DNA of 63,186 nucleotides, the filler included, from Hyphochytrium catenoides (Eukaryota > Protista > Hyphochytriomycota), in assembly GCA_900088475.1 (NCBI GenBank). It is 9 parts of 9 records of this genome, joined end to end, with 100 filler letters (N's around TTAATTAATTAA, not from the genome) between each part and the next. Parts side by side here need not be neighbours in the genome. Positions count along the whole stretch, not along the records: positions 21,698 to 53,074 come from FLMG01000375.1; 8 more parts are not named here. One strand, written 5' to 3'. The position numbers and the translations under genes were made by a program. Shown here in pieces: positions 1 through 63,186 of the stretch. The notes below the pieces were generated by a model. It did no database searches. It was not told the origin of the DNA and saw only the letters and a program-made list of their open reading frames with translations. Positions within the stretch are counted from its first letter, which is position 1. Each line of letters begins with the position of its first letter.

Positions 1-342
1 GAGAGAGAGAGAGAGAGAGAGTCAGAGAAGAGAGGGAGAGAGAGGGAGAGAGAGAGAGAGAAAAGGAGGAGAAAAGAGGAGAGCTGAGGGCGAGCAGATG
101 CTCGCTTTCTCCTTTCCTACTTGTATCCCCAAAGCGAGCAGCAGCACACCTCTGTGTCTCTCCGTCTCTCCCGTGCTACAGTACCGTGTCTCTCCTGGTC
201 TCTCTTCCGTGCGGGGTCCCCCTTTCTCTCTCTCTCTCTCAGCTGGCTCCTCCCTCTCGGCGGCATTGGAGATCTTTCTCTCTCTGTCCCATCGTCTCTC
301 TCTCTCTCTCTCTCTTCACTGCTGCTGACGCTGGAGAAAGGC

Positions 343-662
343 ATGCCGCGGCCGCTGCTGAGAATTTCCGGCACTTCAGAGCGGATCAGTCTCTTCTCCA
401 GTCGCCTTTCTGCGCTCTCTCCCTCTCTCTCTCACTTTCTCTCTCTCCCGCACAGATCGCGGTGTTTGCTCCTAAGAATGAGTCTCTCTTCTGCTGCTCC
501 TCTCTCTCATTGTTCTCTTCCTCTCCCTCCTCCTCTCTCCAGAGCGGGGACCAGGAGGCCGCAGCCGCCGGCCTGGGTCGAATGTCCTCCAAAAAAAGGA
601 GATGCAGAGGAAGGAAAAGGCAGCGGTAGAAAGTTCACTGTCGCACAGGTAATGAAGATGAA

Positions 663-709
<47 letters not shown>

Positions 710-1042
710 CGGCTCAAGAGTGAGGAGAGAGCATGCAGAGCCTCTAGGAGAGATGGCACAGGGAGAGCGGGAAGAGCCAAAGAGAGAGAACTGCACCTCA
801 TACGTCCTTTCGTTCTTCTTTCTGAGATTCCTCTCCCTGTCTCTCTCCTCACCCTTTTACATCTCTTGCTCACTCCCTCTTTCGCACTCTCTCTCTCTCT
901 TCCTCTCTCTCTCTTTTACTCTTACTTCTTTCTCTCTCAGTTCAACATCCTAGCCAGCAACTTAGCGAAATACTCGCGCTTTCCTTACGTCCTGCCCTAC
1001 CTTCTTGACTGGAAACAGAGAAAATGGAACGTCCTCCATGAG
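343..1042 (+). CDS. CCR4/Angel/nocturnin-like EEP-family nuclease, 5' part (exons ~343-648 and 941-1042; the rest was not found before the scaffold end)
   Basis: Splicing GT(649)..AG(940) gives KFTVAQ|FNILASNLAKYSRFPYVLPYLLDWKQRKWNVLHE, matching the N-terminal 'F-T-V-x-x-[YF]-N-I-L-A...L-x-W-x-x-R' motif of CCR4-like EEP proteins. The N-terminus from ATG 343 is S/R/L-rich and resembles a transit peptide. The start codon is uncertain. Confidence 0.72.
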
Positions 1043-1075
1043 GTGAGACGAAGGAATTCTCATGTTTTCTCGCTT

Positions 1076-1139
<64 letters not shown>

Positions 1140-1777
1140 ATTCCTCTCTCTTTCCTCTCTCTTCTCTATTTGCTCTCTGTGCAGACAGCACTACGAGTTC
1201 CTTTTCTGTGTTCATCTCTTTGTTTCAGCTCTCTTTCTCTATATCTCTCTCTCTCTCGTTCTTCTTCTCCTGCTCGGAATGCGTTCATTCGCTATGGCCT
1301 CTAGCATTCTCTCTCTTTGTCTTTCCTTCTTATCTTATCTCCTCATCCAAATCCGTCTTTCACTCCCTCCTTCTCCCCTCGCTTGGTTCTAACACCGGTC
1401 TCTCTCTCTGTCTCTTGTCGTCCTTCGCGTCGATTCCTCTGCTTTGGCTTTCCGCTTGATTTCCTCTTGTCGACCTCTCTCTCTTCCTCACCCTTCTCTC
1501 GGGTTTTCTTTCGGATTCTTGTACCTCTCTCTCTCGGGCTCTCGTGCTTCGTCTTCTTTTCCATCTCTGTTTTTTTCTATCTTTCCGTTTACTTTGTCTG
1601 CGTCTCTCTCTTCTTCTTCCCTTCTGTCCGTCTCTTCTTCTTCCTTTGTGTCGCTCTCTTTCTCTCTCTTTCCCTCTCCCTCACATTCTCTTCCGTTCTT
1701 CTGACTGTCTCTCTCTCTTTTTTCCTCTTTCCTTTCTGTCTGTCTGTTCTTCTGTCCTTTCTCTCTCTCTCTCTCTC

Positions 1778-1877
1778 NNNNNNNNNNNNNNNNNNNNNNN
1801 NNNNNNNNNNNNNNNNNNNNNTTAATTAATTAANNNNNNNNNNNNNNNNNNNNNNNNNNNNNNNNNNNNNNNNNNNN
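1778..1877. other. Artificial scaffold linker (44N-TTAATTAATTAA-44N)
   Basis: Exactly 100 nt with a six-frame stop sequence at 1822-1833. The identical structure occurs 8 times in the window. Confidence 0.98.
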
Positions 1878-1931
1878 AGAAGAAGAGAAGAGAGAGAATA
1901 GGCTCAGGAAAGGCATTCGTTTTAAGGGAAA

Positions 1932-3542
1932 ATGACGTCCATGAGTGACCTCGATCGGCAAATAGAGCAGCTGAAACGATGTGAATATCTGAAGGAGAGC
2001 GAGGTATCGCTTCTGTTCTCCCTCTTTCTCCCTGGTTGCTCCTCTTCCTACATCTCTCTCTTTCCATGGCATCTGTCTCCAATCATCTCTCTTCTCTCAT
2101 TTGACCACTTTGGCTCTAGATATTTGAATATTTCTCTGTCAACGCTTGCTTCTGCACGACTTCCTCTCTCTCTCTCTCTGTGTCTGGCTGTGCCGTCTAC
2201 TCTTCCCTTTCTTCTTTGGCCCATTCACCTAGTCAGCTAGCATCACAACTATCGGTGACGCTCTCGTCTCTCGCTCTGTCTCTTTCTCGCTCTTTCTCTC
2301 TCTACCTGCCTCTCTCTCTCTTTCTCTCTCTCTCTCTCCCCGTATTGCATTGCATATCAGGTGAAAGCCTTATGTCAGAAGGCGCGGGAGATTTTAGTGG
2401 ATGAGAGCAATGTCCAGCGTGTAGACGCACCAGTCACAGTATGTTTCCCCTCTCTCTTTCATCTCCCAAGTGCAGTCTCTGTTTCTCTTTCTTCTCTCTC
2501 GTTCATTCCCTCTCCCCTTGACGACGTGCCCCTCATAGTCATTATCCTTGTATACTGTCTTCTCTCTTTTCTCGCTTCTCTTTTCTCTCGTTTCCTTTTA
2601 GTTTCCGCGGTTCCGTTTCTTTCTCTCTTTCCGACGTCCCCTTTCTCTCTTTTTCTCGTCTCTCTTTCTTCTCGTCTCTCGTTTTGTCACTCTCTCTCCT
2701 TGCATGCCTCGTTTCTTTCTTCTTGCTCTTCCTCAATCGCTCTCTTTCTCGGCTCTCCTTGCTGCCTCTTCGTTGCCCCAACCATCTCACTCTCTCCTCC
2801 CTCTTCTTCCTTCTCTCTCCACCTTCCGTGTCTCTTCCTGTATCTCCGGCTCTCTGNNNNNNNNNNNNNNNNNNNNNNNNNNNNNNNNNNNNNNNNNNNN
2901 NNNNNNNNNNNNNNNNNNNNNNNNNNNNNNNNNNNNNNNNNNNNNNNNNNNNNNNNNNNNNNNNNNNNNNNNNNNCATGGGAGACTTCGTAGACAGAGGA
3001 TTTTATAGTGTGGAGACGTTTCTTCTACTGCTGGCCCTTAAGGTCTCTCTCTCCCCTTTCTCTCTCTCTTTCTTCCACACACTGCTTATAGTTCCTTTCT
3101 CAAGTTGTGTCGAATTCTGCTTTCTCTCTTCCCCTCTTCTCTCTCCTTTGAGGGCCCTCTCTTTCTTTTTGTCTCTCTCTCTCTTCTCTCTTTACTGCTG
3201 GTCTCGCTTGGTGTACCTGCTGAAATATCCTTTTATTTGTTCTCTCTTTCTTCTCTTTCTCTCTCCCATCCGCTGTGCTGGGTCCTGTGTACCTGTTGTG
3301 AACACTTTCTTTGATTGGCGTCCTTGGCCTCGTCTCTCCTTTCACTTCTACCTCTTGTGGCTTCTTCCATCTTTTAGGGACTAACTTCTCTCTTTCTCTT
3401 TCCTATCTCCTCTTCCTCGCTCTCGTCGTTCTCTCTCCTCTGTCTTTCCGTTGCTCGTCTCCTCCTTACTTCTACCCTTGTCTCTCTTTCTCCCTACGCT
3501 CTCCCCTTTCCCGCTCCTTTCTCTTTTCTCCTCTCTCTCTTT

Positions 3543-3574
<32 letters not shown>

Positions 3575-5591
3575 TCCCATCAATTCAGGTTCGCTACCCA
3601 GACCGCATCACCCTCATCCGCGGCAACCACGAGAGCCGTCAGATTACGCAAGTGTACGGCTTTTATGACGAATGTTTGCGGAAGTACGGATCTGTAAATG
3701 TGTGGCGATACTGCACCGAGATTTTTGATTATCTCAGTCTTTCCGCGATTATCGAGGATAAAGTCTTCTGCGTGCACGGTGGTCTTTCTCCTTCGATCAA
3801 CACTTTGGACCAGATCCGAATCATTGACAGGAAGCAGGAGGTGCCGCATGACGGAGCGATGTGTGACCTGATGTGGTCTGACCCTGAAGGTGAGAGAGAG
3901 ACGAAGAGAGAGAGAGAGACGAAAGGAGAGCGAGAGAGAAAGAGAGAGAGAGAGAGACAGAGAGAGAGAGAGAGGGGCAAAGGGCAGAAGAGAAAGGAGG
4001 GAGAGATAGAAGAGGGTCGGGGCAAATGTATCTTCCTTTTTAGCTTGTTGAAGAGGAACATCAAGGCGTTTGGGCGCTGGGACCCGCCTCTCTGTCCTTT
4101 TCTCTTGTTCGTGTGTGGGAGCTTGTTCTTTGCTGCGGGAGTCACAAAAGCCAGGCGTTTGACACTGCTTCTTTCTCTTTTGTTTGACATAATTTCTCGT
4201 TCACTCCCTCTTTCTCTTCGGCGCATCTCACCTCTCTTTTACGTAGATATTGATGGGTGGGGCTTGAGTCCACGCGGTGCGGGCTATCTCTTTGGTGGGG
4301 ACGTTGTGGAGAAGGTAGAAACTTTAGAAGCACCATAACGTGTCTCTCTCCTCTCTCTCTCTCTCTCTTCCTCTCTCTCCTTGTTCCAACTTGTCTTTCC
4401 CTTAGCAGAAGTGTCCCATTCCTTCAGGCTGATCTCTTCTCCCTCTCCTCCCAATATCTCTCTTTCCCTTGTCTCTTTGGGCAATGGTCTGCCTTGTAGT
4501 CGTCATACTCTTCTATTGCCCTTTCTTTGTCTTTTAGTTAGTCTATTACCTTTCTCTGTATTTGGAGTTATTGTCTTCTATCTCTCTTTGCCTCTCCCGT
4601 GCTTGTTAACTCCTGCGGTGCACATATCTCTCTCTCTCAACCTCTCTCTGTGTCTCAGATCTCCTAATGTGGCGCTTTATTCTCTCTCCCTATGAAGCTG
4701 TTCCTGACGCTCGTTCTTTCTCTGTCTCGCTCGCTCTTTCTGTCTCTCGCTGTCTCCTGGTCTCTCCCCTACCGCTTCTCTCTCATCGCTTTTTCTCTCT
4801 ACCTTTCTCTTCTTTGCAGTTCAACCACACGAATGATCTGCAATTGATTGCTCGCGCTCATCAGCTGGTGATGGAAGGATACAAGCAGATGTTTGCTGAC
4901 TCTCTCGTCACAGTCTGGTCGGCACCGAACTACTGCTATAGGTAATTCACTCTCTCTCCCCTCTCTTCTCAATCGTTTCTCTTTCTTTCTCTCTCCTGCT
5001 TTGTGTCGTCTTTTCTCTCTCGTCTGTTTTATTTCCTCCCTCTCCCTAGCCATCGACCCCTTGCCGTTGCGGTACGGCTTCTCAAGGGTTTCCCTTTCCT
5101 TGTTTTGGTCTCTCTCTCTCTCTCTGTGTGTCTGCATATCCTCGTGGACTTCTCTCACATTCTCCATAGATTTATGTAAATATGTACGTCTTTCTCTCTC
5201 TCTCTCTCGGTACTTGCCTTTGACACGTGTACCTTCCCTCTTACAGATGCGGCAATGTTGCGGCGGTTTTGGAGATGGATGAGAATCTTGGCAAGAAATT
5301 CAAGGTAAGAAGGACTAAGACTTAGGCTGGTTATATCCCATGTCGGGTTGGGACAGAGAGAGAGAGAGGAAGGAAGAGATAAAGAGAAAGAAAGAGAGAG
5401 GAAAACAAAGGGAGACAGAGAGAGAGGCGAGTGCGAGACGGGGAGGAAAGGGCGAAGTAGGTAAGACATAGACTGATGCGTGACGTTGACTCAATTCTTG
5501 CTTTCTCTTGCTTTAATAGATTTTTGAGGCTGCGCCCCAGGAGGAGAGAGGCATTCCAGCCAAGAAGCCGGCACCAGACTACTTCCTATAA
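1932..5591 (+). CDS. PPP4C: Serine/threonine protein phosphatase 4 catalytic subunit (multi-exon; part of one exon lies in the N gap 2857-2975)
   Basis: Exons: 1932-2003 ([20 protein letters not shown]), 2361-2438 ([26 protein letters not shown]), ~2976-3042 ([22 protein letters not shown]), 3589-3889 ([18 protein letters not shown]...WSDPE), 4247-4314 ([10 protein letters not shown]), 4820-4941 (RAHQL...WSAPNYCYR), 5247-5304, 5520-5591 ending PDYFL*. The PPP-family motifs, the N-terminus and the DYFL C-terminus fit PP4. Confidence 0.95.
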
Positions 5592-6149
5592 AGAGGGAGA
5601 GACCAAGGGAAGAGAGAATAAGCCTAGAGGCTTGTAAGATTGTGAAAGGGAGAGGTTTCCTTTATGAAAACGTAACTCTATGAGGGAGGACAGAGCTTAG
5701 CGGGATCAAGAAAGAGAGAGAGAGACTTGGCAGACAGAGAGAGAGAGAAAGGCGGCAAGTGAAAAAGGTGCGGCACTGAGAGCGAGGGAAGAGAGTAAAG
5801 AGTAGAGAGCGACGCTGATCTTCTTGCCTCGCGCTCACAGAGCTCGCACAGTCTAGCTTCTGATGCTGCTCTCGGCGACTGCTTCGGAGGAGAGAGTGCA
5901 GTGCCTTTCTCTTCAAGAGAACATGAAGAAAGTGGGAGAGAGAGAGAGAGAAAAGGAACGGAGAGACAGACAGAGGCTGTGTTCTTCACTTACTTTTGCA
6001 AAGTGTGCTATGGGCTTCTTTGGTGCTCTAATGTAAATCTAGCCTTTGAAGTGAAAGCCGTAGTGCCTTGAGGTTGATGCTCCCGGAGACTGTCCGGCTT
6101 AACATCAGATCATTCTCACCTCGTCACGTTCGTTTAGAGAGCTAGTGTC

Positions 6150-7470
6150 TCACATCTCCAGCCTTCTTCTGCCCAAGGAGCATGTATGAGCGAACGATAT
6201 CCATGTTATTCCGTACAGAGAGTCTACCCAGGAGGCGTCCGAGGTAGCTGCCTACGCTTGTGGTTGGCGAGGAGCTGCGCTAGCGTTTGTTGGCCAGCGT
6301 CCACGTTCTCCACATACGTTTCCGTTAACCCGGCGAATGCACCAGAGCAGGATAGACACAAGCCTGCAAGAGAGCCATCAAACAGTCCAAGCACACATTT
6401 TGCCATAGTTCCAACTGAACAAGGATAACAGTCCGTTCAACTTCATACTCTTAGCATCCAGTCCTTCAAGGACATGGTACACCGGAGACACGGCCTCCTC
6501 ACTCACCGAGGTGAACGAGAAGAATGAGCTACTTTTGCCGATGTCTTGCCACACATCGGCGATGAGAGGTGGATGACGAACGAGAGGACAGAGGAGCTCA
6601 CCTTTTTGTTGGCTAACCTCAACGTTCTCCACATATTTTGCTGTTAACGGGACGGATACTCCTCAAAGGTGAGCACCTCTATCCTCTCGTTCATCATCAA
6701 CCTTCTTGTTGCAGGCTATACGAGATGAGATCTGTCGTCTTCCTCGTCAAACTTTTGTCCACGGTCTACCAAGGCTTAGGTTTGGCTTTGTACACTTGGT
6801 AGCAGGTTTGGGTCAGTGGAGAGCGAGGAGCCCGTCTTTGGCTGCTGCTCTTCTTTGTTTTGGTCTGCTTCTTCTTCGCGAGTTTTATCATCGCGGACTT
6901 CGGGCTCCTTGGAGTCCAAATGGATGATTGGGGCTTTTCTTTTCTTCGCCAGTCGCTTTAGAGGTCAGAGTTTGCTGCTTTTGAGGCATCTTGGTCGACG
7001 CTAGTTAATCTTGACCTCGCGTCGAATGCACCATGTGAAAGGCTCTTCCAGCGGCCGAGAGGGAGACCGGATGGCAAACCCAGACTATTTATTGACTTCT
7101 TCCTCAGAGCGCGGCAGCCCTTTAGAATGCTGAGTTTGCTGCTTCCGAGGCATCGTGGTTGGTTCCTTTCACTCTAGTTGGTCTTGACTCCGCGTCGAAT
7201 GCACCATGTGGAAGGCTCTTCCAGCCGTCAAGTGGAGACAGCATGGCACCACCCGTGACTCTATTGACTTCCTCAGAGTGCGGCAGCGCTTGCATTCATG
7301 TGGAGGCTCGTCCACCAGCAGCGGTCAAGAGGGCGATGGGATGGCAAACCCGTGACGATCCACTGACTTCCTTCCTCAGCAGCAGCGGCGGCGGCGGCGG
7401 CGGCGGCGGCACATTCTGCTGTGATAGCTCACTGAGCAGTCCTGGAGGACGTCTGGGACTTCCCGGTCTC
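6150..7470 (-). pseudogene. Degraded coding-like relic with internal imperfect repeats (unknown origin)
   Basis: High-complexity sequence with short interrupted minus-strand frames and 2-3 diverged copies of a ~110-180 bp unit (about 6970-7380). No family recognised. Confidence 0.3.
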
Positions 7471-7636
7471 ATTTACTCTGTCTGCTCCCTTCTGTCAGGA
7501 TGTCCACAACATCTCTTCGTCGGTGGTTGTATGGTAAATCATTCATTTTACCCTACCAGCTGCTACTCTGTCTCGCATCGCCCGGTCAGTGTCACACTCC
7601 ACAGTTGTTCGTTATCAAGGGCAGAACGATGTTTGG

Positions 7637-7692
<56 letters not shown>

Positions 7693-8007
7693 GAGAGCGA
7701 GAGAGAGAAAAAGAGGTAGGAGAGAAACACACTGCAAGATGAGAGAGAGAGAAAGCCCTTGCACTTTAGAAGAGGGCAGGAAGAGAGATCAAGAGAGAGA
7801 GAGCGACTGACTCCCCTTGTCATTATTATAAAAGAAACTATCTCCTTCCCGCATTCTCAAGTTCCATCAACAGGAAGAGAGACAAGTGGTGGAGGACAGA
7901 GACCATTGTCAGCGCACTAGCCCAGCTCCTCTCAGGGTGAGAAAGAGGCTCGCGGCTCGCGAAAGAGAGAGAGAAACAACAAGAGAGAGAGCAAGATTTA
8001 GAGAGAG

Positions 8008-8895
8008 ATGACTGCTTATCGTTGGCAGAGTCTCTCTTTATCCCTTTTACTCCTCCTTCTCTTGTTGCTGGTCAGCCATCCTCGATCCTTAGCGGCAGAG
8101 AGAGAGAAATCCCGAGAGAGAGAAAAGAGAGAAGAGGCGAAGAGAGAGAGACACCAGCGGGAAGAAGAGGAGAACGCCTTCCTCCGATGTTCGGTTGATC
8201 ACTGCTACAAACAATGGCAAAGATGTGGCAAGGAAGAGAAGTGCTCGTCTCTCCTTCGTCTCTCTGTAGAAAGCGGATCGTCTCCTGCGGAGATTTTGAA
8301 AGGAGAGAGAAAGAGAGAAGAGAAAGAGAGAGACACGGGCATGTCTCTCTCTCTTCTCTCTTCTCTTTGGGATTGTATGCAGGCCAACGACTGCAATGCT
8401 CACCTACATAGCGTCACCTTCTCTCCCTTTCTCCCCTTTCTTTCCTCCTCCGGCTCCTCTCTTCGGCAAGAGACGGATAGGGAGAGAGAAGAGGAAAGGG
8501 AGAGCGAGAAGAGCAAGAGGGAGAAAGACATGGTTCTTCTCTCTTCAACTGCTGAGCCAGTAGAAGAGGAAGAAGGAAGAGATCAAGAGAAAGAAGGATC
8601 GGAGAATGAAGAAGATAGGGAGGAGACTTCGAATCCTTCTCAAGAGAACCAACACGACGAAGCAGAGAGAGAGAGAGACGATTCTCTCTCTCCTGTCCCT
8701 CTCTCTCCCTCTCCCTCCGGGAAGTGGGAGAGTGAAGAGGAAGAGAGAGAGTCTAACCAGCAAGAGAGCAGAAAGATTGTTCGTCTTGTCTCTTCTCTCT
8801 TGGCAGTGACGGCGGCTGTGGCCTTTGCAGCTGTAAGCTACACGCTCTGGAGAGGAAACAGAATGCGGAGAGATTATCAGAGCATTCCTTCTTAA
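8008..8895 (+). CDS. Single-exon type I membrane protein (signal peptide, Cys-rich ectodomain, acidic linker, C-terminal TM, short tail)
   Basis: 295-aa ORF with an N-terminal poly-Leu signal peptide, C-x4-C-x6-C-x5-C...C-x5-C, TM segment LVSSLLAVTAAVAFAAVSYTLW and tail RRDYQSIPS*. Confidence 0.75.
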   Translation: MTAYRWQSLSLSLLLLLLLLLVSHPRSLAAEREKSREREKREEAKRERHQREEEENAFLRCSVDHCYKQWQRCGKEEKCSSLLRLSVESGSSPAEILKGERKREEKERDTGMSLSLLSSLWDCMQANDCNAHLHSVTFSPFLPFLSSSGSSLRQETDREREEERESEKSKREKDMVLLSSTAEPVEEEEGRDQEKEGSENEEDREETSNPSQENQHDEAERERDDSLSPVPLSPSPSGKWESEEEERESNQQESRKIVRLVSSLLAVTAAVAFAAVSYTLWRGNRMRRDYQSIPS

Positions 8896-9377
8896 CCTTT
8901 CTCCGCAAGAACATTATGACATCAGAGAGAGAGAGAGAGAGAGAGAAAAAAAGAGAGTGTGACGTGTGTGTCTGTGTCTGGGACAGAGACAAGTAAGGGG
9001 AAAGACGGAAGAAGAGAGAGGAAACAGCGTAGGAGCTTATGCAGCAACGCATCTTTCTTGACTTTCTTTTCTCTCCTGTCGCCTCTCCCGTTTCTTCCTT
9101 TATCTCGTGTCGTTACCTGTTCCTCCATCTTTCTCTCCTCTTTCTGTCTCTCTTTCCCACTCGTCGTCGTTGAGCTAAGACCGAGCAGGGAGCTGAGGTT
9201 TGTTCTCTTTCTGCATCTCTCTTTCCTTCTCTCTCTCTTTTCCATTCCTTCTTCCTGCGTACATGCGGTGTGCCTTCACATGCAACGTCTCTTTGACTAC
9301 GTCTCTATCTTTTCTTCTTCTCTCACTCCTCGTGTGACTCAGAAAGGCTGTGGTTTAGCATCAGGGGAATGCTTGAC

Positions 9378-9436
<59 letters not shown>

Positions 9437-9842
9437 GAACCTTTTCTAATGAAAAGTCTATTATCAAAAAGCACGGCTAGTGTACAGCGGAGAATGGAGA
9501 TCTCTTCTCTCTTTCTTTTTCTTGGGCTCAAAAAGAAAAGGAGAGAGAAGGGCAGACAACTTTCCTAACTTTAGAAATACTGATGAAGACGGAGGGACCT
9601 TCCCAAACAGATAGCGAGAGAGAGAGAAGAGGATCACCAAGAAGATCAATACCTTCCCGCCCGCTCTCTCTCTCTTCTTCTCTCCTCTACATTGCCTTGA
9701 AAGCTTTGCAATCAGACGAGAGAGAGAAAGAGAGAAGGGGGGGGAATCCAAGAGGGAGTAGCGTATGACTCTTCATAGCATCTCCTATCGGTCCACAGAG
9801 AAAAGAGAGCCACATCGTCTCTCTCTCTCTCTCTCTCTTCAT

Positions 9843-10962
9843 TATGGCTTGCAGAGTCTCTCAATGGCCTCCATGAGCGGTTTGACCAGAGGATGAACGG
9901 TAACTTTTGTATGGAAGTTGGTCTGGTGGCTTTTCTTCACTCTGTGGCGGTAGGAAGAGTTGCGCCGGTCCTTGAAATGAGAGGGAACAATCTCAAGAGA
10001 AATATTTCTCCACATCTCTCTCTCTCTCCCTTTCTCTCTCTCTTTCCTGGTTGGCGAGCGTATTGCCCTAATGAAGCTCTGTGTCCGTCGTCAGATTGAG
10101 AAGAGGTTCCTAGGCAGAACAAAGAGATCGCTGTGTCTCTCTCTCGGCCGTTGAAGGAGAAAGCTTCCTTTCTTTTCTCTTCTGTGTCCGCGCTGTCTTC
10201 TCTCTCTCTCTTCTCTTTCTCCTGCTGTCTTCTCTGGGCTCCAAAGATGCCTCTCTCTTCTTCTTGGTCCTCTGTCTCTGCTGCGACCTCACGGGCGTAG
10301 AACGAACAGAGGGAAAGAGAATGGGAGAAAGGAAAATAGCTTTGAGAAGAGAGAAGAGAAGTTCCTAACTCTCTCTCTTATCTTTCTCCTTTTTAATGGT
10401 AACGATTGTTTATGGAAATGATGGAGCTCTTCTTCTATGTTAAGCTTCGCCGGGAATTTTGAAGAATGAGAGGACAGCGGAAGATGGAAGAGAAAGAGAG
10501 AGACAATTACAGAAGAGAGAGAGAAACAGGGAGATTAGAAGAGCAACAAGAAGATAGAAAGCAAAGGTGAGTGACCACAATAAGAGAGAGAAGATCGGAG
10601 CAAAGACTGAGGGCAACAGGGAAGAGTGATGAGGAACGAAGAAGAGAGGAAAAGGATGAACAGATTGATAGGTAGAGGAAGGAGAGAGAGAGAGAGAGAG
10701 AGAGAGAAGAGAGAGAGGGAGAAGGAGAGACACCACTGTCAACTGACTGTGTCAGCTCTATCTCCTTTCGAACATGATGTTGAAGTGCAAGCTGCGGGGA
10801 AACTTCATAATGAGACGGAATGAGTGAGAAAGGCAAAAAGAAAAAAGCGAGCGAAACAAGAGAGAGAGAGACAAAGAGAGAGGGAAGACAGGAGAGAGCA
10901 TCAGGATTGAAAGGCACAGACAGGGATAGAGAGTGAGAGAGAGTGAGAAGAAGGAGGGTTGT

Positions 10963-11013
<51 letters not shown>

Positions 11014-11253
11014 AATGGCTTATGCAGCGACGTCGTTGATCCACTGTCGAAGAGTGTTGTTGCCGTCTTACAAGTGCAGGAGGTGGAGACATAATCAGAG
11101 AGAGAAAGAGAAGAGAAGAGAAGGTAGAACTAGTTGGTCTGGAGAAGAAGGGTAAGAAACAAGGTGGATCCCTTTTCTGACCAGAAGCAAGCACGCAAGC
11201 AGCCACCACTCCTGGCTGCGAAAGAAGAAAGGACAGAGGAGAAGAGAGAGTGA

Positions 11254-11314
<61 letters not shown>

Positions 11315-11345
11315 TGTTTTCCTCGACTACGTATTGAGTCATCAT
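9843..11345 (-). CDS. Possible multi-exon gene of unknown function (3' part)
   Basis: Short high-complexity islands between pyrimidine-rich (sense-strand) stretches translate plausibly: DGNNTLRQWINDVA, LALQHHVRKEIELTQSVDS, KLNIEEELHHFHKQSLPLKRRK and ...VHPLVKPLMEAIERLCKP*. The splice model could not be resolved. Confidence 0.3.
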
Positions 11346-11432
11346 GTTGTCATTCCTTCCTTTGTGCCTCCTTTCCTCTCTCTCTTTCGATCCCCTGATG
11401 AGCTGATGACGTTTTGATTCTCGCCCTTCTCT

Positions 11433-11475
<43 letters not shown>

Positions 11476-11500
11476 CTCTCTCTCACTCTCTCTCTCTCTC

Positions 11501-11600
11501 NNNNNNNNNNNNNNNNNNNNNNNNNNNNNNNNNNNNNNNNNNNNTTAATTAATTAANNNNNNNNNNNNNNNNNNNNNNNNNNNNNNNNNNNNNNNNNNNN
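11501..11600. other. Artificial scaffold linker
   Basis: 44N-TTAATTAATTAA(11545-11556)-44N. Confidence 0.98.
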
Positions 11601-11762
11601 AGGAGCCTGAAGGGGCCATGGAGAGGTCAGAGAGAGTAAGAGAGGAAACGTAATGAGAGCAAACCAGGGAGGATGGACAGGGATAGAGAAACGAGAGCCA
11701 GGTAAAGGAGAAATCACATTACTAGAGAGGGTGTAGAGAAGATACTCACGAGAGAGGGCGAC

Positions 11763-11839
<77 letters not shown>

Positions 11840-12432
11840 GAGAGAGCAGACAGAGAGAAAAAGGTAGGCCCGATGAGAGGAAGACGGTCACTACTACTGA
11901 CCACAAATCGGTTGACGGCCCGCACAGATACAAACGCGTGGAACCTCATGGTCAGGCTATTGACCGAGACGAAGTGACAGGGCCGACGCCATAGGGTTTG
12001 CCGACGCAGAACGGAGGGCAGAAGCCGAGGGACAGTATGAGGGACAAGCAATGAGCCAGAGGCCCACAGCCTATCGTGTGATGAACAGAGCAGCAGTGCA
12101 CAAGTAAGGCAGGGTTACAGCCCGGTGGATGGAGCCCAGAAAGGAAGAAGAGCGAGCAAGAGACAGTAGGTAAGAGACAGAGAGAGAGAGACAGAGGGCT
12201 CGAGGAAGAGAGAGAGAGAGACAAACAGAGCGGGCTCCGCTAATAAGACAGTGTGGAGGCAAACAGAGATGGCGACATCCAATAGAAAGCTCTTTGGCAG
12301 CAGCAGCTAATGAGCGACGCTGATGATGAGAGAAATGATGCCCCAAGCTCAAGTACCACAAGCTGAGGTCCTACTGCTTCCTTTACTTCCAGGGGAGCGT
12401 GAGGGAGAACATGCGCGCATATAAAGGGAAGG

Positions 12433-12484
<52 letters not shown>

Positions 12485-12675
12485 GTCAGGGAGGGAGGAG
12501 GGAGGAGCACCTAAACGACCAAACGGATACCGCTTAAGTATTGACCTGATAATAAGCCGCTGCTGGCCTCATCACCAGCCTTACTGATAGACCATGATCC
12601 AAAGAAAGACCGTGTCCTGGGACAGTAACGGATCTTCGCTGTCATCACTGTCACTACAAGTACCTACCTTGTGTT

Positions 12676-12915
12676 TTCTCTCTCTCTGTTGCTCTCTCTG
12701 TCTGTTGCTCTCTCTCTCTCTGTCTGTTGCTCCCTCTGTCTGTCTGTTGCTCCCTCTCTCTCTCTGTTGCTCTCTCTCTCTCTCTGTTGCTCTCTCTGTC
12801 TGTTGCTCTCTCTCTCTCTGTCTGTTGCTCTCTCTGTCTGTCTGTTGCTCCCTCTCTCTCTCTGTTGCTCTCTCTCTCTCTCTGTTGCTCTCTCTCTCTC
12901 TCTGTTGCTCTCTCT
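12676..12915. repeat. Compound minisatellite (CT)n-GTTG, running into an N gap
   Basis: More than ten tandem units of the form CTGTTGCTC(TC)n with variable CT length. Confidence 0.9.
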
Positions 12916-13666
12916 NNNNNNNNNNNNNNNNNNNNNNNNNNNNNNNNNNCTCTCTCTCCCTCTCTCTCTCTCTCTCTCTCGCCCTCCCTCCCTCTCTTAT
13001 CCTTTCTCTCCCCCTCCGTGTCGCTCGCCTTGTTTTTCTCATTGGTCCTCCGTTTGTGGTCTCTCTTTCTCTTCATAGGTCTCAGGTCTTCTTTGCCCTC
13101 CTCCCATAGCATCACCAGTGGTGCGACGCTCGACCTCACCGTCCTCTCAACCTCTCTGATTCCTTCACATATCTCCTCCCCAATCTCCAGAGCATCAGCA
13201 TCCGCACCCCTAGCCATCAGGCAGTCACCTCGAGCTCCGGCGTGGGAGCAGAGAGAAGGAGCAATGATCTTTATGTTAGGGCTTCTCTCTCTGAGGAGCC
13301 TTTCTATCTCTTCGTATCCTCTCTCTCTTTCTTACTCTGTGTTCTCTATATGTATCTCTCTCTCTCTCTTTATTGCTTTGTCCCGCAGTCCATCTATGAG
13401 ATAGCTTTGCCTCATTGGCTTGTTAGGCGAGTGCAGTGAGAGTGACAGGGAGAAAGAGAGAGTGTCCCAGAAGATCAGCGCAGTTCCTGTTACCTGTGAA
13501 GACAAGCTGGGTCGGTGGGTGTGGGAAGGAGAGAGCAGTCAATCGGGCCTGAAGACCAGCCGCGCTTGTCTTTACAGCCTTGAAAGAGATTAAATAGAGC
13601 TCCCTATCTCCTCGATCCGACCTCTGGTCTCTTTCTCTCTGTCTTGGCCCCCGGTTCTATGTTGTC

Positions 13667-13766
13667 NNNNNNNNNNNNNNNNNNNNNNNNNNNNNNNNNN
13701 NNNNNNNNNNTTAATTAATTAANNNNNNNNNNNNNNNNNNNNNNNNNNNNNNNNNNNNNNNNNNNN
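13667..13766. other. Artificial scaffold linker
   Basis: 44N-TTAATTAATTAA(13711-13722)-44N. Confidence 0.98.
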
Positions 13767-16700
13767 ATCGAAACCCCTTATCAGTTCAATAAAGCAGGTT
13801 TCTCCCGAGCATGATTCCAAACAGAAATCGGTGGTTGAAGGACTAGGAAACCTCGGGCAGTATGACAGCCAACGTCAGCCACTTATCCCACGCGTTGAGA
13901 AAGAGAGCGCGACAATATTTTCCGCTACGTGTTCTTCACATCAGCCTTACACAAACTCCCGCTTTGATCAAGAGGTTGGCAATAACGCAGATGCTTTTCT
14001 TCACAGACTATCTTACTTTATGCCTTTCTAGGCTGCTGAAGTCCTCCAAGAAAAAACTGAGTATCACGGTTCTAAGGGTTCTAAGGGTCCGGACGTAAGC
14101 GCTAAAATACCGCCGTTCCATGCAAGAAGAAGTCCAGGTCAGCTGCCCCGGGGTGAAGCCAACCACCTTAGCAACCTTGAGGCCTTCACTAGTGGCAATG
14201 TAGACTCCGGCACTATTGCGAACAGAAAGGGGGAGATGGGAATACACCTTAAGGGACAATCGGAGAGAGCAGATCACACTACAGCGGACACCTATAGACG
14301 AGAGAAGGCTCCAAGGAAGCGACGCTTAGAAGTGACCCGAATTCAGTTCTTGGGAGGATCTAGAAAGTTGTTGGGCTGCTGGAGATTTGACAAAAAGCAA
14401 AAGCGCAAGTATTATGTGTCCCTAGAAGGTTATAAAATGTACGGGTCAGAGGCACATGAGCAAGCCAAGTTGGATAAGCTGAATTTGGAGGAGACTGGTA
14501 AGGCACCGCCTATTCAGTTCAGTCAAAGTGTACGATTGTGTGTCCTCCTTTTCTCTAGCGAACTGTTGGGCGACGACGCCGTTCGATACCCGATGACGAA
14601 TTCTCTTCGACTTCGGATTCCCTACATGTCTTACCTCATCTCTAACCGCTCAAAAATTCACCTGGGTACAGCTTCGCCTCATTTCCATTCCTAACCTGCT
14701 AACTCCTCTTCAGCTGGGTTATCGATTTCTTCGATCAGCCCGCCCTCCAACGCACTCGTGCTTTGCCTCAACTCAATTGCTAACTTGTTAACTCCTATTC
14801 AGCTGGTTTATCTGTTTCCTCGACCACCCCGATTACCGGTTCCCAAGATCTTCGCCTTCGTTCCTCCTCACAACTCACTCTCCCGGACGTCATTGGGTGC
14901 TCTACAAAGGAACTAGAAAGCCGGTTACACATAAAAAACTGGGGCATACCTGACGTGATGGTTTCTCACTACGAAAGCATGGGCGTTAGAGCGCTTTACC
15001 CCTGGCAGGCCGACTGTCTGGAAGTGGACAATGGGAGAGTTCTGATGGGAGCAAATCTTGTGTACCGAGCTCCAACAAGTGGAGGCAAAACCTTTGTGGC
15101 CGAAATATTGATCCTCCGAAGCCTTATCGCGCTGGGTAAGAAGTGTCTTTTCATTCTACCCTTCATAAGCGTGGTGACAGAAAAGGTAATGCTCTTACCT
15201 ACGACTTTCGCGGCCATTCTTGCTTCTGGCAGTGCAAGTAGGGAGGAAATTGTCGTAAAGGTTTATGCTGACTTCGGGACGGTGTGTACTCACTCAGGTT
15301 CAATATTTTCGCAAGCTGTTGGAACCTCTCAATATGGTTGTTGAGGGATACTATGGAACCAAGAACGGGCAGCAAACCCTGGATCTGGCCGAGGTGGACC
15401 TTGCTGTGTGCACTATAGAGAAGGCTAACTCCATCATCAACCGCCTGATGGTGGAGGGCCAGCTTCACGAGCTCGGAATGGTGGTGGCAGATGAGGTCCA
15501 CATGCTAACGGAAGCATCTCGAGGGTGAGCAGGGACATGTGGCATGAGAGAGAAATTGACTTGCAACTTCCAATGGGCACTTCTCAATAAGCAGGACAGT
15601 CGACCCTATCTCATCTCTAATCAAGCTATCGCAGGTACTTAGTGGAGGTTGCATTATCCAAGGTTAGACTTTTCTGCGATAAGTTTCGAGTCCAGATAGT
15701 ATGTATGAGCGCTACGCTGCCAAACCTTACGGAGCTAGCCAGGTGGCTGGGAGCATCTGCTTTTGAAACCAATTTTCGTCCTATACCATTGCAGGAGTTC
15801 TTTGTTGTCAATGGCACAGGTACTACTCGGACATGTACTTGTCATCTTTTAAGGTCGTACTCATCGCTGCTCTGGAAAGTCTTCCAGGGACTAGGCGGTA
15901 ATCCTGTTCGAAATATACAGAATAGCGACCTGTCAGACTCTGACGGAGTGGTCGCCCTATGCTTGGAAACTGTCAAAGCCGGTGAGCACCGCATGAAGTT
16001 GACTGGTCAATCACTTTCTTTGTTCTATCCCTGTTCTTATGGTACGAAGCGCGTCGTTGCTTTCGCTATGTCGTTGCTTTCGCTATGTCGTGGCTTTCGC
16101 TATGTCGTGGCGCTGGTTTGACTTGCCTCTATTTGACTAGCCCCATCTGCTTTGGCTTGCCATTTAGGTCATGCGGCGCTGGTCTTCTGCCCTTCCAAGA
16201 AGTGGTGCGATGACTGCGCGCGACTTCTTTCATCGTCACTAGACGTCCCGTCGGACGAGCAGGTACAGGACTCTTGCTTTCTGCCTTTTAAGTTAGACAC
16301 GTACGGTACTGAGATCGCCACTTGTAGAGAGAAGCTAGATACAAGGTGCTTCAGAGCCTCTCAGCCACACCCGCCGGCCTCTGCCCCATTCTTGCCAGGA
16401 CAGTGCCGAAAGGTGTTGCATACCACCATTCCGGCCTTACAGTAGAAGAGAGAGAGGTCATTGAGAAAGCCTTCAAACAAGGAAGTCTTCAGCTCCTAGT
16501 TGCCACCACGACGCTAGCGGTAGGCGTGAATCTCCCTGCTCGGAGGGTCATAATTAGGGCCCCCAAGATCGGCAGCGAGGTAAGAGGAAGAGTACACCGA
16601 TCTATCATTCGTCTCTCATCCCGCTATTGCAATCGTCACACAATCACTTAACTTGTCTTGGTCGCCAAGATCTCACTTGTGTGCTAACCTTACGATAAAT

Positions 16701-18573
16701 AGACGCTGGACGCTGCGCGATATATTCAGCTCTCTGGTCGGGCCGGAAGAAAGGGTATAGATGATGTTGGGGAGTCCTATCTTATCCTGAAGCCATCGGA
16801 AAGAAGGCTGGCTTCGTCTCTGATAGAAGGGAAGCTACCTCCAATCACGAGGTTCGTCTCTCTTGGTTGTCACAGCAAATGGGGCTGATTTAACCACTAA
16901 CCATTCAAACGTGCTTAGCTGTCTGGCCCCAGAGAAGAGAGGGCTTAAAAGGGTTCTTTTAGAGCTCTTTGCTAGTGGGACAATTTGTAGTCCAGAGTCA
17001 GCTCAGGCGTTTCTGCAATGTACTCTCCTCAACTACCAGCGAGACTCGCAATCGATCGCGGAAGGAGTTTTGGAGAGCTTAAGGTTAGTCCAAGTAGCCT
17101 GGATGATTGCACTTCTTTGCTCCGACTTAGGGATCTCGTCTCTGGTTTGCCGTTGACCTAGGTTTCTAGTCAACAACAGATTCATTGAGGTCACTAGCCA
17201 GAGAATGGTTGTTACTCAGTTGGGGAGAGCGACATTTCATAGCTCTCTGGATCCAGACGAAGCTTTGCAGGTAAGTCTGGGCTGCTCAGAATTTGATGCG
17301 AAATGCTAGCGGTGGTGAGGGTCCGGGAATACCTCCGATCTAGTACTTGTCGCGGCGCAACGGCGAACTTATGTCGCTTCTTGTGTTTTGGAGCACGCTG
17401 AGTAGACTTGTTTCTTCCTGCAAAGGTTTTTCTGGATATGAGAAGAATGTTGCAACAAGGCGCCTGGTTGAACGGGGATTTGCATCTGGTGTATCAGTTG
17501 ACACCTCCTATGAGCAACATCAGTAGTGACTGGCAACTAGTGGGGAACAAGGTGCGATCCATGACTCCCTGTCTGAAGCCAGTTCTGGAGAGGATAGGTA
17601 AAGCATCACCATGAACCACCAATCCAACATGTCCCACTCACGTACTCCAATATATAGGTGTTGACGAACGCTTCTTGGACCTTGCTGCTAGAAGAAGCTC
17701 TGGCGCTGTAAGCACTGGCTGACAGAGTCCTCAAGATTTGACCTTTCTTCCTGACGCTGCCTTCGCCTCCTACTAGATGAAAGATGAGCTTATGATACGG
17801 CGACATCGACGGTTTTTCACGGCTTTGATACTTCATGACATCATCCAGGAAGAGCCTCTCTTCCGGCTTTCAAAGAGCTACGGTATCAGCAGAGGGAACC
17901 TGCAGCAGCTACAATGCCTAGCTGCCTCCTTCTCCGGAATGGTCTACACGTTCTGCTCCTATCTCAACTGGGATCAGGTGGCGCTGCTGATCAAACCATA
18001 CCAGGTATGGGAGATAAAGGGAGCAAGACAGTTATCTCGGTAAAAAGGATGAGCTTCTTTCATAGTATACCTGCAATCGTTTAGCCGGGTATATAGAGGA
18101 GCCTAGCCCATGAAGAGTCAGATTTCAGCTCTTCTTGAGTTGAAAAGAGTGATCGGGTCGGCTAGTGATCTTAGGAGACGCATGACAAATCTGAGTGCTT
18201 GCTCATGTTGAGATATCGGATCGTAGGAACGATTGGACTTCGGCACGAAAGCCGAACTGATTGATCTCATGAAGGTACAACGGCCTTTCACTAAATGTAT
18301 CCTAGACTCAGTGATTTATTTAGGTTGATCCCTTTGCAGATCCAAGGCTTGACGAGTAAGGAAGCCCGCCTTCTATTTCTGGCAGGTGTGAAAGGTCCTG
18401 CAGAGCTGTCCGGAGTGTCAATCAAAAGGCTTGCTAGATATCTTTATGGACACATGCAGAGGAGTGAAAATGATGAATCAGCGTATGAGAGGATTACTAG
18501 GAGGTGCCAGCTCTTTCAACGTTTCGCGCAGAAGCTCTGTGCTGAGGAGCTAAGTACTACGGCGGAGCAATAA
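13767..18573 (+). CDS. HELQ: HELQ/POLQ-like Ski2-family DNA helicase without a polymerase domain (5' end probably truncated)
   Basis: Motifs: LYPWQADCL, Walker [106 protein letters not shown] and a C-terminal HhH region ([10 protein letters not shown]). Stop TAA at 18571-18573 with no DNA polymerase domain following. Confidence 0.88.
16053..16111. repeat. 17-bp tandem repeat (GTCGTKGCTTTCGCTAT x ~3.5) in a helicase intron
   Basis: Directly visible tandem copies. Confidence 0.9.
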
Positions 18574-18829
18574 CATACGGTCTGTGACGGGAAGCGGGCC
18601 GCACTTTGGTAAAGAGGGTCTTGGAAGACCCTTTTTGACTTCACATACTCATTTATAACTTATATTCTTTAGACGGACTAACGCACTGTCTATTGAGATA
18701 TGGACGACGGAAGCAAGGTGAGAACTAGGATAACCCTTGCATTCAATAGCAACGGCCACGGATCGGGAGCACTGAACTATCTTCTCTACCAAAACTTGCT
18801 CACAGTAAGAGACATACGGAAAACTGCTG

Positions 18830-21480
18830 TTATGGATGCACACAGGTCTCTCTATTTTCGCAACTGTAAGGGCCAAAGCCGTTGATTACTGGTGGCGGGA
18901 AAGAGCTGGGGTCCATCCTAAGACTCTGGAAGTCCCACGATAGAATGTCGTGCGTCTGATAGTCCTCGTCACCAGTCCCAGCTGTGAACCCAACCCAAGC
19001 CCTCCCTGCGGAAAATGTGGAGAGCCACGATTGAGGAACAATATACTTTACAGACACAACCGTGCTTCCCAGGAGGTACCAAAACGCCTCACCATGGTTT
19101 AGAGCAAGTGTGGCGTCCACATTCATGGCGATGCTGAGGACGGGCGTCATCAGGTCGTCCACATATATGTGCAGTGTGCCAAGATGAGTTCCCCAATCGG
19201 GTTGTCCAGCAAACGGAAAGTCTCCGTTTTCGAAGAAATAGGCGCTCCCAGCTGAAGACTGGAAAGCTACGGTCTCCAGACTTAGCACAGCATGGCGACA
19301 ATTGCGGGGACGGGAAGAGCAAAATGATGGGTGAGAGCTATGCTCATGAAGGGGAATTGATGAGGAGTGCCACCGAACAAGGGGACGAGAGAAGCGCGTA
19401 TTCAGGAGCCAAAGATATAGCTGGGCTAAGTACAGCTTTGCTCACCTAGTCTCATCAAAGACCGGAGTGTATCTAATGCGGGCGGTGTGTGTACCCTCGG
19501 TTAGCTCTGGAATTCTTCCAGAAGTGGTAGAGGGATGCAGAGACAGTTTCAAGGAGGAAAGAGATTGATCAAGGCTAAGAGTAAGCTCGAGATGAAGGCT
19601 CGATATTGTCAAAACCCCGCCCCCACGTTTGTTAATTAATCCTACCTTGTAGTTTCTCCAATTGAGTACGTGTGGTTCGCAGTGGTCACCCTCCGGAACC
19701 CAGGAGCTTGGACACTGATATGGTTCTCATATAGGTCGAGTTGATCATAGTTGAACCTGAGGGCAAAGGGTAGAGGGAGATGTACCGAGGAGTGCTATAA
19801 GGTGGGAGGCCCGGCTGCTGTGGAGAGTGTCACTCACAAGGGGAATTGCAGAATGATGGAGAGCAGTCATTATCTTCGGTGTTCCTTACCATGTATCAAA
19901 CTCTATGGCGATGGAGTTGTTAATGCCGCCATAGCCAAGCTCCTTACCGTGCTCCCCTAGCGCTGTCGGCGACTCATTTTGGAGAATAAATGCAAACCCA
20001 TCACCTCCCCGAGACCTGTGGAAGAGGTCATAGGCCACAAGTTAGCTCTGCTTATCTCTGGTCTCCGCACTTTTCACTTGGTTCTACTACGCCACCTCAG
20101 GATAAGAGTCCTGAACCTAAGTGCAAACGATCTCGGGCGATGATTTGAGCTCAACCCTTACAGCTTTCTTTCTGTCAACTTGGTCCCCAAAGGCTGGCAA
20201 TTCTCTCTATCCTGCTATGGTATACCAAAACCTCTAGTTGCGCTAGGGACATACCGACAGTGCGTGTACACATCATCCATGAACTTGCAGTGCATGGAAG
20301 GGTTGGAAATTCTGAACTTGAAGACGGTGTCGAATCCTTCCCTGACATTCATTTGCCGAGGATACCTTAAAAGTGAAGAGTTAGCACTAAGGACTATGGT
20401 TCGATGTAGCTGGTAAGCAAAACATGCGGAAGAATGGCTATTTGCGTATATGAAGCCCTCTGCTATATCGAACAGATGTAGGAGAAAGACATGGCAGAGT
20501 GAGAGGGCGCAGGAAGAGCACCCAAGAGCTTCATACCAGGCGGAGCCCGCAGATCTCGCGATATTCGAGGTAAGCCTAAGGGCAGGCCCACATTCTTGCG
20601 ACGGACTGTGGACTTGACTGTCATAGTCCTCAATACGGATACTCAGAGAGTTACCAGGTATAAGGTAATTCGTAAGAATGTTTAATGAGGAGAAGGAGGT
20701 CGAGTGAGGAGCACCACTTCCAGCTACATGGCAAACCTGCGGCACCAAATGACAGAGAGAGCGTGAGAAACGCCCGCCGACAAGAGAGTGGAAGAAATTT
20801 GTCCGGTTTGTCCCTCTCAACATAACAAGGGAATGGAGGCTAACAGGCTGCACTTAAGGATGTAGCTAGAATGTAAGGGGAACAAAACCCTATAACACAA
20901 TGAGCATAAGGGTTGGAATGCGATGGCATGTTTACCTTTCCACAAGTAACGACTCCTCCTAATGAACTGAAACTATCGCAGCAGCTGAAGGATGCGTTGC
21001 AGTTCTGAACCTGTATTACACCAGGACCACAAGAAGCGCATTGGTGCCCGGTTAATGGTTAGCCTCTGATAGGTTGGACAGTAGGACCGAGATGAATTAG
21101 AGCACGTACGTTTGCGTCACCGACGACAGTTAACCCGTAGTGACCTTCGCTTCCTTCTTGCCCAGTGGGGCCTGCAGTGGATGGCAAGAGACTGGGTCCG
21201 CTGGAGAGCAATAAAGCCGCCGAGAACGAAGAAAAGGATATATCTGTTTGAAACAAGCAAAGAGGTCAGAGCTTTTTGCCATCAATTCAGAGGTTTAGCA
21301 AGACTCAAGGGTGGCCTCATGTTGATCACCACATCTGAGCACTGGATATGATGACTCTGACCTTGTGCCAAGGTCTTGACCTGGGGAGTGTAGACAGAGA
21401 ATTGGCCCGCGACTCCGTCTAACACGAGCTTTCTTCTGCCATACAGGTCAACACTTTTCCACTCCGTGGAGAGGAACTGC
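18830..21480 (-). CDS. Legume (L-type) lectin / concanavalin A-like fold protein (5' end probably beyond the scaffold end)
   Basis: Spliced peptide ALRLT..AGSAWYPRQMNVREGFDTVFKFRI...GGDGFAFILQ...LGYGGINNSIAIEFDT...ENHISV...RAWVGFTAGTG...QTHDILSWDF contains the L-type lectin motifs. Stop TAA at 18830. Confidence 0.85.
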
Positions 21481-21597
21481 GTAAACATCAAAGAGCAATT
21501 AGGATATTAAAGCAAAAGGGCGACTATTGTGGTGGAACGCAGTGAACATGGGAAGACAAGGGATAAGGAGTTCGACTGCTAGGCCAAGTCCTGGATG

Positions 21598-21697
21598 NNN
21601 NNNNNNNNNNNNNNNNNNNNNNNNNNNNNNNNNNNNNNNNNTTAATTAATTAANNNNNNNNNNNNNNNNNNNNNNNNNNNNNNNNNNNNNNNNNNNN
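21598..21697. other. Artificial scaffold linker
   Basis: 44N-TTAATTAATTAA(21642-21653)-44N. Confidence 0.98.
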
Positions 21698-21968
21698 GTT
21701 CAAGCGTTTCCCGATGGAAGCAGTAGGTCCTGGAGTATGGAATAAGAGAGGGGAGGAGAGTAGATGGAAAAAAAGAACTACAGAGCTAGCTAGATAAGCA
21801 AGAGAGAGAAGAAGCGCTGAGAGACGGAAGAGCGCATCTCATGGGAGAAGAGACGAAGCTGACGGGCTGAGGACCGCGCGATGGATAATCAAAGGGAGAG
21901 AGACAAACAAGCAGAGAGAGGCAAACAAGCGAAGTGAATGAAAGCACGATAGCGTGGCTAATTATTAC

Positions 21969-22241
21969 CTTTCCCCAGTATGCATCCATGTCCGCGTCCA
22001 ACTCCTCGGCGGTTCTGGGCTTCTTGTTACCTCCACGGCCACGCCCTCTCCCTCCGCGGCCTCTTCCCCTTCCTCCAGTTCGCCCACCTCCTCCTCTTCC
22101 ACCGCCACCGTTTGATTTGGGACCGCCTCTGCTGCCACCACTACCGCCACCGCCGCCTCGTCCTCCTCTCTTGTTTGGTCTCTGTCCTTCGCTTTGCCCT
22201 CCACTTCTCTGTCGCTTCCCTGCGTTACGGCCGGGTGCCAT
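21969..22241 (-). CDS. RGG-rich protein with a FoP/CHTOP-type C-terminal motif (first exon; downstream exon unresolved)
   Basis: MAPGRNAGKRQR...RGGRGGGG...RGRGGRGRGRGG-NKKPRTAEELDADMDAYWGK followed by a GT donor. 'TAEELDADMDAY' is the FoP-duplication/UAP56-binding motif seen in CHTOP/ALYREF. Confidence 0.75.
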
Positions 22242-23362
22242 CTTGATTTGATTTCTTAGGCTGGGTTTCCTTTCCTGATCGCTGTACTTCTGCTGCTGTT
22301 TCGTAGAGAGAGAGAGAGAGCTTTCAACCTTGGGAATAGCGCTTGGAGTCGAAAGGACAACGGAAGTAGTGATGACAGCTGGACGAAGCTTCACAAAGGA
22401 GGGAAGCTGCGCAGGAGAGGTAAGAGTAGGGAGAGAAAGATAGGTGGGTGCTCATAAAGAGATTTACAAAGAGAGAGAGTGAGAAGAGAGAGACGACAGA
22501 GAGAGAGAGAGAGAGAGAGAAGAGAGAGAGAGAAGAGAGAGAGAGGNNNNNNNNNNNNNNGAAAGGGAAACGCCAAGCCTTCCACAGCCTCCAGTATCTT
22601 TTGAATTTCTCTCCCCCTTCCCACAGCTTTACGGTATCCAGGTCATACCCACCCATGGTAGGAGCTACCCATGGGCCCTGTAAAATGGTTAACTATTGGT
22701 ACTTCTAGGCGACCCAACAGATATTCTGGGTCCACGCCTACTAGTTATCAAGAGTGAAAGCCTGATTGATTCGTCATTGTAGTTCTCTATGTTCTGATGA
22801 TGCAGAACAGAAACTGCACTTGTCATTGGAGCTGAAGCTTCATCAGCATTGCTGCTGACAGACCCACCGCAGACGAAGCTCTTGCGGAGCTAGAGCTCGA
22901 CTACCGGCTCATTATAGCGCAGAGGTGGAGGCGCTGAGATGTCTGCCTGGAGCTGAGGGTGTGGCCATTTTGCATAGGCATAGTCTAGGACTCACACATC
23001 TGAATAGAGCCAGTTATAGGGCCATACAAGGTGCTCTCCTGCTCCTATTATTGCTCATACTCACGGTGTTAGCGCCCCATTGGACCTCAAAATAATTCAC
23101 GGAGCTCTCTTAGCATTTGATCACTCGAAGGGGCCCTCGACGTTCATCTAACGTGTATAGGTACCTAGCTAACTCTATATAGTCATGGACGTGGCAGTGA
23201 TAGGTGAAAGACCCACATGAAGCCGTGCTGGGCTTCAGTTCATCCAGAGCTTCTCAGACCTTGTTAACCCCAGCTTCAACCTGTGACTGCCTCTAGAAGG
23301 AAGCACCTATAGTGCACTAGGAGCTCCTTAAAACATCCCTAGAGACAACCTTGAAAAGAAGC

Positions 23363-25286
23363 ATGAGTACTTTAACCTCTGCTGGCCATCAGGCTGCTGC
23401 AGGTTCCGGCCGCTATCTCATCCAGTTTGCTCAGCGGCACGTAGACTTCCGTATTCCAGAGCTTGAAGCTGTTCTGCAGATGCGCCAGCTCCCCCTGCAG
23501 CAGTGCTTCTCTACTTTACAAGGCGCCGATCTCCGTAAGAATGCTGCAGACTCTCCGTTTCTTGAGATCTGGCTGCCATCAGTAGAGGACGCACAGTACA
23601 TTGGCCGGCGCTGCGTCCTAGCGCGAGGCATCTATCGCGTCTGGAGCCAAGGTAACCTCCAAAGATCGTTAGCTCTGCTGTCAGGTGTCTTTTTGTGGCT
23701 TATGATTTACTTGATATGTTTTTTTTAGGTAAAGATTATCAAGAGGCCCTGGAGAGCATTACAAAACATCTTCCGTCGTCAACTAAGGCGCTTCTCTGCC
23801 GTGAGGATGTTTCTTGGTCCATCCTAGTCTCTGCCTTTGGCAAGTCTTTCTCTCCTGAGGAGCAGGAAACGAAGAGGCATCGTCTCGCTGAGGTGTTGAA
23901 TCCCAGCGGCCCCATTGACATCAAAGCGCCAGATCTCAAGCTCTGGATTTTTGAAGACATTGGACAGTCTCCCGAAGAAAGACAACGGGGATCTGCAAAA
24001 GCCATCTGGTTCGTTCAAGAAATCGGTGGTAGCGGGCGCCACAGAGCTGGACAGACCAGCAGAGATCTAATAGATTTGTTACGTCTCCCACAGCGAAAGT
24101 TCTTGGGTCCAACCTCTATGGATCCCGAGCTGTCGCTAATTATGGCGAACCTTGGTTTGGTCTCCTCTTCCTCCTCTGTCTTAGATCCCTTTGTTGGCAG
24201 CGGAAGCATCCTCGTCGCTTGTGCCGCCTTTGGAGCCTTTTGCAGTGGCGGAGACATAGATATGAGAGTGCTCTTGCCAGGAGGAGAGAGAGGAGGGAGA
24301 AAACGCCACAACGAGAAGGAAGAGAACGGAAAGCTAGCTGTAAAAGCAGAGAAAAGGGAAGGGGAGGAAGCAACAGATAACGGCAATAGAAGAGAGCGAG
24401 TAGGAGAGGTGCAATCACGAAAGAAGGGTGGCGGTAAGAGAAGGATTGAGGGCTCAGAGGGAGAGGACATCTTCTCAAACTTCTCGCAGTATAACTTTCC
24501 TCGCCCAGAGCTCTTCCGATGGGACATATCTAACCCCTGCTGCCGAGCGAGAGAGGAGAGACAAGAGAGAAGCCTTCCGATCTTCGACGCGATAGTATGC
24601 GATCCGCCGTATGGCATTCGAGCAGGGGCCAAACGGATGAGGAAGAGGGAAGAGAAGAACGGAGAAGAGGAGGAAGGAAAGGTGAAAGCTCCTTCTAACA
24701 TCCCTCGAGCTCCTTATGAGGGCGAGGAGGTTATGAACGATCTTCTGGAGCTTGCTTCGCTTCTTCTTAGGGAAGGAGGGCGGCTGGTCTACTGGCTCCC
24801 CGTCGAGAGAGAAAAGTACACAGATGAGAGTGTCCCTTCCCACCCTTCTCTCAGGCTCGTAGCTAACTGGTAAGCTCTAATTTTTTGGACAAAGACTGGT
24901 CATTCTCTCACTCTCTTTCGCCGCTTTTTCTCCCCATTCCTTTCTCTGTTCCTCCTGTCATCAAGGATACAATCCCTGGCTCTTCCCTCAACTGGCCTTT
25001 GTCCTCAGTTTCTCAGTACCTCTGTCCTAGCTGCCACTCTGCCGTCTCCGCTTTTACCCGTCGCCCTTCCTTCTGAACTCCGGTTAGACATTTCGCACTG
25101 TTTTTCCCTCTGCCATCGTCCCGCCTTCCTCCTGTCTTTATCACTTTTTATCCCCTTCGTATTACAATCTGTGGAGAACCAATGCCGGTTGTCAGAGTAG
25201 CTGACATTTCTACTTTCAGTGAACAGATCATGACCTGGAAACTTAGTCGTCGGCTAATTACCATGGAGAAGGTCCAGAAAGCTTGA
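23363..25286 (+). CDS. TRMT11: tRNA (guanine(10)-N2)-methyltransferase (exons 23363-23651, 23729-24869, ~25220-25286)
   Basis: YLIQFAQRHVDFRIPELEA, RKFLGPTSMDPELSLIMANL, VLDPFVGSGSIL, GGDID, FDAIVCDPPYGIRAG, LLREGGRLVYWLP, and last exon EQIMTWKLSRRLITMEK*. Confidence 0.93.
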
Positions 25287-25690
25287 GAGAGACAGCAAAA
25301 GAAGCGTCTCATGAAGAAGACGTGGGCCCAACAGCTCAAAAGCCGTCCCGGTTGCAGATCTATCGCTCCGCTCCTGCTCTTCTCAGGTCGCCTGCTCTTC
25401 CTTGGTCGCTACCAAGTGCCCTCACCAGTAAGCAGAAGCGTATCTGACACATAAATCTTGCGCCAGATAAGAAGAATTGGCGGAGGTCCCAGGAAGGGAG
25501 GGGTTTATAACGTGAGAAACGCCAAGTGGAAGTGAAGGATGTCACGACGTGACCTCCTGGCGGCAGAAGAAGTAGCAGCTATTAATTGACTTCAGAGGTT
25601 AGGGCACATATCTATTAGGTTAGCGTATTGCGGTCAAGACGACCAAGAGCGGATAAGAGTTAAAAGAGCAACGGGTTATGAGGCCGTTCT

Positions 25691-28600
25691 TTACTGCTCT
25701 CCCATACGGCCTTGGTCCTGACTTGCTTCTCTTCCCAGTTCCACTTCTCCCTGCAGCTCAGTTGGTGCTGGCGGTTCTTGCTCTTCTGAAATCTCGTTCG
25801 CCGCCACTCTCTTTCGCTTGAAGCTCTCCATTGTCTTCGACAGCCTTGCTATAAAGAGATCCATCTCCTGGAAGTCATCGAAGTCATCAAGCGAGAGGTG
25901 GTAGAAGATGGAGCCAAGAGAAGGTCAACACGTTGTTACGAAGATGTCTTGCAGGGAATGGATGCAAAGCATGGCTTTAGTGCAGCCAATCCGTTGGCCA
26001 GCGTACATTGAATCAAAAGGCACCATAGTTGAAGAGCAGAGACCGCGAGAGAATAGAGAGAAGAAAGTTACGTGGACAAAAAAGGAAGAGAGATGGGTTT
26101 CAGGATATCACCTGCTCCGTAATGCCGATAGCACAAGCCGCAGAGAGGTAAGGGACTGGGTATGCTGGGTGGTGAGCGCCAAAGCCCTCAAAAGTGACCC
26201 CGCCCACCTCTTTGGAATCTTTGCCTGTCACCACTCTACAGAGAGCAAAAGAATGCTCTTAAAAAAGTCGAGTGCTCTTAGAAAAGTCAAGCGCATCGGG
26301 CCAAGCCTTCGTATTCGCCCTTGCGATTCCACTGTGCTACCTCTCTAACGTCCATCTTTTACGGTCTCGAGTTGTTCCTCAACATTTTCGACGTTTTGCC
26401 TGAGCCTGCTTCAGCCGCTCTCTTCCACTCTCAGTATCTCTTTCTCTCACACTCTCTCCTCGGGTTTTGGTCGCATAGAACGTTCTAGATGTACCTTGTG
26501 CCGGAGACCATCCTTGAGAAGAGCATCGATCCAAGAAAAGAAGGCGAATGCGTAGGCGATGAGAAGGTTGCCAGCGATATGGCTACCGATATCTATCGGA
26601 TGTAGACAAGCGCGGCGGGGCGTCAAAATGAGGTCTAGAAACAACTTGGGAGAAGAAGGAGAATATCGAGGAATCAAAGAGTAGAACCAATACGAAGCCT
26701 CAACGAAGTGAGTTACCATGCAACAGCGCAGAGACCCTATAATACACTTCTGGAAGATAGTGAAGAGTCACAGAGGTGACGAAGACTGAAAAGGAAAAAA
26801 GAGAAGCTCCAAGCTCAGCGAAGAGAGACCAACCCCGGGCAATAGGGAGTAACCCTATGCCATAAAGTCAACAATAATAGGCCTCACTTGGTTGTCTTTC
26901 GTCTCTAGTAGGTGTTCTCCATGGCTTGCCGCGAGAGCCCGCAGCCGGTCCTTGAAAAGCGGGAGTAGTCTCTTTCTTTCCCTTAACAAAGACTGATAGC
27001 CCTTTCTTCCCTAGTTGGCAGATAGAAACTCGTTGAAAACCTGCAGAAAGTAGAACGGCAACTCACATCTGTCCATCTCGCTTATCTCTCGTCCTTTACG
27101 CAATGACATCTCTACCTATCTTCCTGGTAACTAGTTGAGCACGAGGAAAGAAGACTCTCTCGCTTCTCCATCAGTGTAGGCCTCTTACCCAAGTCATCAT
27201 GGTGATAAATAAGTCCACTGTTGGAGCATTGCTGGCTCGGCCTGTCCATCAACAAACTCGCGAAGCTCAGGAATTGAAAAAGGAAAAGTATGGAATGGCG
27301 GACCGGGGGACGAAAGGAGACAAGGAATAGCATAAAGTGCGTCAAGCAAGAGGAGCAAAATAGGACTACAGCCACGAGGGGAACATCCAGACGCAGCGAC
27401 GCTCATAGTAGACAGTAAACGAAAAAATCTTACGGGAACGGAGAGCCCTCAGGTCAAGGTCTGTTACCTGGGTACATCTTCCCTAACTTTTCTATGAACT
27501 GTGGGTCGGGACAACACGCGATAGCTCCTCCGATGGGAGTCATGAAGTTCTTGTCCGTGCTCTGTACTACGCAATCCACCCGCCCTGCGCGCACAGCCTA
27601 CGAGAGGTAGACGAGGAAAGTCAGAAGAAGGCACAAAAGCGCCAGGAAAAGCACAGACAGGAAGACAGAAATGGACGCCAGAGGAAATGGTGCGGAAGAG
27701 GAAAACGACGAGAGCGAGGAGAGGCAGAGTGAGCGGGGCTAAAAAGCGAGACACTGGAAGAGACTGCGGCTTGGATGCGTTGCTCAGCTTCGGGAGTTTG
27801 CTAGAGAGCATGGCAGCCATATCGCGGCAGCATCCATGATAAACCCCTTGGCCAGAAATTGCTCACATCCCCGTCTGACGTAGGCAAAAAAGGGCTAACG
27901 TAGCAGAGAAAGAGAAGCAGCAGTTTCATTCCAAACCTCATTGATCAGACTGCAGATCTTGGAGGATTGCAGTCCATAGGCGTTGTTGATAACATGAGCT
28001 ACATGGAAAGACACAGGCAGATGTAGACCATGAGATAGAGCGTTTGAGTCAAAGCACACTGAGATGTGGACAGATCTGATAAAAGGCAACAAAGGAGTTG
28101 GTGTGGACGTTCTAAGCGCGGAAGGATGCTGGCGAGGATGTGCTCTTACGGATGTCATACTTGGCACAAAGACGGGCAATCTCGTCCACTGCATCGGGTA
28201 CTCGAGGTGCGAAGCAGCTAGCAGCGGGCGTAATGACGAAAGAGAGACATGCGGAAACAGAAAAAAGTGGTGCTTAGTAGAAAGGCAGCACGATGAAAGG
28301 TCAAACTACTGAGATCAAGAGTGATACCCAGTCAAGCCCATTTGGTCTATATAGGAAATCTTTGTCTGACGATAAATAGCGGAGGTTCGTGTGTTGGCGG
28401 GAGCTTACCTAGTAGTGGAAAAGACACAGAGAAAGGCTTCCGGACCTCTAGCGAGAATCTCTGCCTCCATCCTCTGAACACGATGGCAGAGATTGAACAC
28501 CGAAGGGGTTAGGGTTGATAAAGATGTAGACAACAGACGAGAGGATAAAAAGTGCGAGGTGAGGAGACAGGCGATGGAGAAGACTAGCCGGCATATTTGA

Positions 28601-31382
28601 CTGATAGTGGTAGACGGGCTGAAGAGGAGCGGCAGGATCCAACATAGCTCCGATGAAGGTCGTGATCATTTCATTTCTCATTTTCCCCCATCAATCCCGT
28701 TAACGATGCTCTGGCACTGCCAGATCTCGCCCCTCTTCTGGCATCCAGGTTCCTCCCTGATGCTCATCTTCCAGTGCTGGATTCACGCTCCCTACCTCTA
28801 AGTTGGTCATCACAGCGTCTGCCTGGAGCTTCCCATCCATAATGACAGGAGTGAAGCCTGCGTGGTGGCATAGGAGTCAACAGTTCAGTTTTGGAGCTAA
28901 CCAACGGATCCAGAGAACGGGCCCGAAAGAAATGTGCGGGAGCTATCACAAGCTCTCACCAGCGGTACACATGGCCTTGAAGCATGATTTTTGGTCTATC
29001 CTCGGCCACAGAATATACTTCGCTGTCGGGCGACCGGGTCTAAAGTGAGAGACAAGGAGGAAAGCAATAGAGTTAGAGGACTCTTGAAGGACTAGGAAAT
29101 AAGAGACAGAGTGCTGAGGAAAAGTTGGAGGGCCAGGTAGCTAACTGAATCCTCGCTACCCTTAGCAGAGGAAAGCGCACGTGCTCTACCTGAGGGTTAG
29201 AAAGACGAGTGATAGTGTCATCCCTGTCGCCATAGGGAACAGGATGCATTTCTTCATTCCGTTGAGTCCTATCAACAGCCAGTATGGGTAAGGTCCTAGT
29301 CTTCCTGCCTGCCTTATCCTTCCTATATCCATCTCGCTCACAATAGTCCCCATAGCCCCCCGTGAGTCGCCTTGCTCCTGGCCGTCTTTCCCTGTATCAG
29401 TTCTCCCTGCTATGCTGCCCGCGGCAGGGGCCATAACATATTCATGCGTGCAATTTCCTATGTCTTCTCACTCCAAGCTTACGCACTGCCCATTTAACAC
29501 TGGTTCCACTTTCTTCTTCGACAAGGTAGATACCTGCCACTCTGAGTAGATCTAACGCCAAAATGTTCGTCAACTATATTGGGAAGAGGGGCAGAGGTTA
29601 TTAGCGCTGATGATCGGCAAGGGTCATCGCACGCGTAGACTATAAACTAAAGGGGCGGCTTCGAACAGCAAACGGCGGAACCGAACTCCTAGACGAACTA
29701 TAGATGGAAGACCCAGACCGGACAGCCAAAAAGAGGAACAGCACTGGGAACAAATAAAAGGAAAGCGTCTGAATCACTATTTTCTATACACTAGCCTTTC
29801 CTTACCTTAACCAGCAATGATGAGCCTGCTGCTTTGGGCTGTAGCGATAGAAGAGACACGTTAGCGCCTTATTCTTGGAGTGCGCCATGGGCCTGGCGAA
29901 AGCAAGAAAGAGCAGACAAAGCTAGGAGCCAAGTACGAAAGAGGATTACATTTCTCAATCACTTCTTCCATCCTGAAAGCCCTCTCTTCGCCTTGGACAC
30001 AAGACAACCAAAAGGGTAGCCAATAAAAGTGCCTCAACTCTCATGCTAACGCGACCCCTATGAAAGGAGGAAGAGCTCGGACTCGCGTGGTACTGCTAGA
30101 CGTCCTCCTCACCTGCTCGGCTGCAATGTCCCCAGACCGACCAATACCGTGACAAAGACGAAAGTGTCGGCGAGCAACCTAGAAAGGAGGAGGAAGGAAC
30201 AGAACAAATTGACCAAAGGGAAATATGGAGACTGGAAGGCCCAATACGAAGACCAAACGAACCATGAGAAGATGTTGCTCCACTATGAGTGAGAGATCAG
30301 GGGAGGATGGGCAAAGAAAAAGAACACGCGACACATCTAGCACTCGCCGTTTAGATTAGAAGTGAGAACACTCTGTTGGGAAGGTAAGGAGCAGGCGACC
30401 CCAGCGCATGTCTGGAAGCAGCAGGTCCTAGAAGGTACCATGTCAGAGGCAATTCTGGCCTCTCTTTCTCCGACCCCAGCGTTCTCCCTAAAGTTATTGC
30501 TGTCCATCGCAGCGAGGTGCTGGAGAAACAGCTCGATTGTCTGATCGTCCCAACCATTCTAAGGGTGAGCAAGGAAGACAAAGGGTTGGCTACGTAGCAG
30601 AGCAGACAGGGAACACAGGATAGAAACGACAAGAAGGAAGCCCTGGCTGCGGCAAACCAGATATTACTGGGTAACGCTGTGCAATCAGGTTTGAGGCCAA
30701 CGGAGTAAGGGTCAGCTATCGAGGACAGAGGTACGGACATCAAGCCTGACGAGAGCGTGGCAGGCTAGTCTGATGAACAGAATTGGAGGTAAGAAAGAGG
30801 GAGGGAGTACCTCTGGCAATCTGCGATGCTCCAGCAGCTGTGTGATAAGCTTGGTGCGCTGCTGTAGCGCCTCAGTAGCCTGAGAGCGATGTGGGGCGAC
30901 GCCAAGAATCAAAGGAAGAGAAAGAGAGCAAGAGAAGAAATGATGAGTAGAAAACCTAAGAACGAAAGGAACAGGTTGAAAGATGGAGAAGACGGAAGAA
31001 AGAAATTGGGAGCACAGGTAGGGCACGGGACTGAATAAAAGCTGATCAATGATGGTCCAGAGCAAGCAGTAGCTGGGGAAGGTGATTGAGAGGCAAATTA
31101 GACAGAAGCAAGGCGAGAAACGAGCACTCTTGCCCGTTAGGGAAGGTTGGCCGATAGCGAGAGAGGAAGGACATATACGGAAGGGAGAGAGCAGAGAGCA
31201 GTAGAGAACATCAAAGGATAGTTGAGCAGTACGGACCGACAATATCCAATAGAAAGGTTAAGGAAGAGAAGAAGGACTCAGGTTATTGCGCTATGTCCTT
31301 CGATCTTCAGTGTCTCATTCACCTGCTGAACGTAAGAGCTTGACACGAAGCCTTTGCAGAGCTCCAAGGCCTTAGCATCCAT
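25691..31382 (-). CDS. SEPSECS: O-phosphoseryl-tRNA(Sec) selenium transferase (SepSecS), ~18 exons
   Basis: Spliced exons give AMDSNNF...[103 protein letters not shown] (PLP lysine), [23 protein letters not shown] and [13 protein letters not shown] at 31382, TAA at 25691. Confidence 0.95.
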
Positions 31383-32157
31383 CCCTTCAGTCCAGGCGCC
31401 CAGCCAAATATAAGCCTCGAGGTCCTTGTCCTTCCTTCTCTGGGGACTCCTTCCTCCTGGTCCCTCCTGTGTAGGCCAGGGCGTGAGTAGACAAGTGAGA
31501 CCTCACGTTTGGGCAGCAGGACTCTCTTTTGGCTGGGCTCAGCTATTGGAGCAGAATGAGCCTTGTGATTGGATCCGGCCTGCGTAGGGGCGTACAGGAA
31601 AGGCACAGCTTGCGCGCGCGGGAGCCAGTGGAGCGAGAGCGAGAGCGAGAGACAGCTAGATGGATAGCGAGAGAGAGAGAGAGAGAGACGGAGAGAGAAG
31701 AGATGAGTGCACTGTGTGGATCTTTCAATCCTTTCATTCTGATCCTTACCCAAGATAAGAACCCAATCCAGTGACCCAATTCACCTCGTACTCGGGTTGA
31801 TAAGAGCTAATAAAAAGACAACGAGTCTGCTATTGACCCGGGTAACCCGGATGAGCCTAGACTCGGGTCAGGACAATCAACAAAATAACGGCGGCGGCGA
31901 ACGAGAGAGCGGCGAGAGGAAGAGAAACACAGGAGAAGGCAAGGCCTCTTTCGAAGAGATGCACTACTTCTTCTCAGAGGCTGAAGGAGTGCATGGAGCC
32001 AATGAGAGGCGATGAAGGAGGACAAGCATAAACAGACACAAGGTAGCGAGCGCTTTCGAGACTAACCCTAGGTTCCATATATTATAGTGGTACAACAGAT
32101 GGGCAATACATTAGACAAAACTCTCTCTCTCTCAACTGTCCCTCTCTCTTATGTGTT

Positions 32158-34350
32158 CTATGCAGCGTTCGCAACCTCACAGAGTATGGCTAGACGATTG
32201 CTTGCATCGGAGTCAGAGCCATCATCGCCCGCACCCTCCGCTTTCTTTCCTGCTGCTTGTTGTCCTTCAGTGTTACCGCGGCCGTTCTCTCCACTCCTTT
32301 CTCGCCCTTCTCCTCCTCTCAGATTGGCGCCGTGGCTCTTGCAGACACCTCTGCTCTGTACTGACCGCGTACAGCCAGGGACCTTGCATCTCTTTCCTCC
32401 TCCATGGCTTATGCACGCGCCTCCGCTTCTTGCACTCCTTGTGCATCCAGGGGATAGACAGAGCTTCCCCCCGCCATGTGTTCTACAGAGGCCCCCACTT
32501 TGAGCTGAGGAAGAGCAAAGAGGAACAGTGCAGCGGCTTCCTCCTCCATGGGCCCGACAGAGTGCTCGGCTCTGCGCTGAGGAGGTGCAGCCTGGGACTG
32601 AGCAGTTTCGATTGCCTCCGTGTGACTTACAGATGCCTTTGCTTCTTGCCACGTTGGTGCACTTGGGCACGCGGCACTTGGTGGTTCCCTTAGATCCCGT
32701 AGATGAAGACAGAGCTGGCGGAGAAGGGAGAGCAGTAGGGAGGAAGGGAGATGAAGGTTGACCAGTTGATGGGAGAGGGCGCTTCTTCTTTCCTTTCACT
32801 CGCCCTGCATTATTGTCTGTTGCCAGCGAGGAGCCTTGCACTTTCTTATGGAGTGAGACTGACGAGAGCGCAGGAGAGTCCTTGAGTACGGCATTGCTAG
32901 GGATTTCTAACCTAAAGGGAGCAGGCGAAAGCGGTGGCAAAAAGCTGGTAGCGCTCTGGAAGCCACAACTGCCAGGAGCTGGAGCAGCAAATGGAGGAAG
33001 ATTGCTACTACGTGAGAGAAACAACGAGGGCGGACCTCCTGCCTGGAAATGGCCCTGTGCTAGATCCTCCGCAGGTCTTGGTGTTGGCTGGTTATTGACA
33101 GCTGGAGAGTGGGAAGAAGAGGTGCCTGAAAGGGTAGAGAGAGAAAGCGGTGGAAGAGGACTAACTCTTGCCGGAGCGAGGGAGGAAGTGACGAGAAATG
33201 AGCCTACGCCTGTCCCCGCCATGCTCTCCCCTAAACCTTGGAGCGCAGAGAACGATGAAGGAGAGAAGCTGGGAAGTGCTGCTGATGGCTCCTGTTCCTC
33301 CTCCTCCATTGCCCTTGACTTCTCCACCGCCAGTCCTGGTGTTGAGGATAGTGCAGGAGGTGCTGAAAGCTTTCTTGTGGCTGCCAAAGAAGCGGACGAT
33401 AGGCTTCCTCCTCCTCCTGTGCCCTCAGTGCTGTGGGCCCTACATCTGCCTAAACTCTGCGCTACATTTCCGCATGCCTTTTCTACGCAGAGCTTTCCGC
33501 CTCCATGGGCCCGGCAACGTCCGCCGCTAACTACTGAGGAAGAGCAGCCCTGCTCGCGACAGATCTGGCCCCCTCCATGTGTCCGACAGAGGCCCCTGGA
33601 CTGAGCGGAGCGCTGACATCCTGTCATTTTACAACGGCTCCCACCCCCGTGTGAACGACAGAGGCCGCGCGACTGCGCAATGTTGGAACAAAGAGGAGCC
33701 GAGCACTTCTTCCCTCCGCCGTGTGCTGTACAGAGACGCCGAGAACGAGCCATTGAGGTGCAGGAAGCCACATGGCAACGACGGCCGAGGGCATTGCCCG
33801 AATTCGGGCTCTGCAATGGCTGCAGGGAGAAAACGATGGAGCTAGATGACGTCAAGTCCGTTCCTGGGTCAGGGCCAACAGGAGAGGAAGTGCTTGGAGC
33901 AGGTAATGGAGAGAGAGACGGGAACGCAGAAGATGGGTCTTCCTTTTTCACGTAAAGAGAGCCCGAGGTGCGGATGAGATCTGAGAGCTCAGGAAGCTTC
34001 TGCTGCTGCGCAGCTGGCGCAGGGAGAGAAGCCGAACATCGCGACTCGAAGAGGTTTCTCCCCGAAAGAAGAGTAGAAGGACTCCCGGTCTCTCTTTCAC
34101 CTTTTCTACCAAATTTCTCTTCTCTCTTCTGTTCTCCACCTGATCTGCTAGGAGACGGCGGAGGCTCTTCCCTTGGAGAGAGGATGGCAGACAGAGACTG
34201 TCTATGGCTTTGACTTGTTTCATGGTCAATCCGAGGAGAAATGACGGACACCACCGCAGCAAATCTCTGGCTTAGATCTGAAGAATTTCTCCCCAGCGTG
34301 TCAGGCGTAAGGATAGCCGGCTCCCAGGACGGGGCACGCGGGCGAGACAT
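32158..34350 (-). CDS. Intronless WRKY19-like C-x4-C-x9-C-x2-H-GGG zinc-finger repeat protein (2 clusters of 5 fingers)
   Basis: Long ORF (first ATG 34350) with ten repeats such as CSVPGCTSSAQSRALCRAHGGG. No true WRKY domain is present. Confidence 0.88.
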   Translation of the reverse strand: MSRPRAPSWEPAILTPDTLGRNSSDLSQRFAAVVSVISPRIDHETSQSHRQSLSAILSPREEPPPSPSRSGGEQKREEKFGRKGERETGSPSTLLSGRNLFESRCSASLPAPAAQQQKLPELSDLIRTSGSLYVKKEDPSSAFPSLSPLPAPSTSSPVGPDPGTDLTSSSSIVFSLQPLQSPNSGNALGRRCHVASCTSMARSRRLCTAHGGGKKCSAPLCSNIAQSRGLCRSHGGGSRCKMTGCQRSAQSRGLCRTHGGGQICREQGCSSSVVSGGRCRAHGGGKLCVEKACGNVAQSLGRCRAHSTEGTGGGGSLSSASLAATRKLSAPPALSSTPGLAVEKSRAMEEEEQEPSAALPSFSPSSFSALQGLGESMAGTGVGSFLVTSSLAPARVSPLPPLSLSTLSGTSSSHSPAVNNQPTPRPAEDLAQGHFQAGGPPSLFLSRSSNLPPFAAPAPGSCGFQSATSFLPPLSPAPFRLEIPSNAVLKDSPALSSVSLHKKVQGSSLATDNNAGRVKGKKKRPLPSTGQPSSPFLPTALPSPPALSSSTGSKGTTKCRVPKCTNVARSKGICKSHGGNRNCSVPGCTSSAQSRALCRAHGGGSRCTVPLCSSSAQSGGLCRTHGGGKLCLSPGCTRSARSGGACISHGGGKRCKVPGCTRSVQSRGVCKSHGANLRGGEGRERSGENGRGNTEGQQAAGKKAEGAGDDGSDSDASNRLAILCEVANAA

Positions 34351-35278
34351 TTCTGCTGTGTTGTCTCTTGCTTCCAATCCTGCCTACCAAGACTACTAAG
34401 GGAGAGAAGCGATGCTGCTAATCTCGACCTTTTTTGATCTCTCTCTCTCTGCGTTTCTCTTCTTTCTTTCTTATTGCGCCTTTCTATCTCTGGGAGAGAG
34501 ATTCAAAGGACAGCCGCAAGAGAGAGCTCCACTTTTTGCCTGGACCTTTGGTGTCTCTTCACATGAAGATTCTGGTTTTCTCTCTAGTCAATAGTTCGAG
34601 GACTCTTCTCTATCTTTGCTTATGACAGGAAGGCGTGTTCGGAAGGCCGTTGAAAGAAGCGTAAGCATGGGCTTTTGTCCCGTGGTTGTCGCTTCTCTCT
34701 CTTTTCCTCACTGTTTTTCTCTCTCTCTCTCTTTAGCTTCCCTTCACCTGCCGCTAATGGTAAGTGGCGAGTGGTGGATGGAGCGACGAGGAAGAGGAGC
34801 GGCGTGGGCTGCGGAAACGTCCTCAGTGAAGGAGAAGAAATGGCGGGCGCCGCTCGACGGGAGAGGTCATCTTCCCACTTTCCTCCTCCCTCTCCTCTTG
34901 TCTCTCTTCCATGAGTCCTCCGAGGTAGTTCTTTTCCTCTTTGGAGTCACCTGCTTCCTCTCGGCTCTTCTCTCACCTTCCCTGCTCTTGCTCTGTCTTC
35001 TCTCTCCTATCTCACTTCTCTCTCTTCTCTCTCGTCACCCCGTCTCTCCATCAGCCTTTTCCCTCTTCGACACGCTGCTGCAGCTTTTGCTCTTGTGCAT
35101 CGTAACTCAAGGCTCTTCGCGTCAACCACCGGGACAACCTCGCCCTCACCTCATACCTTCCGTCAGGACCGAGCAGGGAAGGGAGAGAGAGAGAGAAACA
35201 TTCCCTCGATAGAACTACCGTTTGTCTCTCTTTATCTCTCTCTTTCTGTCATCCTTTTCCTCTCCTCATGCCTTTCCT

Positions 35279-35321
<43 letters not shown>

Positions 35322-36204
35322 CTCTCTCTCTCTCTCCTCTCTCTCCTCTGTTTTATTTTCTCTCTCTCTCTCTGTCTCTCTCTCTTTCCTCTTTCTCTGT
35401 TTCTTTGCCTGCCTTTCCATGTGCTGACTGATGAGCCGATAGGAGGAAGATGCGCAAGAGACACAGAAAGATTTCAAATAGTGGCATTAGATTGGGAAGA
35501 TCTTTGTGCAAACCATACACCCCATAGTTCTGTAAAGCGGTTAAAGCTAGAAGCATAGAGTATGAAAAGGTTCTAATTTAGGCTCTGCATACGGCTGACC
35601 TACGGATATCAACTCCGGCATAAAAAGCTTCTGGGGCGGAATAGATTTAGGGAAAACAGAATATACAAGCCTTGGACCCGCCGTGATCACGTTTTTGATC
35701 AGTAGCTCCGCCTTCCGTGTTCGACCCGTCGGCAGCCCAGTAGGCTTAAGATAAGGGCTTCCTTCATAATCCCAATGCCTTTGTGACATGCCAACCTCCT
35801 AATGCTGTGGTCGACGCGAGGGGTGAAGCAGACTATACTGCTCGCTGACACGAGGAAGGAGGGCTTGCTTAGTAGTAAAAGGCTAGAAAGGACAGGTTAC
35901 TACTATTTCTAAAGTCGGTAGTAATACCTCTAACCCGCACCTGGAAAGAGAGGGGCGCGGAATTGTGTTTCTTCCTTTCTTTGTTGGCTCTTCGCAGTCA
36001 CCTTTCTTCCTTCCATTGATTGTGCCCAATGGTAGTGCACAGGCAGTGGTCGAAGGGGTGACACTTCATAACTCATAACTAACACAAGCTTGCATCCTAC
36101 TCATCAGTAATAATGAGTTGTGACGCATACGATGAGAGACGTGACCTTCCGGAGACCCAGCTTCTGGTGAGTGTGATGTGACGATAAACATGGCAATGAA
36201 GGGA

Positions 36205-36230
36205 TAACCCTAACCCTAACCCTAACCCTA
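36205..36230. repeat. Interstitial telomere-type repeat (TAACCC)4
   Basis: TAACCCTAACCCTAACCCTAACCCTA, which is (TTAGGG)n on the minus strand. Confidence 0.85.
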
Positions 36231-37539
36231 GAACTGATGGTAAGCGAGAAAGATAGTCTTGTAGTTTGTGTGGTGGTCCTTGAGACTGAACCCCACCTGT
36301 CAAGAAACAGGAGCGGGCCCTTCAATGGGATGTGGCTTTGAGTCGAAACCTAGGATACCTTCGGTGATAAACGAAAGATACACGACCCTTAATTATGCCC
36401 CTATATCAAAGATTTCCCAGTGAACTGAATAATAAGAGAACTTTTCATTCAATACTGTCTCTTTTCCTGACAGACATTCTTCCCACCCATCCAAGCTTCA
36501 CCTTTACAAAAGGAAGCCCCTCTTTTGTCTTGACGTGCTCTGCCCCGCCACACATCGGAGCGATCAGAATCAGCACATCCCTCTTCTCGTTCTCTCACTC
36601 TGTCTCGCGAGCCAGAAAGAAGGTATGTTCGGGTGGATGGGCATTTCTCCTCTTGGCAAGATAACCATCGTGGAAGGCGGGTAGGACGCAGCTGTGAGGA
36701 GGCGGCCACCAGCCTTAATATATAAATGTTTGTCTGTAGTTGTCTCGCTCACGATGGTGTCCCTCTGCCATGGACCTACCCGCCCCCTGCAGCCTCCACC
36801 TTCCTTGCTCGTTACAGAGAGAGCTGATAATCACTTCCTTTGCTGGTATGATCCTTTGAACTGAATTGATGGCGAGATTGTCTGGGTTTAATGGGTATCC
36901 TGGTTGGCATACCTCTATCACTATGGCTGGGCAATTTGTTACTGCATTATTGTAATCAAATGTAAAGGACCATGATACCTGGGTAACCCAAATGATTACC
37001 GTCTGATGTTGAAGATTGGCATCGTGTTTCAGACGCGCGTTGAGAAGTTCAAATAGAGATTTTCTATTGCAAACGGCGATGGACCTCAGGCCGGAAGGCC
37101 AGGAAATTGCTCTTTGAACGTTCGCGCTGTCAGGCCAGAAATAGAGCACTCACCAGTTTTTGCCTTGGCCTGAATCATGTTCGTTATCGTGATCATTGCT
37201 TTAATCACCACAGATAGTAGGTACTACGAATCCTTGTCTTCGGGAAGACTCATAGGCCGTGTAGTACCTAGTGAATTCAGGCGTATTCACATCGCTTGTT
37301 CCTAGCTTCGTCGCATGCTGATTCCTATAACATGTTCTGATAAGGTTGTACTGTACTCCATTCATCGATGCAAAGAGGCGCACGGGCTGGGAGGAAATGG
37401 TGATCGTCGTTGTGGCAGTTCTTACAAGTTAAGCCTCTTGTTGTCCTTGCAATGAAAGCTTATCTTTTTGGTTTACATTGAGAGCGCTTAGTCGAGCTAC
37501 TCCTCCTACTGCTCGAAATGATTTGCCCATGACTCGGAG

Positions 37540-40500
37540 ATGGATCTGAAATTACGGAACAGGAGGAAGGAGACGGAAGAAGAGGAGGGAAGGCCTCCGT
37601 GTCCCTTTCTTTCCTTACAGCGGCCAGGGTCGCATATATCGGTCCAAAGCGCGTTGATTGCCGTGCTGGGAATCCCTCTTCTTGGGGCCCTTATCTTCTG
37701 GATTATCCATGGCGTTAGACCAAGGTAAAAGATACTTTCGCCATTCACCCTCTGGAATTTGATGGTGGCTTAAGCATGATTTAGACTGGACACTTGGTCG
37801 GTACAGGTAGAAGGTTGGCTGCCGTAATAGGCATGCTTCACTGGAAGGCTGCTTCGTGTCTAATTTGCCGCCTTAATCGTTGCCACTTTGACTATCATGA
37901 TTCACTAAATAGCCTCGTTTACCGGCCTCATTTATGTCGGCGTTGTCTTCCTATTGCCTTCAGCTTCCTAGGTGGAGGATTAGCAAGCACCAAGGGAACA
38001 GAACGATGTGGCGTTCCCGTCCTCTCGTCTTTATCTGCAGAGGACTTCTACAGACATTATAGGGGACGGAATCCCTTTCTTCTTCTCAACGTGACGTCAA
38101 GTTGGACAAAGGAAGAGAGGGAATCGTTTGAGATAGAGAGTTTGCAGCGTTATTATGGGCATCTGAGGGTTAAGACTGGTTTCAGTGAGGAGTTTCCTTT
38201 GGGTGCTGGCGACGCTGAGGGTCTAAGATTCGGAAACAAGCAACCGGACAGTGGAGATGAAGCCGCTCTTTCTTACTTCACCCTTCAAGAATATCTCCGT
38301 TATCTAGGTCGGTCTTCGGACTACTCATCGAATTCTGTCCATGTCTGTCTCCCTGCCGCTCCCTCTGGGCCAACCCCACCCTTCCCTTGCTTACTTTGTG
38401 ACCCTCTCGCATTAATTGGCCCTCTTTCTTGTCTACATCTGTGTTCGCTTTATCCTGATCGCCAACGGTTCTCCAGGCTTGTCAGAAACAGCTCCTTTGT
38501 CTTATCGGAGGTATTTGAGCCTCACGAGTTCCCTTGTCGGACGAAGAGTTTAAGAGTTGGATCTCTTAAGTCTTACACACCTAGAGACTGATTCAGTCCT
38601 GCTCCTCGATCACAGACAATTCGTCGCTTCTGTCATTATCGCCCGGAAACCAGCTTTACCTCTTTGACTCCGGCTCGATGATGGCCCAAGCCCCGCGTCT
38701 GAGGCGTTCTATTCACCTTCCCGCAGCTTTGAAAGCTCTAGATGAAGACGGGGATATGAAGCTGTTCTTCGCGGTGGGGGCAGAAGGGTCTGGGGTTCAT
38801 TTCCATCGACACAGAGAAGGTAAGGCGCAGTATCATGGTCACTTTGCCACGACAGGTGTCTATCTGGAAAGATGGGATGACCCTCCCTTTAGTCTGTTCC
38901 GTAACTCTCTCAGAAAGAGGAGGAGTAAAGCATGCTAGGGCTTTAGCCATGCCTAATCCAGCCCCTCCGCTTATCTCTACACCTACCTTAGCCTACAACC
39001 TAGTAATACATGGCCAAAAGCGGTGGTTTCTCTATCCTCCGCACAGTCTTCCGCCCTTTGACTTCATGAGTGAGGTGGCGCTGAGTAGCTGGCTTGAGCA
39101 GCGGCTACCTTTGGTTGAGGAAGGCCGAGTGGCAGAAACAGAAGGTGGCAAGGCGCAAAGAGGAGCAAGGAAGCATGACAGTACAGAAGCGCATCCTATC
39201 CAATGTGTGCAGCGGGAGGGAGAGCTTCTCTATGTACCAGACTGTAAGTGCATGTCTCATGGATTCTCCAAGCAACCAGTCTGCTCCAATGTAGCGCAGT
39301 TATATTCCTTCTATGTTTGCTCTCACCGTCACATGCTTGAGAAATCACTGAAAGGCGGTAGCTTTTCCTCCTTACATCTCTGCTCCTCTTCCGTTCTTTT
39401 GCTCCGTCTTCACAATCTCCCCAACGTTGCGAGAGTGCTTCGGAAGCCAACAGCTATTCTTCGCCCTAAACCGACTTAACACCCTCTTCATGTTACTACA
39501 TTCTTTATTTTATCCTCGACTTTCTAGCCTGGTACCACGCAGTACTCAACGAAAGAGAGACAGTGGCAGTCTCTGGCCAGCGTCATGTCTCCTTTTCTCC
39601 CCTCAGCAAGGAATGGGATGAGGTTTCCTCACAGTTCAAAAATAGAGGCGAGTGGACTCCGGAGACGAGAGTTTCGGTCAGTTCAGCTTTGATTATGCCT
39701 ACATTCTACCATTTTCGTTAGAGAGCTGTTTCCCACCTGAGCCCATAGTGCTGTCCTGCCTTCTTCTTGCCCTTGTCTGCGAACATTATGGCATGGTCTT
39801 TTCAGGAGATAGACTGTTCCTCGCTCCCCTACCTTCACCTTCACCAAGAAGGGCTATTTTGGGAGGATGAAGACCCCTTGATCTTTCGGTCTCTTTCTTC
39901 TAAATTTTCGTCGTCATCGACTCTCACGCGGGCGACTCATGTCCCTGCGTTTACCAGTCCTTGGAGCGCTTCCTGCGGCATGAGCCTCAGTGGGAGCAAG
40001 CGCTATTATGGCGGGCTGAAACTTACCTCGAGCTCGGTAACTTCCAGAGATGCATCAAGGTTCCTACTTCTTTCTGACACCAGCAAGATTCCCAAATATC
40101 TTCGTTCCCTGTCGACTTCACGTCTCTGTTTCGTCCTGCCTTTCTGAGATTGAGCTAGGGACCTCCTTGTGAAAACTCACTAAGCCTTCGTGGTCACTTG
40201 ATCGTTGGTTACTAATCGGTCTAGCAGTGTGTCCACTTATCCATGCTTATCTCTTCCCTATCCATCATTTACTCTTCACATCCAGGCGACAGAGCAGCTT
40301 CTAGCACGCAACTCTTTAATAAGTGCTGCCTGGGCGCTTAGAGGTTGGTGCTTACTGGAGGAGGACGAGGTAATGGGCCGAGCAGGTAGAAGCACGCAAG
40401 CAATAGAAGGTGCTGCGGAGAGCTTCAAGAAAGCACTGGACTTACATAGCAAGAGCGAGGACGCCGTCTTAGGTCTCGTTGAGCTGGAAGAGAGATACGG

Positions 40501-40636
40501 AGAGAGAAGGAGCAGCACTGAAGCCGCGGATAGATGGAAGAAGCTGCTGTCTCTGATACAACTTGAGAAGAGGAATCATTGGGCTGAGTTGGCTGCCCTT
40601 CGGAAGAAGATCTTAGCGTCTGTTAGAGGAGAATAG
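37540..40636 (+). CDS. JMJD8-like JmjC/cupin protein with N-terminal TM anchor and C-terminal TPR-like helices (paralog A)
   Basis: TM segment SALIAVLGIPLLGALIFWII; LSAEDFYRHYRGRNPFLL; GAEGSGVHFHRHREAYNLVIHGQKRWFLYPP; CVQREGELLYVPDSWYHAVLN; TPR-like ALLWRAETYLELGNFQRCIK and AAESFKKALDLHSKSEDAVLGL. Confidence 0.85.
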
Positions 40637-41016
40637 CGGGCTCTTTGCTGTTCGAGGCTTGCCGGCGTCGGCTGGCGATCTGCTCCATACACTCCACTTG
40701 GACTGTGCTAGCAAGGGTGATTCAGTAGAAAGGATCTCCCAGCAAACCGTGTGGCATGCGCACTTGCTTCTCTTCTGTTCCTTACGTGGAGCTGCGTGTT
40801 ACCTCTCAACAGCGGGACATCATAGACACCTGGGCTTGTGCTTTCTGTCGGTTTCCACTGGGTCTAGAAGAGCGAGATCCGAGCCTCTTCCTTACTGTCG
40901 TGAGACAATGTTGGTGACTAACTATTTGTACATATTTATTTACCAGGAGGTCTCATTTAGCCTTTGCCATCATGACGCGAAGCCTTTCTGAGTATTACTC
41001 TCTCTCTCTTCCTCTC

Positions 41017-44000
41017 CTAGCGCTTTGCTTCTTGAACCGCATCAGTGCTGGTTCCTTCGGCGGTGGGCTCCAGTGCAGCAGCTGCTGCTTTCTGTTGTTG
41101 CTCCCATTCCTCTATCCTTCTCCTCTCTACCTCCTCTCTTGGGTTGATCTCAGCGAAGCCAGGGGGTCGCTTCATCACGAGTCTCTCATATATCTCGTCT
41201 TGAATCTCCCTCAAGTCTTGGAGGTGACTATCCGCCTTGCGCCACTGCTCCCAGCTCTTTTCTCTCTCCCTCTCTGCGCCCTCATGGTCTCCTCTCCTCT
41301 CCAAGAGGGTAGCAAGAGAGTTCAGGGCGAAAGAATCGCTAGTGTCCAGTGTACGAGCGAAGGAAAGGGCTTCTATCCCGTGATCGATGTGACCCAAGTC
41401 TCCTAGACAATGGCCAAAGGATGCCCAGTTGCTAGCGATCCAGCGGTCGGCTTCCAGGGCGGCGGACGCCACCTACATCCAAAAAGAAACCAATGAGGAC
41501 AGAGAGGGGTCACTAAGAAGTCTATTGCTAAAACGAGATGCGGCGCGCTAGCTAGCACCTCCACTGCGAGGAGCAAGGTTCAAGCGATAGCTTCGACTAG
41601 AAGGGTGCAGACAGTGGCAAGTGGATTTCATGACCTAGCGCTTGGGACGGAAGGAGAATCTACTGAGACCGAAGGACATGGAGCTGCCCTAGATTGGGAA
41701 ACAGGTAAGAAGAAAAGGTAGCTATAGCTGTCTGCTGCTTACCCTCATGCATTCGTCTGTCTCTCCAGCCAGCCTTAGAACTCTGATGAGCTCCGTCTTA
41801 CAGGTGAGACAGTGATGGGTCATGGAATCCAGCTTGTAAAGCTCCCACGCGGCTTCTCGATACGCTTGTCTTTTCCTCTCTTCGTACTCAACTTCACTCT
41901 CCCCTTCTCTTTCTTTGTTGCCCTCTTCCTCAATCGCAGACGCCCGTGCCAAAGCCTGTCCATAGGCGGTCTGGGGATGGTGGATCTGCGAAGCGATGGC
42001 TGTCGTATCTTCTAAGTTCAAGACAGCGTGATACCAGCCTGTAAGGAGTAACGAAGAGATGTGATCAGAATGGGAACACAGAGGTATGGCAGTCACATCA
42101 GAGACAAGGCAACAGGGAAGGGTCTAGGGCATCAGAGCTTGAACGGGGTAATTCCAAGCCACAAAGAAGTATGATGAAGAGGGGAGAAAGGAGGAGACAA
42201 TCATTAAAGGCAAGGGACTTGGTAAGACTAAAAAAATCACGACTCAGGATCCTTACTCTCTGGAACGTAGAAGAGCTCTCCCTCCTCCTGGACGCACTGC
42301 ATGGGCCTTCTCTCCAGCGGAAGGAGAGGGAGAAGGTGATCAATCCAGTACGTGAGAGGAAGGTGAGAGGTGAAGTCGAAGGGAGGCCACTCGCCCGCCG
42401 GGTAGAGTAGCCAGCGCTTTCTTCCCTTGATAATGACGTTCATCGCTGCAACCAGGAATAGGAAGAACCGAACAAGAAGGTGACCAACGTAAGACTAGAA
42501 ACGTAAGGGCGGCCTGTCTACTTGAAAGGGAGAACAGAGAGGAAAAAATGAACTCGGAGGAAAGAGAGCTCTTCAATAACAGAGAGGCAGAAAGAAGGAT
42601 AGAGAAGCGCCAAGAAGACGATGCAACCACCAGTACAGCCTCTTAAGCCACTTTTCCCTATGAAGGGCTCCTGCTTCCCTCCCTAGTCATCGTGGCACCT
42701 CGCTCTCCTCATCATTCTCTCTTGCTACCCTCCATTGTCATCGCTCACCGTCATTGTGCTTGTGGAACTGGACGCCCGTAAGCCCGGCTCCTACTCCGAG
42801 GAAGGAATAGATCCGCTGCACGTCGAAGTGGTGCAGAGCAGGAGGAGGTATAATCTCAGCGCGAAGGTCCTAATAAGGCCCAAAGCAAGGGAGGAGGAGC
42901 AGGCGAGGGATAAGACTTTAGCGCCGTGAGAGGACAAGAAAACATGGTTCCCCAGCATCTTTTGAAGGAAGGCTAGCTTCAGACAGACGCCCAGCTCTGT
43001 TCATTAATGCTCTTTCTTTGCTCTGTTCCTTTCTCTTTTGCCTTTGTGTCGTCATCACTTACCGTGGCGTAGTTAAAGAAGTCTCCTCTTTCGAAGAGAT
43101 ACATAGGTTCCTCCGTCTTCCGTCTCAACTGCCAGACCGAAGAGCAGGGTGTGATAAGGAGACGTTAGACATCAATAGCGCCAACTGAACAACTAGAAAA
43201 GGGAGAGACATAGGTCTCGGGGTAGAGCAGCAGCAAAAAGCATCTTTGCGAAAGCAGACACCATCAAGACGGCGGTCACTGTCGTGCATGGAGACATCAG
43301 ATCGACCTACTGACTCCTCTCTGTCCGAGAGGGACTAGGAAGAATGACCATGGAAAACAGAAATGCTCAGAGAAGCAGAGAAGCCGCGGAAGATACTGAG
43401 AGGGAGATGAGAACCGAGAGAGGGTGAGCGAAGACCGAGAGACGATGGTGGCGGAGGACAGCGAAGAAAACGAAGGTGCAATAATAGAGAAAGAATGATG
43501 CTGGATCCGACTCACCTCCTCGTCCTTCATATAATTGAAATAGTCCCGCACGGTCAGCTTCTCATAGCCCACGCCGCCAGCCAAAGGGAAGAAGGAGGAG
43601 AAGCTTGTCTTTATCAGGACATTGCCATACTTTTCCACCAACTCTTCCTCTTCAAAGGCACCTCTTCTCCAATCCTTGGTCGCGTTAGTGAGGATCAGCG
43701 GCTTATGGCCCTTGAACTCTCTCTCAAACTCTTCCACGGAGATCCAAGAGCGCCGCTCAACGTCGCACCAGGAAATGTCATAGTTGTCTCTTCTTTTCTG
43801 GGCGTGCTCTCCTCCTGCTCTCGCTCGGGAACTTTCAGTTCCCTCTTCTTCTTGCCCTCCTCTCTGCCACTTACTCTCTGCCCTCTCATGCCGCCGAAAC
43901 TCCTCCTTCGGTGGCGGCCGAGCGTAGTTCTGAGTCTTCTCCTCGGTGTCGTCGGTAGTGGCGAGAGAAGGACTCAAGGATGAGCGAGAGTTGAGCGTCT

Positions 44001-45148
44001 CATTGTCCGTCTCATCTTCTGTTATGTCCGTCAAACAAGAGAGAGAGGACGACGAGCTGTCTGAGGCATCGCAAATAGAGGGAAAAGCCTCGAAGAAGTC
44101 GCTCCGATTATCTTCTTCCAAGAGCCTCCTGGACTGGGTGACCGACGCGAGCGTGGACTCAACAGTTCTTAGCCTGTATAGTAGCAGAAGAGTCAGCGGC
44201 GTATGAGAAGCGGCGGGCAACAAAGCCATGGACACTGAAGAGAAACCCAGATTAAGAAGAGAGAGAGTATGAGAGAGAGAGGGAGAGCATAAGAGAGGGA
44301 GAGAGAGCATGAGAGAGGAAGAGAGAATGATAAGGAGGGAGGGACAAAAAGAAGAGAGAAGAGAGAACCCGCATGTGGACGCTTCAGGGGCGGCAAGGAT
44401 AGGAGTAGTTGGACGTTGTGTGGAAAGAGGGTCCATTCTGGAGCAGATTGAGTCCTGGACATAGCGTTTACCTGCCATAGAGCACCAGGGAAATAGTGGT
44501 GGTGAAGATGAGGGACGCAATCAGCCACTTCTTGCCCGTGTCGCCAGGCTTGACTGGCTGGTCTCTCTCCTCGAAGGCTTCCTGGCAACCTTTCTCTTCT
44601 CCTCGACTCTGCTGATCCTTTGCCCCTTTCTCTTCTTTCTTCAATTTCTTTTTCTCCTCGCCCTCCTTCTGTTGGTCCCGGATGGCCTTCCGTGGCGTCG
44701 CTCTCCCGTTGGCGCCACTCATGATGATGATTCCCTTCTCCTCCTCCGTCTTGTCCTCTAATGGACAAGGGGAGCCCTCTAATGGTGAAGTGGCAAGGTC
44801 CACCGACTGCTGCCGCCAAATGGGAATCTTATCTGGATAATAAGCTTCGGAAAAGGTGCCAACAACAGATGCGGAAGAGAGGCTTTCTCTTTCTTCCTTT
44901 GAATAACTCCTCCCCAAGCGCGAGGCTCTGCGTCCTCGTCTTTTCGCGTTGAAGAAGAGTGCGGCGGTAGTCAAATCTGTTAGTGGTGAGGAGAAGAGGA
45001 GGGGCAAGAATGCAGAGTGGCAAGATCCTTTCCTCCAGACGCTGCTTTGGTGGTCGTCTTCTGCAGCATGGACAGTGCTGCTTTCTCGTTGCCTTTCTCC
45101 TTCTGTCGTTCCCTCTTCTCTTGCTCTCTTGGCCCCAATCAGTAGCAT
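41017..45148 (-). CDS. JMJD8-like JmjC/cupin protein with TM anchor and C-terminal TPR-like helices (paralog B; start at ATG 45148 or 44722)
   Basis: TM segment WLIASLIFTTTISLVLYG; ISVEEFEREFKGHKPLILTNATKDW; GAGLTGVQFHKHNDAMNVIIKGRKRWLLYP; CVQEEGELFYVPESWYHAVLNL; TPR-like NWASFGHCLGDLGHIDHGIEALSFARTLD. Confidence 0.85.
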
Positions 45149-46525
45149 GCTTGCAATGCTCCTCCTCCCTTCACTTCCGCTAACTTTGGCTCCTCTCTCT
45201 TGCTGATGTCTCTCTCTTGCTGTGTCTCTCTTTCTGTGTCTTACTTTTTCTTTTCCTTTCTCTTTCCCTCCCTCTCTCCCCTCTGCTCCCTCACACGCCC
45301 CTCTCTCTCTCCCTCTCTCTCTCTNNNNNNNNNNNNNNNNNNNNNNNNNNNNNNNNNNNNNNNNCTCTCTCTCTTTCTCTCTCTCACATGCCTGTCAGTG
45401 GATAGCGTGGATTCTGATTCTGACAATTCGGCCGGTGAAGGATTGGATTTTACGATTAACCTAGAAGCCAAGATCTATGGGAGGGAGGAGTATCTACAGG
45501 TACAGGAAAGCTAAGAATCTTAGTCCTCCGTCCCCCCTGCGCCGCCGCTAGTGTTAAAGGGAAGACTGGCCTGGCTATGCAATTCTCTTACTACTGCAGC
45601 CTCCTCTACTGTCAACACCTAGTATTCTCTTTCCACAAGGGGCATATTACTACCTGAAAGGGGGCCAGACACAAGGTTCGGACCAAAAAGTTTCGGAAGA
45701 TTTTTGCTGCTGATGCAGCTGCTCTGCTCTCTCTCTCTCCTTTCCTTTGGATGCTGTCTCTCGGTCTTGAAGCTGCGCTCACTCTTTTCTCCTCTCTCTC
45801 TCTCTCTCTTCTTTCTCTCTTCCACTTGCCTCTCTTCGTTTCTAGTCCCTTATCGCGCTCTTCTTGACTGCTGCAGCCAGAGGACACTCAGCTAGTCATC
45901 ATAAGACGTTTCCATTAGTTCTCTCGGTCTTTGGCCATCGAAAGGCCGTCAATCTTCAACGATCCTTCTTGGCCTGTCTGCCTTCGGTTCGATAAAACGG
46001 AAGAAGAAGAGCGGCTCACTCTGAAGCAGGAAGTGATGCTACTGTTTGTCTACCGCTGAACCAAAAAGGAGGAAAGAAGCGCAATCTGATATAGCAAGGA
46101 GCGCGATTAACGTTAGAGAGAATAGCCTTATAGCGAGTGGTTGAGATTAAAGGAGTTTATAAGCAGCAGCTGCTGATAGTTCTATAGCCAACTCAGGAGT
46201 CTACTACTTAGCTCAGGAGCACATCGCGGTTGTCTAGCCTCAAATCTCCTCTAACGGACTCTTGTCACACAGGACCTCGAGTCCCTGTCAGCACTTACGA
46301 CTCTATGGCGTGTCAGCAGAGAAGTACTAGCTGGGCTTCTCTTGGAGGGGCGCTCCAGATGTGGGATTGTAGCTAAGCTGGAGGCTGATAGCTGGCGTCG
46401 GGAGAGTGCGGCGTAGAGATCAGCCATATAATCCTGGAAAGGTCCTTTCCTTCGATCTGCTTTAAGCGGGAGCGTAGATAGATCTCATTAACTTGGTGCC
46501 TTCTCCTTCTTCAGAGATAATGCAT

Positions 46526-49500
46526 TTAGATCATCGAACTCTGTTCTTCCTTTTCCTCTTCGTTGGCATCGTCATCTATCTTCCTCCTTGATTCCCCTAT
46601 GCCACCCATCGCGACAGATGCTGATGCGGGCGACCGCTGTCTTATCGGAGAGAGGTCTCTCCGAACCGAACTGATAGATGCCTCTCCCTCTTCCAGACTG
46701 GAATCGTCCCGTGCAAGCAGAACGTGCTTCTCAACCTCTTTAGTTGCCCGCTTCCTTTCTTTTTTATCCTATAGGAGGCGTCATGGACAAACAAAGAGGA
46801 GGACATTAGAGATGGCACCCTACATAGACCAACGAGCATCACGAGGTCGGCGCAGAGTCAACTCAAATGACAGCGAAGGCGGTGCAGATGGACACAACGG
46901 ACAAATGGTACGGCAACGAGGAAGGGTGGTTGTGATCTAGTCAACTCCCTGCAGGATGGGAGCCAAATCCAGCCCCTTTCCGTTGCAACGCAAAGTGGAG
47001 AAGGCAATAGCTTCAGGTAGTGGATGAGAAGGACAGACGCTGATTGATCAGACGGCAAACGGGCAACAATGAGAGAAGGAGAAAGAGAGCGTGACCGTGC
47101 ATAAAACTCGGAATACACTTGACCTGGGCCCCGACACCGAGTGGACTCTTCTTGAGCTTGGGATTGAGGAAAGTGTAAACCAAAAGTGCACTTCCTGTAC
47201 AGCAGACGACCAAGATGACCAGCACGGCCACCAATGGCACTCCCCCGGTCCGCGAGGAAGAGCTGGACGGAGAGGAGCCGTCTCCTCCCGCCAAGGGCGA
47301 AGAAGACAAAGCAACGGTGATGTGCAATGGCTGCGGAAAGAGTTAAGGAGGGAGGTCAATAGAAAAGAATGTCAGCTGCCCATAACATCGCCTTAGGGGT
47401 TTAACAATGCCATAACAGTGTCACCATAACCGGTCCAACAATATGAGGCAACCTAGTATGAAAGCCCATACTATGCAGTTGAAAAGAGAGGACAAAGGCG
47501 CTTCGACGGACAGGAAAGAGACGCAATAGAAAGACTGACTAAGAAGCAAGACGATCAGCCCTCCGCTGGCAACGTACCGCCGAATACCAGTCCAGTCTTC
47601 CCTGTACCACGTGCCCGTTGCTCTCCATCCGCCTAGACGCAAGAAGTTTAATCAAGAGACCAACACATTAATCGATAAAAGAATCAGGTTTCCTCCGGTT
47701 GATCAACATGAAACCAGTCAGGCTCAGACTCAACCAAGGAGATTTAGTCAGGAGTACGGGATGAGGAGCAAAGCCAGGCTAGCGATTCTGTGCTGGGCCA
47801 GTAACGAAGTACTGTTAAAGCAAAAAGTTGGAGGCGCCGTACGACTTACCATGCGGGATTAGTCCGCGCATTGGCCAAGTGGCTCTGCGGCCCGATATTG
47901 ATCAGATCCATGCGGGCAGGAGGCTTTCCCCATTCCTGCAGGTCAACATCATCTAAGATGATCTTATAGTGACGATGGAGGTCCAGCGAAGGACTGAGGG
48001 TTGCGAGGTCGGAGGACTAAGGTAGCAGCTGTTCAGATGTAAGTGCATCGTGGAACCTGATCGACTCTTGCCCTTGCATAAAGCACATAATCTCCAACTG
48101 GCAGAGAAGGGATCGCCTCCTTGAAAGTCCCAAAGAACGGTGATCTGCCTCGGTCGAGATCTTGTGAAGCCCATCTGCACGTGAAAATGTGGCGGTGAAG
48201 TGAGAGTAGGAAGCCAGGAGTGCAACATATCAAGTGTCAGCGGAAACGGCACCAAAGGCGAGAGGAGCAGACTAACAGGGTCATCGGCAGCTGGAATTTA
48301 TAGCAATGCTAAGACCAAGATGATCAAGACGTGTATTAAAGTGGTTCATGTCCAGGAGTTAGTTGTAAGCCACACCTTGACTCCCCAGACTGGTTCTTGG
48401 TACTGGCGAAGACCGGTTGAGAGCCCGGAAGAATGGTTGCTGTTAGGGACCGCAGAGCAGTAGGGAAAGCGGTAAGCAAATTGTGATAAAGCGCTGGCCA
48501 GATCTCACGCAAACTCTAGAATTCTTGTCGATACGGTGGTAATGACACAAAAAGAAAGCACCAAAGGTCGGCCCAATACTATGAAGATGCATGATATGTT
48601 AGCGCAACCTGAGTCTTCCAGCCCGCTAGGGACCTTGTAGACGAGCAAGTTCGTCTCATCTACCATTATGGAACCTCCAACTTCCCATTGGACCTCTAAT
48701 GGCGTACTCGGAGCAGCGGACGAGGAAAGAGAGAGAGTTGAAGAAGGAGAAGGTGTCTCCGATGGAGATGGAGCTGGAACACGACAGTATAGTCCGGTTT
48801 GGGGGCCTCCAGCAGAGGAGGAAGGAAGGCAAAGGGAAGAGTTGAAAGATGCCCACACCAAGTAAGGTTGAACGATGTCTATGGTAAATAGAGCAAGCCT
48901 GTGGAAGAAGCGAGAAGAGTCAAGGTTGGAGTCGGCTTAGGGTCTCGGGTCATTCCGTTATCCCTAGCTGGTGACCTGCCTTCTCGGTCTCCTCTGTAAG
49001 CAGTATTGGGCTGCTCCCAACTCTATCTATTCGACTCTAGGTACGGATCCTGTTCTCTGGTCCTCAAGCGTACCTGATGTTACGTGAAACATGTCCTATT
49101 CCCTTCCCAGATGGCGAGAATAACTGAGCACTGGACCCCAAGGTATTGGGATTGGGCTGTTTGGCATCGCTAGTCTCAACCTGGAGAGCTATCAGTACAA
49201 TCCCTATGACAGGAGCACGTAATATAGCTAGAGTAACGCGGTAATTGGCCCAGACTTTATCCAAGGTTGAGAGAGGGCAGAGAGCGAGCAGAAAGAGAAA
49301 ATACAATGAGACCGAGACAAGCCAATGGGAAACCCGGCACAAGCTGCAGGATATTGGGTTGGGGACATTAAGAAGCATGAGAGCAGGACAGGAAACAAGA
49401 AATTGGACGCCGTACTAAGCGTAGCACTTACCAAAATATTGACAGAGCGGAGGGTGCTGTTGTCATACCTGGTGAGACAAACATGTTAGACATCAGACTA

Positions 49501-52323
49501 CGACATACGACAGGTAAGCGTGATTGATGGGCGTTCCCACAAAACCGTATGGACAAGGAGCTAAGAGGTAAATTGCTCCAGAGAAATGACCATAGAATAT
49601 GAAGGGTAAATACGAGGCAGGGTTTGTCTCGTACATTGTTTTATTGGGGCTATAACCCCCAAAGGTACTCGGTTTACACGCCGGCACCACTTTCTCTCCT
49701 GTCAGCTGTGGCTCCCACGACGCCGCATAAGACCAATCTAACAGACACGGAAGAGACGGAGTCCTAATTCATTACCGGTGCCAGGGTGCATGCTTTACTT
49801 CGAGTACATACCTTCGAGGCCTCCGTCTACAGGATAGACGATTGCTATGCAGATTTTGGGACACAAGCGAGGTTGAAGAAACAAAATCGGAACATAAGCT
49901 TAGTCAACCTCCGTTTACAGGGTCTCTTTGAGACAGCTTTGTATACCGTTCATCGTTCCAGTGGGATAGGTTTTCTTCAAGTGAAGGAGAACGGCACCGC
50001 ACGAAAAATATTGGGAGGGAGGTTAGCTTTACTAAGGAGGCCAAGGGTGACGTCATCACCGACAATGAAAGAAGAAGAAGAGATAATTGCTGAAGAGAGG
50101 AAAGAGGGTAAAAAGATTGAAAGAGGGACAAAGAATGCCACTTCGACAGTTGGTGATTACTGAGGCGACATTAGACCCTCAAGTGAACACTAGGCGTAGT
50201 GTGAGAAGCTTGAAGCGGTACTGGCATCAAAGGCCCAAAGGAAACTTACAGGATAGGCACCTGCAAACAAAGCTTGGCCCCGAGCAACTGCACTGAGGGC
50301 TGCATCATCCGGAGCTGCGCCGCCCCATCTATCATGGTTTGGAGCACCCCATTGATATCCAATAGCCTTCTCAGGACGAACAAAGCAACGACAATGATCA
50401 GAGAGTGCCGCAGCCCATTAAAGAATCAAAGCGACAGGAAAGAGAGGGTTGAAACCAAAATCACGTGCCAAGAGGAGGGCGCAATTTATGCGGAGTCCAT
50501 AAAGACTACGAATAGCGTCACGCTAGCGCTGCTATGACGTTAGAGCTGGGAGAGCACCTGCATCCCTCCATGGAAGGTGACGCCTATTTGGAACATGTGC
50601 TCCCTCCACAGCTCGTTGATGGCACGTGCCGTTACGCTTCGCATACACTGAGAGGCTTTGATCATAACAATAGTAGACCCAGACGACATTAGTGTGGAGG
50701 AGTACTCAAATCAGCAGACAGGGCTAGTCATCTAAGTTGTGGACAGGAATCAGCTTGCCAGGAGGAACAAGCTCATCAGTGTAGGCAGTCAGGTAAAAGA
50801 GAAGGAAAGCCAAAGGTGCCTCTCCAGGTTGCCGCCGAGGCTGTGTAGTCTTACCGTCAACGAGGTAGGGAAAGTCTCTATTGGGATCAACGTCATTCTC
50901 TTCTCTCTTATTCTGCTCAGGAGTGTCAGTCAACTCTTGACCTGCTTTTGCCCTCTTTGTTGTGTGCATCTTGCTTGAGATAATGAAAGGTAATTTTCTT
51001 CACCTCCGCCGTTTTGCTGCTCAAATGCATCCTTCCGCAAACCCGCCAATTTGTGTGTCCTTCTCACCTGAAAATAGCCAAGGGCATTGGTGGTTGGCAT
51101 CATGAATATAGACCGCTCATTGACCAATGTTCGTAACCAGCGGTTCGAGTCATTGGATGCCATGTTTTCAACGAGAAGAATCGCCTATATTTGACACGCC
51201 ACGAAAGTAGCAAGGGTTTCAATGGTGCAGCCTCTCGAGAACTAAAAGTGCTTATCGACATTGCGGCGGAGAGATGAAGAAGGTATTACGGCCGAGAGGC
51301 CCAGTAGTTGGCGAAGAAAGTGGCATGAGGCATGTGGAAACCTCTAAAGAAACTAGTCTTCGTCACATACAAGTGCCTAGTGAGGAAATTGCCTAGTAAT
51401 GGGGAAGGAATGTCTAGGAGAGAAAAAATAGATTAGGGAACCTCTTAAGGCAAGAGCACTCTTCAAGGCCAGGTCTGATAAATAAGCGGCCATACCAGTT
51501 CTGTCACCGTAGGAGGGCCAATCCGTTCATCTCCATGTAGACAACCACTGAAGAATACCTGGAACAACCAGATACGTATTATGACCAACCCTCGACAGGA
51601 ACAACAGCGAACGATGAAGAAGGACCAGCAGGAGCTGAAGCAAGTGTGTTGCTTCAGGTCATGACCAGACCTGGTTCGCACTTACCTCAGGCCGCTCAGC
51701 ATTGAGCGTCTTTTCATTTGTAATACGAATAACCCAGTGTTCGCAGTCCACTTCGGTGTTCAACTCATCTTTAGACGAAAGATGTACCACAGGGGACCGG
51801 AGATATGGGTCCATGGTCAGGGCACAGGTCAGGAAGAGGTTGAATGACGTTCTCTATAGCTGTATTGGGAGTTCTATTAGCGCACCTGCACATTTTCCTG
51901 GTGATGGCAGCCCGTAACGCCTTTGCGCCGAAAACACCTGTTACATTCTGATGTAAGGCAACTTTCAACGGTACCTAGGCAGCAGAGTCGCATCGATGCA
52001 GGCATGCACTGCGAACAGGCGTTCGCGGAATACTGGAGCCTAACCACCAGCTGGAGGTAGAAGAGTAACTCCGCATAAATTGCAGCTTCAGGAAACATAT
52101 GGTGACAGGAGAATGTTGGGGACCCCTCGATCGATCGCCTTCACTTTACCTCCACGAAATCAGGGTAGCTTTCATTAAGGCGCAGAAGAACGCTCACAAT
52201 TTCTCCATATGATCGATACTGGTATGGGACCGGCGATGGTGTCACCGAGGCTAAACCGCAAAGGAGGGAGCACAGCACTGGGATGAGATAGACGGCGTAG
52301 GACGGGAGTAGGTAGCTAGCCAT
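46526..52323 (-). CDS. M14 zinc carboxypeptidase, type I membrane protein (many short exons)
   Basis: Signal peptide; YRSYGEI; PEVFFSGCLHGDERIGP (HxxE); PTTNALG; REENDVDPNRDFPY; TFHGG; YPVDGGLEDWSYA; VETSD; C-terminal TM VPLVAVLVILVVCCTGSALLVYTFL; last exon ends EEQSSMI* at 46526. Confidence 0.9.
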
Positions 52324-53074
52324 GTTGGAGCTTTGTGCGGTCTATTGTCGCTCGGCTGGGTCCTGCACCCTAAAACAGCCCAACGCAGTTAACGCATAGA
52401 GCTGTGGGAGCCGGCCAGCGCTATTGGCGGTTTGCGAGCCGAAGTGGTGTAAGTCGACCAAGGCAGACGGCGCTTGGGTCACAGCGGTCGCGTTAGCTCA
52501 TCTGCTGTCGGCTAGCTCATCGGCTGTCTGGCTTGCCCTCATCATCGCCGTCCCTCGTCCCCTGACCTGTAGAACTATCATCTGCAAGGCATAGATTTGG
52601 TAGGGAGAAGAGACGAGTTCTGAAGGTGGCACGATTCAGAGCGCTAACCTACTGATTCCTACTCTGTAACAAGGGAGTGCTTGATGTGCTTGAGTGCTAT
52701 TGTCATTATGGAGGTTTGTTCCTAAGAGGGATCGTAGTCTTGAACAGTATCTGTCAAACCTGAACCCACAGAGAATCACTTAGTGATAACCGATGATAAG
52801 TATCCAATGCTGGTTTTATTCGAAGCAGTTCGCGCGCTGTACCTGCGGCACGAGTGAAGTGCCTGATGAGTCTGTGAGTCTCCAATGACGGAGCACAAGC
52901 TATTTCTTATGACGGATCTCTTCTGAGATTCTCCCTTCTCTTTGCTGATTGCTGATCTTCTCTATTCTAGAACTATCGCTCTCTTTGTCCGGATCGCTTC
53001 ATCGCTGTTAGCTGTCCAACCTTATAGAAGAGTCTTGCGGGCATCGTCCTATGGGAGGCCGCGAGAAGGACAAA

Positions 53075-53174
53075 NNNNNNNNNNNNNNNNNNNNNNNNNN
53101 NNNNNNNNNNNNNNNNNNTTAATTAATTAANNNNNNNNNNNNNNNNNNNNNNNNNNNNNNNNNNNNNNNNNNNN
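53075..53174. other. Artificial scaffold linker
   Basis: 44N-TTAATTAATTAA(53119-53130)-44N. Confidence 0.98.
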
Positions 53175-53297
53175 CTCTCATAAATCTGAAGAGCTCAACT
53201 TTCCTTCATCTCGTTCCCTGACACTTTGTCTCAAATAGTTAAAAGTAAATAGCTCCTTTGTCATTGACACTCATCCCTAGGTACCCCTCACCAATCT

Positions 53298-53420
53298 TCA
53301 ACCTATGTGAGTGCCAAGTCATGGGCGGCTGCTCTACCAGCGGTGGCGACTTGTGCGAAGAGATGGCTTCAATATTGGACGGGGTGCAGAAATGCACTAG
53401 CAATAGTTCGACCGCCCGGT
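53298..53420 (+). pseudogene. Class II histone deacetylase exon relic (frameshifted)
   Basis: Allowing two frameshifts, it reads TYVSAKSWAAAL-/GGDLCEEMASILDG-/CRNALAIVRPPG followed by GTAAG. This resembles the 'TY...S..AA..A.G......VL.G..RN..AIVRPPGHH' segment of class II HDACs. No downstream HDAC exon was found. Confidence 0.6.
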
Positions 53421-53622
53421 AAGAGTGATGATAGGAGACTGGGGGATCTTATGATTACTAAGATTTCCGTTCTTATACCCAAAGCGCCAACAAACAGCAA
53501 TGACCAGTCCGTCGTACATCTTAGAAGCTTTAGTGGGAGACTGCTTCTTCTGCTCTCGCAGCTACTTACAGAGCTATTTCCTCTAATAACTAGGGAAAGA
53601 TTGCCAGACCCAGATGCTTTGG

Positions 53623-55765
53623 TCAATGAACCCAGAGTTCAGCTGAGGAGCAGAGCTGCAGCGTTGCATCTATTCGTAGCTTTCCCACTCGATGAGAATG
53701 GGCCTGCAACTCCCTCCGTAGCTGCTGCGACATCTTGCCGTGGACATCCGCCGCCAGACTCATCTCCTGCGCGTCCGCGAAGCCCCGCCGAGTGTGCCAT
53801 CCAACCCTTGAGCTCCCATAGCGAGTGCCACGATCAGTGCCAGCAGCTTCGGCTATGAGTGCACCGCCTCTGACCACACTCGCGCACTCCAATAAAGATT
53901 GCTGCTCAATCAGTGCATCTTCATATAAGTTCTGTATGAGAGCTGCTTGCGCTGAAAACTTCTCCTCTAGTTGGGCGCGTTCGGCGGCCAAACTCACAAG
54001 CGAGTCCCCATCATCCTTAGCAGGCAAGCTCATAGATCCTACGCATCCGTGGAGAGTAGAACATGCATGACTGAAGCGCTTGCTCATCGTGGTCGAGCAT
54101 CTTCGTGAACTATGGTGAGAACTTTGTACCTCTTAGTGCTTCTTCATAGCACTTCTCGCAGGCTGCCCACCCACTGATGCTTTCACTCCGATAGCATTCT
54201 CTGTCGCCCAGCTTGGTGCCCTGAGAGCATTTCTGCTGCTGTCGCTGCGTTTTCTTGACCTTTGTCTTGAACTGTAGCGCGAGCTCCTCAGCAGCAGCCG
54301 CTCCGTCTGGACTTTTTCCCTGTTCATTAAACCAACGGCCTCATCCTGCTGTCCAGGCCCATCATTTCTTCTGTGTAGATACGCTGCTTCTTCTCTTCAC
54401 TGGAGAAGGCGCACTTCAGCGGGATAGAAGACGGTACCCTGCTCTGGCCCAGGAAGCGCGGTAGCGCTGAGGAGAAGTTACAGATGAGCCTATAGCAGGC
54501 GTCGCAGGTGTCCCACTTAGAGATAGGGCCGCCGTTGAAGTTCCACTAGTACTTCTGTCCAGGCGTCTCGCTTGGTCCAGGACAGCGAGGATAGTTCTCC
54601 ATAAAGGTCGTATTCCCTCTCACAAAGAAGTCAAAGTCGCGGCGCCTCTGAGAGACCTGCCAAGCGCAACGAAGCCATGGGACACTGAGGCTACACCGAA
54701 CTCCAACATCATCAGGTGGTAGATCCGGTAGCTCGGCAGGCAGGAGGACGAACGCAGTTGATGAGAAGGGCTTGGGAACTAGAGGTAATAGCATCAGCAC
54801 TTTCCTAGCAAATGATAAAATCCGACGATGCTCCGGCCATCGTATGCCACCCCATATAGTCGCGTACGAAGTGTGCTTGCTCACACGGAGGGAGAAGCGG
54901 TATAGCTGCCCACTCTACTAGAGGGCCAGTCCCATCGCTTGTTGCAGGAGGAGGAGGAGGAGCAGAAGCTGCAATCGCTGTTGCTAAGGTAAGCGACTGG
55001 ACGCTTTCGATCACTGCGGCAATGTCAGTATTTGCCGCTGGTCCGTCATTGCTAGTAGCAGTGGGCCCTCTGTCAGGATGACCAGGTGACTCTGTCTTTT
55101 CCTTAGCCTTTTGGCGTGTCACTGTCCCTTCAGTAGAAGCAGGAGCGACAGGCTTTGGCTCCTCCTCTTCTCTCTCACGTGCTTGGGCCCAGGGATCAGG
55201 CAAGGAAGAATGAACTCCACAGGAGGTCACGAAGCCCGCTGCCATGATGAGGTAGTGCCCTGCTAGCTGTTAGAGTTGCTCCACGATGGTGATTATTATG
55301 CTCCACTGCTGCTGGGTGTACCTGCTCTTGGGGTTGTCCATAGGGTTGTCCCTAGCGTCCAGCATAGGAGGCTCCTTGTTGTTGACGAAGACCGATGTCG
55401 GTCTGCTGCGGATAGCAAGAGTGTGGAGGTGTAGGCCAAGCGATCTGCGGGGGAGGAGGATATGGTGCTGGCCGCAGGTGGTGCACGGCTTGCTGATGTT
55501 GTTGTTGCTGGTGGTGGTGAGAGGAAGCTGGCTGCGGCGGTAAGAAGAGTGGCGCATATGAAGGCTTCTGGGAGGAATGACTTGGATAGTAATAGGACGA
55601 GGGTTCATAGAGGCCTGACGCCGGCAAGGCAGGAGCTGCAGCGATCGGAGGAGGAACAGGAGGAGGCGGTGCAATAGGAAGAGGAACTGACCTCTTCCCA
55701 TCATCTGTCTCATAATAGAAATAGCAACCAGGAGGCGGAGGAGGAGGAGACGAGAAGTTGCTCAT
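53623..55765 (-). pseudogene. Disrupted gene: Pro/Gln-rich N-terminus plus repeated C-x-(x)-G...W-x2-C-x2-C-Y modules
   Basis: Consecutive frames MSNFSSPPPP..., RCPGPSETPGQKY*WNFNGGPISKWDTCDACY and KCSQGTKLGDRECY...GWAACEKCYEEAL are broken by TAG stops (55352, 54805, 54546) and frameshifts. Confidence 0.6.
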
Positions 55766-57104
55766 CTTTCAATCAACGAGAAAGAATAGAAGAAGGCCCG
55801 AAGCTTCGTTCTCTGCGGGGTTTATAATGGGGCTGCGGCCGCGGCTCACAAGGATAAGAGGATGGACGAGGCTGCAAAAAGAGCACTGACGCACCTGCTG
55901 GTGCCTATCTTCTGGATTGCTGGCATCCACAACCTCGTAGTCCCACTAAAGAAACCTTCCTTTGACCCCTTCTTCTGGTTTGCTACTATCTTCGACAGCA
56001 AGAGTCATCTGTATGAAGGAGATGAAGATGATGCCTCCGCCGCCTAGTGTTCTACCTTTTGTTTGTACCGGTACCCTATCGAAGAAGTCCATTAGACATG
56101 GTTGGATGATGGCGCAATCTTTTTCCGCCATTGGCCACACTCTGGTGCCCACAATGATGATGTTGGCAGGTCTCTCTCTTTGCCTGTCTTTCATAATGAA
56201 ACTATTAAGCTTGGACTCTTCTATGCATGGCATTCGCGTGTTGTTGGAGTTGGGAGTTGGAGAACTAGTGAGGTCNNNNNNNNNNNNNNNNNNNNNNCGG
56301 CGAAATGAAGCCAAGCTCTTCCTTTATTTGTAGCAGGAAAGCAGGAACAGTGGTTCTGATGATTTGGACGTGGGGCGTGTTGTCCCACCTCGGTGGTAGG
56401 ACCAAGTTGTAGCAACTGGGTCAAGCTCTTTCATGATGATGGTGGTATCGATGTACGGCAGTCCGTCATTTTGTCTTAGGGAAACATAGTACTGTCAACC
56501 TCCCTCCGTATCATTAGGCTTTTTTGCAACCGTGTCTGGATTCCTACACCCAAACTTGCTCAGGGCATTTTATTACTCTAGTAGCATAATAAATAGTGTA
56601 ACCTTATAGGCACATATTTTGGACTGGACTGCTCGGCAGGTCAGCAGCAACTTGTGTACGAAGTAAATCTGAGTTCCTACAATACAATCGGACTTAGTGG
56701 TGCTGAGGGACTGGAATTTGGTAGAGAGGTGGTGATGGCGTTGATAGTTCTCATATTGATAGAGACATCCCTTGTCGTCATCATTCGTATTGACGCCATG
56801 ATGTCCCATCTCCTTGTATCGGTTATTGTTTCTTTCCGCCTCCTCACTCTGGCACGGCCAGCAGCCTGCTGCCATTAGGGAGAAGCATTCAAGCTGCTAT
56901 TCTCTTTTCTCCTTCTGCTGCGACCTGAATTACAAGACCTGTCCGGGTGCCTGCCGATATGGCAAAGTCCTAGGAGGGAAAGGGGATCCTCGGTCGCAAG
57001 TTGGACGATCTCATCATACTAAAATTTCCTCATAGAGGACGTTGCAACAAGCGGTCCACAGCAGGAAAAGCTGGATCACTCTAATACAAAGAGCAATACA
57101 AAGG

Positions 57105-57445
57105 ATGGAAGCCAAGTTCGAAGACAAGGATTTGCTGGTCTCTAACACGGTCATTGTTTCCGTGTTAACAGCCGCTTTAGGATATGCCTTGGTCCGCATC
57201 ATCTATTCTGGCGCTCGTTTGTATGCACAGTTCCGAAAACAGTTCTGGTTGGCACTAGTTGTGTCGGACGCCTCCGTTGGGTCTAACCCTAGCATACTCC
57301 GCCCAACATGGGCTCAATTTGGTGCTGGTGGAGTAGCGGTCGCGACACTGATGATCCTTCTCAGTCCACTACTGTCTTTCTTAGCATCCTCCGGCGCTAA
57401 CTTTGTGATTGACACTGTCAAGCTATCAGAGCCATACAGTGGGAC
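57105..57445 (+). CDS. Hypothetical membrane protein, 5' part (truncated by the scaffold end)
   Basis: Open from ATG 57105 to the gap, with two hydrophobic segments (VIVSVLTAALGYALVRII and GVAVATLMILLSPLLSFLA). Confidence 0.45.
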
Positions 57446-57545
57446 NNNNNNNNNNNNNNNNNNNNNNNNNNNNNNNNNNNNNNNNNNNNTTAATTAATTA
57501 ANNNNNNNNNNNNNNNNNNNNNNNNNNNNNNNNNNNNNNNNNNNN
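57446..57545. other. Artificial scaffold linker
   Basis: 44N-TTAATTAATTAA(57490-57501)-44N. Confidence 0.98.
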
Positions 57546-58292
57546 TCTCTCTCTCTCTCTCTGTCTCTCTCTCTCTCTCTCTCTCACACTCTCTCTCTCT
57601 TTCTCTCTCTCTCTCTCGCTGCTGTCTTGGCATCTTCATGGCTCTTCTGGCTCTTTCTGACTCTCTTGCCACTTGCAACCAACACAACAATGCGACAATA
57701 TTAGGCTTTTGCTTGGTTCATTTACCTCGAATGCGCTAACATAACGGGTTAGAAGTCCATGAGATATTTCTTTAGGCAACTTAAAACGGTCTTAATACTG
57801 ATAGAGGAACTAATACGATAATATAAGATATCGGTCCAATGTCCCTGCTGTCATTCCTCTGTCTCTCTCAGCCTCCCTCCGCTCCCTCTGTGGCTTTGTG
57901 TGTGTCGTGCGCTCTTCCCCATTTCTTATATAAAAAAATCTTCCAAGTGTCTCTCTCCTTCGTAGGGATCTCTCTCTCTTTTTCTCTCTCTCTCTGTCTC
58001 TCTCTCTCTTTCCCTGTCTCTCTCTAACTCTGTTTCTTTCTCTCTCTCTCTCTCTGTCTCTCTCTCTCTCTTCCTCTTCTTCCCCGAGTGTTCCTTCGCG
58101 CACACCTCACTTCTTCCAAACTGAGGGTCTCTCTCTTAAGGAAGCTTGGCGATCTCGTCAAAAGAGAAAAGATGGAAGGCTCGGACACACACACATCGAA
58201 GAACCTCTTCACCTCGCTGTCTCTCCTCTCTTGAGACTCTCTTCTTTCTCTCTTTTCTATTCCCAGCGTTGAAAGACTTCCACGCAGTTGCC

Positions 58293-59182
58293 ATGTCAGG
58301 TTATCGAGAGACAGAGGAAAACCCTCTTCTCTCTCTTCTCTCTGTACAGGAGGGAGAGAGAGAGAGAAAGGAATGGGGGGAGAGAGAGACAGAAAGAGAC
58401 AAGAAAGAGATCGGAAGAGAGAGGATCTGTCCCGCCGTCATTCTGGATGGCGGTCTGGCCACAGAGCTGGAGGAGGGAGCGGGACAGGATCTGAAGGATC
58501 CGCTGTGGTCAGCCAAGCTTCTTATTGAGAACCCGAAGATTATCAGGTGAGAGATACCGAGTCTTCTCCCTCTTTCTCTTTCTCTCTCTCTTTCTCTCTC
58601 TCTTTCNNNNNNNNNNNNNNNNCCTCTCTCTTGCTCTCTCTGTGGCCTTTCTGCTTGGCGGGCCTCTCTCTCCGTCCCTATCTCTCCGTCTTCTCTCTCT
58701 TGCGTTCTCTCTCTTATTCTTATTCTTTCTTTAACCTTCTCCTCTCTCTGTCCATCTTTGCCTTTGGCTTACATTCTCTGTCCGCCTCTTTTCCCCACTG
58801 ACTCGTTCTCTCAAAAGTTCCTATCTCTCTCTCTCTTTCTGTGTCTCTACCTCTCTCTCTTTCTCTTTAACCCTCTTCCACAAAGGACGCTCTTTCTCTC
58901 ATCTCTCTTTCTGATTTATTTCTCTCCTAGAGACACACATCTTCGTTACCTTCAGAGCGGTGCAGACGTCGTCATAACATCAAGGTGAATGTGCAAATAA
59001 GCAATAGTAAGAGGGAGGAAGCGAGAGAGAGACGGGGAAAGGGAGAGAAAGAGAGAGAGTGAGAGAGAGAGTGTGTGTGAGTGAGAGAGAGAGAGAGAGA
59101 GTGTGAGAGAGAGAGAAAGAGAGAGAGAAAGAGAGAGAAAAAGAGAAGAGAGAGAGAGAAGAGAAGAGAGAGAGAGAGAAAA

Positions 59183-59235
<53 letters not shown>

Positions 59236-59560
59236 CACATCGAAAACTGATGAGGAAGTACCACCATGGTCGAGAGGAAGGAGAGACACAGAAAGAAAAG
59301 GGAGGGAGAGATAGAAAAAGAGAGGGAGGGAGCGAACAAACAGCAACCAAAAGAAGAGACACGGTCCAGCAAACAGAAAGAGCGATAGAGGCGGACAGAG
59401 GGTCCAATGAGAAAGACTGGCCACACTTTTTGGCAGCTTTCCTAACACCGAAAGCTCTCTCTCTCTCTTTCTCTCACTCTCTCCCCTTCTTTCTCTTTTT
59501 TCTCTCTCTCTCTCTCACACATACGCTCTTTCTTGTAGCTACCAGGCTTCCTTTGAGGGC
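58293..59560 (+). CDS. Homocysteine S-methyltransferase family protein, 5' part (exons 58293-58546, 58931-58984, 59539-59560)
   Basis: [12 protein letters not shown]...[20 protein letters not shown]|[17 protein letters not shown]|SYQASFEG is the HMT/MmuM N-terminal signature. Confidence 0.92.
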
Positions 59561-59660
59561 NNNNNNNNNNNNNNNNNNNNNNNNNNNNNNNNNNNNNNNN
59601 NNNNTTAATTAATTAANNNNNNNNNNNNNNNNNNNNNNNNNNNNNNNNNNNNNNNNNNNN
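59561..59660. other. Artificial scaffold linker
   Basis: 44N-TTAATTAATTAA(59605-59616)-44N. Confidence 0.98.
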
Positions 59661-60280
59661 TGGACAGCCTGCTGTTTCTCCTGCTGCTGATCTGCAAGAG
59701 CGCCGGCTCCCTGACAGCGTGAAGATGCTATTGTCTCTCTTTCTCTTTCTCTCTCTCTCTCTCTCTCCCTCTCTCTCTCTCTCTTCGGTGGGCTCAAAAA
59801 GAGGATATGATGGATGATAGATGTATCCCAGCGCTGTCGTCTCTCTGTCTCGCGCTTTGTCTCCAACTTTCTCTCTTCTCTTTACTTCTTCTCTCTCTCT
59901 CTCTCTTCCTCTCCCCAATACTCTTTCTTCCCTCTGTCTCTCTCTGTCTATTCATACTCTTCTCTCTCTCCTTAAGATGTTTTTCTCTCTCTTACGCTCT
60001 GTCTCACTCTCTACTCCTAAACGGGCAGTGTCTTGAGGTTTTCTTACACTCTGTCTCTCTCTCCTCTGTCTCTCACCCAAACTGCCCAATGCTACTCGTA
60101 CAGATCTCAAGAATGGGTGGGATGACCCACCATTAGAAATAATCTTAACTATTTTTGGGGTGGGTGCGTATGACTGGGCAATAATGGGCTTTCTCGTCAT
60201 CAATAAACAAAAGCTTCCTTTGTCGTTCATAGCACCAAAATGACGGGACACTGACCACCAAGAGAGAGAGCCAATGTGAA

Positions 60281-60343
<63 letters not shown>

Positions 60344-62027
60344 TCTCTCACACAAACTAGTACCATCTCTCTTCCCCTTCTTTCTTCTTGCTCCAATCCC
60401 ACGCAGTGTGATGATGGAGAAGAGAATAGAACTAAGTCTGCGTTGATCATATCATCAGTTTCCACATCTTCCCCCTAGTATTTACTGCCGTGGCAAGCAC
60501 CGCGTGATTACGGACTGGTATCGCCCTACCTTCTGCTATCTGGCGGCCTCTCTCTATCCCTCGATCAGCTAGCTCGTCCTCCTCCTCATTTACATACGTT
60601 GTCAATGTCAACTACTACCTTCCTTCTTCCCTTCTATGGCTGCTTGGTGGTGGGTAGTATTAGTCTCCTTGGACTCTCCAGCAGCTCTGTTGCGACGGAC
60701 TGCGTCGATCTTCATCTAACTCACTTGCTGCCCTCATCATCACTGTCTTATTATTAGCCGCAGTGAGCTCCAGCAGCTCAGTGCCGCCCTTCTTCCTTTT
60801 ACCACCACGCGGATCACACAGATGATAAGAAAGAAAGAGAACATCATTAAAAGACCTGCCTTCTTTGTCAGTCAAAAGCGCTGAGAGTCTAGAAGAAAAT
60901 ATAGCTGCCCATCGAGCTTCTTTTTCATCAGTTGTGGCTGGCGGCCTGAAGCACCACCACCATTTCCTGGCAAATTCTCGACTTTAAAGTTTATTATGGG
61001 CCTTCTTTCTTCTCTGTCTTCGTGTTACGACTTTACTCTGGAGCTCTTTATTATACTACCTTCCTGTGCCACTTGCTCTAATCTATCTCAATAATGAGAC
61101 GCTCTTCTCCTTATCGTTCTTCTCCTCGTCTGGCATACCGCTAGCGTAAAGAGATCATCATCATCGTGATGATGGAGACAACAACGAAGAGGAGAAAAGC
61201 GCGAGAAGAAAGAGAGGAGAGCGAGGAGTAGGTTCCTATTGTCTGATGATGAGAGTGTGTGTGAGAGAAAGAAGAGAGAGAAAGAAGAGAGAGAAAGAAA
61301 AGAGAGAGAGAGAGAGAGAGNNNNNNNNNNNNNNNNNNNNNNNNNNNNNNNNNNNNNNNNNNNNNNNNNNNNNNNAGAGCAAAAGAGAGACTTGTCTTTT
61401 TTCCTTTGGTGAGATCTTTCCCTATGATCGACAGATGGTCGCTTATTACTAATCCGCAGCCCTTTATGCCGAATAACTAAAGATTCACTTTGCATGAGGA
61501 AGATACGCCTATTACTACGCCCTAAAAGTGTTATAAAAGGCCTAATATATGAGGGAGGAGAGAGCGTATTATTACAATGTAACACAAAACCAGGTCCGAA
61601 GAATCAAGCCAAAGGTAGTAATCAATGGCCAATTGATTCTTTCATGTTCCATTGTTTATAACTTGCAAAACTACTAGCCGATAAACGTCTGAGTAGTTAT
61701 CGACCACTTGTGGTCTTTGTTGTTGAGGTTCAGGCCCTATTTGTCCTCTCTCCCAGTGCCGTTTCTGGAACCAGAAGGGAAAGGAAGTAAAGAGCAATGA
61801 GGAAGAGGCACTCCGCATGATAGGCAGAGGAGGAAAGAGATATTGTAGAGGCAGACAGAGAGAGATATAAGAGAGGAAGAAGACACGAAGAGAGGTGCAA
61901 GAAAGAGAAGGATGAGCACAGAGAAAGAACGAGAGAGAGACAAAGGACAAGAGCAGGTGCTGGGAAGTCATACAAGGAGAGACAGAGTGAGAAAAATAGT
62001 GGGAAAATAGGTAGAGAGAGAGAGAGA

Positions 62028-62127
62028 NNNNNNNNNNNNNNNNNNNNNNNNNNNNNNNNNNNNNNNNNNNNTTAATTAATTAANNNNNNNNNNNNNNNNN
62101 NNNNNNNNNNNNNNNNNNNNNNNNNNN
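62028..62127. other. Artificial scaffold linker
   Basis: 44N-TTAATTAATTAA(62072-62083)-44N. Confidence 0.98.
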
Positions 62128-63186
62128 GAGCTATGAAGACCAGCGACTGGATTCGGTTCTGTGTAATATGGGGAAAAGCAGCCTTTCGGTACGATGAGAA
62201 GGATGGAGGACTATCAGAAGACGTCCGAGATGTTTGGAATCGATTTTGTGACTGCGTGACAGGGATAGTGGCCAGGACGACTAGCCGTGGTAGCGCCAAA
62301 GAGCTCCGGATAAAGGTGGTCCGGCTCATTGCTGACATAGAAAAGTGCTTTCCGCGTAGTGTTCAAACTATCATGCTGCACAAGCTCTCTCACCTGGCTG
62401 AGACCATCATTGCTTTTGGCCCAGTATTTTCTCTTTGGCTCTTTCCTTTTGAGCGATCCCTAAAGCCACTCACAAACCTCATTAACTCTACCAAGAACCC
62501 GGCGGCAGATGTGGCGGATGGTCTGCAGGTTATTGGAGCAAGTAGAGCTATCTGGCATCTCCACAGGGTAAAGTGCCTAGGAAATATGGACGGCCATGAT
62601 TTACATAGCGAGACGAACACCATTCTTCAGAAAAGCTGCTTCAAGGTGTGGGATCGGAAGTAGGCAAATGAAGTCTGCTTTAGAGGTGGCATCTCTTGTT
62701 AAGCTTGATGACCGGACTTAACAATTCCTTCTTTCTACGCTCTCTAGCACTGCTCTTGCTTCTGCAATAAGTTGACTCTTCACCCACTTGTAGGTCTTGG
62801 AGGCCTCAACGGAGATGTTTGACGACAGCTTCTCTCTGCTGGCAAATTCTCTCGGCACCGAGCTTCCAACTCATTACGACGGGCTTCCGACGTGCGAGAT
62901 TGACCTAGACACTGCCTTGCCCGAGCGACGGGGTGTCGCCAGCAGCCCCGCTGTTTATGGAGCATTGGGAGACCAGGACTTGGGAAAAGACAATCGGGTC
63001 TTGCAAGGAAATGGGGACGACGCAAAGCTCCAACACTGCCTAACATGCACCAACCATACCCTCTGTAATCTCATCGCGGTCGGTATTGCTAAGTGGCTAT
63101 ACATTAACTGTGAGGAGTACAAGGCACTATGGGATGCACACAGCAAGCGCATCTCCAATAGAAAGAGACTGACCACACTAACCAGA
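62128..63186 (+). mobile_element. CACTA/En-Spm-type transposase fragment (DUF4218-like region), probable intron 62646-62793
   Basis: MKTSDW...IEKCFPRSVQTIMLHKLSHLAETIIAFGPVFSLWLFPFERSLKPL contains the H-x3-H-L...GP-x4-W-x-FPFER motif of CACTA transposases. After GT(62646)..AG(62793) the frame stays open to the window end. Confidence 0.82.

What the first reader, a model, noticed from the sequence alone, without database searches (positions are those of the whole stretch)
37540..45148. Convergent pair of membrane-anchored JmjC(HxH)-TPR paralogs
Seen: two tail-to-tail genes with stops ~380 bp apart share the architecture N-terminal TM, JmjC, TPR-like helices. Both have H-x-H...H metal ligands (FHRH / FHKH plus WYHAVLN) instead of the usual H-x-D/E...H. 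They share three same-phase introns: after HxH, after YVP[DE], and RCIK|A versus ECMR|V. Established: HxH plus an N-terminal hydrophobic segment is characteristic of JMJD8, a poorly characterised ER-luminal JmjC protein; I do not know it to carry TPRs. Inference: an old inverted duplication of a type II membrane, secretory-pathway 2OG-oxygenase-like enzyme with a TPR substrate-recognition module, perhaps acting as a heterodimer. This is the best candidate for an undescribed system in the window.
Basis: partly seen in the sequence, partly recalled or inferred. Interest (0 to 1): 0.72.

Follow-up and report, generated by a model that had tools for sequence, protein, structure and literature searches.

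The report
Paired membrane-anchored JMJD8-like oxygenase–TPR genes
Two tail-to-tail neighbouring genes are sister copies of a membrane-anchored, JMJD8-type oxygenase-like protein with a three-histidine metal site fused to a TPR protein-binding module. The same design occurs, unstudied, in many other eukaryotes.

Summary
Gene A (+, 37540-40636, 7 exons, about 510 aa) and gene B (-, 45148-41017, 7 exons, about 820 aa) close their frames with GT-AG introns. Their stop codons lie 380 bp apart.

- **Shared design:** each has an N-terminal hydrophobic anchor, a JmjC/Cupin_8 core and C-terminal TPR-like helices. The core carries H-x-H...H, the 2OG-binding Lys, HxxxN and two family-conserved cysteines.
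- **Paralogy:** A and B are 39-53% identical exon by exon and are sisters in two independent exon trees. They share three intron positions and phases.
- **Relatives:** their proteins have no close relative among 1.84 billion representatives. About 60 distant relatives exist, from dinoflagellates, a flatworm, bivalves and marine protists. All 30 aligned have H-x-H. Many have a signal peptide or anchor plus strong Pfam TPRs, and none carries a functional name.
- **Closest known:** a model of the best full-length proxy matches chordate JMJD8 (TM 0.82). JMJD6 is the closest solved structure.
- **TPR fold:** B's last exon folds as a TPR (Z 13.7, rmsd 1.2 Å).

Most likely these are type II, lumen-facing Fe/2OG oxygenases whose TPR docks protein substrates, as in AspH. 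Topology, activity and a heterodimer are untested.

The parts
37540..40636 (+). Gene A, 7 exons (37540-37724, 37964-38307, 38616-38819, 38992-39243, 39528-39622, 39958-40059, 40286-40636), about 510 aa
   Evidence: GT-AG model with closed frame. Exons 2-5 are hit by homologues in tblastn. The E2/E3 and E5/E6 junctions have alternatives.
37651..37707 (+). Gene A hydrophobic signal-anchor core (ALIAVLGIPLLGALIFWII)
   Evidence: Kyte-Doolittle 2.66 over 19 aa. It is followed directly by a phase-2 intron.
37964..39622 (+). Gene A JmjC/Cupin_8 domain (exons 2-5). It holds the conserved Cys (CGVPV), the NVT sequon, H-x-H at 38804-38812, Lys at 39018-39020, the second Cys (IQCVQ), His at 39536-39538 and the Asn of HxxxN at 39548-39550.
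   Evidence: Cupin_8 E 4.8e-4 on exon 4 alone. Alignment to the family. All catalytic and Cys columns are present.
39958..40636 (+). Gene A TPR-like region (exon 6 plus exon 7) and stop codon
   Evidence: Exon 6: ANAPC3 0.003, TPR_2 0.019. Exon 7: TPR_CcmH_CycH 5.2e-5, TPR_19 0.006. hhalign to the family TPR profile gives E 0.019. It is 31-35% identical to B's exon 7. All scores are below Pfam gathering scores, and exon 7 was not folded.
40637..41016 (.). 380-bp spacer between the two convergent stop codons; presumably holds both 3' UTRs
   Evidence: Coordinates. No Rfam match. No transcript data.
41017..45148 (-). Gene B, 7 exons (45148-44472, 44173-43516, 43128-43063, 42869-42749, 42445-42257, 42038-41743, 41472-41017), about 820 aa (about 678 aa if it starts at the ATG at 44722)
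   Evidence: GT-AG model with closed frame. Exons 2-6 are hit by homologues. The frame is open upstream of 45148 into an N gap.
44474..44527 (-). Gene B hydrophobic segment (WLIASLIFTTTISLVLYG), flanked by KK and RLR
   Evidence: 18 hydrophobic residues. It is below the 19-aa Kyte-Doolittle threshold of 1.6; my hand Kyte-Doolittle sum over 18 aa is about 1.7. It is followed directly by a phase-2 intron.
43801..44172 (-). Gene B acidic, Ser-rich linker ('stem') between the anchor and the JmjC domain, with NRS and NET sequons
   Evidence: Translation; sequons. No homology.
41938..43800 (-). Gene B JmjC/Cupin_8 domain (end of exon 2 to start of exon 6). It holds the conserved Cys (CDVER), the NAT sequon, H-x-H at 42756-42764, Lys at 42417-42419, the second Cys (MQCVQ), His at 42028-42030 and HxxxN.
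   Evidence: tblastn: P0011 E 7e-16 (exon 2), P0084 E 3e-18 (exon 5). Catalytic and Cys columns are present.
41239..41859 (-). Gene B TPR region (C-terminal part of exon 6 plus the first ~80 aa of exon 7); the rest of exon 7 is a charged helical tail
   Evidence: AF2 model of exon 7: pLDDT 81.7. VIA-align: Sgt2 TPR Z 13.7, rmsd 1.2 Å over 75 aa, and every listed match is a TPR-type helical repeat. Foldseek: all 50 listed hits are TPR or TPR-derived designed repeat proteins. hhalign gives E 7e-4.

Best explanation
A and B are sister genes made by an old inverted tandem duplication. Each encodes a single-pass protein with four parts: a short N-terminal tail, a signal-anchor helix, a JMJD8-family JmjC double-stranded beta-helix domain, and three to four C-terminal TPR repeats.

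**Shown by sequence**
- The metal site is H-x-H...H, not H-x-D/E...H.
- The Lys that aligns with the 2OG-binding Lys of JMJD6, the strand-3 Asn and the HxxxN motif are all kept.

**Inferred**
- The anchor puts the JmjC-TPR part in the lumen of the ER or Golgi (type II topology).
- There the protein acts as an Fe(II)/2-oxoglutarate-dependent oxygenase, more likely a hydroxylase than a demethylase, on secretory or membrane proteins.
- The TPR solenoid holds the substrate polypeptide against the active site. This is what the TPR domain of the ER enzyme AspH does.
- The two copies have probably diverged in substrate range or sub-compartment. B has gained a long N-terminal tail and an acidic stem.

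The same design is conserved across distant eukaryotes, so this is one lineage's duplicated copy of an unnamed, uncharacterised branch of the JMJD8 family.
For: **Gene models and paralogy**
- Searches give the models, the exon-by-exon identities and the residual DNA match.
- A and B are sisters in the exon-2 tree (96/92*) and in the exon-4/5 tree (95/63).

**Family**
- 61 representatives at E<=1e-3, nearly all with H-x-H.
- Of 26 long relatives, 26 have Cupin_8 and 14 have TPR_2.
- Hydrophobic N-terminus, then Cupin_8, then C-terminal TPR is seen in P0011, P0012 (Macrostomum), P0037 (Mytilus), P0053 (Sinanodonta) and P0006, P0016, P0049. P0014 and P0030 have Cupin_8-TPR but no hydrophobic N-terminal segment above the scan threshold.
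- Noctiluca P0084 has the tail, anchor and JmjC, then a C-terminal helical region that is only weakly TPR-like.

**Conserved residues in the family alignment**
- His1 30/30, His2 30/30, Lys 31/31, His3 30/31, Asn 27/31, Cys 24/24 and 29/31. All are present in A and B.

**Fold and closest known**
- The H-x-H aligns to H187-x-D189 of JMJD6. The family profile matches JMJD6 at E 4e-36.
- The P0011 model has pLDDT 87.4: a TM helix, the beta-helix core and 8 helices.
- Its best shape match is the chordate 'jmjC domain-containing protein 8' cluster, TM 0.82, rmsd 2.4 Å.
- Profile comparison to the putative JMJD8-type clade gives E 8e-44. That clade shares the Cys-x-I-E-R motif and a signal peptide.
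- B's TPR fold.

**Lumen-facing orientation**
- Relatives carry cleavable-looking signal peptides (P0001, P0006, P0016, P0026, P0049).
- Others have strongly basic N-tails before the anchor (P0011, P0084).
- The N-x-T sequon is shared by A, B and P0011.
- A's post-anchor part has an even count of four Cys, and both pairs align with B.

**Literature**
- JMJD8 is ER-luminal, keeps an uncleaved signal anchor and has His in place of Asp (PMC5684140).
- The JMJD8 family is defined by HxH (PMC2938197).
- In-vitro 2OG turnover by JMJD8 is lost in the H179A/H181A mutant (PMC9820096).
- The AspH TPR is required for substrate hydroxylation, and other ER 2OG oxygenases carry TPRs (PMC6817910).
Against: - Several splice junctions and B's start are uncertain.
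- The spliced proteins were never searched or folded as wholes, so domain packing in A and B themselves is unknown.
- Charge around the anchors of A and B is nearly neutral, so the positive-inside rule does not fix the topology. B's hydrophobic segment is marginal.
- TPR evidence for A is weak: every score is below Pfam's gathering scores, and hhalign gives E 0.019.
- A review of 2OG oxygenases calls JMJD8's catalytic function undefined (PMC10083964), and some predict no activity because of HxH (PMC9820096).
- In the exon-4/5 tree the putative JMJD8-type clade is separate (99/96), and the TPR family sits in an unresolved set that also holds JMJD6-like HxD proteins.
- The identity of that clade as true JMJD8 orthologues rests on my memory of the human motif. 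It was not confirmed by a tool.
Confidence: 0.6

Rival explanations
1. Pseudo-enzymes. The JmjC fold is kept as a metal-binding or purely structural module without 2OG-dependent catalysis. The proteins then work as membrane-tethered TPR scaffolds or chaperone-like adaptors.
For: H-x-H replaces the canonical H-x-D/E. JMJD8's catalytic function is called undefined (PMC10083964), and some predict no activity because of HxH (PMC9820096). TPRs are generic protein-binding modules.
Against: The three His, the Lys aligned with the 2OG-binding Lys and the HxxxN Asn are invariant or nearly so in about 30 distant relatives and in both A and B, which points to selection on an intact cofactor site. In-vitro succinate formation by JMJD8, lost in the H179A/H181A mutant, has been reported (PMC9820096).
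Confidence: 0.2
2. Cytosol-facing anchor. The N-terminal helix is a signal anchor for another membrane, such as the mitochondrial or plastid outer membrane or the ER with N-out orientation. The JmjC-TPR part then faces the cytosol, as the TPRs of Tom20 and Tom70 do.
For: B's segment is short, moderately hydrophobic and flanked by basic residues on both sides. Net charge around both anchors is near zero. My own knowledge: this is the usual look of outer-membrane signal anchors.
Against: Several relatives start with classic cleavable-looking signal peptides rather than anchors. Two cysteines are conserved family-wide, and an N-x-T sequon is shared. JMJD8 is experimentally ER-luminal and N-glycosylated (PMC5684140).
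Confidence: 0.15
3. One reading: A and B work as an obligate heterodimer, and the tail-to-tail linkage is kept for co-regulation.
For: JMJD8 forms dimers or oligomers (PMC5684140). The two genes are adjacent, and both keep intact active sites.
Against: Nothing tested here bears on it. No multimer model of spliced proteins was possible, and there are no expression data. Relatives were recovered as single transcripts or genes with no sign of a conserved pair. Convergent genes do not share a promoter.
Confidence: 0.12
4. One of the two copies is a decaying duplicate, or my gene model joins non-exonic ORF pieces.
For: No transcript support. A carries a 21-aa insertion in the core exon, weak donors (gtcggt, gtttcc, gttcct) and weak TPR scores.
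Against: Both models have seven in-frame exons with no stop. All catalytic and Cys positions are kept. Homologue support reaches each JmjC exon.
Confidence: 0.05

Closest known systems
JMJD8 (vertebrate JmjC domain-containing protein 8; JMJD8 family of Iyer et al. 2010)
   Same: H-x-H...H metal motif with HxxxN, and an N-terminal signal or anchor sequence. The putative JMJD8-type clade of relatives shares the Cys-x-[IV]-[DE]-R motif before the domain and the LEC cysteine. The JmjC domain of the family proxy P0011 superposes best on the chordate JMJD8 cluster (TM 0.82, rmsd 2.4 Å). JMJD8 is ER-luminal with His in place of Asp (PMC5684140, PMC2938197).
   Different: JMJD8 is a JmjC-only protein of about 260-330 aa, whereas A and B add three to four C-terminal TPRs and B adds a long tail and stem. 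In the short exon tree the putative JMJD8-type clade (HxHGPGFSE motif) is separate (99/96). PMC2938197 lists the family for animals, chlorophytes and stramenopiles and mentions no TPR fusion.
JMJD6 (lysyl hydroxylase / arginine demethylase)
   Same: It is the closest solved structure by sequence profile (E 4e-36) and by Foldseek (E 9e-15). It belongs to the same higher clade in PMC2938197, with the strand-3 Asn and HxxxN.
   Different: JMJD6 has H-x-D and no signal sequence or TPR. It lacks the second conserved Cys (PLEILQ versus PLECIQ). It is not listed as secreted or luminal in PMC2938197.
AspH (aspartate/asparagine beta-hydroxylase) and other ER 2OG oxygenases with TPRs (C-P4H, P3H1/leprecans, PLODs)
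   Same: The working logic is the same: a membrane-anchored or ER-luminal 2OG oxygenase joined to a TPR domain that binds the protein substrate. AspH also has an unusual metal site with only two protein ligands (PMC6817910, PMC11381544).
   Different: These are a different oxygenase superfamily (classical 2OG-Fe(II) fold, not JmjC). Their TPR lies N-terminal to the catalytic domain; here it is C-terminal. There is no sequence relationship, so this is an analogy, not membership.
UTX/UTY (KDM6A/C)
   Same: TPR repeats and a JmjC domain in one polypeptide (PMC2938197).
   Different: They are nuclear histone demethylases with N-terminal TPRs, H-x-E and a C-terminal zinc domain, and they have no membrane anchor.

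Membership tests
JmjC / Cupin_8 superfamily | Double-stranded beta-helix with a significant Pfam Cupin_8/JmjC match | tested here: inconclusive
   Single exons score below the gathering score (A exon 4: Cupin_8 E 4.8e-4, 20.6 bits against 27.4). The joined proteins were not scanned, by rule. All 26 long relatives match Cupin_8, best E 5.6e-20. The exons of A and B align over the whole domain.
JmjC / Cupin_8 superfamily | Metal-binding triad plus a 2OG-binding basic residue | tested here: met
   H-x-H, the distal His and the Lys of G-x-K-R-W are present in A and B and in 30/30, 30/31 and 31/31 relatives. H-x-H aligns to H187-x-D189 of JMJD6. The link from that Lys to JMJD6's 2OG-binding Lys rests on my own knowledge of JMJD6.
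JMJD8 family (sensu Iyer et al. 2010, PMC2938197) | H-x-H instead of H-x-D in strand 2, within the JMJD6/demethylase clade (strand-3 Asn, HxxxN in strand 7) | tested here: met
   FHRH / FHKH, A[YM]N and H-A-V-L-N in both genes.
JMJD8 family | N-terminal signal peptide or uncleaved signal anchor giving ER-luminal location (PMC5684140) | tested here: inconclusive
   A has a strong hydrophobic segment (Kyte-Doolittle 2.66) and B a marginal one. Relatives have signal peptides or anchors. Location and topology cannot be shown by sequence.
JMJD8 family | JmjC-only architecture (PMC5684140, PMC9820096) | tested here: not met
   There is a C-terminal TPR region in A and B and strong TPRs in relatives.
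JMJD8 family | Orthology to vertebrate JMJD8 in a rooted phylogeny | tested here: inconclusive
   The exon-4/5 tree separates the putative JMJD8-type clade (99/96) from the set that holds A and B. The shape search and profile comparison favour JMJD8, but JMJD6-like profiles score almost as well (E 1e-40). No named JMJD8, JMJD5 or JMJD7 reference sequences were at hand for rooting.
TPR repeat proteins | Tandem helix-turn-helix repeats of about 34 aa forming a solenoid | tested here: met
   This holds for gene B. The exon 7 model has pLDDT 81.7, with helices at 2-25, 29-42, 47-60 and 63-100. Every listed VIA-align match is a TPR-type helical repeat (Z up to 13.7, rmsd about 1 Å), as are all 50 listed Foldseek hits. 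Gene A has only sub-threshold HMM hits and paralogy to B.
AspH-type ER oxygenase-TPR enzymes | Classical 2OG-Fe(II) oxygenase (AspH) domain with an N-terminal TPR | tested here: not met
   The catalytic domain is JmjC/Cupin_8, not AspH-type, and the TPR is C-terminal. This is a resemblance in working logic only (PMC6817910).

The most novel reading that the evidence does not exclude
The anchor-JmjC(H-x-H)-TPR proteins are the full-length, ancestral form of the orphan enzyme JMJD8, and the short vertebrate JMJD8 is a TPR-less derivative. They would form a eukaryote-wide class of lumen-facing, three-histidine Fe/2OG protein hydroxylases whose substrates are chosen by the C-terminal TPR. In this genome the duplicated pair would have split the substrate range, or would work as a heteromer.
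Probability: 0.25. Interest if true: 0.7.

Novelty: new variant of a known kind. Interest (0 to 1): 0.5.

Why it matters
JMJD8 is one of the last human JmjC proteins without an agreed activity or substrate. Its H-x-H metal site has led some to doubt that it is an enzyme.

This work points to a conserved branch of the same family, found from protists to flatworms and bivalves. It keeps every cofactor-binding residue and adds a TPR module. That argues for a real, substrate-directed activity in the secretory pathway.

It also gives a practical handle. TPR-dependent pull-downs in a tractable organism could find the substrates. The parallel with AspH, P3H and C-P4H suggests that an ER oxygenase joined to a TPR has arisen in two unrelated oxygenase superfamilies.

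For this genome, the result annotates two otherwise anonymous genes and dates them as an old local inverted duplication.

Tried and rejected
- **Word-index protein searches.**
  - B exon 2 region: nothing.
  - A exon 4 region: one truncated relative, P0001.
  - Profile of family plus exons: swamped by generic TPR proteins, with only five new JmjC relatives.
- **PDB with one exon.** No hit. Only profiles or whole relatives reached JMJD6.
- **Protein atlas.**
  - Exon 4 gave only generic JmjC/Cupin_8 clusters.
  - P0047 gave giant-virus and nematode cupin clusters, not a named JMJD8. The JMJD8 identity of that clade therefore stays unconfirmed by tools.
- **Cluster look-ups.** They returned only 'hypothetical', 'uncharacterized' or 'JmjC domain-containing' names.
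- **Fragment alignment.** MAFFT misplaced the window's TPR exons in A3, so I left them out of later profiles.
- **Organism.**
  - The nearest relatives disagree: Noctiluca for exon 4/5, a Ploeotia EukProt entry and unnamed transcripts for exon 2.
  - No Rfam match in the piece.
  - The runs that carry P0011 are not cited in any searchable paper.
  - I leave the organism open.
- **Third copy.** None in the piece.
- **Left out by rule.** The spliced (joined) proteins of A and B were not built, searched, folded or put in a tree. All searches and trees used single exons by reference.
- **Rejected readings.**
  - Membership of the AspH family: different fold.
  - UTX-like demethylase: different clade and domain order, and nuclear.

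Full report
I therefore had no transcript data and cannot name the organism. I did not build, search, fold or put into a tree the joined proteins of A and B. Tool translations show M for a GTG or TTG first codon of a reference; this is cosmetic.

**1. What is in the sequence.** The piece has about 50% G+C and is rich in CT low-complexity tracts. Coding sequence is broken into short ORFs, as expected for a eukaryote with introns.

I built two gene models using only GT-AG introns. Both close their frames.
- **Gene A (+):** seven exons from the ATG at 37540 to the TAG at 40634-40636, 1533 nt, 510 aa.
- **Gene B (-):** seven exons from the ATG at 45148 to the TAG at 41019-41017, 2463 nt, 820 aa.

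Both genes encode ...G-V-x-F-H-[RK]-H..., then A-[YM]-N-x-x-I-x-G-x-K-R-W-x-L-Y-P, then [IM]-Q-C-V-Q-x-E-G-E-L-x-Y-V-P-[DE]-S-W-Y-H-A-V-L-N.

- one base into the third codon after the second His (phase 1 in both);
- after YVP[DE] (phase 1 in both);
- RCIK|A versus ECMR|V (phase 0 in both).

The only substantial DNA similarity left between the genes is a 54-nt inverted match of 76%. It ends exactly at the second junction and includes GTAAG.

Both genes also have a phase-2 intron right after the hydrophobic segment. B has one extra intron (after ...FFNYAT). A probably has one extra (after ...KEWDE).

Weak points are these:
- A's E2/E3 junction has an alternative pair (38342|38597).
- A's E5 donor could be 39623, 39671 or 39677.
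- B's frame stays open upstream of 45148 into an N gap, and there is an internal ATG at 44722.

**2. Are the two genes paralogues?** Yes.
- Exon-by-exon BLASTP gives 41% identity (E 5e-15) for the N-terminal JmjC exon and 40% (E 3e-06) for the H-x-H exon. The core exon is 53% identical in MAFFT. The last exon gives 31% (E 0.001).
- In a tree of the exon-2 region (95 columns, 24 rows) A and B are sisters with support 96/92.
- In a tree of the exon-4/5 region (65 columns, 50 rows) they are again sisters, with support 95/63.
- No third copy lies in the piece.

The duplication is therefore specific to this lineage relative to all sampled relatives. It is also old, because protein identity is no higher than about 50% and DNA similarity is almost gone.

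**3. Relatives elsewhere.** A profile of the core exon was searched against 1.84 billion representatives. It found only 61 proteins at E<=1e-3, the best at 49.5 bits. Neither these proteins nor close orthologues are in that library.

Nearly all hits carry H-x-H, G-x-K-R-W and W-x-H-A-T-x-N. Of 26 long hits, all match Cupin_8 and 14 match TPR_2, with E values down to 1e-13 to 1e-16 for TPR families.

The order hydrophobic N-terminus, then Cupin_8, then C-terminal TPR is seen in:
- P0011 (transcript contigs from two runs);
- P0012 (Macrostomum lignano), P0037 (Mytilus californianus) and P0053 (Sinanodonta woodiana);
- P0006, P0016 and P0049 (marine and Tara material).

P0014 and P0030 have Cupin_8 followed by TPR, but no hydrophobic N-terminal segment above the scan threshold.

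The dinoflagellate proteins P0084 (Noctiluca, 506 aa) and P0028 (Yihiella) have the anchor or signal and the JmjC domain, followed by a more divergent helical tail.

No source gives any of them a functional name; the names are 'hypothetical', 'uncharacterized' or 'JmjC domain-containing protein'.

tblastn of these proteins against the locus lights up the exons of both genes and nothing else in the piece.

**4. Conserved residues.** Counts are from a 37-row alignment that includes the window's exons as separate rows.

| Position | Conserved in family | In A and B |
|---|---|---|
| First His | 30/30 | yes |
| Second His (H-x-H) | 30/30 | yes |
| Strand-3 Asn | 29/30 | yes |
| Lys of G-x-K-R-W | 31/31 | yes |
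| Distal His | 30/31 | yes |
| Asn of HxxxN | 27/31 | yes |
| Cys just before the domain (C-x-[IV]-x-R) | 24/24 | yes |
| Cys in P-L-E-C | 29/31 | yes |

- The second His aligns with Asp189 of JMJD6.
- A, B and P0011 share an N-x-T sequon at one column.
- A's post-anchor part has exactly four cysteines. The second pair (RCIK / GWCLL) aligns with ECMR / GHCLG in B.

**5. Which JmjC family?**
- Among solved structures, JMJD6 is closest by profile (E 4e-36) and by Foldseek on a model (E 9e-15). JMJD5 is next.
- I modelled P0011, the best full-length proxy. It is 36-45% identical to B's exons and 29-37% to A's.
- The model has pLDDT 87.4 and pTM 0.83. It shows a TM helix at 23-46, the beta-helix core, and eight helices from 310 to 452.
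- In the ESM-atlas shape search, its best match is the chordate cluster named 'jmjC domain-containing protein 8' (TM 0.82 by that row, rmsd 2.4 Å over 238 residues).
- Iyer et al. define the JMJD8 family by 'HxH instead of HxD in strand 2'. They place it with JMJD6 in the clade marked by the strand-3 Asn and HxxxN (PMC2938197). A and B meet all of these.
- Yeo et al. showed that human JMJD8 is ER-luminal, N-glycosylated, keeps its signal sequence as a likely anchor, has His in place of Asp, and oligomerises (PMC5684140).

A group of short relatives (HxHGPGFSE motif; P0047, P0052, P0015 and others) looks like animal JMJD8 from my memory of the human sequence.
- It shares the signal peptide, the C-N-I-E-R motif and the LEC cysteine with the TPR branch.
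- Its profile matches the TPR branch at E 8e-44. A JMJD6-like H-x-D group matches at E 1e-40. The two outer groups match each other only at E 1e-27.
- In the short exon tree this group is a separate clade (99/96).

I therefore file A and B in the JMJD8 family in the broad sense, as a distinct TPR-bearing branch. I do not call them orthologues of vertebrate JMJD8.

**6. Are the C-terminal helices TPRs?**
- **Gene B: yes.**
  - The last exon, modelled with A's as the only other row, reached pLDDT 81.7. It has hairpin helices at 2-25, 29-42, 47-60 and 63-100.
  - All 50 Foldseek PDB hits are TPR or TPR-derived designed repeat proteins, with rmsd 0.6-1.0 Å over about 64 columns and modest E values of 2e-3 to 2e-2.
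  - The Foldseek-independent aligner gave the Sgt2 TPR at Z 13.7, rmsd 1.2 Å over 75 residues. PP5, OGT and Sti1 followed.
  - Caveat from the tool's own notes: Z values near 13 can occur for helical repeats in general. Here every listed match is a TPR-type helical repeat and the rmsd is about 1 Å.
  - hhalign to the family's TPR profile gave E 7e-4.
- **Gene A: indirect evidence only.**
  - Sub-threshold Pfam hits: TPR_CcmH_CycH 5.2e-5, TPR_19 0.006, ANAPC3 0.003, TPR_2 0.019.
  - hhalign gives E 0.019.
  - It is 31-35% identical to B's TPR exon, including the aligned W, G, C, A, F and L positions.

**7. How it most likely works.**

Shown: two intact paralogous genes, an N-terminal hydrophobic segment, a JMJD8-family JmjC core with a complete H-x-H...H/Lys/Asn set, and a C-terminal TPR.

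Inferred: the segment acts as a type II signal anchor, so the JmjC-TPR part faces the ER or Golgi lumen. The grounds are these:
- several relatives have ordinary signal peptides at the same place;
- P0011 and P0084 have strongly basic tails before the anchor;
- the conserved cysteines and the shared sequon fit an oxidising, glycosylating compartment;
- JMJD8 itself is luminal.

B's 130-aa acidic, Ser-rich stretch between anchor and domain looks like the stem of a Golgi type II enzyme. This is my own reading.

The enzyme would bind Fe(II) through three His and use 2OG. The TPR would hold a protein substrate. This is proven for AspH, where the isolated oxygenase domain turns over 2OG but hydroxylates nothing without its TPR, and it is proposed for C-P4H, leprecans and PLODs (PMC6817910, PMC11381544).

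The order of domains differs: the TPR is C-terminal here and N-terminal there. The catalytic folds are unrelated, so this would be convergence in design.

Whether H-x-H supports 2OG catalysis is still debated. One paper reports succinate and formaldehyde formation by JMJD8 that is lost in the H179A/H181A mutant (PMC9820096). A review calls the function undefined (PMC10083964).

**8. Rivals.**
- **Pseudo-enzyme or scaffold (0.2).** This fits the doubts about JMJD8. It does not fit the invariance of all cofactor residues.
- **Cytosol-facing anchor in another membrane (0.15).** This fits B's short, basic-flanked segment and the neutral charge balance. It does not fit the signal peptides and cysteines of relatives.
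- **Obligate heterodimer (0.12).** Untested.
- **Decaying copy or wrong model (0.05).** Unlikely, given intact frames and residues.

**9. Novelty and verdict.**
- a TPR fold is predicted;
- the two proteins are sisters;
- I found no paper that describes an anchor-JmjC(H-x-H)-TPR family.

Iyer et al. list JMJD8 without any fusion, and only for animals, chlorophytes and stramenopiles.

The design is not unique to this genome. It sits unnamed in databases for several phyla. I rate it a new variant of a known kind: a TPR-bearing, membrane-anchored branch of the JMJD8 family, here as a duplicated pair.

Interest is moderate, 0.5. It would not astonish a 2OG-oxygenase specialist. It does give a concrete route to the long-open question of what JMJD8-type enzymes do.

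Noticed in passing
window 32158-34377 (-): A single 739-aa ORF with nine WRKY19-type zinc-finger repeats (C-x-x-x-G-C-...-HGGG; Pfam Zf_WRKY19, E 7e-64). The repeats are embedded in Ser/Pro/Ala-rich low-complexity sequence.
   Followed up: partly
window 23695-24873 (+): A 392-aa ORF with an RMKL-like/UPF0020 methyltransferase domain (E 1e-10) and a DPPYG motif. It looks like a large exon of a TRMT11-type tRNA guanine methyltransferase. That name comes from my own knowledge and was not tested.
   Followed up: partly
window 21786-22394 (-): A Gly/Arg-rich ORF that matches the FoP_duplication domain (E 2.4e-9). It is probably a CHTOP / Aly-REF-like RNA-export adaptor exon.
   Followed up: no
window about 45320-45365: A run of N (assembly gap) lies about 170 bp upstream of gene B's putative ATG. 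B's reading frame stays open from 45148 up into the gap, so B's true 5' end may be missing or longer.
   Followed up: partly
P0047 and its clade (relatives, not in the window): The short H-x-H-G-P-G-F-S-E proteins that look like animal JMJD8 have their nearest protein-atlas clusters in giant viruses (Nucleocytoviricota, scores 0.95-0.96) and in nematodes. JMJD8-like cupins may be common in giant viruses.
   Followed up: no
window 40050-40059 / 40349-40351 (A) and 41743-41755 / 41407-41409 (B): A second pair of cysteines (RCIK ... GWCLL in A; ECMR ... GHCLG in B) is aligned between the two paralogues inside the TPR region. The members of each pair are about 25 residues apart across the shared phase-0 intron. 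They could form a disulfide between neighbouring helices; I could not check this without model coordinates.
   Followed up: partly
window 39114-39176 (+): Gene A carries a 21-aa charged insertion (EEGRVAETEGGKAQRGARKHD...) in the loop before P-I-Q-C-V-Q. B and the nearest relatives lack it, though some other relatives (for example P0012) have insertions in the same loop.
   Followed up: no
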